This document shows, piece by piece, positions 1 to 64,000 of a stretch of DNA of 64,000 nucleotides (position 1 is the first letter of the stretch; the number at the start of each line of letters is the position of its first letter). Where the stretch lies: positions 2,278-66,277 of the forward strand of contig JAGOTD010000005.1 of assembly GCA_018061945.1 (NCBI GenBank), given 5' to 3'. The notes beneath the pieces are model-generated. The model was not told where the DNA came from and did not search any database. It saw only the letters and a list, made by a program, of their open reading frames with translations. The position numbers were made by a program, and so were the translations under genes. Source of the stretch: Candidatus Peribacteraceae bacterium (lineage in GTDB: Bacteria > Patescibacteriota > Gracilibacteria > Peribacterales > Peribacteraceae).

Positions 1-146
1 TGTTGCAGCCGGCATTAAAGGGTATCGAAGAATTGGAGATGTCTCTGCCAGACGTTTTGCCTGCCACCACCATGCAATATCAGCAGCAACATAAGTCTGA
101 TAATTTGACAAGTCATTAAAAAGAGTATATATCGTCTTATACACAT

Positions 147-1121
147 ATGCACACACTCTTTTCCAACCGCAGGAAGTATTATTGGCTTCTTGCTGCTATC
201 CCTTTTATTGTGGGTGCGATTTTTCTGCCGTCACTTCATCAATCGAGCATCAATGCTGCCTCTACTGGCGATTTTATGCAGCAATGTCCGGTTGGCACGC
301 ATCTCACACAGGCGTGTACCAATAGCTATCCTCGTACATGTGGTCCGCTCATTTGTGAGCCAAACTATATTTACAATCCCGATCTCAACCCGCCCTATGA
401 AGCGATTCCTGCACCAACTACAACACAGCCCAGCAGCACCGCTTGTGTAAACGGCAAGCAGACAGTGTGTTATGGCGGCACGCGCGGCTGTGCAGTAATG
501 AGTTGTCTTTCAAGCTCGACGCCCACAACGCCGTATCAGGATCCTCAGCCAACATGTCCGTATGGTCAGACACCAAAGCAGTACTGTTTACTTGGACAAT
601 GCAGCTGGCAGTGCGTCAACAATACCTCGACGACGCCGTATACCAATTATCCGTATTCCACGACACCGACGACTGGTGCCGTATCTTGCTCATTTGGCCT
701 GCAACCAACGACCGAGTGTTTTGGCGGTACGCGCGGCTGTGTAACACGTTGTGTGTTATCGGGCAGTACTCCTACCACTACGACACCGTATCAGGAACCT
801 CAGCCAACATGTCCGTATGGACAGACGCCAAAGCAGTACTGCTTACTTGGACAATGCAGCTGGCAGTGCGTCAACAATACCTCGACACCGCCGTATACCA
901 ATTATCCGTATTCCCAAACACCGACGACGGGTACGACCAGTTGTAGTTTCGGATTGGTGCCGAAAACCGAATGTTTCGGTGGCACGCGTGGTTGTGTAAC
1001 GCGTTGCGCGCTTGCGGGATATCAAACACCTCCACAGTATTATAACAATACGACGCCAACGAATACCTATGGACGCAGATTGGTATGTTTCGGCGGAACG
1101 AGAGGGTGCGTATATCAATAA
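147..1121 (+). CDS. Secreted or membrane-anchored cysteine-rich tandem-repeat protein
   Basis: 324-aa ORF with an N-terminal hydrophobic anchor/signal (YYWLLAAIPFIVGAIFL). It has 26 Cys in repeated 4-Cys modules: C-x-C[YF]GGTRGC-x-C and TCPYGQTPKQYCLLGQCSWQC. The modules are joined by Thr/Pro linkers. A terminator hairpin follows. Confidence 0.8.
   Translation: MHTLFSNRRKYYWLLAAIPFIVGAIFLPSLHQSSINAASTGDFMQQCPVGTHLTQACTNSYPRTCGPLICEPNYIYNPDLNPPYEAIPAPTTTQPSSTACVNGKQTVCYGGTRGCAVMSCLSSSTPTTPYQDPQPTCPYGQTPKQYCLLGQCSWQCVNNTSTTPYTNYPYSTTPTTGAVSCSFGLQPTTECFGGTRGCVTRCVLSGSTPTTTTPYQEPQPTCPYGQTPKQYCLLGQCSWQCVNNTSTPPYTNYPYSQTPTTGTTSCSFGLVPKTECFGGTRGCVTRCALAGYQTPPQYYNNTTPTNTYGRRLVCFGGTRGCVYQ
444..1118 (+). 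repeat. Intragenic tandem repeat, about 255-bp period, about 2.5 units
   Basis: The segment starting ccgtatcagg at 531 recurs at 786 with only a few substitutions over about 130 nt. At protein level the 85-aa units repeat. Confidence 0.85.
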
Positions 1122-1144
1122 ACAATCTTGAGAAATCAGTAAAC

Positions 1145-1171
1145 AAAAAACCCTCCGCGCGGAGGGTTTTT
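1145..1171. terminator. Bidirectional Rho-independent terminator
   Basis: aaaaaa-CCCTCCGCGCGGAGGG-ttttt lies between convergent genes. It is a GC stem flanked by an A-run and a T-run. Confidence 0.8.
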
Positions 1172-1196
1172 ATATTCTTGAAGAAGGAGCGATGGA

Positions 1197-1553
1197 TTAG
1201 CTAGCCGTGATACCTGCGAAGAAGGTGACGATCACGCGAGCGAAGAGAACAACCAGGATACCGACGATAACGTAGATGATGGTCTTCTTGGCTTTGTCTT
1301 TTTCACCTTCATCACCACCCGATACGATGAGGCGGATACCGGCGATGATGACGTAGATGACAGCGATGAGCGTGATAAAATCGAGAACGATTTTTAAGAG
1401 GTTGACGATCGTTGTGCGAATACCGGCTGGATCGCCTGGGCTACAGTCGACACCTGCAGGACACTCTGGTGGCGCAAGAGCTGCCATTGCCTTGATGGCG
1501 TAGAATTGTGACAGCGCAACAGCCGTCGATAGGGATGTAATAATTTTTTTCAT
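1197..1553 (-). CDS. TrbC/VirB2-like mini-pilin (CPR T4SS-pilin type)
   Basis: 118 aa with a signal peptide and a Cys pair (ECPAGVDC). Two TM helices flank the loop GGDEGEKDKAKKTI. This architecture is typical of the T4SS pilin family seen in CPR genomes. Assigned from motifs only. Confidence 0.65.
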   Translation of the reverse strand: MKKIITSLSTAVALSQFYAIKAMAALAPPECPAGVDCSPGDPAGIRTTIVNLLKIVLDFITLIAVIYVIIAGIRLIVSGGDEGEKDKAKKTIIYVIVGILVVLFARVIVTFFAGITAS

Positions 1554-1619
1554 GGAAAAGGGGAGGGAAGATTTCTCTTAGTATTCACGAGAGGCTTGCA
1601 TCTGCGCAAGTTGACATTA

Positions 1620-2204
1620 CTATTCATTGTTGATGAAACCCGCGGCGACAATCAGAATTGCCGGCAGAGAAAACCAGATATCCTGATTGAGTACCATAAT
1701 CTGCATCAGTGGGCTCGACGCAGCAATTGGCACGATAGCTCCCGATGCTGCCATCGTACGGTCGAGAATGGCATTTCCGGCAACATACGTAAGAATAGTG
1801 GAGATAATGAGTCCGGCTGTTCCAAACCCAAAAATCGTTGTGTAGAGAATGTTCATCAGCGAGCCGGCTTCTTTTGTATACGTAATATGAATACCGCTGC
1901 GTAGAGACAGTAAAATAATAAATGCTGCGAAAATGCCGATCTTCAGCGCCGAAATAATACTCACGCTAAACGTGAGATCGAGAATTTGAATATTGTTGAG
2001 TGACGAACCGGCCAGTCGCAGTATGACGTTACCGATTCCTTGCGTTGCGATAATCGAAATGTACGCAGCAACCATCACGCGGATCGACTGATTGCGACCG
2101 ATGATAAAACTGTAGGACATCACAATCGCAAAGAAGACGATGATCACAAGGTCCCAACTGAGTGTGACGTTTACTGGGGGCATGGAGGGTATGGTAGCGT
2201 GCAT
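1620..2204 (-). CDS. Multi-pass membrane protein, function unknown
   Basis: The ORF is hydrophobic throughout. The track start at 2315 would translate the word-repeat element (RITNREVRSTIRNSKF), so the start was moved to the ATG at 2204 (MHATIPS...). Confidence 0.7.
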   Translation of the reverse strand: MHATIPSMPPVNVTLSWDLVIIVFFAIVMSYSFIIGRNQSIRVMVAAYISIIATQGIGNVILRLAGSSLNNIQILDLTFSVSIISALKIGIFAAFIILLSLRSGIHITYTKEAGSLMNILYTTIFGFGTAGLIISTILTYVAGNAILDRTMAASGAIVPIAASSPLMQIMVLNQDIWFSLPAILIVAAGFINNE

Positions 2205-2240
2205 GACGGATCGTCGTCCAATGAAGCGACATGCGTGAAG

Positions 2241-2305
2241 CGAATTACGAAGTACGAATTTCGAATTACGAATCGTACTTCGTACTTCGCGATTCGTAAT
2301 TCGTG
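2241..2305. repeat. Word-array palindrome, family A (TACGAA/TTCGTA words)
   Basis: cgaattacgaagtacgaatttcgaattacgaat is followed by its approximate reverse complement cgtacttcgtacttcgcgattcgtaattcg. It lies between divergent genes. Confidence 0.85.
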
Positions 2306-2357
2306 TAGGTTTCAACCTTACCTACCGCCAAACATCGCTCCTCGCTATACTTGAGCC

Positions 2358-3224
2358 ATGCGGCATGGTTTTCTTCTCATCGACAAGCCCGTTGGGCCGA
2401 CAAGCCACGATATAGTGGCGCAGCTTCGGCGTCTGTTGAGTGAGCAAAAGATGGGACACTTGGGCACACTCGATCCGCAGGCGAGCGGACTTTTGGTTGT
2501 GGCAGTTGGCAGCAAAGCGCTCAAGGTCGTCGATTTGTTTAAGACACTCACGAAAGAATACATCGCAGAAGTGCATTTGGGAGCCGAGAGCACAACCTAC
2601 GATTTCGAAGGCAGTATTACACAAACACAACTCAAGCCAGGTTGGCAGCAGCCAGCCGATAGCTCGCGTATTCAAACACTCATTGCCGAAAGATTCCTCG
2701 GGAAAATAGAGCAGCGTCCGCCGCAGTTTTCCGCGCTCAACATAAGTGGCAAGCGCGCGTACGAATTGGCACGCGAAGGCAAGCAGGTAGAAATGCCGCT
2801 GCGCGAAGTGCAGATTTCGCAATGCGATATTCTGTCGTACAACTATCCAAAATTATCGCTACAAGTTGCGTGTAGTTCTGGCACCTATATACGTTCGCTC
2901 GCGCACGATATTGGTATCGCTCTTCGGTGTGGCGGTTATCTCTCCGCTCTTCGTCGGACGAAAGTAGGGAAGTGGAAAATCGAGAAAGCCATTGCTCCCA
3001 AAGATGCTGTGTGGACATCGGTTGTTCCTCTCAAAGAAATTTTGTCTGATTTTCCTCGGCGCGATTTATCGGCAGACGAATGGAAAGAAATCGACTTTGG
3101 TCGCACGATTAAAGGTGATGTTGGAACTGATTCACTTATCGGTTGGGTCGATGATCTGCCAGTTGTGATCTTGGAAGCGAGCAGCAAGCAAGCAGGAATG
3201 CTGAAGGCGAGGAAGGTGTTGTAG
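2358..3224 (+). CDS. truB: tRNA pseudouridine(55) synthase TruB
   Basis: The N-terminus GFLLIDKPVGPTSHDIV and the catalytic motif GHLGTLDPQASGLL are both present. Length is 288 aa. Confidence 0.9.
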   Translation: MRHGFLLIDKPVGPTSHDIVAQLRRLLSEQKMGHLGTLDPQASGLLVVAVGSKALKVVDLFKTLTKEYIAEVHLGAESTTYDFEGSITQTQLKPGWQQPADSSRIQTLIAERFLGKIEQRPPQFSALNISGKRAYELAREGKQVEMPLREVQISQCDILSYNYPKLSLQVACSSGTYIRSLAHDIGIALRCGGYLSALRRTKVGKWKIEKAIAPKDAVWTSVVPLKEILSDFPRRDLSADEWKEIDFGRTIKGDVGTDSLIGWVDDLPVVILEASSKQAGMLKARKVL

Positions 3225-3227
3225 AAA

Positions 3228-3266
3228 GGACTCAGATGACTCAAAAGACTCAGAGGACTCAAAGGA
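3228..3266. repeat. Word array, family B (GACTCA 9-nt words), single arm
   Basis: ggactcagat gactcaaaa gactcagag gactcaaag ga: four tandem degenerate 9-mers. Confidence 0.85.
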
Positions 3267-3370
3267 TAGTAGATGCAAATATAAAAAGGGAGCGGGATGC
3301 TTCCCGCGGTCGACTTCTTATGCAAAGAAGTCTTGTCTTATCAGCTATTGATTGAAGACATGTTATGTAA

Positions 3371-3393
3371 GGGGCTGTCGTTATGACAGCCCC
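3371..3393. terminator. Hairpin terminator candidate between convergent genes
   Basis: GGGGCTGTC-gttat-GACAGCCCC followed by tcttgttattt. Two weaker hairpins lie just upstream, at about 3289-3335. Confidence 0.6.
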
Positions 3394-3398
3394 TCTTG

Positions 3399-3767
3399 TT
3401 ATTTCAAGCAATCTTCAAGTCGCTTGAAATATGTTTGCGCTCCTTCTGCCTGTTCCAGGCTCAGCTCTTCGCCGAGATATCGAGAGAGGACATGAATGCA
3501 AGACACGGCTCCGCGGTGTTGTCGTGTTGGTCTGTGCTTCATCACGCAGGGCAACGAAGGCTGATTGTTGCCGAGAATCGAGATGGGATACTCGGCAATC
3601 ATCAGTTCATTTTGCAGAATGAAGCAGAAGAGAAAATGATCGTGTTCTCGAACAAGAACGTGAGTTCCACTGAGGAATTTCTCATCTTGCTTCGCAACGG
3701 AAGCTTGTTGCTTCAGCATGTCGATACATTGCTTGCAAGCAGCGAGAACATACGCTGTCTTTTGCAT
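3399..3767 (-). CDS. Hypothetical protein
   Basis: 122-aa ORF with an AAGAGG Shine-Dalgarno 5 nt upstream of its ATG. It was preferred over the overlapping + strand ORF, which has no RBS and an odd composition. Confidence 0.55.
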   Translation of the reverse strand: MQKTAYVLAACKQCIDMLKQQASVAKQDEKFLSGTHVLVREHDHFLFCFILQNELMIAEYPISILGNNQPSLPCVMKHRPTRQHRGAVSCIHVLSRYLGEELSLEQAEGAQTYFKRLEDCLK

Positions 3768-3891
3768 GATGACCTCTTGGAAGGTGCAGTGGTTGTAAAG
3801 AGCGCTCGTAAAAGGTATTCGTAAGTCTATGGCGTGTTAAATTTCCTCGTCCTATTGTCATTTATGGGACAAAATGTCATATTTATGACAT

Positions 3892-4539
3892 ATGATGAAA
3901 GTTTCAGATGCGGTACGAGATGTTCTTCGCTCATCGCCTTTTGAATACATGGTGTTGCAAAACAGCCAATTGAATCTGTCTGCATTTGCTGCTTCTATTC
4001 ACAAAAAAATTGAAGATACGACGAAAAAGCCAGTGAAGATCAGTACGATTATTACGGCACTTTCGCGGATACGTCGATCGTCTGCTCGCGATGCATCACT
4101 GCTACCAAATGTTCATATTGATGATATTGCTGCAAAAGCAGGATTGATGGAAATGTCGTTTGAGAAAACACGTGAATCGCTCCTGGCTCTCCAGAAGTTT
4201 TCGCGTCGCAAAATAGACTCATCAGAATTTTTTATGATCACACAGGGAGTTGCAGAAATCACATTGATTGTTCCTCAGCAATGGGAAGCGTCCATACGAT
4301 CATGTTTTCATGGGGTTGCTCTGAAAATTATGGTGCCCAATCTTGCGAGTCTCACTATTCGATTTCATGAAAGATACATGACCGAACCCAATATGTTTTT
4401 TGCGATTCTCTCCAAATTTGCCATGGATAGGATGGAAATTGTCGAAATGGTATCCACGTTCACCGAGATTAATTTTATTCTTCACGAGAAAGATGTGGAG
4501 CGTGCATTCGGGATTTTGAGAAGCTTCTTATCCAGATGA
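3892..4539 (+). CDS. Hypothetical protein (possible C-terminal ACT-like fold)
   Basis: 215-aa ORF with ordinary composition. No family motif was recognised with certainty. Confidence 0.65.
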   Translation: MMKVSDAVRDVLRSSPFEYMVLQNSQLNLSAFAASIHKKIEDTTKKPVKISTIITALSRIRRSSARDASLLPNVHIDDIAAKAGLMEMSFEKTRESLLALQKFSRRKIDSSEFFMITQGVAEITLIVPQQWEASIRSCFHGVALKIMVPNLASLTIRFHERYMTEPNMFFAILSKFAMDRMEIVEMVSTFTEINFILHEKDVERAFGILRSFLSR

Positions 4540-4610
4540 ATTACCGAGAAGAGGCAGTTACTATTGATGATAACTTGTTTCTTTGGTAACGTTTGCCAGC
4601 TTTCCAGCGT

Positions 4611-4686
4611 GGATCGGTAGCTCAGTTGGTAGAGCAGGAGACTCTTAATCTCTTGGTCGTGGGTTCAAATCCCACCCGATCCACCA
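4611..4686 (+). tRNA. tRNA-Lys (anticodon CTT)
   Basis: Manual cloverleaf. Acceptor is GGATCGG/CCGATCC. D arm is GCTC-AGTTGGTA-GAGC. Anticodon stem is GGAGA/TCTCT with loop CTCTTAA. T arm is GTGGG-TTCAAAT-CCCAC. CCA is encoded. Confidence 0.9.
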
Positions 4687-4748
4687 TTCGTCGCTTTGCT
4701 CCTCATGGCAAGCCACGATCTTCAAGCTTGCCCTGAGCATACGAAGGG

Positions 4749-4769
4749 TCCCACCCGATCCACCATTCG
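4749..4769 (+). repeat. Direct repeat of the tRNA-Lys 3' end
   Basis: tcccacccgatccaccattcg at 4670-4690 recurs exactly at 4749-4769, an offset of 79 nt. Confidence 0.85.
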
Positions 4770-4808
4770 ACTCACTTCGTTCACTCATGGTCTACGACTT
4801 TTTACAAT

Positions 4809-5588
4809 ATGCAACAAACAGCTCTCATCACCGGTGCATCGAGTGGCATGGGGAAAGATTTTGCTCATCTATTGGCGCAGCGCGGTTTCGATGTCGTGCT
4901 TGTGGCGCGTAGTGCCGATGTGCTCGAACAAGTCGCTGCAGATATTCGTGCCACTTACAAAGTACAAGCGGATGTCTTGCCGTTTGATTTATCCAAGCCG
5001 GAAAGCGCCGATCAACTTGTCGCTGAATTGGCCAAGAGATCGATTGCCATCACCACGCTCATCAACAATGCCGGCTTTGCTACGTATGGCGAATTTGCTC
5101 AGATCGATTGGAAGCAGCAACAGTCACTCATCGCTTTGAACATCACGTGTCTCACACATCTCACGCGTTTGCTTTTGCCCCCAATGATCACGCAAAAGAG
5201 GGGATACATTTTAAACGTCGCATCGACGGCTGCGTTTCAGCCAGGTCCTCTGCTTGCAACCTATTACGCGAGCAAGTCATACGTTCTCTCGTTTTCGGTT
5301 GCGTTGCGACAGGAAGTTTTGGGTACTGGTGTGCATGTCACAACGCTTTGTCCGGGGCCGACAAAAACGGGTTTTGAACATCGGGCTGGCCTGGAAGTAT
5401 CTAAACTGTTTCGTGGTGGCGTCATGGCATCTTTGCCTGTGGCAGAGGCAGGTATACATGGACTGATGACTAATCGAGCCGTGGTCATACCTGGATTTCG
5501 CAATCGATTGGTCAGTTTTGCTCAGCGATTTACCTCGTATGCGTTTGCTGCGCGAGTGGTGCAGAGAATGCAGGAAAAACAGGCATAA
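4809..5588 (+). CDS. SDR-family short-chain dehydrogenase/reductase
   Basis: TGASSGMGKD matches the TGxxxGxG cofactor motif. NNAG and the catalytic YASKSY (YxxxK) are also present. Confidence 0.85.
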   Translation: MQQTALITGASSGMGKDFAHLLAQRGFDVVLVARSADVLEQVAADIRATYKVQADVLPFDLSKPESADQLVAELAKRSIAITTLINNAGFATYGEFAQIDWKQQQSLIALNITCLTHLTRLLLPPMITQKRGYILNVASTAAFQPGPLLATYYASKSYVLSFSVALRQEVLGTGVHVTTLCPGPTKTGFEHRAGLEVSKLFRGGVMASLPVAEAGIHGLMTNRAVVIPGFRNRLVSFAQRFTSYAFAARVVQRMQEKQA

Positions 5589-5667
5589 ACCTAATCTTGT
5601 CAAAAAATCGCTTGCGTCAAATGTCATTCCAATTATACTTCGCGCATTATTTTCCTCTCTCTTTCTT

Positions 5668-5826
5668 ATGAGCATGGATCTCCTCCTACTCGCACAAAAC
5701 AGCTACGGACCTGGTGACGACGATGACGACGATGAAAGCGACGGTTTTGACGACGACGAAGATGACACTGTTGTAAGCGGAGACGAAGATGAGGATGATG
5801 ATTTGAACGGTGTCAACCAGCTGTAA
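5668..5826 (+). CDS. Possible small highly acidic protein
   Basis: 52-aa ORF MSMDLLLLAQNSYGPGDDDDDDESDGFDDDEDD... It may instead be a chance ORF in a GA-rich tract. Confidence 0.3.
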   Translation: MSMDLLLLAQNSYGPGDDDDDDESDGFDDDEDDTVVSGDEDEDDDLNGVNQL

Positions 5827-5844
5827 TATAGCTGCGCATGCCAA

Positions 5845-5865
5845 AAATACTACTCAGTAGTATTT
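5845..5865 (-). terminator. Terminator of the GT-like gene
   Basis: AAATACTAC-tca-GTAGTATTT is followed on the minus strand by a T-run, about 35 nt after the stop. Confidence 0.55.
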
Positions 5866-5899
5866 GATTGATGCGACGAAGAAGCGAGCCATACGCTGT

Positions 5900-6529
5900 T
5901 TACTCGGCGTTGGCTTCTTCCGTTTGTGCGGATTCCATCGCATGGCGCTGAATAGTGCGCCAGTCGTAGGGGAACTTAAACGTTTCGAGGGCACGGACGA
6001 GAGTAGCAAAGCACTGCCACTTGGTCACTTTGTCGTAAAGGAAGGCATTGCCCGTTTCCTGAACCGGATTGTAATTTTCCAGTTTCGCCATAGCGGGAGC
6101 CACCGGGATCACGCCGTAGCGGAGTGCATCTTCTACTGCATTCGGGTCTTGTGTCGGGCTCAAAAACAGCGCGATGTCTGATGCGGCAAGCATTTTGCGC
6201 AGGCCGATGTCGGTATCTGCCACGATTTTCATTTTGTACGAAGCGCCTTTGGCGAGCTTGGTGAACATGTCGCCATATTTATTTGATCCACGACCGCGAA
6301 TGAGAAGTCCGATTGGCAGTTCCAAAAGACCTTCGAGCAATTGTTCAAGGAGTGGGCCGCCGAGTGCGTCGGTCATGCCGGTCGAAATACACACAATTGG
6401 TTGCTTTGGTTCGGCAATCCAACCAATCTCTTCCTGCAGAGCTGTTTTGTTCTCCATCTTATGCTCGATTGTGCGAGCAGAGTACTTGCGCACAATTTTA
6501 TTATCGTACGCGGGCGAGAGAGGGGACAT
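5900..6529 (-). CDS. Glycogen/starch-synthase-like GT-B C-terminal domain protein (stand-alone, degenerate)
   Basis: NKTALQEEIGW...PIVC...RYGVIPVA...GNAFLY...AM aligns by eye to the C-terminal half of GlgA. No N-terminal domain is present, and the SRFEPCG-type catalytic segment is replaced. Confidence 0.6.
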   Translation of the reverse strand: MSPLSPAYDNKIVRKYSARTIEHKMENKTALQEEIGWIAEPKQPIVCISTGMTDALGGPLLEQLLEGLLELPIGLLIRGRGSNKYGDMFTKLAKGASYKMKIVADTDIGLRKMLAASDIALFLSPTQDPNAVEDALRYGVIPVAPAMAKLENYNPVQETGNAFLYDKVTKWQCFATLVRALETFKFPYDWRTIQRHAMESAQTEEANAE

Positions 6530-6635
6530 GGGGGTGTTTGTGTGAAGTTATCCACTTATTATAGCGGAAAAATGGGTTTTTCTGAAGGGAGCAGGAGTTG
6601 ACAGGATTGTATGAGGTTTTTTAATAATATTAATG

Positions 6636-6740
6636 AAATTCGAAGATCAAAGAGCCAAGCACGAAACAAGATCGAATTTCGAATTTTCAAATTAGAATTT
6701 GTCTCGGATTTAGTATTTTGATCTTCGTGCTTTCTTCGTC
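6636..6740. repeat. Word-array palindrome, family F
   Basis: cgaagatcaaagagcc...gaatttgtctcggatttagtattttgatcttcg. Related copies lie at 21990-22050 and 56176-56270. Confidence 0.7.
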
Positions 6741-6765
6741 TCTACTCCTTCGATAAGCTTCTGTC

Positions 6766-7746
6766 ATGCAGCACCTCGTCATCATCGATGGACATCACCT
6801 TATGTATCGCGCGTACTGGGCGATTCCGCGGACGATGAAAACATCCAGGGGCGAGCAAGTGAATGCGGTGTTTGGTGTGGCGTCCATGCTGATGCAGATT
6901 TTGCGTACCGAGCAGCCGGATGCACTGCTGTTTTGTTTCGATGCTGGTGATGAGACATTTCGACATAAAGAATATGGGGAATACAAAGCCGGACGCAGCA
7001 AAACACCCGACGATTTCTACGTGCAGATTCCGCGTATTCACGAACTGATTGCGCATTTCGGTTTGCCGAGCGTCGAAGGCAGCGAATACGAAGCCGACGA
7101 CTTTGCCTGTACGTACGCCAAAATCGCGGCAGAAAGCGGCGCGCGCGTTACACTTGTATCCGGTGACCGCGATCTCTTTCAGCTGCCCACCGATTTGATC
7201 CGTGTTGCCGTGCCACATAAAGGCTACCAAATGCCCGAATATTTTACGCCAGACCACGTGTACGCCAAATTTGGTGTTACACCACTCCAGATTCCTTCCT
7301 ATAAGGGGCTTGTGGGCGATTCATCCGATAACTTGCCAGGTGTCACAGGCATTGGTCCCAAGGCCGCGACAGTCCTTATTCAGCAATATGGGAGTATAGC
7401 CGAGATCTACAATCATCTTGCCGATATCAAGCCGTCGTGGCGCGCAAAGCTGGAAGCTGGGCGCGAGCAGGCATTTTTCTGTGAGCGTATGGCCCGTCTT
7501 AAGTGCGATATTCCCGATACGCTTCCGCTCAGCAACCTGATCATCAGTCCGTTTCATCACACCGAAATCCTCGCATTCTTTAGCGAATTGGAGTTTCATC
7601 TGCTGTCGAAGCGCTTAACCGCGTTTCTAGCTTCTCCGGCAGGGGAGCGCTACAGTTTTGAGAAGATTTTTGCCGATGTTTCGCCTAGTCCGCTACTGGC
7701 CACTCCAGAAAAAGATGATGAAGTAACACAACTTTCTTTGCTGTAG
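6766..7746 (+). CDS. Stand-alone 5'-3' exonuclease (Pol I N-terminal/FEN-like)
   Basis: LVIIDGHHLMYRAY, YEADD, SGDRDLFQL and the H3TH motif GDSSDNLPGVTGIGPKAA are all present. There is no polymerase domain. Confidence 0.9.
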   Translation: MQHLVIIDGHHLMYRAYWAIPRTMKTSRGEQVNAVFGVASMLMQILRTEQPDALLFCFDAGDETFRHKEYGEYKAGRSKTPDDFYVQIPRIHELIAHFGLPSVEGSEYEADDFACTYAKIAAESGARVTLVSGDRDLFQLPTDLIRVAVPHKGYQMPEYFTPDHVYAKFGVTPLQIPSYKGLVGDSSDNLPGVTGIGPKAATVLIQQYGSIAEIYNHLADIKPSWRAKLEAGREQAFFCERMARLKCDIPDTLPLSNLIISPFHHTEILAFFSELEFHLLSKRLTAFLASPAGERYSFEKIFADVSPSPLLATPEKDDEVTQLSLL

Positions 7747-8000
7747 TACAAGCCATAGTACAGTTATTGTGTTCAGTCATTTTTCGATGAACACAAAATG
7801 TGAAATCTCGTGCTTTTTTTCAACACGTATCGCGAAGATGCTATACTTCTAAGCCTTCGTTTTTCATGTATTTTGTATACGAAACGTGCTCAAGAGCCTA
7901 TTGAGCCCTAGAGCAAGACTCTCTACACTGCAATCTGTCTTCTGGATGCCTCTTTCAAACGTCGCTTCCTTCCCTTCCATCCCTTCACCAAAATCCCATC

Positions 8001-9236
8001 ATGGCCAAAGAACGTGTTATCGCATCTCTCGATGTCGGAAGTTCCAAAATCCGTACAGTCGTCGCAGTCGTAGATTCTAGTGAAGGTGGTCAGGTACCAA
8101 GTGTCATTGGTGTTGGTCTTTCGCCATCGCTTGGCATGCGCAAGGGGCACATTATCGATATCGAAGAAGCGATTCACAATATTATCTCGGCTCTCGAAGA
8201 TGCTGAGCGTATGGCCGGTGTTCCCATCAACCACGTGTTTGTGGGTATGAGCGGAGCGCACATCGAGGCGTTCGACAGCAGGGGAGTCATCGCTATCTCG
8301 GGTAGCGAAATTACGGTGGAAGACGTTGCGCGCGTGCTCGAGGCTGCTCAGGCAGTTAGCATTCCAAGTAATCGTCGCATTTTGCATATCGAACCAAAGT
8401 CCTACGCTGTCGACGAGCAGAAGGGGATCAAGAATCCGGTTGGTATGACGGGCATCCGTTTGGAAGTCGAAGCCCACATCATCACCGGTCAAATCCAGCA
8501 TGTCAAAAACTTAGAGAAATGTATCGATCAGTCGGGTGTCGATATCGACGCGCTCATTCCAGCGAACATCGCAATTTCCGAGGCAGTGCTCACCAAGCGT
8601 CAGAAAGAATTGGGTGTGGTTATTATCGATATCGGCGCCGGTTCGACCAGCGTTGCCATCTTCGAAGAAGGAACCATCATGCATTCTGTCTGTTTGCCCG
8701 TTGGCGGCGAGAATGTCACCAACGACATTGCAATCGGTCTTCGTACATCTATCGATACAGCCGAGAAAATCAAAATCGAATACGGTTCTGTTCTGCCTGC
8801 CGAAATCCAGGAGCGCGAAATGATCGATCTAGGCACGATTAGCAAAATGGATACGCAGACCGTGAGTCGCCGCTACATGGCCGAAATCATGCAGGCGCGT
8901 TACTACGAACTGTTCTCACTGGTAAAAGACGAGCTCAAGCGCATTGGTCGCGATGGATTGCTCCCTGCTGGTGCACTGCTCACGGGCGCCGCAGTCAAAG
9001 CTCCTGGTGTCCTCGATATCGCGCGCGAAGTACTCGGCTTGCCGGTACAAATGGGTTTCCCAGTCGAGATTGGTGGTGTTATCGAAAAAGTCGATGATCC
9101 AGCGTATGCCACGGCTCTCGGTACACTCCTTTGGGGTGTGCGCGAAGGTCAGCGTAATTCGTTCTCGGTAAACAATATCAATATGAAACGTGCTATCAGC
9201 CAGGTTGGTTCCTGGTTTAAAAATCTCCTTCCTTAA
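8001..9236 (+). CDS. ftsA: Cell division protein FtsA
   Basis: Actin-like ATPase motifs (ASLDVGSSKIR, IIDIGAGSTSVA). It sits immediately upstream of ftsZ. Confidence 0.9.
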   Translation: MAKERVIASLDVGSSKIRTVVAVVDSSEGGQVPSVIGVGLSPSLGMRKGHIIDIEEAIHNIISALEDAERMAGVPINHVFVGMSGAHIEAFDSRGVIAISGSEITVEDVARVLEAAQAVSIPSNRRILHIEPKSYAVDEQKGIKNPVGMTGIRLEVEAHIITGQIQHVKNLEKCIDQSGVDIDALIPANIAISEAVLTKRQKELGVVIIDIGAGSTSVAIFEEGTIMHSVCLPVGGENVTNDIAIGLRTSIDTAEKIKIEYGSVLPAEIQEREMIDLGTISKMDTQTVSRRYMAEIMQARYYELFSLVKDELKRIGRDGLLPAGALLTGAAVKAPGVLDIAREVLGLPVQMGFPVEIGGVIEKVDDPAYATALGTLLWGVREGQRNSFSVNNINMKRAISQVGSWFKNLLP

Positions 9237-9263
9237 TATTCGTCTTCATTTCTCCCCAATCTC

Positions 9264-10514
9264 ATGTCAGATACGCTTAAAAATCTCTTCTCCGGCTCAC
9301 GTTCCAACGGATCGTCGGGTTCCGGTTCCGGTTCGGGTTCTGGTAAAGGTGACGACTCTTCCGCTACTGGCCATCAGGAAGTTCGTCCAGACATAGCGCC
9401 CAATGCTGTTATTCGTGTTATCGGTGTTGGCGGCGGCGGCAGTAATGCTGTTGCACGTATGATCGAGGGAAAAGTGCAGGGAGTGGAGTTCGTTGCCGTC
9501 AATACCGATGCGCAGGCGTTGTACCACAACCCAGCTCCAACCAAGATCAATATTGGTCGCGGAACAACACGTGGCCTTGGAGCCGGTGCAAATCCGGACA
9601 TTGGTTTGCAGGCTGCCAAAGAAAGCTCGGAGGAAATCAAGAAAGTCATCGAAGGTGCAGACCTCCTTTTCGTGTGTGCCGGTCTCGGCGGAGGTTCTGG
9701 CTCTGGAGCTGGTCCCTACATTGCCGAGCTCGCTCGCAGTATGGGTATCTTGACAGTTGGGGTTGTGACGAAGCCATTTAGCTTCGAAGGTCTTCGCCGC
9801 CGCAAGCAGGCCGAAGATGCGCTCGATGCGATGCGCGGAAAAGTCGACACTCTCATTACTATTCCAAACGACAAAATCCTCTCACTCATCGACAAGACGA
9901 CACCTCTCACGGAAGCCTTCCAGATCGTCGATGAAATTCTCCGCCATGGTATCGAGGGTATTGCCAACCTCATTACAGTTCATGGGCTCGTCAACGTCGA
10001 CTTTGCCGACGTCAAGTCTGTCATGCAGGACGCTGGGTCGGCTCTGATGGGTATCGGTTACGGTACAGGCGACAGCCGCGCAGCCGAGGCTGCTAGAGCC
10101 GCTATCGACAGTCCATTGCTTGAGCTTTCTATCTCTGGTGCCAAAGGTATTTTGTTTAACATCACAGGTGGTAACGACTTGAGCATGTTCGAAGTCGACG
10201 AGGCTGCACGCATTGTGACAGAAGCTGCTGATCCAGAAGCCAACATTATTTTCGGTGCCGTAATCGACGATGCATTCACTGGCCAAGTAAAGTGTACGGT
10301 TATCGCAACGGGCTTCGACGAACAGAAGAGCAGCATGAGTGCACCGACAAACGTTGCAAACTTACGTTCACTGCCAAGCTACAAGAAGCAGTCCGATGAA
10401 CCAAAAGGTTTGGTTCGTGGTGCCGATGACTCCGTCATCAAGCTTTCTGGAAGCCAGTTAAACGAAGAAGAGTTAGATGTTCCAACATTCATGCGCAAGA
10501 AGATCGGAAAGTAA
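9264..10514 (+). CDS. ftsZ: Cell division protein FtsZ
   Basis: The tubulin signature GVGGGGSNAV and GGGSGSG are present. The C-terminal DVPTFMRKK peptide is also present. Confidence 0.95.
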   Translation: MSDTLKNLFSGSRSNGSSGSGSGSGSGKGDDSSATGHQEVRPDIAPNAVIRVIGVGGGGSNAVARMIEGKVQGVEFVAVNTDAQALYHNPAPTKINIGRGTTRGLGAGANPDIGLQAAKESSEEIKKVIEGADLLFVCAGLGGGSGSGAGPYIAELARSMGILTVGVVTKPFSFEGLRRRKQAEDALDAMRGKVDTLITIPNDKILSLIDKTTPLTEAFQIVDEILRHGIEGIANLITVHGLVNVDFADVKSVMQDAGSALMGIGYGTGDSRAAEAARAAIDSPLLELSISGAKGILFNITGGNDLSMFEVDEAARIVTEAADPEANIIFGAVIDDAFTGQVKCTVIATGFDEQKSSMSAPTNVANLRSLPSYKKQSDEPKGLVRGADDSVIKLSGSQLNEEELDVPTFMRKKIGK

Positions 10515-10546
10515 TCCCCATCGCTTTTTGTCCACAACAAGAAAAT

Positions 10547-10578
10547 CTCGGAATTCAAATCTCCGGGATTTTTTTTGA
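10547..10578 (+). terminator. ftsZ terminator candidate
   Basis: CTCGGA-attcaaatc-TCCGGG (6 bp including one G-U pair) followed by ATTTTTTTT. Confidence 0.55.
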
Positions 10579-10643
10579 TATTAAACTTGAAAAATAATTT
10601 CTGTAAAGTATAGTTTACAAAATAGGATATTTGTTTTTAATAT

Positions 10644-12341
10644 ATGATTGATGAGATCAAGCAAAGGCTGGTAGGACTATGTCCTACCGATCAGAACGGG
10701 AGAAGTGCATTAAATTTTCCTATAGACTCCGCACTTGAGCAAATAAAAGAAGAGCTTATAGACTTATTCTCTCCTGAGGATGCAGATCAGCTGGTATCTA
10801 GATTTGGCAAGACTCATCTTTTTGATTTATTGCTCCGATTGAAAATTTGTCGAGAAAAATATTTTGATATTTTATCACGTTTAGAAGAGGGAAAAGAAAG
10901 TCTTCGGGTTTATGAGCAGAAGCTTCAGCAAAACTCTCTTCAGGCGAATGATTATGTGCTTCATGAAGTGAACGTCGATCTTGTAAATATAATTAAGAGT
11001 GTAGAACAAGCGGTAAATGTATTGATAAGTACGTATTCAGTTGATTCGATTTCTTCATATCAAGAGAAAAAAAGTACTCTAAACAATATTGATGAAATGT
11101 ATCGATATTTTCTGCAGAGAATATCTCTGATTATGACTGGATTAGATTGGCAATCAATCAGTATACAACCAGGGCTGCACTCGCGAGTGTTCAGTGAGCT
11201 TGATTTTGAGCAGCCTGGACTTGTGGGTTATAAAAGATTTAACTATCCAGCATTGGAAAGCTATGAAAGGTGGTTTTTAACTAACCAAGTTGAATGTAAT
11301 AATCCAAATGATCTGACTGCCATTCTCACGAGTTCAGGAATGGGTGCGCTAAGCGTTGTATTGCAATTTTTAAAAAATAAACTTCGATCAGATGATGCGA
11401 TTTTGTTTTCCGAATCCATGTACTGCGAATGCAGTCAATTGATGGAAATGTTCTTTGGTGACAGTCCAAATATAGCAAAATTCTCTCAAGAAGAGCCTCG
11501 GAAAATAGTAGACATCGTAAAAGAAAAGAACATACGTGCCATACTCTTAGAGCCCATTGCAAATACAGAAACTATGCAAGTTGTTGATATGCCGGGATTC
11601 ATAAAAATCCTGCAGTCAGAGACTTGGCAGGATGACATATTTGTTATTGCTGATACCAGCGTTACAGCTGGAGGCGAGAAACTTTTTGAGACCTATAATT
11701 CACAACAGAATCCTCATGTGCACCTTATAGGTGTTGAAAGCCTTATTAAATATCGTCAATTAGGCAACGACAGAGTGAATGCCGGAGTCATTATTGCCGA
11801 ACATGGTTTTCGTCAAAAGCTTCAGTATATAAGACAGGCGACTGGAACTTTTCTTTCGGATCAAAGCTTGCACCAGCTTCCTCGCTTACCAAAAGAATCG
11901 TTCCTGCAATATTTGCGTATTATTCAACGCAATAGCCTTTTTCTGACCGACAAAATTAACGAAACATTAGCAGGAATAGACTCACCTTTTGAAAAAGCTA
12001 TTCATCCTACAAAGGTGGCACCAGAAGTTTGTCAAAAGATGCAATTTTCTACCGGCCTTATTGCTCTTCAGTGGAAAGAGGGAGCGCAAGGTAATTGTTT
12101 TGAAATTTTAGAAAAAATGGTATCTCAAATTATTACTCAGGCAAAAGTATTGAAATTAGATATTGATAGTGGAACTAGTTTCGGTTTTAGCTCAACACGT
12201 TTTTATATTGCTCCGACTAATCATAGAGGTCACGGTAATTTTTTGCGTATATCGGTTGGAGTTGAGCCAATTCTAGATATTTTAAAGATTGCAGAAATTA
12301 TTTGTAATACAATAAAAGAAGCGCCCTCATTCATTGGATAA
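10644..12341 (+). CDS. Cys/Met-metabolism-type PLP-dependent enzyme with an uncharacterised N-terminal domain of about 200 aa
   Basis: TSSGMGALSV, SLIKYRQLGNDRVNAGVII (PLP-lysine segment, S-x-x-K) and the C-terminal FLRISVGVEPILDIL all match the fold-type I gamma-family pattern. The gene is visibly AT-richer than its neighbours. Confidence 0.75.
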   Translation: MIDEIKQRLVGLCPTDQNGRSALNFPIDSALEQIKEELIDLFSPEDADQLVSRFGKTHLFDLLLRLKICREKYFDILSRLEEGKESLRVYEQKLQQNSLQANDYVLHEVNVDLVNIIKSVEQAVNVLISTYSVDSISSYQEKKSTLNNIDEMYRYFLQRISLIMTGLDWQSISIQPGLHSRVFSELDFEQPGLVGYKRFNYPALESYERWFLTNQVECNNPNDLTAILTSSGMGALSVVLQFLKNKLRSDDAILFSESMYCECSQLMEMFFGDSPNIAKFSQEEPRKIVDIVKEKNIRAILLEPIANTETMQVVDMPGFIKILQSETWQDDIFVIADTSVTAGGEKLFETYNSQQNPHVHLIGVESLIKYRQLGNDRVNAGVIIAEHGFRQKLQYIRQATGTFLSDQSLHQLPRLPKESFLQYLRIIQRNSLFLTDKINETLAGIDSPFEKAIHPTKVAPEVCQKMQFSTGLIALQWKEGAQGNCFEILEKMVSQIITQAKVLKLDIDSGTSFGFSSTRFYIAPTNHRGHGNFLRISVGVEPILDILKIAEIICNTIKEAPSFIG

Positions 12342-12403
12342 TAAATGAGGGCGTAGATCGATGTCTGGATATTTACACTCGGAGCAAATGAAGGGAAGGA
12401 TAA

Positions 12404-12691
12404 TTAGTACTCGTGAAATACATATTCATAATGTTCCGCAGTAACGACATATCCTCCATTGCAGTCGTTACACAAGTACGTCGTTGTATTGTATCCGCTC
12501 CCACTAAAGTTTTTCTCTGAAACCTCCCTTGTACCACTGCCTCCGCACGAGTTGCATCTGTGGCGAGATTTAGGAACAAGAATTTTTTCATGATATCCAC
12601 GCTCAATGTCTGTATTGCCGCATTTAGGGCAGAAAGCGGCGTTGGAGCTGACTTGGTGGTTGCAGACATTGCAAGTGACGAGCTTGGGCAT
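12404..12691 (-). CDS. Zinc-ribbon protein with DnaJ-type CxxCxGxG motifs
   Basis: CNVC...CPKCG forms a zinc ribbon. It is followed by CNSCGGSG and CNDCNGGY. Confidence 0.65.
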   Translation of the reverse strand: MPKLVTCNVCNHQVSSNAAFCPKCGNTDIERGYHEKILVPKSRHRCNSCGGSGTREVSEKNFSGSGYNTTTYLCNDCNGGYVVTAEHYEYVFHEY

Positions 12692-12825
12692 TGTGCTTCT
12701 CCGCGATCATGTAAAGAGCTGGATATCGATCTTTCCTGAAACGCTTCAGGAGTATTTATTATTTTACATTTTAATTTTTATATGTCAATAAACGTATCTA
12801 TATCTATCCAAGTTATACTCGCCTC

Positions 12826-13263
12826 ATGACCACTCTTCCTGTTTCCGTATCTCGCGTCGACCCCACACTTCCTCTTCCCGTCTATCAAACAGCCGGAGCC
12901 GCTGCTTTCGACCTGACAACACGCGAAACAACGGTCATTGCGCCGCGGGCAATCGGCTTGGTGCCATCGAATGTGATTGTGAAAGTTCCAGATGGCTACG
13001 CACTGCTCATTCTTCCGCGTTCATCACTGCCACGCAAAAAAGGCCTCATTTGCCCGCATTCATTGGGCCTCATCGATCAAGATTACCACGGACCAAAAGA
13101 CGAGATATTTGTGCAGGTGCAAAATATTACTGATTCTTCCATTACCGTGGAAAGAGGGGAGCGGATAGCGCAGGGATTGTTTGTAGCAATCGGCAAAGCG
13201 GATTGGCAGGAAGTAGACGACCACGGCGCGCAGACGCGTGGAGGGTTTGGGACGACGGGGTAG
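12826..13263 (+). CDS. dut: dUTP diphosphatase
   Basis: GAAAFDL, PRSSL, GLIDQDYHG and the C-terminal RGGFGTTG are present. Confidence 0.9.
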   Translation: MTTLPVSVSRVDPTLPLPVYQTAGAAAFDLTTRETTVIAPRAIGLVPSNVIVKVPDGYALLILPRSSLPRKKGLICPHSLGLIDQDYHGPKDEIFVQVQNITDSSITVERGERIAQGLFVAIGKADWQEVDDHGAQTRGGFGTTG

Positions 13264-13265
13264 GG

Positions 13266-16200
13266 TTATTTACTAAATGGATCTGCTGGAACAGGCAGAT
13301 CGATTTTTATCACTTCTTCATATTCTTTCTTCAAATCACTGGTTTGTTTTACATCTGCTATTGGTGCCCCTCCCGCAGCTTTAGCTACGCCGTCAAGTAA
13401 GCCTTGACTTACTTCTGATCGAACAATAATTCCTCTTCTTAGTAAGCCTAAGAGAATATGTCTATTTTTTGTATCTACTTCTGCTGCAAATTGATTTGTA
13501 GATGCTGGGTTAGCTAAGATTCTTGTTTTAAACCATACTTTTAGCTTCGCGTGCATTTCTCGTCTGAAATTTTCTGCAGCGGTCGTATCTATTTTTTTTA
13601 AATCATCATACCGATCGAAGACGGCTGCAAAGAAGTTGAGCGCTTTTTGTTGATGTGTGGGTCTACCAGTTGAATCTCTGGTCCCTAATTCTTCAATGAT
13701 ACCTCTACCCGCAAGTAAAACATCCGAGCCCTCAGCACTAAAGAAGTCATCATCGGTTTTGGCTGCACTTGTAGTGCTGTTTGCATCTTTCATCCATGTC
13801 TCTCGATAATTATTGAAAATCTTATCATCTTGGAAAATTGAGATAAACTTTCCATCCTGTTCGTAAGTTTTTCCTGACAAAATAATAGAAATTGCTTCGT
13901 CTATATCCTGGGCATTGCTTATTGCTTTAAAATTCTCGCGTAATTTTTTTTCAACATGAGCTATTGTTTCAAAGAGATAGCAATCATTTTTCTGAAATGC
14001 TGTTTCAGAATCTGTACTACTTGCTTCTTTTCTCCAATTCATAAAACTGTTTCTTTGAGTTTTAAATTGCGTAAGTGACCATGCGGATTCACCGATACCG
14101 ATGTTACCGATGTCGTCGAGCAAACCTTTGTCCAAAATGCTAATTAGATCTTTATTTTTACGCAGTTCGTTGATAAATGTCACCATTCCCCATACATTTG
14201 AATGTGTCAGTTTTCCCTTTTCCTGAATACGCTTGAGAATTCCTTTAATCGCAAAGATGTTTAATTTCTTCAGTTCGTCTTTCATGTCTTTGATCATGAG
14301 TGGAATATCGGGATGTTTGGTCACTTTATCATATCCTCTGCTTTCTTCCTTTTTCTTTCCTCCTTCATTTTCTTCCACGAGCTCCTTAAATGCCTGGGTG
14401 GTAAACACTTTGGCATAGTCGATACCGTACACGTTGTGTGGGTTATAGCGGTCGAGATCGTAGAGCCATGCATGCTTGGCGCCATAATCCAAAATAGCAC
14501 GGACACGGTTCACGTTATTGCGGTTCTGGTCGAGCAGGCTTTGCCCGTAACTATTTGTAAACAATTCTTTATAGGTAAATCCTTCCTGCTCCAGATATGT
14601 TTTGTACTTGTCCGTTTCATCGCTGTCGGCAGAACGAGCCTGTCTGTTGATAATCTGGCGGATCGGCTGGCCGTATGAAAAGGTATCTAAAAACCACGAC
14701 GAATCTTTGGCGATGCGGTTTGTTACAACGTTCTGTTGCGCTTTATACGACTCTACAATTGCTTCCTGGTAAATCTTGAAAATTTTCACAATGTCGTAGT
14801 AACACAGCCATTCTGCACCTCCGTCCTGCCCTAAGAATCCGAATAATTTGGATTTAAAGTCCTTCTTCTTGCCATACTGTTCCAAGTTTGCATCTCTCAG
14901 CCTCTTTGCATCATTGTAGTCCTCAATAGTTTTAAGCGGTCTTTCGAGTGACTTTAGATGTTTTGCAGCATCATCTAAGATTGTCTGTTTAGATTTTTTT
15001 GTTGCTTTACTGTTGTCGAGTGCTTCGCTGGATACATCTGATCCCAGTTGTGCCAAATTTCGATAGTCACTCGCATTAGGAAAGTTCCATTCTGTTGCCA
15101 ATTTCGCCTTTTCGCTAATGGTGAAATTATTCCAGTTTTCTATTTTGGTAGCCACTCCTTGCACCATTCGGAGATCTGCTGCCGCAGCAGTTAAATACTC
15201 ATCGGCAACTTTCATACCTTCGGCATGTATTTTATCCAGATCTGCCCCGGTGTGCGCATTAATTCCTTGAGTCTTGGCATCGTGTGCGGCGTCGTCGGAG
15301 AAGTTCGAGAGCTGCATAGTTGGTAGCGCTTTGCGCAGCGCTTGAACTTTCTGTAAGGATTTCTCAGAATTGGCTTTTACATCATATGCAGTAGCAGTAT
15401 CTTTCTTCTTAGATTCGTTGGTGGTTTCATCTACTTCATTGTCTGCTGCCCCTCCCGGGTTCATAGTACGCACTTTCTTTGCCTGTTCATCTGCCCAAAT
15501 TGCATCAATTTCTTTTCTCGCACCTTCGCGAATATCGTCTGGCTCATCTGCCACGACTCTTTTGCCCCATTCTCTTTTCAATAATTCTTCTGATGGCATA
15601 CGTTCGCCGATGGCATTGCGCACGATTATATCGAATTCTTCAAAGCTATCGTCTGTGCGCTTGGTAATGCGATCAACAATATTCTTGAGGAATGCAGTCT
15701 GTTTGTCTTTGTGCTTTAGTGCATTTTCTACCAACACGGCCAGATTTTTGAGTTCCTGATCTTTGCCATCGGTATAGGGAGCTTTGCGATGAGCGGCAGC
15801 AATAGCCAGAATTTCATGGAGGTAATCGGTATCCGATTCAAAGGCTGGAACACGGTCACCAGTTACGACATTTCTCGTATTCCAAATGCGATCGATGGCC
15901 AGTTTCATGTCGTTCCATTCAGGAAGCTTTGTAAACAGAGTCGTAATCTTGCGCAGGCCCATAATGCCGCCGCTTTCTTTATCGAGTTCAAAATGTGTGA
16001 GTTCGTGCGCGATAATACGTGCACGATCGGTAACATTTCGTGCCTGCGGATTATCAATATTGATATGAATCTCGTTGCCAAAACAAAATGCTGCCGGCTT
16101 GCCTCTGCTCAGTACGATCTGCACTTCCTCTTCGGATGCAAACGGCATGCTGGCGCGCGTGTATTTTTCGAACGTTTTGTTAAAGCTTTCATCAATGGGC

Positions 16201-17192
16201 GTGTCGAGTATCGGTGCATCTCCTTTGGGAGCCTGATATTTTCCCAGTGCCAGAACGTCCTGTTTAAACTGCGCGCGCAAATGATTGATCGTACTGCTGA
16301 TCATCTGCTCCGGATTGTCGGAGTATTCGGCAATATCCGATTCACGCAGTTTTTGTTCGATAGCTGCACTGTTTCGGGCAAAGTACTCATCGATTAAGCT
16401 TTTTGGTTTTTTGCTGACAAATTCGCTAGTGCGCGAGAGAGAAGTATCAATTTTATTGAGATAACGGCTATCTTGATTCTGTGAAAATTCTTCAAAAGAC
16501 TTCTCTTTTTCCTGCAGTACTTGCATCAGGTAATCAGCTTGCTGCTTTGGTGTTTGATTGCGCAGTTTTTCTAAGCGTTTCTTAAGTGAGCGCATCAGTT
16601 TTTCGTAGATGCGCATAGGAGACTTCAGTTTATTTTGAACGCTTTCATCTGTCGTATTGTCAAAGCGCTTATCAAGATTGTCGTATATTGCTCGATACGA
16701 TTGTAGTCGATCTTCAAACGAAGCAACCACTGTGGTTTGCTCATCACCGCTGTCTGATTTCGTTACTTTCTCATACAAATTCTTATAGAAAGATTTTTCC
16801 CATACCAGAGCACTAAGAATATTTTGTGCATTTGTTTCCTCTTCGTGCCATATAAAGCTTTCCGCATATGATTGGAATTTCTCCTGCATGTCGATTCGAA
16901 CGCTATGAAGCGTGCTTTTTATTTTCTCTTCGGCTTCCAGTGCGCCATATGTCTTTTCCTTCTCGCTGAGATTGTCCAGCAGCTGCTTGCGGATATCGGC
17001 AACGATTTCCTGTGGAAGAGGGGAGAGCTCGGGTGCGCTTAGTGGTTTCTTTTTGCCTGCCTCCGGTCCATCAAATTCCGGATCATGTAGCGGATGACCG
17101 GATGTATTTGCTCCCGCGAAAAAGCAGAGGCGCTGCTCCTTGGTTGGAGAGTGCGAGTGAGCAAAGTGCGCGTTGGTGAACCTATGTATCAT
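13266..17192 (-). CDS. Giant hypothetical protein with one HExxH zinc-metallopeptidase-like motif
   Basis: 1308-aa uninterrupted ORF with no obvious signal peptide or TM. AAFCFGNEIHINIDNPQARNVTDRARIIAHELTH (HELTH at nt 15993-16007, aa 396-400) resembles the DUF4157-type core by eye. The rest is helical, K/E/D-rich and unassigned. Confidence 0.8.
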   Translation of the reverse strand: MIHRFTNAHFAHSHSPTKEQRLCFFAGANTSGHPLHDPEFDGPEAGKKKPLSAPELSPLPQEIVADIRKQLLDNLSEKEKTYGALEAEEKIKSTLHSVRIDMQEKFQSYAESFIWHEEETNAQNILSALVWEKSFYKNLYEKVTKSDSGDEQTTVVASFEDRLQSYRAIYDNLDKRFDNTTDESVQNKLKSPMRIYEKLMRSLKKRLEKLRNQTPKQQADYLMQVLQEKEKSFEEFSQNQDSRYLNKIDTSLSRTSEFVSKKPKSLIDEYFARNSAAIEQKLRESDIAEYSDNPEQMISSTINHLRAQFKQDVLALGKYQAPKGDAPILDTPIDESFNKTFEKYTRASMPFASEEEVQIVLSRGKPAAFCFGNEIHINIDNPQARNVTDRARIIAHELTHFELDKESGGIMGLRKITTLFTKLPEWNDMKLAIDRIWNTRNVVTGDRVPAFESDTDYLHEILAIAAAHRKAPYTDGKDQELKNLAVLVENALKHKDKQTAFLKNIVDRITKRTDDSFEEFDIIVRNAIGERMPSEELLKREWGKRVVADEPDDIREGARKEIDAIWADEQAKKVRTMNPGGAADNEVDETTNESKKKDTATAYDVKANSEKSLQKVQALRKALPTMQLSNFSDDAAHDAKTQGINAHTGADLDKIHAEGMKVADEYLTAAAADLRMVQGVATKIENWNNFTISEKAKLATEWNFPNASDYRNLAQLGSDVSSEALDNSKATKKSKQTILDDAAKHLKSLERPLKTIEDYNDAKRLRDANLEQYGKKKDFKSKLFGFLGQDGGAEWLCYYDIVKIFKIYQEAIVESYKAQQNVVTNRIAKDSSWFLDTFSYGQPIRQIINRQARSADSDETDKYKTYLEQEGFTYKELFTNSYGQSLLDQNRNNVNRVRAILDYGAKHAWLYDLDRYNPHNVYGIDYAKVFTTQAFKELVEENEGGKKKEESRGYDKVTKHPDIPLMIKDMKDELKKLNIFAIKGILKRIQEKGKLTHSNVWGMVTFINELRKNKDLISILDKGLLDDIGNIGIGESAWSLTQFKTQRNSFMNWRKEASSTDSETAFQKNDCYLFETIAHVEKKLRENFKAISNAQDIDEAISIILSGKTYEQDGKFISIFQDDKIFNNYRETWMKDANSTTSAAKTDDDFFSAEGSDVLLAGRGIIEELGTRDSTGRPTHQQKALNFFAAVFDRYDDLKKIDTTAAENFRREMHAKLKVWFKTRILANPASTNQFAAEVDTKNRHILLGLLRRGIIVRSEVSQGLLDGVAKAAGGAPIADVKQTSDLKKEYEEVIKIDLPVPADPFSK

Positions 17193-17669
17193 TTATATTT
17201 TACAATAACGAATAATGGCGTCAATCATTTTCTCGCGTTTTTCTGGGTCATGTGGAAGATGCGGATTCAGCGCTTCGTAAATGGCGTGCGCATCAATACT
17301 GTCTGTGAAAATGACAATGTCTGGCTTGAGGCCTTTGCGGGCAACGTGTAACTGGGTGTGTGTGATGCCACGCAGGATCCAGAAGTTTTTGAATGCATCC
17401 CACACTTCGACTTTGCCGTCGTACTCAATACCTGCCTCGAGTATGCGAATTGAATGCAGGGCATGTTTCTCGTTGCGGACGAGAAAATACAATCCAGCGG
17501 CAATCGCGATTACTAGGCTCATGGTCCACGCACCTGTCAGAAGTCCGTAGACAATAAGCGCAACTGCCAGAATGCCGGCAATGGCATACCAGCGCTCCGA
17601 CCGGTCGTGGTCGATCTGCGATGGTGCCTGCCACTCCAGTACTGCCGGAATATTATTTGTTTGGTCCAT
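17193..17669 (-). CDS. Two-TM membrane protein, abutting the giant ORF
   Basis: 158 aa with two adjacent TM helices and then a soluble domain. Its stop abuts the start of the downstream 1308-aa gene (17193/17192). Confidence 0.75.
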   Translation of the reverse strand: MDQTNNIPAVLEWQAPSQIDHDRSERWYAIAGILAVALIVYGLLTGAWTMSLVIAIAAGLYFLVRNEKHALHSIRILEAGIEYDGKVEVWDAFKNFWILRGITHTQLHVARKGLKPDIVIFTDSIDAHAIYEALNPHLPHDPEKREKMIDAIIRYCKI

Positions 17670-17773
17670 TTGTTTTTTTTGAGATAAATCCAGTTAGTAT
17701 AGCAGAAAAACGCCATTTCTCCCACGGAGGGGAATTGCAATAACTCTCTATATATTTTATAAATATACTTTGA

Positions 17774-18526
17774 TTATCCGCGCGCTACCGTTAAGCCAAT
17801 CACTCGCTTGATTCCGGCTTTTTTCAATGCCGCAGCACAGGCTTGCATAGTGGCGCCGGTTGTAAGGAGATCATCGACAAGAATAACAGTTGCCGGAGCG
17901 GGAAAGGACTCAGATGATTCAAGTGACTCAGAGGACTCAAAAGACTCAGAGGATATGTTTGCTTGAGAAGTTAAGAGTTTTTCTGATGAAGATCGAAGTG
18001 ATCTCGCATGTATTTGAAAAGCATTATTCACTGCCTTGAGGCGCTGCTCTCGGTTACGCCACGCTTGGTGTCCTGTTGGGCGGGTGCGCACAATAAGCTG
18101 CTCTACCGGCCAGTTTTTCTCTCGGCCGATATCGGCGGCCAGTAGCTGCGCTTGATTGAATCCGCGCTGAAAACGGCGCGTCCAATGCAGAGGAATTGGA
18201 CACAACACAGGCGTTGATTCACCTGGTAGCATCAGCAAATTTGACGCAGCATTGATCATGAGAAAACTGAGCATATGGCTAAGTGCTGGAATGCGTTTGT
18301 ACTTGAGAGTCCGTATCGCTTTGCGCAGCAGTGGCGATGTCTCGTAATCCGCAGCCGCAATGACGGTCTCAAGATCAGTGCATCCCATTTTTCGCAGTTG
18401 CGATTGGGTAAGGTAGATCGATTCCAGATTGGCGAGACTCGTCCACTCGTCCTCTGTTATCCACTGCCCTTCGCCACCATCCAGTGAGGGGATGGGAAAG
18501 AGGAGGTCGAGGAGCGGTTTGAGCAT
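17774..18526 (-). CDS. comF: ComF-family phosphoribosyltransferase-fold protein
   Basis: N-terminus is MLKPLLDLLFP and the C-terminal PRPP motif is VILVDDLLTTGATM. The start was set at the ATG at 18526; the track start at 18589 would overlap the upstream gene by 50 nt. Confidence 0.85.
   Translation of the reverse strand: MLKPLLDLLFPIPSLDGGEGQWITEDEWTSLANLESIYLTQSQLRKMGCTDLETVIAAADYETSPLLRKAIRTLKYKRIPALSHMLSFLMINAASNLLMLPGESTPVLCPIPLHWTRRFQRGFNQAQLLAADIGREKNWPVEQLIVRTRPTGHQAWRNREQRLKAVNNAFQIHARSLRSSSEKLLTSQANISSESFESSESLESSESFPAPATVILVDDLLTTGATMQACAAALKKAGIKRVIGLTVARG
17906..17953. repeat. Family B word array embedded in-frame in comF
   Basis: ggactcagatgattcaagtgactcagaggactcaaaagactcagagga is read on the minus strand as SSESFESSESLESSES. 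Confidence 0.85.
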
Positions 18527-18539
18527 GCGAAAAAGGAGA

Positions 18540-19649
18540 TCAGCGAGCTGCTTGTGCAGTTGCAATTTTTGTTTTGATAGTCGATACATCTATCACGCGG
18601 TCGTATCTGCGTCCGGCAATGAGCAGTGTCGGAATTTTAATGGTACGGATGCGCTTCTCCACAATAAGTCGCTGATCAGCCAGGCTTGATTGCACGTCCG
18701 GTGAATGGGCGAGGGCTGCAATTCGGCTGACCTCGTCTGCGGTATAGCCGATTTCCTGCAATAAGTGCTGCAACTGTGTCGTTGCATCGGTTTTTGTCAT
18801 GCCCATGACAAAACGCGACTGCAAGTCTGCATCTTCTTCTGCTGCCGGCTGGGCAAAAATCTTTTCAATGAGCTGCCAGTCCGCTGCGACGGATGTATCG
18901 CCTCGTGTCAGCGGTACGCGCTTGGTGGCCTCGATATACGATGCCATTTCGTATGAATGCGGGAACTTGTAGCTACCGCTGTCCGTGGATGGAATCGGAT
19001 AGAGGAGATAGGAGATATTCAGCGCATTCATTGCATCGGCATCCATCATATTTTTGGTGAGTTTTTTACAGAATCTACAGCTGGGATCGATAATCTCCAG
19101 CGCGTACGGTTTTGCCCTGTCTTCTGCGTGGAAGAAGGTAGCTGTCGGGCTCAGATAGTCCTGTGCATTCCAGTTTTTCAGCCGGTCAGGAATGCGCGAG
19201 AGTGTGGTGCCAAGCCGGACAAACGGTCCTGCGGCCCATTCTGTGATACGTCGCTCCTGTACGGCTTGCGCAATGCCCAGCGTCGATTGAGTCACGCCGC
19301 ACGCCTCGCCCGACAGCGAGCACGACTCGGCACTCTGCGGATTGCAGGTGTCATACACCCACAAATTGAGTCCGGCATTGGCAACGTAGACAAGGCTCCA
19401 GATACTGAGTGCCACGAAAAGAAACGAAAGCCAGTCGATCCACTTGTTAAGGAACCTGGCCAGACGCGGATGGGTGAAGATCAGCTTTCCGACCAGTTTG
19501 CCTTTCATTTCCTCGCCGAAGCTGATGTCGCAGGGGCGCAGTGTGATTCTGCGCAGGACACAGTGCCATGCTTTGCCGGCCAGCGGACGGAAGGAGGCGG
19601 AGAAAATCGCAATAATGCCGAAGACGATGAACGTGGCAATGCAGAACAT
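18540..19649 (-). CDS. Membrane-anchored DsbA/thioredoxin-fold thiol:disulfide oxidoreductase
   Basis: There are two N-terminal TM helices and a Cys-rich loop. The redox motif is CRFC within DPSCRFCKKL. A cis-Pro segment (KIPTLLI) is present. Confidence 0.7.
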   Translation of the reverse strand: MFCIATFIVFGIIAIFSASFRPLAGKAWHCVLRRITLRPCDISFGEEMKGKLVGKLIFTHPRLARFLNKWIDWLSFLFVALSIWSLVYVANAGLNLWVYDTCNPQSAESCSLSGEACGVTQSTLGIAQAVQERRITEWAAGPFVRLGTTLSRIPDRLKNWNAQDYLSPTATFFHAEDRAKPYALEIIDPSCRFCKKLTKNMMDADAMNALNISYLLYPIPSTDSGSYKFPHSYEMASYIEATKRVPLTRGDTSVAADWQLIEKIFAQPAAEEDADLQSRFVMGMTKTDATTQLQHLLQEIGYTADEVSRIAALAHSPDVQSSLADQRLIVEKRIRTIKIPTLLIAGRRYDRVIDVSTIKTKIATAQAAR

Positions 19650-20858
19650 TTAGAGCGTCGTAAGAATTGTATGAATGGCAGAGAGGCACTGTTCGATCTG
19701 TTGCGGTGTGTTGTACAGCCCAAGTGAAAGGCGCAGGAGCGGAGGGAGTTTTTGCTGATGTGCCAGGTAACGGTGGCAACAGAAATGTCCGCTGCGGCAC
19801 ATGATGTGTTGTTGCGAAAGGTACAGCGCCATTTGATGCGCATCGATGCCGTCGATATGGAAGCTGATAATCGAACTTGGCTGCGTATTCAGTAGATGGA
19901 TGCGCGGTTCTTTTTGCAGTCCGTCAAAAAGCATCTGAGCGAGTTGCTGTTCCTGTGTATGATCAGCATGCTCGAGCCAGTTGATGGCTGCGGCGAGTCC
20001 GAGGATGCCGCTCCAGTTCTGTAAACCTGCCTCGAGAATTGCATGCGCTTCGTCACCTTCGGAAAGCAGCGAAAAACCGTCGAGTGTCACATCGCTCACC
20101 GTGCCGCCGCCAATGAAAAATGGAGTGAGCCCGGCAAGCAGCGATCGCCTGATGATGATGAAGCCGATAGATGGCCCGTACATTTTGTGCCCCGAGCCGC
20201 ACGCAACGTCGAAGTCTGTCTGTCTCAGCAATTGCGGTGCATGGCCGAATCCCTGGGCGCCATCCAATATGAGCAGGCCGTTTGCCCCATGGACATCGCG
20301 TGCAAGGGCAGCAGCGTTTTGCAGCGTGCGGCCGTCGATGTTGGACATGGTGTTTACCACGACAACGCTGCGCGCAATGTCTGCGGGTGTGTAGACGAGG
20401 CTGCCATCTTCAGCGCGCGGAAGCACGGTGTGCTTTGCTTTGTTTCTCTGCGCCCATGTCATGCTCGGTAGTAAGACGGAGTTGTGCTCAATGTCCGATG
20501 TGACGATGCGCTCGAATGATCCTGCAGCCAATTGGTGCAACACAAGATTGATGCCGTAGGTGGTGTTGAGGGTAAAGGCGACGCAGTAGTCTTTCTCGTT
20601 TTTCCCTGCATATGTTAAGAGTGCTTTGCGCGCAGCACGCACTTTATTGTCGACGGTTGTGCCCCAGTCGTATTTCACGCGTCCACCACAGGCGTTGTAC
20701 TGCGTGTAGTATTCTGTTTCAGCATCGAGTACGGGTTGCGGTCGCAGCGTTTGGCATGCTGCATCAAGATAACAGGAGCCGGCTTGCAGGTAACCAAAGT
20801 CACTTGCGCTCACTGTCGCCCCAATCCGGTTTTTCTTCTCGAAGAACACAGAGGTCAT
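19650..20858 (-). CDS. Class V aminotransferase / cysteine desulfurase-like (SufS/CsdA type)
   Basis: YLDAACQTL, the PLP lysine in SGHKMYGP, and the C-terminal RSGHFCC segment are present. Start taken at the ATG at 20858; the track TTG at 20891 is also possible. Confidence 0.8.
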   Translation of the reverse strand: MTSVFFEKKNRIGATVSASDFGYLQAGSCYLDAACQTLRPQPVLDAETEYYTQYNACGGRVKYDWGTTVDNKVRAARKALLTYAGKNEKDYCVAFTLNTTYGINLVLHQLAAGSFERIVTSDIEHNSVLLPSMTWAQRNKAKHTVLPRAEDGSLVYTPADIARSVVVVNTMSNIDGRTLQNAAALARDVHGANGLLILDGAQGFGHAPQLLRQTDFDVACGSGHKMYGPSIGFIIIRRSLLAGLTPFFIGGGTVSDVTLDGFSLLSEGDEAHAILEAGLQNWSGILGLAAAINWLEHADHTQEQQLAQMLFDGLQKEPRIHLLNTQPSSIISFHIDGIDAHQMALYLSQQHIMCRSGHFCCHRYLAHQQKLPPLLRLSLGLYNTPQQIEQCLSAIHTILTTL

Positions 20859-20930
20859 TCTTGCACAAATCATGCAGGAACAGAAGGTCAAGGAGCGGTT
20901 TGAACATGAGTAGGTATAAAATTTAAGTCG

Positions 20931-21659
20931 TCACTTATTATTTAGCTTCATAAACGTCAAAATTGTATTAAGTAATAGATAATAGGTCCAGGTTAAGTAT
21001 GGTTCATCAATATCTTTTTGTTGATCATTATGATGACGAATTCCATAATTATTTAGAATATCAAAAATAGTCCTTTCGTCAGTTTTTAGACTATTATCAG
21101 TTTTTAAATCTTTACGAATTGACTCAAGTACTTGCCCTAGTGCCTGAATCGAGCTTTTCTTTTCCTCTACTGTCGAATTTCTCTTAAAGAATAGATCTTT
21201 GGCATGCGCAATTTTTTCTTTAGCTGATAGCACATCGCTTTTCGGAATTTTAGCATCAGCTAAATCTATTAATTCAATTTCAGGAATAAATTCAATAAGC
21301 CCATTTCTCATCCTATATCCCCATTCTTTTAGTGCATCCTCTAGGAGGAATTGCAGCAACATTGAGCGGATAAGCTTCTCATCTCTAGAATCTTTATATT
21401 CTTCAAGAAATTGATAAGCGCATTCGAGCATATCAAATAGATCATTTTCATTTGATACAATTTCAATATTTCTAGGTGTAAGGTCTAAGTCTTTTGTTTT
21501 TAGAAGGAAAAAGTGTTCCAAGGTTTCTATGTCGTATTTGTATTGTTTAAATTCGCCGCCTTCAAAAAGTAAATCTGTAAATGGCTTACTGCATAGTTTT
21601 CTGAGTATATAGAAGCTTCCTTTTTTTATTTCGCCTTTTTTTCTTTCAGAGAACAGCAT
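20931..21659 (-). CDS. Orphan hypothetical protein in a strongly AT-rich islet
   Basis: 242-aa ORF, K/E/L/I-rich, with no recognised motif. It lies directly next to the 3' end of tRNA-Val(GAC). Confidence 0.7.
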   Translation of the reverse strand: MLFSERKKGEIKKGSFYILRKLCSKPFTDLLFEGGEFKQYKYDIETLEHFFLLKTKDLDLTPRNIEIVSNENDLFDMLECAYQFLEEYKDSRDEKLIRSMLLQFLLEDALKEWGYRMRNGLIEFIPEIELIDLADAKIPKSDVLSAKEKIAHAKDLFFKRNSTVEEKKSSIQALGQVLESIRKDLKTDNSLKTDERTIFDILNNYGIRHHNDQQKDIDEPYLTWTYYLLLNTILTFMKLNNK

Positions 21660-21679
21660 GTATTAATTGTCATCTATAA

Positions 21680-21756
21680 TGGTGGGCAATACAAGATTCG
21701 AACTTGTGACCTCCACAATGTCAATGTGGCGCTCTAACCAGCTGAGCTAATTGCCC
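21680..21756 (-). tRNA. tRNA-Val (anticodon GAC)
   Basis: Manual cloverleaf. Acceptor is GGGCAAT/ATTGCCC. D arm is GCTC-AGCTGGTTA-GAGC. Anticodon stem is CCACA/TGTGG with loop TTGACAT. T arm is ACAAG-TTCGAAT-CTTGT. CCA is encoded. Confidence 0.9.
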
Positions 21757-21775
21757 GAGATGTGAATGATAACGG

Positions 21776-21806
21776 TCTAACCATCGGCCTAGGCCGATAA
21801 TTGCCC
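21776..21806 (-). pseudogene. tRNA-Val(GAC) 5' fragment with a palindrome-substituted D arm
   Basis: The minus strand reads GGGCAATTA-TCGGCCTAGGCCGA-TGGTTAGA. It is preceded by a second copy of the 13-nt upstream motif TATCATTCACATC (21810-22; first copy 21759-71). Confidence 0.8.
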
Positions 21807-21924
21807 GACGATGTGAATGATACTCTTTACTATGAGCCGAAGCTGCAAATTGCCCATTTTTGCCTGCAAAGAGTACGGAAAACGACTTAGGTGGTCAATG
21901 TCAAAGAGGATAATACGCGCGCCA

Positions 21925-21943
21925 CCGGGACGCAGCGTCCCGG
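21925..21943. repeat. CCGGGAC...GTCCCGG hairpin word
   Basis: The reverse complement of ccgggacgcagcgtcccggctgcgg (21925-21949) is ccgcagccgggacgctgcgtcccgg, which matches ccgcagccgggacaccgtgtcccgg at 57071-57095 apart from the central spacer. Confidence 0.7.
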
Positions 21944-21989
21944 CTGCGGATATAAAACTACTTGATAATTGATCGTTGAATATTTTTTG

Positions 21990-22050
21990 ATATTTGTTTC
22001 TTCTATCTTGGAAATTGTCTAGGATTTAGAATTTTGGTCTTCGTATTTTT
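21990..22050. repeat. Family F word element copy
   Basis: gaaattgtctaggatttagaattttggtcttcg matches gaatttgtctcggatttagtattttgatcttcg at about 6699-6731. Confidence 0.6.
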
Positions 22051-22098
22051 ATACTTCTCTCATTTCCTCCTACATTTTTTCTTTTGCAATACGAACTG

Positions 22099-22124
22099 TG
22101 TGGATAACTTTTGAGTTTTCCACA
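22099..22124. promoter_or_regulatory. Two facing DnaA boxes
   Basis: TGTGGATAA at 22099-22107 is a perfect reverse complement of TTATCCACA. TTTTCCACA at 22116-22124 has one mismatch. Confidence 0.6.
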
Positions 22125-22158
22125 GTTTCAGGTAGCGTCGCTTGCACCCACTCCTCCT

Positions 22159-23274
22159 ATGGCTTTCTTCATTTCGACTGTCGCATTTATCATTCTTTTG
22201 ACTCTGCTCATCCTCATTCACGAATGGGGGCATTACATCTGTGCTCGCTTGCTCGGCGTAGAAGTAGAAGAGTTTGGTTTTGGTTTACCGCCACGCGCAA
22301 AGAAACTGTTTAAGCGCAAAGGCACGTTGTTCTCTCTCAACTGGATTCCGTTTGGCGGCTTCGTTCGCCTCAAAGGCGAAAATGCTATTGATCTTGAAAG
22401 TCGCTACGCCAAAGGCAGCTTTGGTCACGCACCGATTCCATCGCGCATTCTTATTCTGTGTGGTGGCGTGCTCATGAACTTCTTGCTCGCATTCACTCTT
22501 CTCACGTTTGGCTTTTCGGTTGGACGCTGGATTCCGAATTTCTATTCTTCTATAGATGAATTGCAGCAGGCTGCTAGCAGAGGCGAGATTTCGGTGAAAT
22601 TCGGTGTGTACATCAACGAGGTATTGCCAGATGGCGGTGCGGCAAAGGCCGGCATTCAGAAAGACACCATGGTAAAGGCCATCGATGGCAAAGAAATCAA
22701 GAGCCCCGAAGAACTTGTGGCACTTCAAAAAGGAAAGCAGGATGTGGAGTATACGATTGTCGAAGAGAAAACGCAGACGGAGCGCAAGGTCAACGTCGCA
22801 ATCGACAGCGAAGGTCGTTCGGGTATTGCCATTTCGGCGTTTGCAACCGAGCTGTCTGCGCCACATCGCTCGTTTGGACAGGCTGTTGTTCTGGCACTCA
22901 AAGAAACGAAATTCATGACGATTCAAACGATCAAGGGAATGGGCAATTTGGTTCGCTCGCTTGTTACGCGTGGCCATGTGCCAGAAGGTATTACCGGTAT
23001 TGTCGGTATTGCCGTTCTTACAAGCGGCGCTGTGCAAGAAGGGTTGATGACATACCTGCGTTTAGTTGCACTCCTCAGCTTGAGTCTTGCGATCCTCAAT
23101 ATTTTGCCGCTGCCGGCACTCGATGGCGGACGTTTGCTCTTCGTGCTCGCAGAAATGGTGCGTCGCAAGCCGCTCAATCAACGTTTTGAAATGATGACGA
23201 ATACTATCGGATTTTTCCTCCTCATCGGTCTCATCCTCATCATCACGTACAACGACGTGATTCAATTATTCTAA
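22159..23274 (+). CDS. rseP: RIP zinc metalloprotease RseP (site-2 protease)
   Basis: HEWGHYICAR (HExxH) lies in TM1. There is an internal PDZ-like segment and a C-terminal LPALDGG motif. Start set at the ATG at 22159 so that the DnaA boxes stay non-coding. Confidence 0.9.
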   Translation: MAFFISTVAFIILLTLLILIHEWGHYICARLLGVEVEEFGFGLPPRAKKLFKRKGTLFSLNWIPFGGFVRLKGENAIDLESRYAKGSFGHAPIPSRILILCGGVLMNFLLAFTLLTFGFSVGRWIPNFYSSIDELQQAASRGEISVKFGVYINEVLPDGGAAKAGIQKDTMVKAIDGKEIKSPEELVALQKGKQDVEYTIVEEKTQTERKVNVAIDSEGRSGIAISAFATELSAPHRSFGQAVVLALKETKFMTIQTIKGMGNLVRSLVTRGHVPEGITGIVGIAVLTSGAVQEGLMTYLRLVALLSLSLAILNILPLPALDGGRLLFVLAEMVRRKPLNQRFEMMTNTIGFFLLIGLILIITYNDVIQLF

Positions 23275-23287
23275 CTCCGTTTTTTGC

Positions 23288-24721
23288 ATGACGACTGGTG
23301 TAGACACCGATCTCTGGCTTCAGGTTCTCCGTAAAATTGAACCACAGCTCCAACGGAGCCAATTTATTACGTGGTTTAAAGACACGACTATTTTTGGTAA
23401 AGAGGAAAAGAAGCTGATTATCGGCTTGCCCCTGCCCATGTTTCTCAACTGGCACTTAGAGCACTATCAAGCCATGACGCTCAATGCCGTGCGCGAAATA
23501 GATCCGTCCATCGAACAGATTGTGTATCAGGTGGATATCGGACTCAAAGACGATCATTCCCGTACACTCAAACTCCTCGATCAATTTCCGGAAAAGAAGC
23601 GTCGTAAGCTGCCAAACAAGCACGAGGTTCGACTGGCCGAAGGTCTTACCAGCAAGCTCTTAAACCCGCGTTATACTCTGGAAAACTTTGTTGTCGGTCC
23701 CAATAATCGCTTGGCTCATGCGGCGTGTAGTGCGGTTGCTACCCAACCGGGTGCCAAGTACAACCCGCTGTTTTTGTATGGCGGTGTCGGTTTGGGTAAA
23801 ACACATCTGCTACAAGGAACCGGCAATGCTATTCTTAAGCAGCAGCCGTATTCGACTATCTTGTATTCGACTACCGAAGACTTTACGAATCACGTTGTCG
23901 AAGCCATTCAGCATCAGAAAATGGAGCAATTTCGCAAGCGCTACCGCGAAGTCGATGTATTTATTTTGGATGACGTGCAGTTTCTGGCCAATAAAGATCG
24001 CACGCAGGAAGAACTGTTTCATACCTTCAATGCACTCACCGAAGAAGGCAAGCAGGTCATCATTTCTTCCGATCGACCGCCCAAAGAATTGTCCATCTTG
24101 CAAGATCGTCTGGTCTCGCGCTTTGAGCGTGGCATGATCGCCGATGTCAGTTCGCCCGATTACGAGACGCGGCTGGCCATCCTCACCGAAAAGGCGCAGG
24201 AGTATGAGTTGTTTGTGGACGCCAAAGTGCTGCAGTTCATTGCCGAGCACGCCACTAAAAATGTGCGTCAGCTCGAAGGCATTCTGATGCAAGCCATAGC
24301 GCAGTACGAGCTGGAGCATTGCATGCCCACCGTGAAGAGCATTTCGGATATCATGCGCAAATTGGTCGGTGAAACCGAGCCGGTACAGGGCGAAGCGCCG
24401 GTGAACTTCCAGCAGACGAATCAAAAAGCGGTGAGCTTCCAGGATGTCCTAGAAGGCGTGAGTCGTTACTACTCGGTATCGGTGCAGGATATTCTGGGCC
24501 AGTCGCGTGTGCGGGAAGTGATGTTGCCGCGCCAGATCGCCATGTTCATGGCCAAAAAATATCTGCGGATGAGCTTTGTGCGAGTAGGGGAGTCGTTTAG
24601 CAACCGCGATCACACAACCGTGATGCATGCCTGCGAAAAAATTGATTCCAAGCTAGCCGAAGATGCTCAGTTGCTACGCGAAATGCGGGCGATTGAGAAA
24701 GAAGTTGGGTTGATTCAATAG
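23288..24721 (+). CDS. dnaA: Chromosomal replication initiator DnaA
   Basis: Walker A GGVGLGKTHLL, box VII, and the C-terminal DNA-binding segment DHTTVMHAC are present. Confidence 0.95.
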   Translation: MTTGVDTDLWLQVLRKIEPQLQRSQFITWFKDTTIFGKEEKKLIIGLPLPMFLNWHLEHYQAMTLNAVREIDPSIEQIVYQVDIGLKDDHSRTLKLLDQFPEKKRRKLPNKHEVRLAEGLTSKLLNPRYTLENFVVGPNNRLAHAACSAVATQPGAKYNPLFLYGGVGLGKTHLLQGTGNAILKQQPYSTILYSTTEDFTNHVVEAIQHQKMEQFRKRYREVDVFILDDVQFLANKDRTQEELFHTFNALTEEGKQVIISSDRPPKELSILQDRLVSRFERGMIADVSSPDYETRLAILTEKAQEYELFVDAKVLQFIAEHATKNVRQLEGILMQAIAQYELEHCMPTVKSISDIMRKLVGETEPVQGEAPVNFQQTNQKAVSFQDVLEGVSRYYSVSVQDILGQSRVREVMLPRQIAMFMAKKYLRMSFVRVGESFSNRDHTTVMHACEKIDSKLAEDAQLLREMRAIEKEVGLIQ

Positions 24722-24794
24722 GTTGTAGCTTCTTTGCTGATTAGCTTTTTTAAGAAAATGCAGCAACCGGATCAGTACTAGAAATTCATCTCTT

Positions 24795-24885
24795 CCTTTG
24801 AGTCCCCTGAGTCATCTGAGTCCTTCCTCTGGTTCTTCTGCATCGTCCCATTCGGGCCTGAGGGCCTCAGGGCCTCGAACGGCTG
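24795..24885. repeat. Composite element: family B right arm plus GGGCCTGAGGGC module
   Basis: cctttgagtcccctgagtcatctgagtcc ... cccattcgggcctgagggcctcagggcctcgaacggctg. A second copy lies at 49036-49108. Confidence 0.8.
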
Positions 24886-24918
24886 GTTCTTCTGGTTCCT
24901 CTTCATTATACTTTCCCC

Positions 24919-26721
24919 ATGTCTACCCTTTCTGATCACGAGAAGAAGCTGTTTGAAATCCGTCACTCGCTTGCCCACGTTTTGGCGCAGGCAGTACTCA
25001 AGCTGTGGCCAAAAACGCAGATTACTATTGGTCCGCCGATTGAAACGGGGTGTTACTACGATTTCAAATTTGCTGAACCTATTTCCGATGCAGATTTTGG
25101 ATCCATCGAAAAAGAAATGCGCAAAATTATCAATGTCGGTCAGACATTTAGCTCGCAGACTCTCAGCATCGAAGACGCTATTGCTTTCTGGAAAGAGCGC
25201 GGACAGCCATTCAAAGTCGAGCTCATCGAAGATTTGGCCAAGGCAGGGGAGACGAGTGTCACCAACTACGCAAACGTGGCAGCCGATGGCACCGAAATGT
25301 TTGTGGATCTATGCCGAGGCGGACACGTCGAAAACACCAAGCAGATTCCAGCCGACGGTTTCAAGCTTGCATCACTCGCCGGTTCGTACTGGCGTGGCGA
25401 TGAAAAGCGCGACGCACTCACGCGTATTTACGTGACTGCTTTCGAATCCAAAGAAAAACTAAAGGAATACCAAGTAATGCTCGAGGAAGCCAAAAAGCGT
25501 GATCATCGCAAGCTTGGCAAAGAGCTCGATCTCTTCACATTTAGCGATCTTGTCGGTTCTGGTTTGCCACTGTGGACACCACGCGGCACGTTGCTGCGCA
25601 ACTTGCTCGATGACTACGTGTGGGAGCTACGCCAAGCCAAAGGTTACGAGCGCGTGACTATCCCGCACATCACCAAAAAAGAATTGTACGAAACCAGCGG
25701 CCACTGGCAGAAATTTTCCGATGAGCTGTTTCGCATCACCACTCGCGAAGGTCACGAGTTTGCCATGAAGCCGATGAACTGTCCGCATCACACGCAGATT
25801 TACGGCCGTATTCCGCACAGTTACAAAGACATGCCGCAGCGCTACGCCGAAACAACCACCTGCTATCGTGATGAACAAACCGGTGAGCTGCACGGACTTT
25901 CGCGTGTGCGCGCCTTTACCCAAGACGATGCACACGTGTTCTGTCGCCCGACTCAATCCAAAGATGAGATCCTCAAAATCTGGGAAATTGTCGATACGTT
26001 TTATCCAACCGTTGGTTTTGGCAAACTGCGTGTGCGCCTATCGCTGCATGATCCAAAAAATTTCAATAAGTACTTGGGCACACCAGAAATGTGGAAGAAA
26101 GCCGAGCAAGAAATTCGCGATATTGCAGTCGAGCGCAAAGCTGATTTCTTCGAGGCACCAGGCGAGGCTGCTTTCTACGGTCCGAAAGTCGACTTCATTG
26201 CCCGCGATTCCATTGGTCGCGAGTGGCAGGTGGCGACCATCCAGCTCGATATCAACATGCCCGAGCGCTTCGATCTTTCATGCATCAATGAGCAAGGCGA
26301 AAAAGAACGGATCGTGATGATCCATGCTGCCATCATGGGTTCGCTCGAACGTTTCCTTTCCATCTTCATCGAACATCATGCAGGACTTTTCCCGCTGTGG
26401 GCTGCACCAACGCAGATTGCAATCATTCCTGTAGCGCCGGTGCACGAAGAGTATGCGAGGTCACTTGAAAAAGAATTGATGAGCCACGGTCTGCGCGTTG
26501 CGTTCTACGACGCCAGCGATACCCTCGGTAAGCGCGTGCGCGACGGCGAAAAGCAGAAAATTCCGTATCTGCTTGTCATCGGTGATAAAGAAGTAGAAAG
26601 CAAGTCCGTGTCTGTCCGCAATGTGAAAACGAAGAATCAGGTAACGGTCACGAAGGTCGAGTTTATCGAGAAGACACTGGAAGATGTGAAAGGGCGCAAG
26701 CTGGAGGGGGCGATTGGATAG
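24919..26721 (+). CDS. thrS: Threonine--tRNA ligase (no N-terminal TGS domain)
   Basis: It starts at the editing-domain segment IRHSLAHVLAQA. Class II motifs and the anticodon-binding domain are present. Length is 600 aa. Confidence 0.9.
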   Translation: MSTLSDHEKKLFEIRHSLAHVLAQAVLKLWPKTQITIGPPIETGCYYDFKFAEPISDADFGSIEKEMRKIINVGQTFSSQTLSIEDAIAFWKERGQPFKVELIEDLAKAGETSVTNYANVAADGTEMFVDLCRGGHVENTKQIPADGFKLASLAGSYWRGDEKRDALTRIYVTAFESKEKLKEYQVMLEEAKKRDHRKLGKELDLFTFSDLVGSGLPLWTPRGTLLRNLLDDYVWELRQAKGYERVTIPHITKKELYETSGHWQKFSDELFRITTREGHEFAMKPMNCPHHTQIYGRIPHSYKDMPQRYAETTTCYRDEQTGELHGLSRVRAFTQDDAHVFCRPTQSKDEILKIWEIVDTFYPTVGFGKLRVRLSLHDPKNFNKYLGTPEMWKKAEQEIRDIAVERKADFFEAPGEAAFYGPKVDFIARDSIGREWQVATIQLDINMPERFDLSCINEQGEKERIVMIHAAIMGSLERFLSIFIEHHAGLFPLWAAPTQIAIIPVAPVHEEYARSLEKELMSHGLRVAFYDASDTLGKRVRDGEKQKIPYLLVIGDKEVESKSVSVRNVKTKNQVTVTKVEFIEKTLEDVKGRKLEGAIG

Positions 26722-26726
26722 GCGAA

Positions 26727-26823
26727 TAAGTAAGGTAGGTACGGTAGGTATCGTAAGTATGGTAGGTATTGTTATGAAGCCTACCTTACATACCTTACCT
26801 ACAATACATACCTAACCTACCTG
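26727..26823. repeat. Word-array palindrome, family C (GGTAGGTA words)
   Basis: aagtaaggtaggtacggtaggtatcgtaagtatggtaggtat - spacer - cctaccttacataccttacctacaatacatacctaacctacc. It lies between convergent genes. Confidence 0.85.
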
Positions 26824-27462
26824 TGCATGCAAGAACGCCAACGCCTCTTCATTACTCACTTGCGGAAAGTATTCGTACCATTCACTCACGCTATTAAATG
26901 GAGAAGGGGTAGAGTGGCAAATCACTTTGCTTACTTCGTGTTCGAATGCGGCAATGAGATCTGGTGCACACACTGGTAAACACACGATGACTTCTTTTGC
27001 TTTTTTGGTATGCATATCGGCAATAGCCGCCATCATGCTGATGCCGGTTGCAGCACCATCATCAACCAGGAGAACGGTTGCCCCTTCCACATTTGGGTTC
27101 TTCTCCGCCGCAAACAATTGTCGGCGATGATGAAACTCGGTGCGTTCTTGTTGGAGAAGAGGTTCTAAATGATCATAACTAAATCCATGATCACTCAATG
27201 TCATTTCATCTAGATACATCGCGCCTTCGCCGGAAATGGCACCAAGGCCAAATTCCCGATGGGTCGGATGATTGATTTTCCGGACAATGCACGGATACAG
27301 CGGCAGATTGAGCCGATCGGCAACTGCGCGACCGACAATAACGCCGCCGCGCACGAGGGCAAAAATATACGTATTGTCCGCACCCGAATACTGCAGCAAA
27401 TGATTCGCCAGCTCGGTACCAGCGTGTGTGCGATCACGAAAGAGGGGAGAGGAATGTTGCAT
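26812..27462 (-). CDS. Phosphoribosyltransferase-family protein
   Basis: FRDRTHAG at the N-terminus and the PRPP loop VLLVDDGAATG are present. Confidence 0.8.
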   Translation of the reverse strand: MQHSSPLFRDRTHAGTELANHLLQYSGADNTYIFALVRGGVIVGRAVADRLNLPLYPCIVRKINHPTHREFGLGAISGEGAMYLDEMTLSDHGFSYDHLEPLLQQERTEFHHRRQLFAAEKNPNVEGATVLLVDDGAATGISMMAAIADMHTKKAKEVIVCLPVCAPDLIAAFEHEVSKVICHSTPSPFNSVSEWYEYFPQVSNEEALAFLHAQVG

Positions 27463-27590
27463 AGTGTTATAACTGACGAATTACTTCTGTTTCTCTTTCA
27501 TTCTTCTGTTGCAAATTACTCAAGCAATGTGAGAGCGACCTTCTGGCATCTGGTTTCAGATGACGTGTCCTGCTATCCTTCAAGGTACCT

Positions 27591-28514
27591 ATGTTCGAGG
27601 CATTTCAGTTCGGCCCGGCGATCATCTGGATGAGGCTTTTGTTTTTGTTGATTGCCTTATGGCTATCAACAGAATTTTTCTTGCGCTTAACTGAGTCGGC
27701 GAATTTAAGTTTGCAGGATTTAAAGCAGCATGCGAAATGGCATATTCTGGCGTTTGTGCTGATGGGCCGCGCGTTTGCCATTCTGGGTGCGTATCAAACG
27801 TACATTAAGGCTCCGCTGCGCATGTTTATTTTGTGGGACGGCAGTTTCAGTTTTATGGGTGGCGCTATCGGTATCGCCCTCGTTCTCTTTTGGTCAACAC
27901 AACATCAGCGCGTTACGTTCTTGCAGTGGCTGGATGTCCTGTTGCCGGCAACAACGTTTGGTCTCGCCTTCGATTGGGTAGGGATGTTCTTGGCTGCTCA
28001 ATCCTATGGCAAGCCGACCAATCTTCCGTGGGGGATAACCGTCAACGCTTTTAACGTTCGATACGCCGTTCCTATTCATCCGGTTCAGCTGTACTACGCA
28101 ACGTTCTTTTTTATCCTCACTTTTGTTCTGCTGCTTACGCGCAAGTATTCCCGTCGCGCCGGTGCCGAAACATTGTTTGGCATTATTCTGGCTGCTCTTG
28201 CCATTTTCTTCCTCGAGTTTGTGCGCGGCGATAGTACGATTGCCGTGTTTGCGAAAGTGACAGACTTGCTCTTCCTGTTCTGTCTGTTCATCAGTCTCGG
28301 TGTGCTGGCGGCAGTAGAATTGAAGCTCACGCCACGTATGAATGCTGTGTACGGTACGACCGTTGGTATTCTCACTGTTGCCTACGTTATTGCGCGCAAT
28401 TGGATTTCTTTCGGGCAATTTCAGCTGCGGTTCAGTCAACTTCTTGCTATCCTCGCCTTACTTGCCACGATCGTGTACGTCGTCGTCCACCGCCGTAAGT
28501 ATCCGCATCTTTAA
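27591..28514 (+). CDS. lgt: Prolipoprotein diacylglyceryl transferase-like
   Basis: Multi-TM protein. YGKPTNLPWGITV and HPVQLYYA match Lgt signature segments. Confidence 0.75.
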   Translation: MFEAFQFGPAIIWMRLLFLLIALWLSTEFFLRLTESANLSLQDLKQHAKWHILAFVLMGRAFAILGAYQTYIKAPLRMFILWDGSFSFMGGAIGIALVLFWSTQHQRVTFLQWLDVLLPATTFGLAFDWVGMFLAAQSYGKPTNLPWGITVNAFNVRYAVPIHPVQLYYATFFFILTFVLLLTRKYSRRAGAETLFGIILAALAIFFLEFVRGDSTIAVFAKVTDLLFLFCLFISLGVLAAVELKLTPRMNAVYGTTVGILTVAYVIARNWISFGQFQLRFSQLLAILALLATIVYVVVHRRKYPHL

Positions 28515-28535
28515 TTCTCCTTCCCTCTCTTTGCC

Positions 28536-28937
28536 GTGATCACTCTTCCTTTTGCACCACTCAATGCCTGGATACAACTTCTGTCATCCAATCCATCATT
28601 GTTCTACTTACAATTAACCATGGTGATGATTGCGGCATTGCTGGTGTTTTTGGTGTTGTTTACCACGCGCGATATTCTTTTGCGTTCGCGGTCGTTTCTG
28701 GTGCAGTTTATATGCATTCTGATTGTGGCATTGCTTCCGGGACTCGGCTTTCTCATCTACCTGCTCGTTCGCCCGGCACGTACCAATCGTGAGCGACTGC
28801 TGGAAGAAATGGTCATGGATCTCTCCGATGATCTCAAAGATCTGTCGGATCAAGTCACGCAGCGCAAAACAATGCCAGCCAAGCACATCCCACCGGTATT
28901 CAAGATGCATCCGAAGAAGGGGAGTAAAGATGAGTGA
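28536..28937 (+). CDS. Small membrane protein (PLD-N-terminal-like)
   Basis: GTG start and two TM helices. LLPGLGFLIYLLVRP resembles the cardiolipin-synthase N-terminal motif. Confidence 0.65.
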   Translation: MITLPFAPLNAWIQLLSSNPSLFYLQLTMVMIAALLVFLVLFTTRDILLRSRSFLVQFICILIVALLPGLGFLIYLLVRPARTNRERLLEEMVMDLSDDLKDLSDQVTQRKTMPAKHIPPVFKMHPKKGSKDE

Positions 28938-28971
28938 TAGAATGGGTGGATGTTTTTATGGAACAGAAATT

Positions 28972-29056
28972 TAGGTACGGTATGTAAGGTAGGTCTGGTA
29001 GGTAAAGTAAGTAATACCTACTGTACCTACTATACTTACATTACCTACCTTACCTC
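28972..29056. repeat. Word-array palindrome, family C
   Basis: taggtacggtatgtaaggtaggtctggtaggtaaagtaagtaa - tacctactgtacctactatacttacattacctaccttacc. Confidence 0.85.
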
Positions 29057-29127
29057 CTGCCCCGATTACTCTTTGACTCATCGCCCGGTATGTCTTACTC
29101 TTCCGGCGTTCTTCCTCTCCTCGCTTC

Positions 29128-29547
29128 ATGTCCACTCTCACACCTTTTCTTTCTTATTGGTTCTGGCCACGCCTTGGTGGTGGACTTCAGTACTCGGATC
29201 CAAAAGTTATTGCTCTGCTTACAGTCTGTGGACTGTTTGTTGTTGTTTCCATCGCGCTACGATTCTGGAGAAAGAAATTATCGAATCCTATTACTAAAAA
29301 ATTGTCGTCTTCCTGGCCAACAGCTGCTATGACTTTTGGCATTATCGGACTTATTCTTATTATCAGCCGCGTCGAAGATATTCAGTTTATCGAGATGCGC
29401 TTTATGTGGGTTTTGTGGGCTTTGGCATTGGCTATTTATGTTGTCTTTCAGTGGTTCAGTTTTATGCGTCGTCACTACACAGTAGTCCAGAAGCAGAAAG
29501 TGATTGATGTGCGCGACAGATATATGCCGACGAAGAAGAGGAGATAG
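29128..29547 (+). CDS. Membrane protein, function unknown
   Basis: 139 aa with 3-4 hydrophobic helices and a basic C-terminus. Confidence 0.65.
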   Translation: MSTLTPFLSYWFWPRLGGGLQYSDPKVIALLTVCGLFVVVSIALRFWRKKLSNPITKKLSSSWPTAAMTFGIIGLILIISRVEDIQFIEMRFMWVLWALALAIYVVFQWFSFMRRHYTVVQKQKVIDVRDRYMPTKKRR

Positions 29548-29585
29548 AGAAAAGCTCGAGGTTGGTGGATTTGAAGATTGATCTT

Positions 29586-29676
29586 AAGTAAGTAAGGTAG
29601 GTACGGTACGTATAGTAGGTCAGGTAAGTATTCAATTACCTACTATACTTACCTTACTTACAATACCTACATTACC
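29586..29676. repeat. Word-array palindrome, family C
   Basis: aagtaagtaaggtaggtacggtacgtatagtaggtcaggtaagta - ttcaa - ttacctactatacttaccttacttacaatacctacattacc. Confidence 0.85.
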
Positions 29677-29774
29677 CAGCACTCTGCTCCACTATAAACA
29701 TCCACCAACCCCGCCTCTCCCTTCACATCAGTCCATGTAAAGAAATCTTTGCTATTGACTCTCTATTCTGTCTA

Positions 29775-30962
29775 GTGAAGAATCACTTTCCTGTGCCACT
29801 CAAGCATCATACAGAGACGGCGTTCCTTCTTATCCTGATGCTCATCATCGCGGTGATGGGTATTGCGGTGTCGCTTTTGCCGCCTGTTCCAGACGGTTTA
29901 CTGTACTGGGGTTTGTTATTTGCGCTCTCACTTGCCTACCCGGTCGCACTGCTGCCGCTGTTTCGTGATAACCGTGCGGATTACGAATTTCGTTTCCTGC
30001 ATTGGTTTCCGGCGTTCATGCTTTTACTCTGGTTGCTGCTGCAAAGCCTAGGTCATATGTATACATTGGCGCTTGTGCTGCTGATTGGTATGACGTTTTT
30101 ATGGTCGCTTCCACTGGTATTTTTCGGAGCATTTTTGCTCATCTTCTTTGCACTCCATGTCATTCGTCGTCGCGTGGCGCGTGTGGGTGTTACTCTTGCG
30201 CTCATGGCGATTTTCCTCGTGGGGAGTGTGTTGTCTGAGGCAATGGATTGGAACAAGCGTCTATCCGCTGCCATCTTTCCTCGTACAGTGCTTAGTGACA
30301 GGGTTGCCGGTGTCTATCGCAATTGGTTTCCTGGTACATCGTTCATTGCGAGCATCACATCGTCGTCGAGTTCGATTCCTATGTTCGTCCCCATCGATCA
30401 TGCGAAAGATTCGTCTTCATCGCGGGCGTCAACAGGCATGTCTTCTCTGGGAAATGGTTCTTACAATTTCCCGCCACCGCTTTCGTCTTCAGCGGCTTTG
30501 TCGTCATCCGCACCTCGCGTGAGTAGTAGCTCTTCACGAGCTGCCGTTCTTTCATCGAGCCGATCGTCAGTTGCCAGTTCAAAAAAGAGTTCTTCACTCT
30601 CAAGCAACTCGTCGTCCAAAGCTCCGCGCTCCTCCAGTCGCTCATCAGCTCCGATTGTTGCCATTAACAGTTCGAGCAGTGTTCCAGTCACTATCAGTTC
30701 ATCATCTGTGAGCAGCAGTGCTTCCTCTTCCATCAGTCCTATTTTGAGCGCCGGATTCTCATCATCCATCATCACCGATATCAATTCGTATAATTTGCCT
30801 GCACCCAATCCGCAGATTATCGCTTCGCGCGATGCGATGGAAAAGCTACGCAAGCGCAAGCGTTTGCCACGCTCGGGCCCAGAAGACTTTGGTGTTATCG
30901 CACTCACGCTTCTGGCAAGCTACAGTGCGGTTATTCACTATAGAGCAAGAAAGAGGATCTAG
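29775..30962 (+). CDS. Membrane protein with a long Ser-rich low-complexity region and a C-terminal anchor
   Basis: GTG start. There is an N-terminal multi-TM block, then about 140 aa dominated by Ser. A C-terminal TM is followed by a basic tail (YRARKRI). Confidence 0.7.
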   Translation: MKNHFPVPLKHHTETAFLLILMLIIAVMGIAVSLLPPVPDGLLYWGLLFALSLAYPVALLPLFRDNRADYEFRFLHWFPAFMLLLWLLLQSLGHMYTLALVLLIGMTFLWSLPLVFFGAFLLIFFALHVIRRRVARVGVTLALMAIFLVGSVLSEAMDWNKRLSAAIFPRTVLSDRVAGVYRNWFPGTSFIASITSSSSSIPMFVPIDHAKDSSSSRASTGMSSLGNGSYNFPPPLSSSAALSSSAPRVSSSSSRAAVLSSSRSSVASSKKSSSLSSNSSSKAPRSSSRSSAPIVAINSSSSVPVTISSSSVSSSASSSISPILSAGFSSSIITDINSYNLPAPNPQIIASRDAMEKLRKRKRLPRSGPEDFGVIALTLLASYSAVIHYRARKRI

Positions 30963-31001
30963 CGCTTTCTTTAGCATCTATTGCGCCTATACTACGTCTC
31001 T

Positions 31002-31751
31002 ATGGTACGTCGTTTTCTTTTGCCTCTGGTTGTCATCGGCGCTCTGGTATTCGCAGTGTTTCAGTTCACTCCTTTACCAGCCAAGATCGAGCGCAAAGTG
31101 CAAACGATGCAGGTGGTAAAGGTATCGGTGCCCAAAACGTCTACTGGCGCGATCTCGGTATCCGAACCTGATGTTCCGCTCGACGAAGTGAATTGGCCGG
31201 TGCCGTTTACGTCTCAAGCGCCAACTGCCAATTGGGATCCCATCCACGAAGATGCATGCGAAGAGGCGAGTGTAGCCATGGTGCTGCGCTACTTCGATAA
31301 ACAGCCATTTACTAGTCCCGCTGATGCAGACGTGCAAATACAGTATCTGGTCGAGCTGAATGAAAAGACATTTGGCTACGACAAAAGCCAGACAGCCAAG
31401 CAAGTGGTGGAGATGCTCGAACACGAAAGCGACAAATTAGATATCGCTATCGTTCCTGCAACAGAGGAGTCTTTGAAGCAAGCGCTCTCCAAAGGCTCGA
31501 TCATTATTGTGCCAGCAACCGGCAAGGATCTTAAAAATCCGTACTTTCAAAATCCGCCGCCGGTGTACCACATGCTCGTTGCACGTGGGTATACGAGTAA
31601 TGGTTACGTTATTACCAATGATCCAGGCACCAAGCGCGGTGAGGAATTTGCGTATACATGGAGCACGCTTCTCAACTCCATCCATGACTGGAACGATGGC
31701 GATGTGGATAATGGCGCAAAGGTGGTGATTGTGATCAGTCGGAAAAAATAA
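31002..31751 (+). CDS. Peptidase C39-like (YvpB-type) secreted protein
   Basis: There is an N-terminal TM. VPFTSQAPTANWDPIHEDACEEASVAMVL contains the catalytic-Cys segment typical of the C39_2 family. Confidence 0.7.
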   Translation: MVRRFLLPLVVIGALVFAVFQFTPLPAKIERKVQTMQVVKVSVPKTSTGAISVSEPDVPLDEVNWPVPFTSQAPTANWDPIHEDACEEASVAMVLRYFDKQPFTSPADADVQIQYLVELNEKTFGYDKSQTAKQVVEMLEHESDKLDIAIVPATEESLKQALSKGSIIIVPATGKDLKNPYFQNPPPVYHMLVARGYTSNGYVITNDPGTKRGEEFAYTWSTLLNSIHDWNDGDVDNGAKVVIVISRKK

Positions 31752-31815
31752 GAGATTCGATTAAGAAAACCTCGCAGCGCGCGAGTGCCATAAAAGCGAC
31801 TACAACTCTATGAAG

Positions 31816-31845
31816 TGTCATAGTGAGCGCAGTCGAACTATGACA
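31816..31845. repeat. Hairpin word, family G (TGTCATAGTGAGCGNAGTCGAACTATG)
   Basis: tgtcatagt-gagcgcagtcga-actatgaca. A second copy lies at 35077-35103. Both are read as CHSERSRTM in the track ORFs. Confidence 0.85.
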
Positions 31846-31935
31846 CGCTTGCGTTTGGGTCTGCGGCAACTCATCCTCTGCATCATTTGTTTCTTCTGTT
31901 TCCTCTGGTTCCTCTCTGCGCTACACTGCCCGCAT

Positions 31936-33201
31936 ATGACTACTCTCTCCTCACTCAAAGCTCGACAGATCCTCGATTCCCGCGGCAACCCGACTCTCGA
32001 AGTCGATTGTCTTCTTTCCGATGGTTCATTCGGCCGCAGCGCCGTTCCATCCGGTGCATCTACCGGTACACACGAAGCACTTGAGCTTCGCGATGGCAAC
32101 AAGTCCGTTTATCTCGGCAAGTCCGTTCTCAAGGCTCGCGATAATGTGAACGCCAAAATCCTTCCCGCACTCACCGGCAAAGACGTTGCCGATCATCGTG
32201 CGATCGACAAAATTATGTTGGAACTCGACGGTACAGACAATAAATCATCTCTCGGTGCCAACGCCATTCTTGGTGTCTCTATGGCCGTTGCACGCGCTCG
32301 TGCAGTCTCCGAAAAGAAATCTCTTTGGAAGTCGCTTGCCGATCAGTTCGGTACGCAAAACCAGACGTGGCTTCCAACTCCGATGATGAACGTCATCAAT
32401 GGTGGTGCTCATGCCGACAGCGGACTCAGTTTTCAGGAATGTATGGTGATCCCAACAGATTTCCCAAGTTTCTCCGAAGCACTACGCGCCGGTGCCGAAA
32501 TTTTCCACACGCTCAAAGGCCTTCTCAAGAAGGCTGGCTACACCACAGCCGTTGGTGATGAAGGTGGTTTTGCGCCTCACGTAAAAGACAGTAACGAAGC
32601 CTTTAGCTTCCTCATGGAATCCATCAAAGCTGCGGGTTACGAAGGCAAAGTAAAGCTCGGTATCGACTGTGCTGCCTCCGAGTTCTATAAGGAAGGAAAG
32701 TATCACGTGGATGGTAAAGTCTTAAGCTCGGTTGAGCTTGTCGATTTCTACGCCGATCTCGTGAATGCGTATCCAATTGTGAGCATCGAAGACAGCCACG
32801 CCGAAGATGACTGGGCAGGGTTTGTCACTATGCAGGAAACATTCGGCGACAAAGTGCAGTTGGTTGGCGACGACTTGTTTGTCACCAATCCTAAGCGCAT
32901 TAAGGAAGGTATGGAGAAGAAAGCTGCCAATGCCGTACTCATCAAGCTCAACCAAATCGGATCATTGTCCGAGACAGTCGATGCGATTCAAATGAGTCAG
33001 AAAGCAGGTTGGAACTCTGTCGCAAGTCACCGCAGCGGCGAAACCGAAGACAGCTTTATTGCCGATCTTGCGGTCGGTCTTGCAACGGGCCAGATCAAAA
33101 CAGGTTCCCTCTCTCGCACCGACCGTGTGTGTAAGTACAACCAGCTCCTGCGTATCGAAGAAGAGCTTGGCAGCAAAGCTGTGTACAGCTCGCCGTTCTG
33201 A
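31936..33201 (+). CDS. eno: Enolase
   Basis: The true start is [32 protein letters not shown] is present near the C-terminus. The track start at 31810 would translate the family G hairpin. Confidence 0.95.
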
Positions 33202-33214
33202 TTTGATTTATTAA

Positions 33215-33258
33215 TTTGGTAGTAGCCGGCGATTTAAACCGCCGGCTACCAAATTTTT
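33215..33258 (+). terminator. eno terminator
   Basis: TTTGGTAGTAGCCGGCG-atttaaa-CCGCCGGCTACCAAA followed by TTTTT. Confidence 0.8.
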
Positions 33259-33274
33259 CATCTGATTTCCTGCC

Positions 33275-34453
33275 TTGCTTAAGAAAATCCTCCTTCTCGG
33301 CTCTGGTGAACTTGGAAAAGAGTTCACCATTGCTGTAAAGAGGCTTGGTCAAACAGTGATTGCAGTTGATTCCTATGTGGGTGCACCCGCACATCAGGTC
33401 GCCGATGACTGCGAGGTTATTAACATGCTCGATGGTAGCGAACTTGATCGTATAGTCGCTAAGCACAAGCCGGACATCATTGTCCCCGAAATCGAAGCGA
33501 TTCGTACCGAGCGCCTATATGATTATGAAAAGCAGGGGATACAAGTGGTGCCGTCGGCCCGCGCCGCAAATTTCACCATGAATCGCAAAGCGATTCGCGA
33601 TCTTGCCGCAACCGAACTCGGGCTTCAAACAGCCAAGTTTGCCTACGCCACTACACTTGATGAATGCAAAGCAGCTGCAGACAGCATGGGCTATCCGTGT
33701 GTCATCAAGCCGCTTATGTCATCCTCTGGCAAAGGCCAGTCCGTCATCAAAACAGCAGCCGATGTCGCAACGTGTTTTGAGAATGCTATCACCAAAGGTC
33801 GCGGTGGTTTACAGGAAGTGATTGTTGAACAGTTCATTAACTTTGATTACGAAATCACCTTGCTCACCGTTACACAGCAAAATGGCATCACACTTTTCTG
33901 TCCGCCGATTGGTCACAGGCAGGAGAGAGGGGACTATATGGAAAGCTGGCAGCCGATTGCCATGAAGCCCGAGCATCTCGAAGAAGCCAAACGTATGGCT
34001 TCAGCCGCTACCAAAGCGCTTTCCGGCAGTGGTATCTGGGGGGTGGAATTTTTTATTTCCAATGCCGATGGCGTGTACTTCTCAGAACTTTCCCCGCGTC
34101 CGCACGATACGGGTATGGTCACTCTTGCCGGCAGTCAGAACTTTTCGGAATTCGAACTGCACGCCCGCGCCGTACTCGGCTTGCCGATTCCAGAAATCAC
34201 CCTCGAACGCATGGCAGCGAGCGCTGTTATTCTCGCTACCAAAGAAAGTCCCATCATCAAAGATTATGCAGGTCTCGAGAAGGCAGCTGCAATCGCTCAA
34301 AGCGATATTCGCATTTTCGGAAAGCCATCGACCCGCGTACACCGCCGTATGGGAGTGGCTGTTGCCTACGATAACCCGCAGACCGGCAATATCGATCAGC
34401 TGCGTAAAAAGGCAAAGGAGATTGCGGATATGATTACGATTGTCACAGAGTAA
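33275..34453 (+). CDS. purT: Formate-dependent phosphoribosylglycinamide formyltransferase (PurT-type ATP-grasp)
   Basis: [14 protein letters not shown] at the N-terminus, an ATP-grasp core, and the C-terminal RRMGVAVA segment are present. TTG start. Confidence 0.8.
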
Positions 34454-34530
34454 CACAGGGTGCCTCATATAAAATCAGCCAAAAACCTTTCTGCCATTTC
34501 TGCCCTTTCTCCCTTTTCTGCCTTCAACAA

Positions 34531-35070
34531 ATGATCGAAATACCCGTACTGCTCATCCTCCTCGCCCTGCCGGTTGGCATTCATTATGGCTGGTGGGTTT
34601 TTGTGTGTTTCCTTCTTGTGTTGCCTGGTCTCTATGCGCTTATGACCGGTGTGCAGTACTTTCCAACCTTTGGAAAGATCATGCGCAAAATGCTCGCACT
34701 TGCCGCTATCCAGAAAGGCGAAAAGGTGTACGACCTCGGTTCCGGCGACGGTCGCTTTGTGTTCGCTGCCGCGCGCAAAGGCGCCAATGCCATTGGCTAC
34801 GAACTCTCGCTGCCGCTGTTTTTGTATACCAAGATTGTGAGCCTGTTCATTCCACGGTCGCACATTTACTTCCGTAACTTCTGGAAACAGGATTACCGCG
34901 ATGCCGATGTCATTTTCTGCTTCCTGCTCATCTCGCTCATGCAGCGTTTTGAAAAAGAAGTCTGGCCAACGCTCAAGCCCGGCACCCGCGTTATTTCTCA
35001 TAGCTTCAAGATGAAAGGTGTGAAGCCGACAAACCAGGATGGCGAAGCGGTGCTGTATGTAAAAGACTGA
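34531..35070 (+). CDS. Class I SAM-dependent methyltransferase with an N-terminal TM
   Basis: Motif I is VYDLGSGDGR. A hydrophobic N-terminus is present. Confidence 0.75.
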   Translation: MIEIPVLLILLALPVGIHYGWWVFVCFLLVLPGLYALMTGVQYFPTFGKIMRKMLALAAIQKGEKVYDLGSGDGRFVFAAARKGANAIGYELSLPLFLYTKIVSLFIPRSHIYFRNFWKQDYRDADVIFCFLLISLMQRFEKEVWPTLKPGTRVISHSFKMKGVKPTNQDGEAVLYVKD

Positions 35071-35076
35071 ACAATG

Positions 35077-35103
35077 TGTCATAGTGAGCGGAGTCGAACT
35101 ATG
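35077..35103. repeat. Hairpin word, family G
   Basis: tgtcatagtgagcggagtcgaactatg. It is followed by a GTCAGCCGCGGCTGAC palindrome. Confidence 0.8.
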
Positions 35104-35220
35104 CTCCTTGATCACTCTTCGGCTCCGCTCCCGCCTTCGTCAGCCGCGGCTGACTACGGACGGGCAAGCAGAGTGACACGCTATTGTTTGTTAGTTTTTT
35201 CTCTCTGCTATCATATTTCT

Positions 35221-35967
35221 ATGACAACCTTTCGCACGCTTTTAGCTTTCGCAGCTGTCAGTCTTATTGCCTGTACAGCAGGCTCGCAGACTGCCATCAA
35301 TTCATCTTCAGCTTCAAGTAGTTCAGGAAGCCATGCTCCAACCGAATATATTGCCAGCGTTCATGTGGATATGGGAGATTCATCTTTTACAATCGGCTGG
35401 GAAGATAATTTCGCAAGTTACTTGCGCATCAATCCGGGCAATGAAGAAGGCATGCCCATCCAACAAATCGATTTTTCTGAGGATGGGATTGCAAGCGCTC
35501 TTGCCTACGCCGATCGCAACCGCAAAGACGCACTCGAGCTGATGGATTTCAATAACGATGGATTCGCCGATTTGCGTATGCTCGCAAGTTACGGCGCGTA
35601 CAGCGGAACCGAAACGTACAATGTGTGGCTCTTTAACCAGGACACCGCGGAGTTTGATTTTAGTGAATCCCTCAGTGCGTTACATGCCGTCGCTGTCGAT
35701 CCAGCCACGCATCAGGTTATCAGCTGGGATCCGGGAAACAGCAAAGGTGAAACGCTCAAAATGTATCATTACGAATGGAATGAGGATGAGCTGTTGCTAG
35801 TGCGTTCACAGGAACAGGATTTTGTGAGCCCAAGTAGCAAGTCGCTCGTGCGAGTCGTAAAAAAGCTCGTGAGCGACAAGATGGTGGAAGTCTGTCGCTT
35901 GCTCATCGATGAAAATGGTCAGAAAACTCTGCAGAGTGGGAAAATGGCAGAGTGTGGAGATGTGTGA
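35221..35967 (+). CDS. Lipoprotein
   Basis: MTTFRTLLAFAAVSLIAC gives a signal peptide plus lipobox (LIAC). A Ser-rich linker follows. A FNNDGFADL segment is present. The track start at 35074 is an artefact of the family G hairpin. Confidence 0.75.
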   Translation: MTTFRTLLAFAAVSLIACTAGSQTAINSSSASSSSGSHAPTEYIASVHVDMGDSSFTIGWEDNFASYLRINPGNEEGMPIQQIDFSEDGIASALAYADRNRKDALELMDFNNDGFADLRMLASYGAYSGTETYNVWLFNQDTAEFDFSESLSALHAVAVDPATHQVISWDPGNSKGETLKMYHYEWNEDELLLVRSQEQDFVSPSSKSLVRVVKKLVSDKMVEVCRLLIDENGQKTLQSGKMAECGDV

Positions 35968-35973
35968 AGATAA

Positions 35974-36049
35974 TGGTCGGGGTGCAGGGACTCGAACCCT
36001 GGGTCTCAAGACCCCCAGCCTTGCGCTTTACCAACTAAGCTACACCCCG
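35974..36049 (-). tRNA. tRNA-Pro (anticodon GGG)
   Basis: Manual cloverleaf. Acceptor is CGGGGTG/CACCCCG. Anticodon stem is CAAGG/TCTTG with loop CTGGGGG. T arm is CAGGG-TTCGAGT-CCCTG. CCA is encoded. Confidence 0.85.
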
Positions 36050-36153
36050 AACGACGTCATAGTACCGTGACAGTTTTGCAATTGCACTGGCTTTTTTCGG
36101 CTAGTTCGTCCTATACTAACCCCTTTTCTAGGCATACTTGACAATATTAGTAT

Positions 36154-36181
36154 TTGATTTTCTAATAAAGTATGATATAAT
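36154..36181 (+). promoter_or_regulatory. Sigma-70-like promoter candidate
   Basis: TTGATT - 16 nt - TATAAT, about 30 nt upstream of the DHH gene start. Confidence 0.35.
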
Positions 36182-36209
36182 AGTATGAAACATTAAGAAA
36201 ATTAAGCAA

Positions 36210-37601
36210 ATGCCCCTCTCACTCGCTGACATACAGGCCGCAACACACGCTATAGAAAGCCATGAACGGCTTCTTATCATCCCGCATGCCAATGTGGATC
36301 CGGATGGTATCAGTAGTGCTTTGGCGTGTTACCAGCTGTTTAAGGCACTTGGCAAAGACTGTACGGTTATTTGTCCGGATACGCCGCCGGAGTCGCTGCA
36401 GTTTATGCCCGGGTTCGAGAACCTTTCGACCGAAATAGAGGAAGGCCAGAACTTTATTATCACGCTCGATACCAGTAGTGGCGTAGAGGTCGATAAGCTG
36501 CGCTATACCGTGGAGGACAATAAGGTGAACATTATCGTTGTTCCCAAGAAAGGCCGTTTTAAGAAGCAGAACGTTACTATTCTCGATACCGGCAGCGCGT
36601 ACGACTTGATTGTTGTGGTCGATACCGCCGATATGGCGTTACTTGGTTCCATCTATCAGCAACATGTCGATCTGTTTTCGGAAACGCCGATTCTCAACGT
36701 CGATCATCACATCAGTAATACCGGCTACGGACAATTGCGACTTATCGATCCTACGTGCGCCTCGGCAACCGAGGTTCTGTACAATTGGTTTACGAACAAT
36801 GCGCAGTGGAAGAACATGCTCACGCCAGATATTGCGACCCTGCTTCTTACCGGTCTCATCACCGATACGCGCAGTTTCCAGAATCCGAATACGACGCCAC
36901 GTTCTTTGGAAGTGGCAGCCGAACTTTTGGATCTCGGTGCACGTCAGCAGGAAATTATTCAGCACGTGTACAAGACCAAGCCGCTCACTACACTCAAAAT
37001 CTGGGGTCGCGCGCTCAATCGTATCCAAATGGATCCGGAGGCTCGCATCGTCTGGTCATCGGTGAGCAAAGAAGACTTGGACGAAATGGGTGCTAATAGT
37101 AAAGAAACAGCCGGTATTCTCGACGAGCTTATTTCCACCATTCCCGATGCCGATGTGCACGTGCTGTTTACCGAAGTAGAGAGTGGGGGACTTAAGGCCA
37201 GCTTGCGCTCATCACCAGCGATCGATGTCAGTAAGGCTGCCGCTCGTACGTATGGCGGTGGCGGACATAGCCGCGCGTCTGGGCTCAAGGTAAAGGGCTA
37301 CAATAACTTTCAGCTGCAAGTGATCGAATGTGTGCAGAAACTGAAGGAAGAAATGCAGCGTCAGCGCGACGAAGCCAATGCGCCGCTCCATCCAACTGGT
37401 GGCGATATTCCCAAAGTGAGCGTCCCAGCTGCTGCTCCAGCATCTACTCTCGCACCAAAAACTCCAGTACCAGAAGCGAAGCCAACTACTCCTGCTGCTC
37501 AGCCATCAATCGAACAGAAGACCGGTTCCACTGATGTGCTCGATTCCATTTCACCGAGTGAAAAGACGGGCGGGACGGATATTGTGCAAACGTTAAGTTA
37601 A
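36210..37601 (+). CDS. DHH/DHHA1 phosphoesterase (NrnA-like) with a Pro/Thr-rich C-terminal tail
   Basis: IIPHANVDPDGISSALA, DHHISN and the GGGH segment are present. The tail of about 90 aa is low-complexity. Confidence 0.85.
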   Translation: MPLSLADIQAATHAIESHERLLIIPHANVDPDGISSALACYQLFKALGKDCTVICPDTPPESLQFMPGFENLSTEIEEGQNFIITLDTSSGVEVDKLRYTVEDNKVNIIVVPKKGRFKKQNVTILDTGSAYDLIVVVDTADMALLGSIYQQHVDLFSETPILNVDHHISNTGYGQLRLIDPTCASATEVLYNWFTNNAQWKNMLTPDIATLLLTGLITDTRSFQNPNTTPRSLEVAAELLDLGARQQEIIQHVYKTKPLTTLKIWGRALNRIQMDPEARIVWSSVSKEDLDEMGANSKETAGILDELISTIPDADVHVLFTEVESGGLKASLRSSPAIDVSKAAARTYGGGGHSRASGLKVKGYNNFQLQVIECVQKLKEEMQRQRDEANAPLHPTGGDIPKVSVPAAAPASTLAPKTPVPEAKPTTPAAQPSIEQKTGSTDVLDSISPSEKTGGTDIVQTLS

Positions 37602-37768
37602 GGACTCAGGCGTTAAACTAGGACTCAGAGGAAGCAGAAGACTCAGAGGAATGTTGCGATGATTGTCACGCCTAAGGTGGAAGAAATGATAATGACTCAT
37701 GGGAAAGATTCCCGTGATACTTCCAATCCTCTGAGTCCTTTGTTTCCTCTGAGTCTTCTGAGTCCTTT
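37602..37768. repeat. Family B word-array inverted pair
   Basis: The left arm (37602-37652) and right arm (37727-37768) are reverse complements word for word, separated by a spacer of about 75 nt. Confidence 0.85.
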
Positions 37769-37827
37769 CATGTTTTCCTTTCCCATTCTCTGTGCTATTC
37801 TAACCGCGCTCGTTTTTTACGTACTCT

Positions 37828-40074
37828 ATGCGCCTCGTTCAGGTAGCGAAGATCTTAGGCATGACAGGACAAGAATTGCGACTCGAACTTATGAAGGTCG
37901 ATTTCGGCATAAAGCCGACCGATCGTGAAGTTCCGCAGAATCTTGCCATCGGTATTATCCGCTTCATTGCGAATAAAAAAGGCTTGAAGATTGATTTCGA
38001 TGCGCTCATGGCAGGGCCAGATGGAAGTGCCGACGCAAAAGAAAAAGATGATGACGGATTGGAATCTTCAGAAAAAGATGAGGCAGACGCCGATGCGCCG
38101 CAAGCTATTTCACCCAAACAGGTCGAAAATTTGAATGTGCTGCGCAAGCTCTCGCTCGAAGGTGTGTCGCAAGCTGCGATTGCCAAGCAGCAGCAGGTGA
38201 TATCCAAAGAAAAGAAGCTCACGAAAGAAGAATTGGATCAGCGTAAGACCGAAAGCAAGATTTTCCAGAAACTGGAAAAGAAAGCGCCAACGTCCACCCA
38301 TCAGGAGCAGATCAAGCAAAAGCAGGGGACGGTGATGTTGCCAGAACAAATCTCGGTGAAAGAATTTGCCGAAAAGACCGGAGTGCAGGTGCCAAAAGTG
38401 ATTCAGTCGCTCATGAAAAACGGTATTCTGGCCAACATCAATCAGCAGATCGATTTCGATACCGCATCCATCGTTGCATCCGAACTCGGCGTCACAGTGC
38501 AGAAAGAAGTGGCCGATGTATCGGTGGAAGCTCTCATCAAAAACGATTTAGCAACTCTTATCAAAGACGAACCAGAAACACTGCTCCCTCGTCCGCCCAT
38601 TGTCACGGTCATGGGCCACGTCGACCACGGTAAGACGGCTATTTTGGATGCGATTCGCTCCACAAACGTTGTTGCCAAAGAAGCGGGTGGTATTACCCAG
38701 CACATTGGTGCGTATCAGGTACAACACGGCGATAAACTTGTTACATTCCTCGATACCCCTGGTCACGAGGCTTTTACGGCTATGCGTGCACGTGGAGCGC
38801 AGGTAACAGATATCGCCATCCTCGTTGTCTCTGCCGAAGAAGGTGTTAAACCAACGACCATCGAAGCGATCAACCACGCAAAAGATGCGGGTGTTCCGAT
38901 TATTGTCGCCATCAATAAAATCGATAAACCGAATGCGGATATCGAACGAGTGAAAGGCGAACTTGCCGGTCACGGACTGCAAGCCGAAGGATGGGGGGGA
39001 ACAGTTCCCATGATTCCGTGTAGCGCTGTAACGAAAGCTGGCATTCCTGAACTCCTCGAAACAGTGTTGCTGGTAGCCGAGCTCGAAGAGCTCAAAGCCA
39101 ATCCCAATCGTCCAGCCATTGCCACAGTCATCGAAAGTCATTTGGACAAATCGCATGGTCCGCTCGTGAGCTTGATTGTGAATACCGGAACGCTGCGTGT
39201 TGGCGACCTTATTGCATCCGGTAGCTCCAATGGCAAAGTAAAAGTATTGATGGACGCTGCGGGTAAGCGTATCAAAGACGTTATGCCGTCTGGCCCGGTC
39301 CTCATGGCTGGTCTCGATACCACTCCACGTGTCGGTGATATTTTGCAGGTGTTTAAAACCGAGAAAGAACTGACTGCATTCTTGGAGGCGTATCATTTTT
39401 CCAAAGCGCACGAAACCAAGCATGGCTTTGCCGACCTTGTCTCACGTTTGACCGAAGGCAAACTCACCCAGCTCAAGTTGGTGCTAAAAGCCGATGCTCA
39501 AGGTTCGCTCGAATCCATTTCCGAAGCACTTCGTAAACTTACGACCACTCTCGTTCAGCCGAAAATTATTCACAGTGCTATCGGTGCTATTTCTGAAAGT
39601 GATGTCATGATGGCGTCTGCTTCGCAGGGTATCGTTGTCGGCTTTAACGTAGACGCGGCATCAACTGTCATGAAGACGGCCGATCGTGAAGGGGTGAAAG
39701 TAAAGCAGTACGATATTATTTACCGCTTACTGGAGGACATGGAGTTGCTACTCCAGGGTCTTATCGAGCCGGTTGAAGAAGAGAAGGTTACCGGTCACTT
39801 GGAAGTGCGCGGCGTGTTCCTTACCAAAAAGAGCGAGCAGATTATCGGAGGAAAAGTTATCGATGGTTACTTAAAACGTTTCCCATTCCGCCTGATGCGA
39901 AATGGTGAGCAGATCGGTACCGGGCGCATTACGTCGCTTAAGAATATCGATAAAGAAATCAAGGAAGCCAAAGAGGGGAGCGAGTGTGGTATGCGTGTCC
40001 AGACTTCTGCAAACATCGAGCTTGGCGATATTCTGGAGACCTTCACCAAAGAGTACAACAAAGCAGCTGCATAG
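37828..40074 (+). CDS. infB: Translation initiation factor IF-2
   Basis: The G-domain motifs [21 protein letters not shown] and NKID are present. Confidence 0.95.
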
Positions 40075-40085
40075 TTTCCAAACCG

Positions 40086-41252
40086 CTACACGACTGGATC
40101 CCGACGATGTTTGACGTAGTCGACTGTTTTTATTTGTACCTCTTTATCTTTGATGCTTGCAAAAAGACGGATGAATGCACCGCGTTCAGTTGAATTCGGC
40201 AAGCTCAGCATGAATGTCAGCAATGTTCCATCCACGCCTGCTCCCTTCAGGCTTTCTTCATCGATTGGTCCACCTTCTTTTGTGAGCTTAAGAAGATTGC
40301 TTTTTGTTGCTGGAGATTGGTCAAAAAATTCCTGTACATGAGCTGCTCCTTCCGGGCCATCGATAGCATTGTCGTGTAAGAATTTTTGTGTCTGTGAGTC
40401 TGTTAAGAACTGGTACTTTTTGAGTGTCTGAAACGAGCGGCTTTTTAAGAGATCCGGGTTGGCTGATGCGGCAGCTACAAAACCCCAGAGCAACGTTGGC
40501 CATGGCAATTTTCCGGTCCGGAAAAACACGCCCAGGCCGATAGCGGTCAATACAGAGCCGCCCACCGCACCAAGTAAACGCAAGGGACGATAGTTCGTTC
40601 CCTGTCGATTAATGGCTTTTCCCACTGCGTCATCTAAGGCTGCTACTCGATTCGTTTGTAATATAGCGTTGAGGCGGGCTTTTAATTTGAATAATGCTTC
40701 ACGTTGAGGCTGCGTAAGGCTTATGTTTTTATTCAGATGCGTTTCGATAAGAGTGAGTGCATCATTTCTTTGTGCTGTATTGATCACAAGAAAGCTTTGC
40801 TCTTTCGTTTTCCTGTCCTGGGTCGGTATAAAAAATCCGCGATCAGCCGCGGATGAAGAGGTGGTGATCGTTGTCGGATCAATATCGGCTTTTCTGGCAA
40901 TTTCTACTAACGCTTCCCGCAGAACTTTTTGGTCTTTGGAATCGTCACTAAACGCTGTTTCCACTTCTGTTGCCAGATTGGTTGTACCGATTTCGCGCAT
41001 GCGTAGATTGGTCGCCTGGTTGTACAGGGCGCCCATTTCGTGAAACAGCGGCGTCATATTGTCCCATGTGTCTCCGGCTTCCTGCATGGAAGCAAGTCGT
41101 TCGTAGATTTTTTTGGCTTTATCTTCGATCTCTTTGAGACGTTCTTTGGTGTTCTCACCTGCATTCTCGGCCATATCGCGGATTTTTGCAGGCGTCTGCA
41201 GTGCCTTTTGCAGAGAAGCGAGCGGGGCCCGTGGTGTTTCGAAAGAAGGCAT
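40086..41252 (-). CDS. Hypothetical protein with a central TM hairpin
   Basis: 388 aa with a helical N-terminal half and two TM helices around aa 225-270. It lies 12 nt downstream of the 615-aa membrane gene. Confidence 0.7.
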   Translation of the reverse strand: MPSFETPRAPLASLQKALQTPAKIRDMAENAGENTKERLKEIEDKAKKIYERLASMQEAGDTWDNMTPLFHEMGALYNQATNLRMREIGTTNLATEVETAFSDDSKDQKVLREALVEIARKADIDPTTITTSSSAADRGFFIPTQDRKTKEQSFLVINTAQRNDALTLIETHLNKNISLTQPQREALFKLKARLNAILQTNRVAALDDAVGKAINRQGTNYRPLRLLGAVGGSVLTAIGLGVFFRTGKLPWPTLLWGFVAAASANPDLLKSRSFQTLKKYQFLTDSQTQKFLHDNAIDGPEGAAHVQEFFDQSPATKSNLLKLTKEGGPIDEESLKGAGVDGTLLTFMLSLPNSTERGAFIRLFASIKDKEVQIKTVDYVKHRRDPVV

Positions 41253-41264
41253 GAGAGTGCGGGT

Positions 41265-43112
41265 TTACGATCCTGGCGTAAGGGCAGTTACTTTCGCTGC
41301 GGCAGCTTCTAGATTGGCAGTTGCGGCATTGAGATCCGATACATCTATACCTCCAGCTGGTGTCGCTTTGATGCGCTGGAGCTCACGGATCAATTCGGTG
41401 TGTTTCATGGTCGGATCAACTCCCAGCTTTGCTTTCAGGTCTGCCATGTTCGTATCGACGCCCGCTCTGTCTGTTGCACTGCTAATGCGGGTCAATATTC
41501 TATTCATTTCGGTGAGCTTGTCGTTGGATCCCGCGATACCTACCTTAATACCGTTTTCGATCTTTAGGCCTTCGGCACTCGCGCCACCCGGCGTGTTGAT
41601 TCGCGCTCTAAAGCTTACGGGGTTAGAAAGACTCGACTTTAGACTGTCAAAGTACGAACCGATATTACGATTATCTCCTTTGGCGCCGGCACCCGGAATA
41701 GGTGCAGGCAAGAAGCCAGGAAGACGTACAACCGCGTTACCAAGGCTGCCACCAACGCCTTTCACCTTGTCGGCAATGCCACCGATAATTGCTCCGCTCT
41801 CTTTAAGAGCGCCAAACGTACCATGCCAGATAATCATACACGCAGCCACGATCCACATAAGCGCCCACCAGGTTTTCACTCCACTCACAATTGGCAAGTT
41901 CAACGTGGCGCCGATATTGGGAGGAGCAATAGTGCTGGTCGACGAAATCATAATCATGCCAATAACCAGTGGAATGGCAACCACCGCCGGCATGAAAGCA
42001 GCTTTGACAAATTCTTTGAACACATCTGTCTTGTTTCCGAAAATTTCCGTGGACGGTTTTCCGCTTATTGCCATGCCTAGAAAGGCAAACGGCATAAAGG
42101 CAATGGTGACCCACATAATGACAATGCGCACGATAAGACCAAGAGTCAGAGCGATAATCGGGAATGTGACAAAGACCTGAATAAGAATCGCGAAGAAAAT
42201 ATTGATGAGCATTTGTAGCGTGCGCGATGGGCCGTTTGTGGGCGTGGCCAAAGCTCGACCGACATCAGCCTTTGGTACCTGCGGCAGAGTGGTTATTTTA
42301 CCAAACGAAATGGCAAGGCCACTGAGCATGGCGTGACTGCCGCCAAAGCGTCGTTTGACATTGCTTATAGTGTCCGTGCGCCAACAGGCAATGCCTTCGT
42401 CGCAGTGACAACGTCCTTTATTGATATCGTCTTTGCCATTCTTGTTACACCCATTTTCTTCGTAAAATTGCGTAACTTTTGCTGCATCTGGAAAAAGTTC
42501 AAAGTCGGCCAATGCACGACATTCTTGGAGCACTGCACCCGGCTCGTCATCTTTATACTGACACGTATACTGGGGCAGCATGTTTGGAATAGAATAGACA
42601 GTCGCTGTGAGCACACTTGATACATCGATGATCACACGTGGAAAGAACCAGGAGAAATTGACCAGAATGACGGCCATCACGAAGTGGGCGATTTTCTCTT
42701 TTACCATGGACGAATCACCCTTCAGAATTGTCATAAAGGCAACGCCAATGAGCATCAGCGCAAAAACAATATTGACAATATCACGAGAAAGTAGCCAAAT
42801 ATTTTTAAGCACACTCATCATGTTCGGCTCCAAGAAGAAGTTCGATGACAACAGGAAGGATGCCATTTTCAAAGACAGCAATAACAGCACATGCAAAATA
42901 CTGACCAAAATAGATAAAGCATTTACCAGTTCCAATGTGACAGATCCGAGGCTTCCGCTATCGACTTGACCAGCGGTTTCCGCAAATGCAGTAGGGGACC
43001 ATAGCAATAGTAATCCGGCAATGACCAGCAGTGACGGACGAAAGCGGAGGTGTTTGTATGGTATTTTTGAAATCATTCTCATCATTATAGCACTTTTTGG
43101 CTTTTGTATCAA
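41265..43112 (-). CDS. Large polytopic membrane protein, VirB6/TrbL-like architecture (tentative)
   Basis: There is a signal peptide (WSPTAFA) and at least 7 TM helices. A Cys-containing extracytoplasmic loop and a soluble Gly/Ala-rich C-terminus are present. No motif-level proof of family. Confidence 0.7.
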   Translation of the reverse strand: MIQKPKSAIMMRMISKIPYKHLRFRPSLLVIAGLLLLWSPTAFAETAGQVDSGSLGSVTLELVNALSILVSILHVLLLLSLKMASFLLSSNFFLEPNMMSVLKNIWLLSRDIVNIVFALMLIGVAFMTILKGDSSMVKEKIAHFVMAVILVNFSWFFPRVIIDVSSVLTATVYSIPNMLPQYTCQYKDDEPGAVLQECRALADFELFPDAAKVTQFYEENGCNKNGKDDINKGRCHCDEGIACWRTDTISNVKRRFGGSHAMLSGLAISFGKITTLPQVPKADVGRALATPTNGPSRTLQMLINIFFAILIQVFVTFPIIALTLGLIVRIVIMWVTIAFMPFAFLGMAISGKPSTEIFGNKTDVFKEFVKAAFMPAVVAIPLVIGMIMISSTSTIAPPNIGATLNLPIVSGVKTWWALMWIVAACMIIWHGTFGALKESGAIIGGIADKVKGVGGSLGNAVVRLPGFLPAPIPGAGAKGDNRNIGSYFDSLKSSLSNPVSFRARINTPGGASAEGLKIENGIKVGIAGSNDKLTEMNRILTRISSATDRAGVDTNMADLKAKLGVDPTMKHTELIRELQRIKATPAGGIDVSDLNAATANLEAAAAKVTALTPGS

Positions 43113-43292
43113 TAATAAGAACCCTTAACTTGCTCTGCCTTCGGTATGAGTATTTTTTGTATTCGATGAATATCATTTAGAGAGTTTAATTTTGAAGAAA
43201 TGGCTTATAGTAAACAAAATTACAGAATAACATTTTTGTTTTTTGTCTTGATCAATTTTCTTGATCTTCATGATGCTTTATGAGTACTATTT

Positions 43293-43907
43293 GTGAACGC
43301 AGGTTTATCCCTTCAGCTTCCCATGGTTCACGACGCACTCAAGGCACTTCTCAGTTCTCAAACACGGGTAAAATTGCTCTCTGTCTTTCTTCTACATCCA
43401 GAAGAGGAATATTTCATTCGTCAATTGACGCGTCTTTTAAATGAACAGATTAATTCAATTCGTCGAGAACTTGAAAATTTACGGAAAATTGGTTTGGTCA
43501 AAGCTCGTCATCGCAATCGAAAGAAATACTATAAGGCCGATACGGACTTTATTTTCTTTACCGAGCTTCGCAGCATGTTTGCTAAAGGCGTGCGAGGCGA
43601 GAATGCAACGGTCAGTACGCTCAAAACACTTCCCGGCGTGCAATACCTCCTTCTGGCCGGTAGTTTTGCTGGTACGCACAGTAAAGTCGATCTCCTTTTG
43701 GTAGGGGATGTAAAGAAAGAGGTGATTGAATTACTCCTGGCACAGGATTCCACAATGCGTAATGTGAAGTACTCACTCTTCTCCAAGGCAGATTTTTTGT
43801 ACCGACTCAGCTTGCGCGACCGGTTTATTTTGGAAATTGTCGACGATCCACGTCACAGCGTTGTTTTCAATACATTGGAGGCCGATATAGAGGAAGCGAG
43901 AAAATAA
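43293..43907 (+). CDS. Winged-helix (ArsR-like) DNA-binding protein with a C-terminal domain
   Basis: SQTRVKLLSVFLLHPEEEYFIRQLTRLLNEQINSIRRELENLRKIGLV gives an HTH plus wing. GTG start; the ATG at 43323 is an alternative. Confidence 0.7.
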   Translation: MNAGLSLQLPMVHDALKALLSSQTRVKLLSVFLLHPEEEYFIRQLTRLLNEQINSIRRELENLRKIGLVKARHRNRKKYYKADTDFIFFTELRSMFAKGVRGENATVSTLKTLPGVQYLLLAGSFAGTHSKVDLLLVGDVKKEVIELLLAQDSTMRNVKYSLFSKADFLYRLSLRDRFILEIVDDPRHSVVFNTLEADIEEARK

Positions 43908-43984
43908 GCGAGCGAGAAGCAGTAAGCGGCAAGCGGATAGCACAGTTTACTTATCGCTTACCGCTTCCTGCTAACCGCTTATCT
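43908..43984. repeat. Word-array palindrome, family E (AAGCGG words)
   Basis: gcgagcgagaagcagtaagcggcaagcggatagc - acagtttac - ttatcgcttaccgcttcctgctaaccgcttatc. Confidence 0.8.
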
Positions 43985-44080
43985 GGGCGCTTATAACCTT
44001 CATCAATGTACGACAATCATTCATCTATTCCAGATTGTCTTTACAATCACTTCTTCCTCCGGTAAATTTTGTCGGCTTTT

Positions 44081-44551
44081 ATGACACTCGCAGTTCTTCA
44101 CGCACAGGCTAAAACGATGGAAAAGGCTCGTCCGGACATTCAACCTGGTTACACCGTTCGTGTCCACCAGCGCGTCCAGGAAGGGGATAAAGAGCGTGTC
44201 CAGATCTTCGAAGGTCTCGTTATTGCTGTTCACCGTGGTCACACTCTTACCGATCACTCCATTACTGTCCGTCGTATTGCCTCAGGAGTAGGCGTTGAGA
44301 AGATTTTCTCGGTTCATTCTCCACTTATTGAGAAGATTGAAGTAAAGAAGGTTGCCAAAGTACGTCGTGCTAAGCTCAACTTCTTGCGCGGTCGCAAGGG
44401 TAAGAGCGCACGCATTAGTGAGCGCTTCACCAATTCCGATGAATTCAGTATTGCCGCTGCTCCTGCTCCTGTTGCAGAGGTAGATGCAGGAGAAGTAGCT
44501 GTTTCAGCCGAAGCTGAGAATGCAGTTGCGCAGGACGAGAAGACTGCGTAG
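44081..44551 (+). CDS. rplS: 50S ribosomal protein L19 with a C-terminal extension
   Basis: DIQPGYTVRVHQRVQEGDKERVQIFEGLVIA matches the L19 core. Confidence 0.9.
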   Translation: MTLAVLHAQAKTMEKARPDIQPGYTVRVHQRVQEGDKERVQIFEGLVIAVHRGHTLTDHSITVRRIASGVGVEKIFSVHSPLIEKIEVKKVAKVRRAKLNFLRGRKGKSARISERFTNSDEFSIAAAPAPVAEVDAGEVAVSAEAENAVAQDEKTA

Positions 44552-44593
44552 AGCTCTCTATGATGATTCGCGAAGTATGTCTATACTCTACAA

Positions 44594-45565
44594 GTGACAT
44601 ACGTTCTTCTTGGTAACTACGGCGTAGGCAACTTAGGCGACGAAGCGTTGCGTGATTACTTTCTCGCATCCTTTCCGTCTATCCATTGGAAGGTAGTTTC
44701 GGCTCGTCCATACGATGAAAACGAGTTGCCCCGACTGCCAGGCGGCCTTCGGTCTCTTTTTTCTCCGTGGTGGAAGGTTATTGGTGCTATCGCTAGAAGC
44801 GATGGTCTTGTTTTTGGCGGCGGCACTCTTTTTACCGATATTGAATCAGTCAAAGCCTGTTTTCTCTGGCATTCGTATGTTATGGTCGCTCGACTTTTTG
44901 GTAAAGATATCTTTTTTGCATTTCAAGGAGTTGGTCCTTTTCGGACAGGAATAGGCGAGAGCCTTGCTAAATCATCTTTTAAGCATGCTAGTTACATTTC
45001 TACGCGTGATCCTAAATCCTTTGAACGTGTGAATGGATGGATGCATGGAACAAGCTTTAAGACTACAAAAATTGTTCAAACATTTGATCCTGTTTTTTCT
45101 TTTGTTAAAACGCAAACAACCAATGTTCGATCAAATAATTTGATCATTATTCCTCGATCAAATTCGACGATGGAATTTTATACCAGAGCATTAAATACAG
45201 CAAAGTCCAAGCAGTGGGATGCCATCTCCATCTTGCTCATGCAGTCGCATGAAGAGAGCTATGCGAGTAACAGAATAAAAAATATGTTTGACAAGGGGCA
45301 GCGTATCGATGCCTATCCTGTGCATACCATCGGCCAGTTGATCCATATTGTCAAAACTGCCGGATTTGTACTCACCCAACGCTATCATGGTGCTATTTGT
45401 GCCATGGCCCTCGATGTACCATATGAGGCTATTCCGATGGTATCGGGCGATAAATTGGACATGGTGACAAAAATGGATCCGGCAAAGTGTGATGATTTGG
45501 TCAAAACTGGTCGTGACACGTTATTTGCAGCATTAGGAGAGAAAGGATCGACCCCTTCAACGTAA
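44594..45565 (+). CDS. Polysaccharide pyruvyl transferase (CsaB-like)
   Basis: GNYGVGNLGDEALRDYF at the N-terminus and the RYHGAI segment are present. GTG start. Confidence 0.75.
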   Translation: MTYVLLGNYGVGNLGDEALRDYFLASFPSIHWKVVSARPYDENELPRLPGGLRSLFSPWWKVIGAIARSDGLVFGGGTLFTDIESVKACFLWHSYVMVARLFGKDIFFAFQGVGPFRTGIGESLAKSSFKHASYISTRDPKSFERVNGWMHGTSFKTTKIVQTFDPVFSFVKTQTTNVRSNNLIIIPRSNSTMEFYTRALNTAKSKQWDAISILLMQSHEESYASNRIKNMFDKGQRIDAYPVHTIGQLIHIVKTAGFVLTQRYHGAICAMALDVPYEAIPMVSGDKLDMVTKMDPAKCDDLVKTGRDTLFAALGEKGSTPST

Positions 45566-45662
45566 AACGCTACACTTTCGGTGATTTTGGCTGTCGATTT
45601 CATGAATATCGGCATCCTGTCTTCTCGCAACTGATTGTCATCTTTGTCTTGTACTTTCTCCT

Positions 45663-47480
45663 ATGAATATCCGGAATTTCTGCATTATCGCCCATATCGA
45701 TCACGGAAAATCCACCTTGTCCGATCGTATGATCGAAATAACCAGTACCGTTGCCATGCGCGATATGAAGGAGCAGCTGCTCGATTCGATGGATTTAGAG
45801 CGTGAACGCGGCATTACTATCAAACTGCAGCCCGTACGAATGACGTACAAAGGACATCAGCTGAACCTCATCGATACCCCTGGTCATACTGACTTCCGTT
45901 ACGAAGTGAGTCGTTCTTTGGCGGCGTGCGAAGGTGCTATTTTGCTGGTCGATGCGTCGCAGGGCATTCAAGCCCAGACGCTTGCAGTGCTCTATATGGC
46001 CATGGAGCATGATCTCAAGATTATTCCGGTTCTTAACAAAATCGATCTGCCGGCAGCCGATGTGCCACGTGTGAGTGCCGAGGTTATCAAAATGCTTGGC
46101 TGTAAGCAGGAAGACATACTGGCAATTTCGGCCAAAGAGGGGACAGGTGTTGCAGCAGTGCTCGATGCGGTGATTGAGCGTATTTCCGATCCGCGTAAAA
46201 CCATCTCCACCGAAGGCAATGCTCGCGCACTTATTTTTGATGCAGTCATGGACGACTATCGCGGAGCGGTAACATACATTCGTGTTGTTGAAGGATCATT
46301 TAAAAAAGGCCAGATTGTGCATTTGCTCGGATCAAAAGTGAAATTTGAAGTGCAGGATGTCGGCCATTTCTCGCCGAAATACATTTCCGATGACAGTATT
46401 AACGACGGCGAAATCGGCTACATCGTGACCGGTCTGAAAGACGTTGGGCAGGCGCGCGTGGGTGATACTATCGCAGCGCAGGAATTTTCGCCGGCACTTC
46501 CCGGCTACACCAAAGTTCAGCCGATGGTGTTTGCCGGCATGTACCCAACCGACGCCGAAGAGTACCCGAAGCTGCGAACATCACTCGAAAAATTGTCGCT
46601 CAACGATGCGGCTCTCGAAATCGGTTACGAGCAAAACGTGGCTCTGGGAAACGGTTTTCGTGTAGGATTTCTGGGGCTTCTGCACATGGATATTATCCAA
46701 GAACGTTTGGAGCGCCAGTACGATTGCGACTTGATTATCACGGCGCCAAGCGTGCTGTACGAAGTACAGCTCAAGGCAGCGCGACCGGCGAGCGTGGTGC
46801 GCGCCAGTCTGCTGAAAATCGAAGATCCAACGATTGCACTTCTCAGTAACCCGGCCGACTTTCCGGATCCAACGTACATCGATGAAATTCGTGAGCCATG
46901 GATCAAGCTGGAGGTCGTGTGTAGGCAACAGGACATTGGTCCAACCATGCAACTCGTCCAGGAGCGACGCGGTATATATCTCTCGCTTGAGTACATCGAT
47001 GCCGATCGTGCGATTTTGCGGTTTGAAGTGCCGCTCAACAGCATCGTCTTGGACTTTTTTGATAAGCTCAAATCGTTTACTTCCGGTTACGCATCACTAA
47101 GCTACGAGCACTTGGGCTACAGGGCAGGGGATTTGGTGAAGATGGATGTTCTCCTTCTGGGCGAGCCTGCCGATGCACTCAGTACGATCGTTCATCGCAG
47201 CGAAGCGCACGATACGGGCGCGATTATTTGTAAGCAGCTGAAAGAAGTGATTCCTAAAGCTCAGTTTCAAATTCCGATTCAGGCTTCCATTGGGTCCAAA
47301 GTCGTTGCACGCGAAACAATTGCCGCTCTGCGTAAAGATGTGACCGGTTACTTGTATGGTGGCGACATTACGCGCAAAAATAAGTTGCTCGATAAGCAGA
47401 AGAAGGGCAAGAAACGTATGAAGCAAATGGGAAAAGTAACGCTCACGCAGGAATCGTTTTTGGCAGTACTTAAAAGATAA
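45663..47480 (+). CDS. lepA: Elongation factor 4 (LepA)
   Basis: IRNFCIIAHIDHGKSTL, DTPGH and NKID are present. The LepA C-terminal domain is also present. Confidence 0.95.
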   Translation: MNIRNFCIIAHIDHGKSTLSDRMIEITSTVAMRDMKEQLLDSMDLERERGITIKLQPVRMTYKGHQLNLIDTPGHTDFRYEVSRSLAACEGAILLVDASQGIQAQTLAVLYMAMEHDLKIIPVLNKIDLPAADVPRVSAEVIKMLGCKQEDILAISAKEGTGVAAVLDAVIERISDPRKTISTEGNARALIFDAVMDDYRGAVTYIRVVEGSFKKGQIVHLLGSKVKFEVQDVGHFSPKYISDDSINDGEIGYIVTGLKDVGQARVGDTIAAQEFSPALPGYTKVQPMVFAGMYPTDAEEYPKLRTSLEKLSLNDAALEIGYEQNVALGNGFRVGFLGLLHMDIIQERLERQYDCDLIITAPSVLYEVQLKAARPASVVRASLLKIEDPTIALLSNPADFPDPTYIDEIREPWIKLEVVCRQQDIGPTMQLVQERRGIYLSLEYIDADRAILRFEVPLNSIVLDFFDKLKSFTSGYASLSYEHLGYRAGDLVKMDVLLLGEPADALSTIVHRSEAHDTGAIICKQLKEVIPKAQFQIPIQASIGSKVVARETIAALRKDVTGYLYGGDITRKNKLLDKQKKGKKRMKQMGKVTLTQESFLAVLKR

Positions 47481-47547
47481 CGAAGTACGAATTGCGAATC
47501 ACGAATTACGACCTTTCGTAATTCGTGATTCGTGCCTCGTAATTCGC
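47481..47547. repeat. Word-array palindrome, family A
   Basis: cgaagtacgaattgcgaatcacgaattacga - ccttt - cgtaattcgtgattcgtgcctcgtaattcg. It lies between convergent genes. Confidence 0.85.
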
Positions 47548-47559
47548 TTTCAGTAAGTG

Positions 47560-48249
47560 CTAGTCCTCTTCCCGTTGCTTGTTCTTACCTTCTGCCAAGA
47601 GCATTTTTTCGATATGCGCCATGTAGGGCTCGATCAGCGTTTGGAGCACGCTTACGGTGAGCGGTTGCAGTTGCTCAAAGGCAACTGGTCGCTTGGATTG
47701 CTCAAAAAATTCTACCAAGACAAAGGTGGTAAGCTGTAACACTGTGCCGTCGATATTATTGGCATCCACAAGCAGTCGTTGCAAAATTTTGTCGCCATCG
47801 ATACTCATGATCAGTTGCAGACGTGTGATCCAGCTGATAAGCGCGTCGTTCATAGGCGCCGGCAAATGGCCGCTTTGCATGAGCGCGGTCGAAGCGTCCA
47901 TGGGAGTCGTGATCTGCACATTCTGGTCCTGAATGTATTCATTCACTGTTTCCATGGAAGTGTCGTGAATGAGCGACAGAATCGCCAAGATGAAAATAGA
48001 CGGACAATCACGCGCAACCAAACGCGAGATGAGTATGAACATATGCGTATGTTGATCATCGCCTAAAAACTGAATGATGGTTTTGGCAACTCTGTCGTCG
48101 CGCTTGCGCGACCGGCGTTCGTCCTTGGCTGCCTGCTTCATTTGCCGTGCCGCTGCCGCAAAACGCTCTTTCGCCTGCTCGGATAAGGCTTCGGCTGCGG
48201 ATCCCTGGCCTTCGCCGGGGACAAATGACTCTGAACCTGTTTCTGACAT
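47560..48249 (-). CDS. Hypothetical protein
   Basis: 229-aa ORF with a charged N-terminus followed by a helical domain. No family recognised. Confidence 0.65.
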   Translation of the reverse strand: MSETGSESFVPGEGQGSAAEALSEQAKERFAAAARQMKQAAKDERRSRKRDDRVAKTIIQFLGDDQHTHMFILISRLVARDCPSIFILAILSLIHDTSMETVNEYIQDQNVQITTPMDASTALMQSGHLPAPMNDALISWITRLQLIMSIDGDKILQRLLVDANNIDGTVLQLTTFVLVEFFEQSKRPVAFEQLQPLTVSVLQTLIEPYMAHIEKMLLAEGKNKQREED

Positions 48250-48292
48250 AGCAAAAGAATAGCGTGTAGGAAGAGTCTTGCAAACGGCAGCT

Positions 48293-48778
48293 TTAGGCTA
48301 CCTTCTTCTTCTCGGACTTTTTCTCAGCTGTCTTCATGTCGGATTTTACTTCTACCGACACGGGAGTGGTCTGATCGCCAATCTGCAAGCTGATGGTATA
48401 GACACCAATGTTTTTAATCGGCTCTTTTACCTTGATCTGTTCTGGAGCCAAATTGATGCCAAACTGGTTCTTGAGATTATCCGCGATCATCTTTTCCGAG
48501 ATAGCTGCGTAGAGCTTGCCTGCTTTGGAGGCCTTCTGCATAAACTGAAGGCTCTTGCCTGCGAGTACTTTGAGAGAAGAGGACTGGGCAGTTTTCTCAA
48601 GTTCACGCTCGAGGGCGCGCTTCTTGATCTGCTCAGCGTAGCGTCTGCGTACGTTTGGAGTAACCACAATTGCTTTGCGAGCAGGGAGCAGGTGGTTAAG
48701 GGCGTACCCATTTCCTACAATAATCAGGTCATTTTTCTTGCCGATGCCGGGGAGGTCTGATAACAATAATATTTCCAT
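48293..48778 (-). CDS. rplI: 50S ribosomal protein L9
   Basis: MEILLLSDLPGIGKKNDLIIVGNGYALNHLLP matches the L9 N-terminal domain. Start set at the ATG at 48778. Confidence 0.9.
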   Translation of the reverse strand: MEILLLSDLPGIGKKNDLIIVGNGYALNHLLPARKAIVVTPNVRRRYAEQIKKRALERELEKTAQSSSLKVLAGKSLQFMQKASKAGKLYAAISEKMIADNLKNQFGINLAPEQIKVKEPIKNIGVYTISLQIGDQTTPVSVEVKSDMKTAEKKSEKKKVA

Positions 48779-48912
48779 GGCTGAATTGTAATGCAAAAGT
48801 GCGTAAAAGCATAGGGAAAGTCCTGTGCCCTGACAAGGGCTCTTTTTGAGCTAAGGTTTGCGCTTTGTGTTATCGAATATTCATCGGATATTAAAAAGAT
48901 TTAATCTGAGAA

Positions 48913-49112
48913 AGAAGACTCAAAGGACTCAGATGACTCAAAAGACTCAAAGGAATGTTGATACATGCATTACCGTATTCCTCAGAGATAATTATGAGAG
49001 TACAAACCAAATAATGCTTGAGTCTGCATAGCTTTCCTTTGAGTCGTCTGAGTCATTTGCTTCCTCCCATTCTGGGCCTGAGGGCACATCAGGGCCTCGA
49101 ACGGCTGAGTCC
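48913..49112. repeat. Family B inverted pair plus GGGCCTGAGGGC module
   Basis: The left arm is at 48913-48957 and the right arm at 49036-49060. These are followed by gggcctgagggcacatcagggcctcgaacggctg at 49074-49108. Confidence 0.85.
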
Positions 49113-49125
49113 TTTTGACTTTACT

Positions 49126-51378
49126 CTAATTATGAAACGGCAGTGTAATGAGCCAGTAAGGGAACGAGAGCCAGCTTTTTCCAGCTTTGAAATGCCTTTC
49201 AGTCGTGATAAACCAGTCGCTGACTGACGTAAGACGATCGGAATGGAGCGCGAGGTTGCCGAGCTTAATACCCTGAATTTCATTATCGTAGGCAGTGATA
49301 TACAGAGGGGAATACAGGAAGATGGCCGGAATATCCTTCTTCATGATTTCGTTGAGCTGGTTGAGCGCCTTGCTACGCGACTCGCCGCTGGATGTTTCGC
49401 GAATACGGCTTAAGAGTGCGTCGGATTCGAAGGATGCGTATTGCGATAGGTTGAAGGCATCGAGCTTGAGGTTTTTCTTGTCGTCGGTCTTTTCCTGAAT
49501 CTGGCTGGAATGCCAGTAGGGATAGCTGTCTAAGTTATCCAGTAGCGATTGGCCAAACAGTAGAATGTCATAATCGCGGCTGAGCATGCGGTCTTCGAAC
49601 TCTTTTTTGGTCTCGGGCACGATAATTTTTACGTCCACACCGATTTTCTGCCACTGGGTACGAATGATCTCGGCTACTTTACGATAGTTTTCTGGTGTCT
49701 TACTCGTGAGAATGGTCAGCTTGAGCTCCTTGCCATTAACAGAATTGATGCGTGTGTGCGGCAAGTCGGTCGGTTTGCGGCGAATGAGGTAACCTGTCAC
49801 ATCTAGATACAGATCATCAGTGGAAACGCGATCGATATCGACTGCCGCTTTCTTGCTGCGCAAAAACTGGTCGACTAATCGCTGTTCGCTATCGGCCAAC
49901 TGAAAGCGTTTGGCATCGGCAAACCGTTCGATGTAAGCCGTATCGAGTACTTTGCCATTGTCTCGCATCAGTCGTATAACGTTCGAGCCAAGACGCAGAG
50001 CGCCGCTTTGGGTTGGGGAAGTAGGCAGTTCGACCAGCCAGCTGCCGCTCATGGTGGGAGTGCGACGCGCGAGTGGGAGCGTTGTGCCACTCAAAAGCCG
50101 AATGCCATTTATACTCGCAGCTCCTCGCGCCTCGGTAATGGAGCCGGTAATAGTAAGGAGGGCACCGGTTTCTAAAAGAGCTATATGCTGAACGCCATGC
50201 AATGGACCGACTGCATTGGTTTCGCGCTGTTGCAACAGTGTCTGGAGGCGCATTTTCTCGGGCACAACCCAGTTGGACGCAAAGAGTGCGCCTTGCGCCG
50301 CTGTTGGATCAAATTTGTAGCGCCAATCACTCAAATCAATTTCGGCCAATGGCGTATCGACGATATTTGTTTCGTGAACCGTATCTACTATTTCCTGTTT
50401 GTTAGTTGCCAGCTGCAACCCTAAGCGCAGTGTTTTGTCGGAGAACACATCGTGATCCAGATTGAAAAAAAGTCCGACGTATTGGGGCAGGGTATAGGAA
50501 AGAGGCTTAAAGCGCTGGGGCAAAATTGGCTTACCTTTATCGTTTCTTGCAACCAGACGCACGCCGTTGACGTTCATGATATCCGATAGAAGCAGTGAAT
50601 AGTTGTTAAACACCCGAAAGACGATGCGATCTATCTTGTATTCTTTGAGTCCTGGTCGAGTAAAGCGCCTGAGTGTCACTTCCGTCGATGTATCGGACTG
50701 CATCAAGCTGACAAATTCATACGGCCCTGCACCGACAGGCTTGAGGCCAAAATCAATCGTCTGGTCCAGTTTGCTCACAGGAATGCGATCGAATGATGCC
50801 GCAGGTAATAGGCCGAGTGTTAAGTTGCTCGGAAAAAAAGAGTACGGCTTATCCAGCTTAAACCGTACCGTACGACTATCGATCTTTTCGATGGTGATGC
50901 CGCGGAAATTCTGATGCAGGATGGGATTGGGGAATTCCGGATCCTGAATCGTCTTAAAGGTAAACAGCACGTCATCTGCGGTAACAGGATGTGGACGTAC
51001 AGTCGTCGTATCGTGCCAGAAGAGCTTGTCTTTGAGAGTGAGGGTGTAGATTTTATTGTCATCGGACACTTTCATGGTTGCCAGATCTTCCTCGATTTTA
51101 CCGGTTAAGGCGTTGTATTTCATAAGACCGGCAAACACCAGCGAGACAATATCGTGATTTACGTCGTTGGTAATGGTAAACCACGGATTGAGCGGTGAGA
51201 TATCGCCAACCGACGCTTCTATATAGGTGCCTCCTTTTATGGCGACTTTATCGGTATTGTTTACATAAAACAGTCGCAATAATCCGGTGAAACTGATGAT
51301 AAAGATCATGCATAAAACTCCCAGCGCAATGCGCTCGGCACGAGTCATGGCCGCTATAAGACGAAGAAGTGCTTGCAA
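49126..51378 (-). CDS. ABC-transporter substrate-binding protein, family 5 (peptide/nickel type), membrane-anchored
   Basis: There is an N-terminal TM, then KGGTYIEASVGDISPLNPW... with the typical SBP_bac_5 layout. Length is 750 aa, including insertions. Confidence 0.8.
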   Translation of the reverse strand: MQALLRLIAAMTRAERIALGVLCMIFIISFTGLLRLFYVNNTDKVAIKGGTYIEASVGDISPLNPWFTITNDVNHDIVSLVFAGLMKYNALTGKIEEDLATMKVSDDNKIYTLTLKDKLFWHDTTTVRPHPVTADDVLFTFKTIQDPEFPNPILHQNFRGITIEKIDSRTVRFKLDKPYSFFPSNLTLGLLPAASFDRIPVSKLDQTIDFGLKPVGAGPYEFVSLMQSDTSTEVTLRRFTRPGLKEYKIDRIVFRVFNNYSLLLSDIMNVNGVRLVARNDKGKPILPQRFKPLSYTLPQYVGLFFNLDHDVFSDKTLRLGLQLATNKQEIVDTVHETNIVDTPLAEIDLSDWRYKFDPTAAQGALFASNWVVPEKMRLQTLLQQRETNAVGPLHGVQHIALLETGALLTITGSITEARGAASINGIRLLSGTTLPLARRTPTMSGSWLVELPTSPTQSGALRLGSNVIRLMRDNGKVLDTAYIERFADAKRFQLADSEQRLVDQFLRSKKAAVDIDRVSTDDLYLDVTGYLIRRKPTDLPHTRINSVNGKELKLTILTSKTPENYRKVAEIIRTQWQKIGVDVKIIVPETKKEFEDRMLSRDYDILLFGQSLLDNLDSYPYWHSSQIQEKTDDKKNLKLDAFNLSQYASFESDALLSRIRETSSGESRSKALNQLNEIMKKDIPAIFLYSPLYITAYDNEIQGIKLGNLALHSDRLTSVSDWFITTERHFKAGKSWLSFPYWLITLPFHN

Positions 51379-51607
51379 AAGGGAAGAGGGAGAAAAACTC
51401 TCTTAAACTTAGGAGACAGCATATCATATGGCTTCGCATTATAAACACCATTAAAGATGCGAGTTTCATATTCGGAATATCCGCGTAGCGCTTCGTCGAT
51501 ACTCAAGTGACATCCAGACAAGGGATATGTGATCTTTCTATAGCAAATCCGTATCAGAGATAGGACTTGTCATCACCTATTGATGAAGCAAATTTTTGGG
51601 ATGTCTG

Positions 51608-51829
51608 TTATGCGCCGCGGTACATTTGATACGTGGCGATTGCAAAGAATGCGACAGCAATCCAGATGGTCATGGTAAAGAGCACTTTTTCTGCGCCTCT
51701 GCGCTGGACGTACGTGGTGCCAGCTCCGCCGAATGTGGCAGACAAGCCGGATGCTCTGTGTTGCAACAAGATGAACACCGAGAGAAGGAGGGACAAAATT
51801 ATCTGAATGGTCATGAGAATGTTCGACAT
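51608..51829 (-). CDS. secG: Preprotein translocase subunit SecG
   Basis: 73 aa with two TM helices. The LLQ..sGL....FGG segment is present. Confidence 0.8.
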   Translation of the reverse strand: MSNILMTIQIILSLLLSVFILLQHRASGLSATFGGAGTTYVQRRGAEKVLFTMTIWIAVAFFAIATYQMYRGA

Positions 51830-51882
51830 AGTGAGGCTATAGTACAGCAGAGAGTGGGGATTGGCAAAACAGGAATTGGAAA

Positions 51883-51959
51883 GAACGTAGAATGTAGAAC
51901 GATAGAACGTAGGGATTTTTTTGTATTCTATGTTCTACATTCTCAGTTCTACGTTCTTC
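51883..51959. repeat. Word-array palindrome, family D (GTAGAAC words)
   Basis: gaacgtagaatgtagaacgatagaacgtagg - gattttttt - gtattctatgttctacattctcagttctacgttc. Confidence 0.85.
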
Positions 51960-52192
51960 AACAGGCCTTCTTTTTTATCTTTCGTCCACTTCTTCACTTC
52001 CGCTTCACGTTTTCTGGCTTCCGATAATGTGTCGAATTCTTCCGAGTAGATTATTTTGATAGGGGAGCGGCTGCGCGTGTATTTGGCGCCTGTGCCGGCG
52101 TTATGCTTTTCCTCGCGTTCTTGCAGATTGAGGCACGTTCCGGCATAGAGCGAGCAGTCGGCGCAGCGGGCGAGGTAGAAGAAGTGGGGCAT
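51935..52192 (-). CDS. GIY-YIG nuclease-family small protein
   Basis: FFYLARCADCSLYAGTC...HNAGTGAKYTRSR.PIKIIYSEEF...AEVKKW matches the stand-alone GIY-YIG pattern. The last codons are supplied by the family D repeat. Confidence 0.8.
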   Translation of the reverse strand: MPHFFYLARCADCSLYAGTCLNLQEREEKHNAGTGAKYTRSRSPIKIIYSEEFDTLSEARKREAEVKKWTKDKKEGLLKNVELRM

Positions 52193-52423
52193 ACGACTAT
52201 AGTACACGTTTACTATTGATCATATGGTGCATGCACGAATGCTTTGTGCTGTTTTTCCAGCATGCCTTTCGAGTGAAGTTATTTGTTAGCTAAAGCCACG
52301 TAAAGCTCGCGTGATGTTTTCATTGCCAGATCTAGTTGGCTGCGCTACGCGTGGCGCAGCCTTTGTGGAAGTATTGCCCCACTTCGCTAAAGCTACGCGG
52401 GGCACACTCCGCTGCGCGAAGTG

Positions 52424-52507
52424 TGGTGGGCGCCAAGGGATTCGAACCCCTGACCCTCTCGGTGTAAACGAGATACTCTAACCATCGGCCTAGGCCGATA
52501 GGCGCCC
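52424..52507 (-). pseudogene. Variant tRNA-Val(TAC) copy with a palindrome-substituted D arm
   Basis: It is identical to the intact copy from the anticodon arm to CCA. Positions 10-16 (GCTCAGC) are replaced by TCGGCCTAGGCCGA and GAGCA becomes GAGTA. The D stem cannot form, giving 84 nt. Confidence 0.75.
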
Positions 52508-52744
52508 TATCACTTGTTTCAAGAAAACCCTCCCTTTACCAGTTTTGAAGAATTTTTCTTTCAGTATTGCTTCTTTTTTAGTTCCAAATTCTTCTTTGTA
52601 TACAAGCTTCCATGGCCCTCTTTTTGATGTATAGGATGCAAAACTATCATCTGTATTATGCTGCAGTAAACGATGTTCAATATTTTCTGAGTAGCCTTTA
52701 TAAAGAATGCCCTCGGCATTCTGAAGAACATACACGTAATGCAT
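52490..52744 (-). CDS. GIY-YIG nuclease-family small protein
   Basis: MHYVYVLQNAEGILYKGYSENIEHRLLQHN...GPWKLVYKEEF...A...EK.FKT is a GIY-YIG pattern. Start set at the ATG at 52744, because the track start would translate the intact tRNA. The stop codon lies inside the palindrome of the variant tRNA. Confidence 0.8.
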   Translation of the reverse strand: MHYVYVLQNAEGILYKGYSENIEHRLLQHNTDDSFASYTSKRGPWKLVYKEEFGTKKEAILKEKFFKTGKGRVFLKQVIGRLSA

Positions 52745-52766
52745 ATCGTGAGTGAAAGATATGAAA

Positions 52767-52843
52767 TGGTGGGCGCCAAGGGATTCGAACCCCTGACCCT
52801 CTCGGTGTAAACGAGATGCTCTAACCAGCTGAGCTAGGCGCCC
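52767..52843 (-). tRNA. tRNA-Val (anticodon TAC)
   Basis: Manual cloverleaf. Acceptor is GGGCGCC/GGCGCCC. D arm is GCTC-AGCTGGTTA-GAGC. Anticodon stem is TCTCG/CGAGA with loop TTTACAC. T arm is AGGGG-TTCGAAT-CCCTT. CCA is encoded. Confidence 0.9.
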
Positions 52844-52864
52844 TATAGATGACAGTGATTTTAA

Positions 52865-52904
52865 TGGTGGGGCTCTAACCATCGGCCTGGGCCGATAGGC
52901 GCCC
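52865..52904 (-). pseudogene. tRNA-Val(TAC) 5' fragment with the palindrome, fused to CCACCA
   Basis: The minus strand reads GGGCGCCTA-TCGGCCCAGGCCGA-TGGTTAGAGCC-CCACCA. It lies 21 nt upstream of the intact tRNA. Confidence 0.75.
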
Positions 52905-53012
52905 AATTTCTTTTTGAAAGCCACGCTACTCTAATAGTTCTCTCGCTCTCTGTCTATACGAGCATCGAGGATCTTTCTTGTCTGTTGTTTCATCGCGCGT
53001 AAGATTGTCTGT

Positions 53013-53327
53013 ATGACACAGCGATCACGATTGATGTTTTACCGCGCGGCAATCACGGTTGTATTGGTTGGATCGGCAATGCTGTGCGCATATAGCTTCT
53101 TTCCATTATTGTCGATGTCGCCATTTGTTGCGGCGCATGAGCCAGTCGATATCAGTATTCTGCTCTTTCATTTTGTGATGGCTATTCTGGCAGCACTGAG
53201 CAGTGGAATTGGCGCTATTATCGCTTTTCGGTTACTCAAGAAGGAAGAGGGGATGGTTCTTGGTTCATTGCTTGTTTTCGTACTCTCGGCGTCACTTGCG
53301 AGTCTGTCGCGCGTGTCTTTTCTCTAA
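53013..53327 (+). CDS. Small membrane protein
   Basis: 104 aa with three hydrophobic helices. Confidence 0.6.
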   Translation: MTQRSRLMFYRAAITVVLVGSAMLCAYSFFPLLSMSPFVAAHEPVDISILLFHFVMAILAALSSGIGAIIAFRLLKKEEGMVLGSLLVFVLSASLASLSRVSFL

Positions 53328-53503
53328 ATCTCATTTTTAACTAAATCGTCGATATGGCTGTACAATCGTAATTGAAACAGCGATTTGGCAGTCGCTGCTG
53401 CGGGAATTGGTATAAAACGCCTCAATCTGCCTCTTTCCATAATGCTATTGCCTGCTTTGTGTGTGTTGGATACACTCTTGCGGCCTCTTAACGCCCATTT
53501 TGT

Positions 53504-53818
53504 ATGTTTGCTATCGTCGATATTGCCGGTTTCCAGGAGAAAGTAGAGCCTGGTATGAAACTACGTGTTCCGCTTCTGAAAGCCACTATTGGTGACACTG
53601 TCACCTTCGATAAAGTGATGCTTGTCTCCAAGTCGGATACCGATGTTGTAGTGGGAAAGCCCTACGTAACAGGTGCGTCTGTCACAGCGATGGTCAAAGA
53701 GCATGGTCAGGGCGACAAAATCCGTGTTTTCAAGTTTAAGCGCCGCAAGCGTTACCAGAAAACACAGGGTCACCGTCAGGATCACACCGATATCGAGATT
53801 GTGGATGTAAAGGCTTAA
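53504..53818 (+). CDS. rplU: 50S ribosomal protein L21
   Basis: MFAIVDIAGFQEKVEPG...KVMLV...KFKRRKRYQKTQGHRQ matches the L21 pattern. Confidence 0.9.
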   Translation: MFAIVDIAGFQEKVEPGMKLRVPLLKATIGDTVTFDKVMLVSKSDTDVVVGKPYVTGASVTAMVKEHGQGDKIRVFKFKRRKRYQKTQGHRQDHTDIEIVDVKA

Positions 53819-53902
53819 TGAGGATGAAAAGGAGGAGAAGATGAGAGGAATAGAGGATTCGATGTATTTATCGATCGGAAATTTTTGCTCTATAATTTCT
53901 CT

Positions 53903-54454
53903 ATGCCTGATCAATTCTTTCTCGATTTTCTGATTCTCTTCAAGCGGCAAACAGAGGAAATGTGGGTGAATAAGGAATTGGAAAGAGATATCTACGGCTT
54001 TCAGGTGCAAGCCGGTACCAAGTGGTTGCCTGGTTTATCGCCCGAACAAATACGTGCGTACGAACACGATATCGGCTGCGTATTTCCGCATGAGCTGCGA
54101 CAATTTCTCTCGGTGATGAATGGGCTGGATCGCGAGTCGATCAATATCTACGGCATGTCGGGCGAGCCATTTCTTACCAAGCACACGGTCTATGCGTATC
54201 CGCGCGATTTTGAGCTGATCCACGGTCAAATCACGTCGCTTCAGAAATCAGCGCAAGAACTGGCGCCCCTATTAACAGACCTGCGTATTTCGGCAGCCAC
54301 CGTTCGTTTTGTTCCTCTGTATATGGGTAGTTATGTTGTGTGTGCCGATGATCCTTCGTACAATCCGGTTATTTTCTGCGATGGATCTTTTGTAGAGCTG
54401 GTCAGCGAAACATTGAAAGAAGCTTTGGAGTTACGTTTCCTTCCGTCAGTTTAA
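53903..54454 (+). CDS. SMI1/KNR4 (SUKH-1) family protein
   Basis: LSPEQIRAYEHDIGCVFPHELRQFLSVMNG is the typical SUKH N-terminal signature. Confidence 0.65.
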   Translation: MPDQFFLDFLILFKRQTEEMWVNKELERDIYGFQVQAGTKWLPGLSPEQIRAYEHDIGCVFPHELRQFLSVMNGLDRESINIYGMSGEPFLTKHTVYAYPRDFELIHGQITSLQKSAQELAPLLTDLRISAATVRFVPLYMGSYVVCADDPSYNPVIFCDGSFVELVSETLKEALELRFLPSV

Positions 54455-55527
54455 TCTGCTGTTTCCAGTGTTGTTCGCAGTTCCCGCATCGCTTCCAGTG
54501 TCACTCCGATATTCTGCAAGCACGCAATCGTTTCGCCGTAGCGTTCACCGATTTTGAAGAGATGATGCAGGTAGCTTTTTTTGTGATTGCGGCTGGTGGG
54601 AGCAGGGGAGAGGGGATCGATAACCGAATCATCCTGCAAAAACTCAGCGCGACGAATACGCAGCTTTGTGCCGTCTTTCAGCCAAATATTGCCATGGCGT
54701 GCTTCGCGCATGGGCGAGACGCAATCGAACATATCGATGCCACGTTTTACCGCTTCGCGATGCTGATGCAGTTCCCCAACTCCCATCAAATATCGTGGTT
54801 TATCAGTTGGAAGTAACGGACAGACGTAATCGAGAACGGAAAACATATCCTCCTCCGTTTCGCCAACAGCCAGACCGCCGATTGCGTAGCCATCAAAACC
54901 AATCGCCATCAATTCCTCCGCACACTTCTGGCGCAGATCGCGCTCGAGACCGCCTTGGACGATACCGAAGAGAAATTTCTGCTTACCCGGATGCGTCTGC
55001 AGCAATTGCTCGTGTGTTTGCTTGCAAACCTTGGCCCAGCGTAAGGTTCGGTCAACTGCTTTTATTTGATCGGCTTTTGGAGCGGTAGATGGCGGACATT
55101 CGTCGAAACACATAATGATATCGGCACCGAGCTTGTGCTGAATGGTGATCGATTCTTTGGGTCCTAGGAAGATAGGTGCGCCACTTCGGTGATTGCGAAA
55201 CTGCACGCCTTCGTCGGTGATCGATCGAATCTTGCTGAGCGAAAATACTTGGTAGCCGCCAGAATCGGTGAGGATCGGCTTTGGCCAATGGATGAATTCG
55301 TGGAGTCCACCGGCACGCTCCACAACATTCTCACCCGGATGAATATGCAGATGATACGTATTGCACAGCAGGGCTTGGGCGCCCAGTGCATGCAAATCGT
55401 CGAACGTAATGCCTTTCATGGCACCAGCCGTTGCAACCGGAAAGAAAAACGGGGTTTCGATGCTGCCATGCGCGGTTTCAATGACCCCGCGTCGGCCGAG
55501 GGATGATTGACGTTTGAGTGTGAACAT
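54451..55527 (-). CDS. tgt: tRNA-guanine transglycosylase
   Basis: TPFFFPVAT, DSGGYQVFS, GGLAVGE and the C-terminal zinc segment are present. Confidence 0.9.
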   Translation of the reverse strand: MFTLKRQSSLGRRGVIETAHGSIETPFFFPVATAGAMKGITFDDLHALGAQALLCNTYHLHIHPGENVVERAGGLHEFIHWPKPILTDSGGYQVFSLSKIRSITDEGVQFRNHRSGAPIFLGPKESITIQHKLGADIIMCFDECPPSTAPKADQIKAVDRTLRWAKVCKQTHEQLLQTHPGKQKFLFGIVQGGLERDLRQKCAEELMAIGFDGYAIGGLAVGETEEDMFSVLDYVCPLLPTDKPRYLMGVGELHQHREAVKRGIDMFDCVSPMREARHGNIWLKDGTKLRIRRAEFLQDDSVIDPLSPAPTSRNHKKSYLHHLFKIGERYGETIACLQNIGVTLEAMRELRTTLETAD

Positions 55528-55541
55528 GAGGTTAGTATAAA

Positions 55542-55581
55542 GGAATCAGACGACTCAGACGACTCAAAAGACTCAAAGGAG
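55542..55581. repeat. Family B word array, single arm
   Basis: ggaatcagac gactcagac gactcaaaa gactcaaag ga. Confidence 0.85.
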
Positions 55582-55714
55582 AAGAGGATTATTGGAATGA
55601 TCGGCTTTGCTTAAAAGCTCATCAGCTAAGAAGCTAAAAGCTATTTTCCTCTGTTGTCACTTGAAAATCTGCAAACACTCTTCATAGTAGACATTGTTCT
55701 TCACACTCTTTGCT

Positions 55715-56140
55715 ATGGCCATGCATCCGACTAGTACTCCGTGGGTCATCAACTTCATCATTCGTATCAGCCTCGGTGCTTGCATGATTATGGTCGGTAT
55801 TGCCATGTATCGTGAGTTTCAGCCGTTTGAAGCGAGTGTTGTGGATGGTATGGGCTTTCTGCGAATACACGGAACAATCTGGGCGTATGCGATGCCTGCA
55901 CTGCTCATAGTCGGTGGTGGGCTGCTTATGTACGGGAAAGGTATGTTTATTACCGCATGGGTTGGTGGTATTGCGCTTTGTTCCGTACCGGTGGGTTTAC
56001 TACTTAAAACCATTCTTTCGGGTCACCCGTTGCCCGATATTCTCACTGCTTTGTATCCGTACTTTCTGTGGATTATTTTGTTCTGGATTGGCGTGAATAT
56101 TCCGTATGTTGAAAAAGGCGAGAAAGGGGATGAAGAGTAA
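55715..56140 (+). CDS. Membrane protein, function unknown
   Basis: Four hydrophobic helices. ATG at 55715; the track TTG at 55694 is an alternative. Confidence 0.65.
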   Translation: MAMHPTSTPWVINFIIRISLGACMIMVGIAMYREFQPFEASVVDGMGFLRIHGTIWAYAMPALLIVGGGLLMYGKGMFITAWVGGIALCSVPVGLLLKTILSGHPLPDILTALYPYFLWIILFWIGVNIPYVEKGEKGDEE

Positions 56141-56175
56141 AGATGCAGATAATTCGCAGAATAGAGGAATCTCGG

Positions 56176-56270
56176 AAAAAATTTGAAGATCAAAGAACCA
56201 AATCCGAGGCAAAATCGATAGTCGAGCTTCGAAATTGTTTAGAATTTGGTTCTTCTGAGTTCGTGCTTAA
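56176..56270. repeat. Word-array palindrome, family F
   Basis: ttgaagatcaaagaaccaaatccgaggcaaaatcg ... cttcgaaattgtttagaatttggttcttctgagttcgtgc. Confidence 0.7.
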
Positions 56271-56271
56271 T

Positions 56272-56862
56272 TTAGACTGGTTTGCTCTCAATAATCTTAT
56301 CGATGATGCCATACTCAAGTGCTTCTTTTGCGCTTAGGTATTTATCGCGCTCCGTGTCATTTTTTACTTTTGCTATTTTCTGGCCACTATGGCGGGCGAT
56401 CATTTCGTTGAGCATGTCTTTCATGCGGATGATGTGTTCTGCGTGGATCGCGATATCGGTTGCCTGGCCTTCGGTGCCCCCGAGTGGCTGGTGAATCATA
56501 ATTTCCGAATGCGGCAGGGCGTAGCGTTTGCCCTTGGCTCCACCGAGCAGGATGATAGCGCCACCAGATGCGGCCATGCCCAGACAAACAGTCGAAACGT
56601 CTGGCGCAATAAGTTGCATCGTATCGTACATTGCGAGAGTGGAACTTACCTGACCGCCAGGGGAGTTCACGTACATAATAATGTCTTTCTTTGGGTCCGA
56701 CTTTTCGAGGAACAAAAGCTGCGCGATAACCGAGTTGGCAATCGAGTCGTTGATCTGTGTGCCCATAAAGACGATGCGCTCCTCGAGCAAGCGAGAGTAA
56801 ATGTCGTAGACGCGTTCACCAAACTGCGTTTTCTCGATGACCGTTGGAATAATGGTGTTCAT
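56272..56862 (-). CDS. clpP: ATP-dependent Clp protease proteolytic subunit
   Basis: [26 protein letters not shown] is the canonical N-terminus. The catalytic Ser lies in GMAASGG and the His in MIHQP. The longer track start at 57009 is probably an overextension. Confidence 0.9.
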
Positions 56863-57020
56863 TGGATTTATATGACCACGCGAAATCTGGTTGGCCACGG
56901 ACTGAATCATTGGGTGCATAGGATTTTGAAGAATTGGAAGAAGAATCGCTTTCAGTATACCATTTTTTCTCTGTTTCTCGCAGTTTTCATTGAATTTTTC
57001 TATGGTCAAATACTATATGC

Positions 57021-57056
57021 GCGAATCACGAATTATGAAGTACGAATTACGAATTT
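57021..57056. repeat. Family A word array, single arm
   Basis: gcgaatcacgaattatgaagtacgaattacgaattt. Confidence 0.8.
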
Positions 57057-57113
57057 GTGTATCAATACATCCGCAGCCGGGACACCGTGTCCCGGAAGAG
57101 GTATGATTATTGG

Positions 57114-58055
57114 GTGATCGCTCAGATACAACATGATTGGCAATCTATTACTCGTAATTTTTTACAGACGGCGGCAAAGCCTCTTATTGTCGTGCTCGGG
57201 CCGACGGCGAGTGGGAAGACGGGGTTTTCCATCCAGCTCGCTCATTTTCTGCAATCTGATGCTCATACATCGGCTGAGATTATCAACGCCGATTCGCGTC
57301 AGCTCTACAAATATTTAGATATAGGAACGGCGAAAATTACGCAGGAGGAAATGGAGAATATTCCGCATCATCTTTTTTCGGTTCTTGATCCAAAGCAGCC
57401 GGTCACCATTGGTTGGTATCAGCGTGAGGCGACAGCGTTCATCGATCAGATTCAGCAAAGAAAACATGTACCGATGTTGGTCGGTGGTTCCATGCTCTAC
57501 ATCAGCGCGATTATTGATGGATTAGTACCGGTTGAAAAATCAGCCCCAACAATTCGATCACGCTTAGAAGCAGAATATATGATTGATGGTGGTGTTACGC
57601 TCTGGAAAAAATTGGAAGCGATTGATCCGCAATCAGCTGCGAGTATTCCGCATCAGAATAAGCATTATTTGATTCGTGCGCTGGAGATGCATGAACTCAC
57701 TGGTAAAACGAAATCGCAGTTGAGCAATCAATCAGTCTGTCCATACGACGTATTGATATTCGGCATTCATCGTGAACGATCGGCATTGGTTCATCGCATC
57801 AATCAGCGAACAAAATTGATGATCGAAAACGGCTGGATCAAAGAAGTGCAATCGTTGATTGATCGAGGATATTCCATTGATGATCCGGCAATGGAAAGCA
57901 GTGGTTATCGTGAGATTGCAGAGTTTGTCGTATCGAAAGGAAAGAAAGAGGATCTGATTGAACGCATCAGTGCTAAAACCCGTCAGTATGCCAAAAGACA
58001 GACAACGTGGTGGCGAAATGATGGGCGGATTGTGTGGATTGATGGAAAAAGCTAG
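57114..58055 (+). CDS. miaA: tRNA dimethylallyltransferase
   Basis: The P-loop VVLGPTASGKT is present, along with DSRQLYK and GGSMLY. The start is uncertain. GTG at 57114 was preferred because GTG at 57057 would translate repeat and hairpin words. Confidence 0.85.
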   Translation: MIAQIQHDWQSITRNFLQTAAKPLIVVLGPTASGKTGFSIQLAHFLQSDAHTSAEIINADSRQLYKYLDIGTAKITQEEMENIPHHLFSVLDPKQPVTIGWYQREATAFIDQIQQRKHVPMLVGGSMLYISAIIDGLVPVEKSAPTIRSRLEAEYMIDGGVTLWKKLEAIDPQSAASIPHQNKHYLIRALEMHELTGKTKSQLSNQSVCPYDVLIFGIHRERSALVHRINQRTKLMIENGWIKEVQSLIDRGYSIDDPAMESSGYREIAEFVVSKGKKEDLIERISAKTRQYAKRQTTWWRNDGRIVWIDGKS

Positions 58056-58438
58056 AAGAGGAAGATGCTGCGTACTTCCTCCAATCGTTCTAGTATATCT
58101 TGGAGATGGCTGATCATCGTTTCGAGCTGTGGCGATTCGTCGGGAGTGTGTTTGGACAGATGAAATTCGGTTACGTGTTGCAGCTGGCTTGCGATATTGA
58201 CGAGGCTTAAGTCGACTTTAGTCTTTCCTTCTTGTGGCAAAGCATCGTATTTTGTTTTGTCGATAAATGTTTCCGGGCGCACAGGATCGATAGTGCCTGC
58301 GTCGATCAGCGACAGAATTTTTTGCAAAAATTGCAAGTGATCATCGCTTATTTTTCCTGCTTGAGCTTTCCCCATTTCTTTCTGATCTTTTGTGGAAAGA
58401 TCTGGCGCGTCGGACATTTGCTGGAGGAAGTCGGACAT
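58052..58438 (-). CDS. Hypothetical protein
   Basis: 128-aa acidic helical ORF. Its end overlaps the miaA end by 4 nt (convergent). Confidence 0.6.
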   Translation of the reverse strand: MSDFLQQMSDAPDLSTKDQKEMGKAQAGKISDDHLQFLQKILSLIDAGTIDPVRPETFIDKTKYDALPQEGKTKVDLSLVNIASQLQHVTEFHLSKHTPDESPQLETMISHLQDILERLEEVRSIFLF

Positions 58439-58493
58439 AGGCCGCAGTATAGCATTGCTCGAAGTTTTTGTGAATTATTCGCACAGACTGAGT

Positions 58494-58562
58494 CGAATCA
58501 CGAGGTACGAATTACGAAGTACGACAATTCGTACTTCGTAATTCGAGATTCGTACTTCGCGC
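58494..58562. repeat. Word-array palindrome, family A
   Basis: cgaatcacgaggtacgaattacgaagtacga - caa - ttcgtacttcgtaattcgagattcgtacttcgcg. It lies between divergent genes. Confidence 0.85.
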
Positions 58563-58583
58563 AAGTGGTGTACAATCATCCAC

Positions 58584-60707
58584 GTGCAGCTTACCGATAT
58601 CCTCACCAGCAAGACGCTCAAAACAACGGATATTTTTGTGGAGGCGCTGAAGACCATGAATATTCATACAGTGCAGGATTTGCTCTTGTACTTGCCACGC
58701 AGCCACGAGGATTTGAGCGAAGTGACCACACTGCTTTCGGCGCCACTGGGAGTGAAAGTGACATTGCGTGGAACAATCGACAACTTAAAATTGGTACGAC
58801 TGAAAGGCGGCAAGCGCGTCTTGGTGCAGGCGGAGTTTATCGACGAAGAAGGAGAGAAGGCGCAGGTCGTGTGGTTTAACCAGGCGCACGTGATGCGCAT
58901 GCTCACCAATGGCCAGAATGTCGCGCTGTCGGGCAAGGTCGTCGAAAACGGCTATAAGTTGCAGCTACAAAGCCCGACGTTCGAGAAAGGGGATCGAACG
59001 CAGCTGCTGCATGCCGGTCGCATTGTTGCTGTGTATCCGCAGACTGAGACGATCAATACCAAATGGCTGCGCGAGAAAATGGCGCTCGTGAAAGATGCGA
59101 TTACGCAACTACGCGAAACACTGCCAGAGGAAGTGATCGCCGACGAGAAATTACTGTCGCGGTCCGATACGATCGCCGAGCTGCATTTTCCATCTACTCC
59201 TGAGCGGTTACAGCTTGCTAAAGACCGTATGGCATTCGAAGAAATGTATCGGATTCAGTCGCAAGCGCTCGAGCGCAAACGGCAGTGGCAGGGAGAAAAA
59301 CAGAAGCGACTATCGATTCCGATGGATATCGAACTCATCAAAGCATTTTTCGCATCACTCAAATTTACGCCAACTGGCGGACAGAAAGTGGCGATTTACG
59401 AAATACTCAAAGATATGGAACGCGAAGTGCCGATGTCGCGGCTCCTCGAAGGCGATGTGGGTTCGGGCAAAACACTTGTGGCGGTTGCAGTGATTGCCAA
59501 CACGATTCGTAGCGGCGGACAGGCAGCGTTGATGGTTCCAACGGAAGTGCTGGCGAAACAGCATGCCGTGAGCATTGCAACACTACTGGTGAAATTGCAT
59601 GCGTATTTGCAAACAGGGAGTCATGCTTCCATTGATTGGGAGACGACGGGGGAAAAGGCCAAATCCCAACTACTAATTACCAATAAGAGCGCCCCTTCGC
59701 GGGCGCGGTTGAATGAGGAAAAGATAGATTTTCGCTTGCCATCGATTGCACTGCTCACCGGTTCTACTCCTAAATCCGAGGCGGATGATATTCGTAGTCG
59801 CTTGGCATCGGGTTTGATCGACTTGGTGATCGGCACGCATTCGCTCATCGAGAGTGGCGTGCAGTTTAAGGATTTGAAACTCGCGATTGTCGATGAGCAA
59901 CATAGATTCGGTGTCATGCAGCGACAGAAATTGAAAGACAAAGGCAATCCGCATTTTCTGGCGATGACGGCCACTCCCATTCCGCGCACACTCGCACTCA
60001 CGGCGTTCGGCGATCACGATCTTTCTGTGCTGATGGAAAAGCCGGGTAACCGACGCGTGATCCAGACCAAGGTCGTCTCGCCCGAAGGCCGGCGTACAGT
60101 TGAGTTGTTTATCGATAATCAAATCGCGGCTGGTCGGCAAGTATTTGTCATTTGTCCGCTCATTTCCGATTCCAAAGCGGATGAAATGCTGGAAGTAAAA
60201 AGCGTAGAAGCCGAACTCAAGCGTCTCACCAAAGCTTTTTCGCATCGCAAAATTATCAGCCTGCACGGCAAAATGACGCCGGCCGAAAAAGATGACATTA
60301 TGTTGCGATTTAAATCCAGAGAATACGACATTCTTGTTTCAACGTCTGTCATCGAAGTCGGCATCGATGTGCCCAATACGACCATTATGATTATCGAAGG
60401 TGCTGAGCGTTTTGGCTTAGCCCAGCTGCATCAGTTTCGTGGAAGAGTCGGGCGTGGTGAGTATCAGAGTTACTGTTTTCTGTGCACGACAACACCACAG
60501 CAATCGCATTCACAAAGACTCAAAGCCATGGAAGAGCACGACAGCGGATTCATGCTGGCCGAAATCGATCTTAAAATACGCGGGCCAGGCGAGATGTACG
60601 GCCTTCGCCAGAGCGGAGTGCCGGAAATGAAATTTGGCAGTCTGCTCAATATCGATCTCGTCGTGCGCGCAAGAAAGGCGGCGGAGAAGATGCTGGCAGC
60701 GTCGTAA
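58584..60707 (+). CDS. recG: ATP-dependent DNA helicase RecG
   Basis: There is an N-terminal wedge/OB region. Helicase motifs GDVGSGKT and DEQHRFGV are present, along with the TRG-like C-terminus. GTG start. Confidence 0.9.
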   Translation: MQLTDILTSKTLKTTDIFVEALKTMNIHTVQDLLLYLPRSHEDLSEVTTLLSAPLGVKVTLRGTIDNLKLVRLKGGKRVLVQAEFIDEEGEKAQVVWFNQAHVMRMLTNGQNVALSGKVVENGYKLQLQSPTFEKGDRTQLLHAGRIVAVYPQTETINTKWLREKMALVKDAITQLRETLPEEVIADEKLLSRSDTIAELHFPSTPERLQLAKDRMAFEEMYRIQSQALERKRQWQGEKQKRLSIPMDIELIKAFFASLKFTPTGGQKVAIYEILKDMEREVPMSRLLEGDVGSGKTLVAVAVIANTIRSGGQAALMVPTEVLAKQHAVSIATLLVKLHAYLQTGSHASIDWETTGEKAKSQLLITNKSAPSRARLNEEKIDFRLPSIALLTGSTPKSEADDIRSRLASGLIDLVIGTHSLIESGVQFKDLKLAIVDEQHRFGVMQRQKLKDKGNPHFLAMTATPIPRTLALTAFGDHDLSVLMEKPGNRRVIQTKVVSPEGRRTVELFIDNQIAAGRQVFVICPLISDSKADEMLEVKSVEAELKRLTKAFSHRKIISLHGKMTPAEKDDIMLRFKSREYDILVSTSVIEVGIDVPNTTIMIIEGAERFGLAQLHQFRGRVGRGEYQSYCFLCTTTPQQSHSQRLKAMEEHDSGFMLAEIDLKIRGPGEMYGLRQSGVPEMKFGSLLNIDLVVRARKAAEKMLAAS

Positions 60708-60792
60708 CGCCCACGTCAGTCGTCATTGCATTTGTGCAGCTTCGTTGAGCAGCATATTTTTATTGGGCACCCTCTTCGCTACTGTAAGAGTC

Positions 60793-61326
60793 ATGCCCTC
60801 TTCTAAAACTCCTAAAAATAATATTTCGCTCATCGTCGGTCTCACAATTCCGGTTGTTATGATCGTTGCGATGCTGCTGCTTATCTATGTTCCGAAATTT
60901 CTGAATCAGCCGACGCAGAATTTTTTGTACGCTGATATGGGGACGTATTATTCGTATGGATCGCCGGTCTTTACTGTCACGGGCAATCGCTTGGAGCAGT
61001 TACCAAAGCCGTATGCAGAGAGTGGATCGTCGATTATCCCCGAACGTGCGCCAGTGCTTTACGTCTATGATGTGCAGAAGAATACATCCACGGTTATTTT
61101 CCTGGATGATGCCAAGAAATTGCGTCTCGATTCGACCCCGCAGTCAGCCGATGGCTTTGCGGTGACGCAAGGAAATAATAACAGCGGTATTTTTTCGTTG
61201 TTTGGCGGAGGATACGACTATAACGCGTGGTACATCGTTGGCAATGGCGTGAGTCAAAAACTCAATCTATCGGTCCCACGTTATGGCTATGGCTTTACAT
61301 TTCTTGGCTGGATTCTTCCTCAATAA
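60793..61326 (+). CDS. Membrane-anchored extracytoplasmic protein
   Basis: ATG at 60793, followed by a TM (ISLIVGLTIPVVMIVAMLLLIYV). The track start at 60634 overlaps recG. Confidence 0.65.
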   Translation: MPSSKTPKNNISLIVGLTIPVVMIVAMLLLIYVPKFLNQPTQNFLYADMGTYYSYGSPVFTVTGNRLEQLPKPYAESGSSIIPERAPVLYVYDVQKNTSTVIFLDDAKKLRLDSTPQSADGFAVTQGNNNSGIFSLFGGGYDYNAWYIVGNGVSQKLNLSVPRYGYGFTFLGWILPQ

Positions 61327-61331
61327 TTTCT

Positions 61332-62378
61332 ATGGATAAACATACACTCCTTGCAGAAGTCCGTTCGATGGCGGCAGCGGAAAAAATTACCAAACAGGAA
61401 CTTTTGTCGGCTTTTGCTGGTACTGGCCCATCAAATAATGACACTATGCACCATGCATTTGGCATCGTGGAAATTTTGTATTATATCGGTGGTGCGATTG
61501 TCTTTATGGGTATTGCAGTGCTCATCAGCCAGCATTGGAATGAATTGAGCCCACTCGTTCGCATATTTGTGACACTCGGCTCGGGTATTGCGGCGTACAT
61601 TGTGGCGGTACTCTTTGCACAGTACAAAAAATTGGCAGGTGTGTCACAGGCATTCTTCTTTCTTTCGGCACTTCTTCTGCCATTTGGTCTCGCTATCGCC
61701 TTTCAAGAAGCCGGTTGGAGATTTTCGCAGGCCGCCCCTCAGAGCATTGTTTCTGCTCTGCTGCTTGCTACGTACCTGTCATCTTACTTTGTTTTTCGCA
61801 CCAAACTCTTCATCGTTTTTTCCCTCATTTTTGGAACATGGCTGTTTATCAGCGTGACAAATTTTTTGATGATGAATCAATTGTATTTGAATGTGTGGGA
61901 TTTTTATGAGTATCGAGCTTTAGCTGTTGGTCTCTCGTATATTTTCTTAGGCTACGCTTTCAAAACCACGACACTCGCCGGCCTTACGCAGCGTTTGTAT
62001 TCGTGGGGAGCGTTCATCTTTCTTACTGCCGCCATTATGCTCGGTGGCTGGTCGCCGGAGCAGAATGTTCTGTGGGAAGTTCTTTTCCCAGGTCTTGTTT
62101 TTGCGTTCATGTTTTTAAGCACCATTCTCAAAAGCCGCGGCTTCCTGTTTGCCGGTTCTTTTTATCTGATGGTTTTCATCATCAAAATAACATCTGAATA
62201 TTTTGCCAATAGCTTTGGTTGGCCGCTTGCGCTGGTTTTGTGTGGATTTGCTCTGATTGGTGTCGGGTATGGAACGTTCTCAATGAATAATCGTCTCAAA
62301 AATGTGAAGAGTGCAGCTACATCACCTCAAGCGGGTCGACGTCCACAATCACGTCGGTCAGATCCAGCTTCGAAATAA
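61332..62378 (+). CDS. Polytopic membrane protein
   Basis: ATG at 61332. A soluble N-terminal 50 aa is followed by 8 or more TM helices. Confidence 0.7.
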   Translation: MDKHTLLAEVRSMAAAEKITKQELLSAFAGTGPSNNDTMHHAFGIVEILYYIGGAIVFMGIAVLISQHWNELSPLVRIFVTLGSGIAAYIVAVLFAQYKKLAGVSQAFFFLSALLLPFGLAIAFQEAGWRFSQAAPQSIVSALLLATYLSSYFVFRTKLFIVFSLIFGTWLFISVTNFLMMNQLYLNVWDFYEYRALAVGLSYIFLGYAFKTTTLAGLTQRLYSWGAFIFLTAAIMLGGWSPEQNVLWEVLFPGLVFAFMFLSTILKSRGFLFAGSFYLMVFIIKITSEYFANSFGWPLALVLCGFALIGVGYGTFSMNNRLKNVKSAATSPQAGRRPQSRRSDPASK

Positions 62379-64000
62379 GCGCACGCGGGTTGGTGCCGCG
62401 CAGAAATACATGCCAGATTTTGGCATTGTAGAGTGACGGAGCAGCGGAAATCGCCGTCTGAATGGTATCGATTTTTCTTGCCTGTTCCACAAGCTGCTTG
62501 GCGCGAAAGCCTGCTCGTTCACTACGTACGATCAGGCAAATAAGCTGATTGGCGGGTGGATAGCCACTGTTCGCTCGCAGGGCGATTTCCTGATCGAGAT
62601 ACTGGCGTATTGTCGCGTTTGCGGCGTGGGCGATTTCGGGAATAGCGGGACGGAAGGTTTGAATCATTACATCGCGTATGCCAGCCTGGCGAGCGGTTTC
62701 GATAAAATGACTGACTGTTTGAAAGACTTTTTCGCCAGCCCGGAATGTGGGGAGCGACAGGCCGATATCGGCAACGAGCATGGCGGCAAGCGTCACTTTG
62801 TGTACTGCCAGTGCACGAATAACCGGTGTAGTGCCAATGAGAATATCTACTTCACCTTTTTCCAGTTGCTGTAGCAGTCCCGGCAGATCATCGGGGGAAT
62901 CCAGCGTATCGCTGTCGGCGCGGGCAACTTTTGCGTGTGGGAAAAATTGTTTCAGTAAACTTTCGGCTCGTTCGGTACCGGCGCCAACCGCAAAGAGGCG
63001 AGTGGATCCACAATTCGGGCAATGGGCTGGAACAGCATTCACCATGCCGGAATAATGATCGACCAGCATTGGCCTGCCACCAACTGTGTGTACGGTCATC
63101 GGTAACTGCGATGCGTCCGACAGAATGCTCTGTTTGCAATCGAGACACAGAAGCGACGTTGCGTTGCCCCGACGATTGAGAAATAAAACAGTCTTTTCTT
63201 TTTTTTCTAGGCGCTGTTCGATCGCTTGAAAGAGGTTTGGAGAAAACGGATACGCTTTACCAAATTGCACTTGTGCCAGATCGATAGTCGTAATTTTGGT
63301 AGAGCTGTCATCTGCGTTGCGTGGCATATGCACGAGGTGGTATCGATGCGTATGCGAAACCGCATGATGCCAGCTTTCGAGCGACGGAGTGCGGCTGGCC
63401 AAAATCAGTTTGGCTTTGCTGTAGGCAGTGAGAATCTCGGCTGCCAAACGGGCGTGATAGCGGGGCGTTTGTTCGCTTTTATATGTCCATTCCTGTTCGT
63501 TATCGATAATCACAAGGCCAAGATCCTGCAGCGGTGCAAACAGTGCGCTACGTGTACCGATCACCACAATCGATTTGCGTTGCTGGACTGATTGGAAAAT
63601 GTGTCTGCGCTGCGAAACGGTTAACTTGCTATGCAGGAGAATGAGTCGACTCGAGCCAAAGAGTTCTTCCATCTGCGTGTACATGCGCACCGCAGAGTAC
63701 ACATCGGGCAGGAGAAGAATCGCGCTTTTATTGGCCTGAAAATTCTGTGAAAGCAGATGGGCGTAGAGCTCTGACAGTGGGGAATCTGATTCATCAAACA
63801 CAAGAGCCGGCTTGCTATCTGCCATTAATTGAATGAGCGCGGATTGCTGAGCATCCGTTAATGTGGGCAGAGCAGGGGATTCGTATGTAGTATCGATAGT
63901 CTCGATGACTGTTCGCTCGATGCGTTCAATTCTTGCTTGCAGACAACCGCGTTTTTCGAGTGCTTTTATATTCGCACGTGTCACTCCGGTATCGCTTATC
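62317..64000 (-). CDS. priA: Primosomal protein N' (PriA), partial; 5' end outside the window
   Basis: The Cys-rich zinc segment CLDCKQ...CPNCGS and helicase motifs are present. The ORF is open to the window edge. Confidence 0.85.
   Translation of the reverse strand, partial: ISDTGVTRANIKALEKRGCLQARIERIERTVIETIDTTYESPALPTLTDAQQSALIQLMADSKPALVFDESDSPLSELYAHLLSQNFQANKSAILLLPDVYSAVRMYTQMEELFGSSRLILLHSKLTVSQRRHIFQSVQQRKSIVVIGTRSALFAPLQDLGLVIIDNEQEWTYKSEQTPRYHARLAAEILTAYSKAKLILASRTPSLESWHHAVSHTHRYHLVHMPRNADDSSTKITTIDLAQVQFGKAYPFSPNLFQAIEQRLEKKEKTVLFLNRRGNATSLLCLDCKQSILSDASQLPMTVHTVGGRPMLVDHYSGMVNAVPAHCPNCGSTRLFAVGAGTERAESLLKQFFPHAKVARADSDTLDSPDDLPGLLQQLEKGEVDILIGTTPVIRALAVHKVTLAAMLVADIGLSLPTFRAGEKVFQTVSHFIETARQAGIRDVMIQTFRPAIPEIAHAANATIRQYLDQEIALRANSGYPPANQLICLIVRSERAGFRAKQLVEQARKIDTIQTAISAAPSLYNAKIWHVFLRGTNPRALISKLDLTDVIVDVDPLEVM

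Follow-up and report, generated by a model that had tools for sequence, protein, structure and literature searches.

What kind of event leaves an intact bacterial tRNA gene accompanied by two altered copies of itself, each carrying a palindrome, and by a gene for a very small nuclease? This question is raised by the tRNA-Val(TAC) locus in a 64,000-nucleotide stretch of Candidatus Peribacteraceae DNA (hereafter the window). The original prediction placed three copies of the tRNA and a GIY-YIG ORF on the minus strand of this locus, and all of these elements were confirmed, in the order 40-nt fragment, intact tRNA, 84-aa ORF and full-length variant tRNA:

52904-52865, minus strand: upstream fragment, GGGCGCCTA + TCGGCCCAGGCCGA + TGGTTAGAGCC + CCACCA
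52882-52895, no strand assigned: palindrome copy TCGGCC-CA-GGCCGA in the fragment, 16 nt including the flanking A and T
52844-52864, minus strand: spacer or leader of 21 nt, from the fragment to the intact tRNA
52767-52843, minus strand: intact tRNA-Val(TAC), called by ARAGORN, Rfam score 68.4 bits
52745-52766, minus strand: spacer of 22 nt, from the tRNA 3' end to the ORF start
52490-52744, minus strand: GIY-YIG ORF, 84 aa, Pfam GIY-YIG E = 4e-13
52424-52507, minus strand: full-length variant tRNA, consisting of nt 1-9, the palindrome and nt 17-76
52485-52498, no strand assigned: palindrome copy TCGGCC-TA-GGCCGA in the variant, its central TAG being the ORF stop codon

In both the 40-nt fragment and the variant tRNA, GCTCAGC is swapped for TCGGCC[T/C]AGGCCGA. 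Counting the A and the T on either side, the palindrome measures 16 nt (ATCGGCC-TA-GGCCGAT) and takes the place of the inner 7 nt of a native 9-nt palindrome, AGCT-C-AGCT, leaving the dyad axis unchanged. The fragment, composed of tRNA-Val(TAC) nt 1-9, the CA-centred palindrome, nt 17-27 and the 3' CCACCA, is a pseudo-copy with the palindrome and an internal deletion. The intact tRNA, whose D arm bears AGCTCAGCT, is the sole functional copy at the locus. The variant had been described as identical to it from the anticodon arm to the CCA end; near-complete identity was borne out, with one further difference among 61 positions, a C to T at tRNA nt 26 (window 52475). Scored as a tRNA, the variant did not behave as a normal one: neither ARAGORN nor the Rfam tRNA model (RF00005) called it, and its best clan match was tmRNA, at 16.4 bits versus a tRNA gathering score of 29. 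When folded, it formed acceptor, anticodon and T arms plus a palindrome hairpin (-40 kcal/mol, z = -3.5). The native 3' flank comes after the variant, a 48-nt direct repeat (85% identical) spans both palindrome regions, and no recombinase ORF was found at the locus.

The same substitution had been predicted at the tRNA-Val(GAC) locus, where a third palindrome was indeed located at 21797-21784, upstream of the GAC tRNA:

21807-21821, minus strand: leader copy A (atcattcacatcgtc), upstream of the GAC fragment
21774-21806, minus strand: fragment upstream of tRNA-Val(GAC), consisting of nt 1-9 (GGGCAATTA), the palindrome, TGGTTAGA and then CC
21784-21797, no strand assigned: third palindrome copy TCGGCC-TA-GGCCGA, upstream of tRNA-Val(GAC)
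21680-21756, minus strand: intact tRNA-Val(GAC), D arm as in tRNA-Val(TAC), TAGCTCAGCTGGTTAGAGC

A leader of 14-15 nt is present twice at this locus, at 21821-21807 and at 21770-21757, the latter being the leader of the intact tRNA. Stable folds were obtained for the upstream fragments (-20 and -16 kcal/mol, with z about -2.5). With up to 2 mismatches allowed, the window holds three palindrome sites, all tied to tRNA genes; counted on both strands, these amount to 6 matches versus 0.49 expected, a count reached in none of 100 shuffles.

The ORF matched the GIY-YIG domain (Pfam PF01541, E = 4.2e-13, 49.8 bits versus a cut-off of 22.6) over residues 1-68 of 84, and its product is identical to NCBI MBP9773956.1 from Candidatus Peribacteraceae. 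An alignment of 22 family members, including the window ORF, revealed Y5, Y15, G17, R25, H29 and E63 as invariant. The nearest solved structures were those of UPF0213 proteins (1ywl, E = 2e-15; 1zg2, E = 1.2e-14), followed by SLX1 chains (E = 3e-6 to 1.5e-4), whereas I-TevI was matched merely at E = 0.0098; judged by sequence similarity, the ORF belongs to the UPF0213/SLX1-like clade of GIY-YIG nucleases. No separate DNA-binding domain was found in the 84 residues, and there was no further Pfam or NCBIfam match. Since searches of NCBIfam and PHROGs returned no match and that of PADLOC a marginal one (E = 0.007), the ORF is not linked to known defence systems. The coding sequence runs into the variant tRNA, whose nt 1-9 plus palindrome encode the final five codons (GRLSA) and the stop, and this TAG (52492-52490) forms the centre of the palindrome. 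A word-index protein search returned one near-identical cluster only; the family became visible through an exhaustive search of representative proteins, and genes of the UPF0213 type annotated as "GIY-YIG nuclease family protein" comprise 4,137 clusters at 50% identity.

Comparison of orthologous tRNA-Val loci, which the original prediction had proposed, separated occupied from empty sites. The TAC locus is occupied in the window and in four independent assemblies (L001, L002, L099 and L121), all of which contain the same upstream fragment; this recurrence rules out a misassembly. In two related Peribacteraceae, L202 and L203, whose L21 proteins are 72% and 68% identical to that of the window, the syntenic tRNA-Val(TAC) stands alone, with no ORF, fragment or variant, and in L202 the sequence 3' of this tRNA (TCCTTCGCGCAGCGAAGGATGCC) corresponds to that following the variant tRNA in the window. 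The ORF thus shows, among relatives and at a fixed tRNA-Val(TAC) site, the presence/absence polymorphism by which a free-standing homing endonuclease gene is recognised. In the MAG CALMES01, the palindrome was present at four loci, Arg(GCG), Ile(GAT), Val(TAC) and Arg(TCG), with the ORF intact at the Val locus and frameshifted at the Ile locus. The spacers also show resemblances: the 21-nt spacer resembles sequence upstream of the L001 fragment (AATCAC..CATC), and the 22-nt spacer starts with TTTCATA, as do those after tRNA-Arg(GCG) in L087 and tRNA-Ile in L095.

A scan of 185,579 species genomes for the palindrome yielded 66 pattern hits, nine of them loci with a tRNA D-loop context, in Peregrinibacteria only. 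AGCTCAGCT was common to all nine palindrome-associated tRNA genes retrieved from Peribacteria, which represent seven tRNA species, and TAGCTCAGCTGG was likewise present in 9/9. Non-associated tRNAs deviating in the TAGCTCAGCTGG motif were Lys(CTT), Pro(GGG), Ala(GGC), Gln(TTG) and the empty L202 Val(TAC), five genes that do not share AGCTCAGCT either; in L203 the motif is present and the site is empty. The empty sites and this motif association are solid observations, and they uphold the proposal of a recurrent, sequence-specific event as opposed to random decay. The nine nt 5' of each palindrome always match the local tRNA. The 3' ends of the fragments, by contrast, are highly variable between loci and species, abutting the tRNA directly or being followed first by 5-30 nt of filler or duplicated leader. 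Permissive tblastn detected no ORF remnants beside most ORF-less fragments, the one weakly significant remnant lying upstream of the fragment in L001. The bare 16-mer occurred in 52 viral contigs, chance-like and mostly in high-GC phage DNA; as none of the 52 was in a tRNA-like context, the cassette is not visibly phage-borne.

The arrangement extends far beyond the window genome. A metagenome scan with a six-sequence ORF alignment retrieved 78 loci with ORF relatives 37-51% identical, and an intact same-strand tRNA lay within 150 nt of the ORF in 61 of them; a tRNA and/or a GC-rich hairpin was found in the flanks of 76. Perfect GC-rich hairpins reached 4.45 per kb in the ORF flanks versus 0.39-0.45 per kb elsewhere, an 11-fold difference. 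In the pseudo-copies, the D, anticodon or T arm is replaced or interrupted by a perfect hairpin of ~15 nt (TNCGCC-nnn-GGCGNA), placed where the whole D or anticodon arm would be or at TTC|GAA of the T loop; hairpin aside, their segments are 98.5% identical to the local tRNA. Among 97 NNNGCCNNNGGCNNN sites in the flanks, 82 had all three outer pairs complementary, and the loop ends were complementary (T.A) in only 19 of these 82. The GCC-nnn-GGC core is near-invariant across phyla with paired variation of the outer stem, and a divergent ORF clade carries another hairpin, so that hairpin type tracks ORF clade. The ORF is always oriented as the tRNA, 1-116 nt after or 0-44 nt before it. On the ORF-facing side, the hairpin is always followed by only about 6-19 nt of tRNA sequence, after which homology ends; a single ORF clade includes loci with the hairpin upstream of the ORF and loci with it downstream. 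In one case a pseudo-tRNA-Arg that bears a hairpin is taken for tRNA-Ala(TGC). The window palindrome is the local form of this conserved hairpin module. The architecture, its family-wide recurrence and the module itself are firmly established, and ORF relatives of several bacterial phyla share the layout. The suspected link to a D-arm-targeting mobile element or nuclease gains support from this layout in many lineages, together with the empty sites and the sharing of AGCTCAGCT.

We give about an even chance to the reading that the locus is a selfish, homing-endonuclease-like cassette, by which the target tRNA is duplicated and a palindrome belonging to the cassette is placed in the dead copies as a mark. 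The ancestral state would be a single tRNA-Val(TAC) gene, and the occupied state several direct-orientation copies, of which the intact one would keep the cell alive. The only cassette protein would be the 84-aa nuclease, a catalytic core alone, whose ORF, 22 nt downstream of the intact tRNA, is probably co-transcribed from the tRNA promoter and runs into a second full-length copy, which joins the native downstream flank and in which the cassette palindrome has taken the place of the core of the D-arm AGCT-C-AGCT; a third copy, truncated and palindrome-bearing, would have come to lie upstream of the intact tRNA. The nuclease would break or nick tRNA genes carrying AGCTCAGCT, the presumed target, and repair from the occupied allele would copy the cassette in. 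With the target duplicated, tRNA function would not be lost, and the palindrome would both mark and disable the redundant copies, since neither the tRNA fold nor the presumed cleavage site would survive in them; as the original prediction suggested, it might make a copy uncleavable. The array could then be expanded by recombination of intact with variant copies, as in L001, or the ORF could be deleted, leaving as fossils palindrome-bearing fragments upstream of an intact tRNA, as at tRNA-Val(GAC). Cleavage, its site, homing and a protective role of the palindrome are steps that we infer.

Several features constrain this cassette model. Sequence-specific cutting is not expected of a protein of 84 aa that lacks a DNA-binding domain, unless it works in oligomeric form or responds to the structure of the DNA. 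AGCTCAGCT is replaced in the pseudo-copies and kept in the intact tRNA adjoining the ORF; because that tRNA retains the presumed target, simple homing-endonuclease immunity seems not to apply. The invariable match of the nine nt 5' of the palindrome to the local tRNA makes target duplication look like an integral part of insertion, and on moves to new tRNA species such duplication is not accounted for by ordinary double-strand-break homing. The empty site in L203, which has the motif, and the failure to detect ORF remnants beside most ORF-less fragments also count against the model. Moreover, a hairpin conserved across phyla probably serves some purpose beyond that of a mere site-destroying filler.

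Such a function is central to a possible, although unlikely, alternative in which the palindrome is not a scar but the binding or cleavage site of the nuclease, and the cassette a hairpin-directed unit that excises and integrates like a transposon or an integron cassette. A recombination site had been among the options of the original prediction. The palindrome regions, over which the 48-nt direct repeat extends, are direct repeats around the intact tRNA and the ORF; through recombination or cleavage at them, a circle containing the only functional tRNA would be released or integrated, making the cassette hard to lose. The near-invariant core with its pairwise outer variation, the correspondence of hairpin type with ORF clade and the structure specificity of the SLX1-related nucleases all agree with this idea; the two layouts within one ORF clade are expected if crossover of the circle can take place to the left or to the right of the hairpin. 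The short tRNA stretch past the ORF-side hairpins also recalls the geometry of IS200/IS605, whose cleavage sites lie 10-19 nt from subterminal hairpins. However, no circular junction or excision product was seen, a naive tRNA lacks the hairpin that recombination would require, the hairpin is one-sided at many loci and a recombinase is absent. The mostly asymmetric loop further argues against a simple dyad-symmetric double-stranded DNA site, and a fully symmetric one is unsupported. More speculatively, and with a low likelihood of being right, the hairpins might serve as cognate nucleic-acid handles of the 80-95-aa GIY-YIG nuclease, with tRNA-derived flanking arms giving target specificity. This would constitute a minimal hairpin-directed mobile system specialised on tRNA genes in Bacteroidota, Patescibacteria and other phyla, its homology arms built from the target and, in some layouts, the sole functional tRNA inside the mobile unit.

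It is rather improbable that the pseudo-tRNAs are instead untranslated regions of the nuclease mRNA, in which a compact tRNA-like fold, unusable as tRNA, stabilises the message or limits it via RNase P cleavage. The constant co-orientation and proximity of ORF and tRNA imply co-transcription, the hairpin exactly replaces a whole arm at several loci while keeping a cloverleaf-like outline, the window variant folds stably and the ORF stop codon lies inside the hairpin. Nevertheless, many hairpins are pure insertions or leave half-stems unpaired, ORF-less fragments of variable extent persist, and the combination of a 3-nt loop with a 6-bp stem is more characteristic of hairpins in DNA; nor would an RNA role account for the presence/absence polymorphism, the specificity for the motif or the tandem fragments.

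The earlier suggestion that each fragment, and the variant too, is a small tRNA-derived RNA gene in its own right found no support and is very improbable. The stable fragment folds and a weak promoter-like match upstream of the fragment, of a kind expected 2.1 times by chance, are outweighed by 3' extents and fillers that differ greatly between loci and species, by the lack of an Rfam family match and by conservation limited to the palindrome and local tRNA sequence; with such variable 3' ends, the fragments look like DNA-level scars. The notion that duplicated tRNA genes have simply decayed, that the palindrome is a generic repeat or that the assembly is at fault can be dismissed almost entirely: the bare 16-mer does arise by chance in high-GC DNA, as in the viral contigs, and contig breaks are frequent at these repeats (L002, L087, L181), but the 14-mer recurs at one fixed position of the tRNA across several genera and seven tRNA species, the window has just three copies, all tRNA-linked, at least five independent assemblies agree, and pseudo-copies match the intact tRNA almost perfectly outside the hairpin.

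Other candidates were rejected on specific grounds. Palindromic nucleotide addition at hairpin-capped breaks does not fit arms that are not flank-derived and are conserved across hosts, and simple target-site duplication from staggered cuts does not fit the position of the hairpin, which is within the left duplicate and not at the junction. An integrase-type tRNA island (attL/attR) would involve a recombinase ORF, which is missing, and an exact repeat of the tRNA 3' part only, whereas the repeats here take in the 5' end of the tRNA and are broken by the palindrome. A tRNA intron (group I or bulge-helix-bulge) is contradicted by the loss of seven tRNA nt, the 5' strand of the D stem, which splicing could not restore, and no Rfam intron family was matched. 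Dispersed palindromic repeats (REP, MITE-like) would not be confined to three copies in 64 kb, all in tRNA pseudo-copies, nor would the hairpins of relatives be concentrated 11-fold in ORF/tRNA flanks. A type III toxin-antitoxin array was also considered and rejected.

If the cassette model is true, a nuclease gene that ranks among the smallest known, at about 85 codons and lacking a DNA-binding domain, would be a successful selfish element, colonising the most conserved bacterial genes without destroying them by means of a conserved palindrome module. It would also explain the abundance of UPF0213-type GIY-YIG genes, their clustering at tRNA genes and the partial or odd tRNA genes in annotations, such as the pseudo-tRNA-Arg mentioned above. 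The cassette offers a compact system for studying target recognition by a bare catalytic domain. Some carriers of the ORF family belong to Chitinophagaceae, a family with cultured members, which might permit experiments in culture.

In the literature accessible without subscription, we found no published description of this combination of pseudo-tRNAs, hairpins and a mini-nuclease; nonetheless, several known systems share parts of it. IS200/IS605 and REP/RAYT are hairpin-dependent single-strand DNA elements that use an HUH transposase. They resemble the window family in their short conserved hairpins tied to a small nuclease gene and in boundaries about 10-19 nt from the hairpin, but no HUH transposase is present at the window locus, and REPs are dispersed in intergenic DNA whereas the hairpins of the window family occur only in tRNA pseudo-copies. 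Some homing endonuclease genes insert into an essential gene together with a replacement copy of the displaced part, as does a GIY-YIG ORF in the mitochondrial atp6 of Allomyces. There, too, a partial duplication preserves host gene function and the displaced native part remains as a pseudogene beside the endonuclease ORF. In contrast, the host gene of the window cassette is a tRNA, the duplication can span the whole gene and its leader or trailer, each dead copy contains a conserved palindrome, and arrays and ORF-less fossils are common.

Single GIY-YIG domains are likewise found in UPF0213 proteins (EF2693, PDB 1ywl; BH0048, PDB 1zg2; E. coli YhbQ type) and in the eukaryotic SLX1 nuclease domain; however, 1ywl and 1zg2 are listed by their depositors as hypothetical proteins with no tRNA-gene link recorded, and SLX1 depends on SLX4, its substrate being branched DNA. 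Genomic islands and prophages that are integrase-borne and sit at tRNA genes also place a partial tRNA copy beside an intact one upon insertion, but they are kilobases long, rely on a tyrosine integrase and duplicate only the 3' part of the tRNA as an exact att repeat, with no palindrome substitution (PMC9897764). Phage T4 SegB is a free-standing homing endonuclease of the GIY-YIG type whose gene, like the window ORF, lies among tRNA genes. The site that SegB recognises includes a motif conserved in tRNA genes, the T-psi-C stem-loop (PMC2330249), and cleavage by SegB leads to preferential inheritance and to tandem, segmental amplification at tRNA loci (PMC2330249; PMC13096335). SegB is a larger, phage-confined protein with a 27-bp site, for which no hairpin-substituted pseudo-tRNAs have been described. 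The window ORF, by contrast, lacks the DNA-binding domain that gives I-TevI and SegB their long-site specificity; it is a chromosomally encoded catalytic core of 84 aa alone, assigned by sequence to the UPF0213/SLX1-like clade.

Reading the window along the minus strand from 53050 to 52300, we recovered every element, order and coordinate that the original prediction gave for the tRNA-Val(TAC) locus, where a truncated tRNA copy (the fragment) lies upstream of the intact gene and a full-length copy (the variant) lies downstream, with a GIY-YIG open reading frame (the ORF) between intact gene and variant:

52904-52865, minus strand: 40-nt fragment, GGGCGCCTA-TCGGCCCAGGCCGA-TGGTTAGAGCC-CCACCA
between fragment and intact tRNA, minus strand: spacer, 21 nt
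52843-52767, minus strand: intact tRNA-Val(TAC) (ARAGORN; Rfam, 68.4 bits)
between intact tRNA and ORF, minus strand: spacer, 22 nt
52744-52490, minus strand: ORF of 84 codons, GIY-YIG (Pfam E = 4e-13)
52507-52424, minus strand: full-length variant tRNA

The variant carries TCGGCCTAGGCCGA in place of GCTCAGC and was rejected by both ARAGORN and the Rfam tRNA model. Its predicted identity to the intact tRNA through CCA held at 60 of 61 positions from TGGTTAGAG, the exception being a mismatch at 52475. The substituted palindrome (16 nt once the flanking A and T are counted) takes the place of the inner seven bases of the natural D-arm palindrome AGCT-C-AGCT, leaving the axis unchanged. The TAG stop of the ORF is the palindrome centre, and the last five codons (GRLSA) thus come from tRNA nt 1-9 and half of the palindrome. 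At this centre (window 52491-52492), the window has TA, ending the ORF with GRLSA-stop, whereas close relatives (L099 3485-3498; L121) have CA, giving GRLSAQADG-stop, with the D-loop TAG as the stop. Across the 64 kb, the palindrome occurred at three sites, each matched on both strands, yielding six matches against 0.49 expected; none of 100 shuffles attained this number. Upstream of tRNA-Val(GAC) sits the third copy, which bears out the claim that the same substitution recurs at that locus; the 14-15-nt leader is duplicated there too.

The same tRNA-Val(TAC) locus was present in four independent assemblies (L001, L002, L099 and L121) and is thus not an assembly artefact. Homologues of the neighbouring L21 protein placed the organism in Candidatus Peribacteraceae (Peregrinibacteria, candidate phyla radiation), and the ORF has the exact sequence of NCBI MBP9773956.1, a protein from a Candidatus Peribacteraceae genome. 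In the orthologous comparison proposed for this locus, two related Peribacteraceae loci, L203 and L202 (L21 proteins 68% and 72% identical to that of the window, respectively), held a single intact tRNA-Val(TAC) in synteny, with no fragment, variant or ORF homologue beside it. The flank after the L202 tRNA (TCCTTCGCGCAGCGAAGGATGCC) corresponds to the flank after the window variant (CACTTCGCGCAGCGGAGTGTGCC) and not to the sequence following the intact copy; the lone tRNA is thus the ancestral state, and its native 3′ flank now sits behind the variant. In L001, from a near-identical strain, a 343-bp unit comprising the tRNA 3′ part, spacer, ORF, tRNA nt 1-9 and palindrome stands in two tandem copies (2559-3322), reflecting either real copy-number variation or repeat collapse or expansion in assembly.

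A second, distinct GIY-YIG ORF of 90 aa (Pfam E = 1.9e-15; window 51935-52207, minus strand) lies about 220 nt downstream of the variant, with no palindrome adjoining it. Counterparts occupy the same relative position in L001 and in the empty site L202 (112 aa), making this gene a resident neighbour outside the palindrome cassette. Directly after the variant CCA, a hairpin with an 8-bp stem and a GCA loop, CACTTCGC-GCA-GCGGAGTG (window 52405-52423, minus strand), is kept behind the lone tRNA of L202 as TCCTTCGC-GCA-GCGAAGGA (about 3295-3316), and a further hairpin, GGCTGCGC-N8-GCGCAGCC, follows downstream (window 52338-52361, minus strand). Both are probably native tRNA trailer or terminator, in a style resembling the hairpins of the cassette family. 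Between its lone tRNA-Val and the resident GIY-YIG gene, L202 also holds two copies of a repeat of about 80 nt (..gctgcggctacggatggcgagccatcaagcacagaggatggct..; 3110-3290, minus strand).

Our genome scan took a single genome for each of 185,579 species and looked for the palindrome with a D-loop-like TGG...AGA behind it; exact stems were required, so the scan covers undecayed palindromes. It returned 66 loci, of which 57 are chance matches within coding DNA of high G+C. The nine in a tRNA context came exclusively from Peregrinibacteria or Peribacteria genomes and spanned seven tRNA species, which, with the three window sites, upholds the view of the palindrome as a recurrent, tRNA-linked sequence. 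Its position was constant in copies of Val(TAC), Val(GAC), Val(CAC), Ile(GAT), Arg(GCG), Arg(TCG) and Asp(GTC), and local tRNA sequence always bordered it, nine nucleotides in front and the D-loop behind (e.g. TGGATAGAGT in Arg). Most of the nine loci lack the ORF: in L070, L092, L093, L104 and L119, a single fragment or two in tandem precede an intact tRNA, and in L087, likewise without the ORF, full-length variants follow the intact tRNA, with a 41-nt spacer between. The CALMES01 genome carries at least four palindrome loci. Its ORF at Val(TAC) is intact, and the one at Ile(GAT) (L095 65-324) is a decaying copy that a frameshift splits into two HMM pieces.

Insertion polymorphism exists at the tRNA gene, with several loci per genome and ORFs intact or decayed. 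The association is with a single D-arm motif, and the target is duplicated so that one copy remains intact. All nine retrieved palindrome-associated tRNA genes contained TAGCTCAGCTGG, which was altered in unassociated Lys(CTT), Pro(GGG), Ala(GGC) and Gln(TTG) and in the empty Val(TAC) of L202, and present in empty L203. Two of the ORF-less fragments, in L119 and L092, have G for T at tRNA position 8 (GGACGATGA, GGGCAATGA), immediately ahead of the palindrome. Besides the Peribacteria palindrome in its D arm, a solitary tRNA-Val(CAC)-like pseudo-gene (L086 7689-7826), with no intact tRNA within the 8 kb examined, has one further insertion and two different palindromes, CCGCCATAGGCGG within the anticodon arm and ACACCTACGGTGT within the T loop.

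An exhaustive search grouped relatives of the ORF into 4,137 clusters at 50% identity; the C-termini of many resemble translated hairpins (SA-stop, SAEAD, PPQAD, PPKADG). We annotated 80 metagenome loci, the best 80 of at least 313 matches and hence biased to closer relatives (37-51% identity; G+C 0.29-0.64; 78 with a complete ORF), using ARAGORN, short-word BLAST of the local tRNA and a perfect-hairpin finder. Among these best matches, an intact tRNA, in every case on the same strand as the ORF, lay no more than 150 nt away in 61 of the 78 loci (19 anticodon species; Asn, Gln and Arg commonest), and a tRNA and/or GC-rich hairpin flanked the ORF in 76. The taxon names available for six clusters assign carriers to Chitinophagaceae, Bacteroidales, Patescibacteria, Candidatus Raymondbacteria and Peribacteraceae. 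Perfect GC-rich hairpins were 11-fold denser in flanks (4.45 per kb) than in ORFs or other parts of the loci (0.39-0.45 per kb), and sat within pseudo-copies of the local tRNA whose remainder was 98.5% identical to it (2,814/2,858 nt). The common form has a 6-bp stem and 3-nt loop (consensus T[C/T/G]CGCC-nnn-GGCG[G/A/C]A). All three outer pairs were complementary at 82 of 97 non-redundant NNNGCCNNNGGCNNN flank sites versus 8 of 51 at other places in the loci (chance, 1.6%), indicating that stem pairing is kept despite sequence variation.

Hairpins replaced the entire D arm (L161), the entire anticodon arm (L141, L156, L172, L195) or part of an arm, or were pure insertions, typically two abutting, exactly at the T-loop TTC|GAA. 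Two layouts coexist within a single ORF clade: intact tRNA, ORF and hairpin-bearing copy, as in the window, or hairpin-bearing 5′ part, ORF and intact tRNA. In many loci of the first layout, as in the window, the intact tRNA is also preceded by a truncated fragment with a hairpin; L161 has three in tandem. Towards the ORF, the tRNA sequence continues past the hairpin for only about 6-19 nt, and on the far side the remaining tRNA is complete. The window's 7+2+7 D-arm palindrome is thus one lineage's own form of a general hairpin module. A conserved palindrome module marks every non-functional tRNA copy.

Rfam has no family for the cassette elements, matching only intact tRNAs and one hairpin-bearing pseudo-tRNA that passes as a tRNA. 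In L124 (1742-1818) and L165, a pseudo-tRNA-Arg(ACG) with TCCGCC-TGC-GGCGGA replacing its anticodon arm is called tRNA-Ala(TGC) by ARAGORN and scores 38.3 bits with the Rfam tRNA model (gathering score 29); pseudo-tRNAs of this kind will be annotated as genuine genes. In L181 (nt 1-350), the hairpin-bearing 3′ pseudo-copy (GAGGTGGTTC..GAATCCCTCCTCCCCAACC) and the adjacent intact tRNA-Gln (GTAGGTTCGAATCCTACCGCCCCAAC) differ in T and acceptor stems; here the intact gene may have come with the cassette, the hairpin-bearing copy being the disrupted native gene.

The GIY-YIG catalytic positions are invariant in the family alignment. A profile search of solved structures ranked two UPF0213 proteins first (E = 2e-15 and 1e-14), then SLX1, a structure-specific endonuclease, with I-TevI marginal. 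No second domain was found in the 84-aa product, and phage and defence families gave no convincing match.

We infer that the ORF and its palindrome-bearing tRNA copies form a selfish cassette resembling a free-standing homing endonuclease gene, one that would offset target disruption by target duplication. The nuclease would damage motif-carrying tRNA genes, and repair templated by the occupied allele would copy the cassette into the damaged gene, the palindrome disabling the redundant copy as target and as tRNA. Recombination between intact copy and variant, which have 61 nt in common, would either enlarge the array, as seen in L001, or remove the spacer, the ORF and the palindrome, leaving the upstream fragment beside an intact tRNA. 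The Val(GAC) locus and most loci in Peribacteria are in this expected end-state. Fragments would stack over repeated cycles, as in L070, L092 and L161.

Four points that homing leaves unexplained keep alive an alternative that we consider doubtful, in which the hairpin serves as the site of the nuclease itself, and the unit enclosed by the two hairpin regions moves as a small circle would, by excision and integration. The ORF-adjacent intact tRNA keeps the motif; the 9 nt preceding every palindrome invariably come from the local tRNA, so that insertion itself seems to entail duplication of the target; the 84-aa core offers no obvious route to sequence recognition; and hairpin conservation is too strong for mere filler. 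In the window, the two palindrome-bearing regions form a 48-nt direct repeat, and the unit that they enclose carries the only functional tRNA. The pseudo-tRNA could possibly have an added function at the RNA level, as an untranslated region of the nuclease mRNA, but this leaves the DNA-level pattern unexplained.

In full-text literature outside subscription journals, we found no description of UPF0213-type GIY-YIG genes that sit within duplicated tRNA genes whose arms are substituted by palindromes; the one paper found on prokaryotic tRNA gene fragments concerns integrase att sites. For the homing-like cassette that we favour, T4 SegB is a precedent as a GIY-YIG enzyme with a tRNA-gene target: it recognises a conserved motif in tRNA genes and brings about segmental amplification (PMC2330249, PMC13096335).
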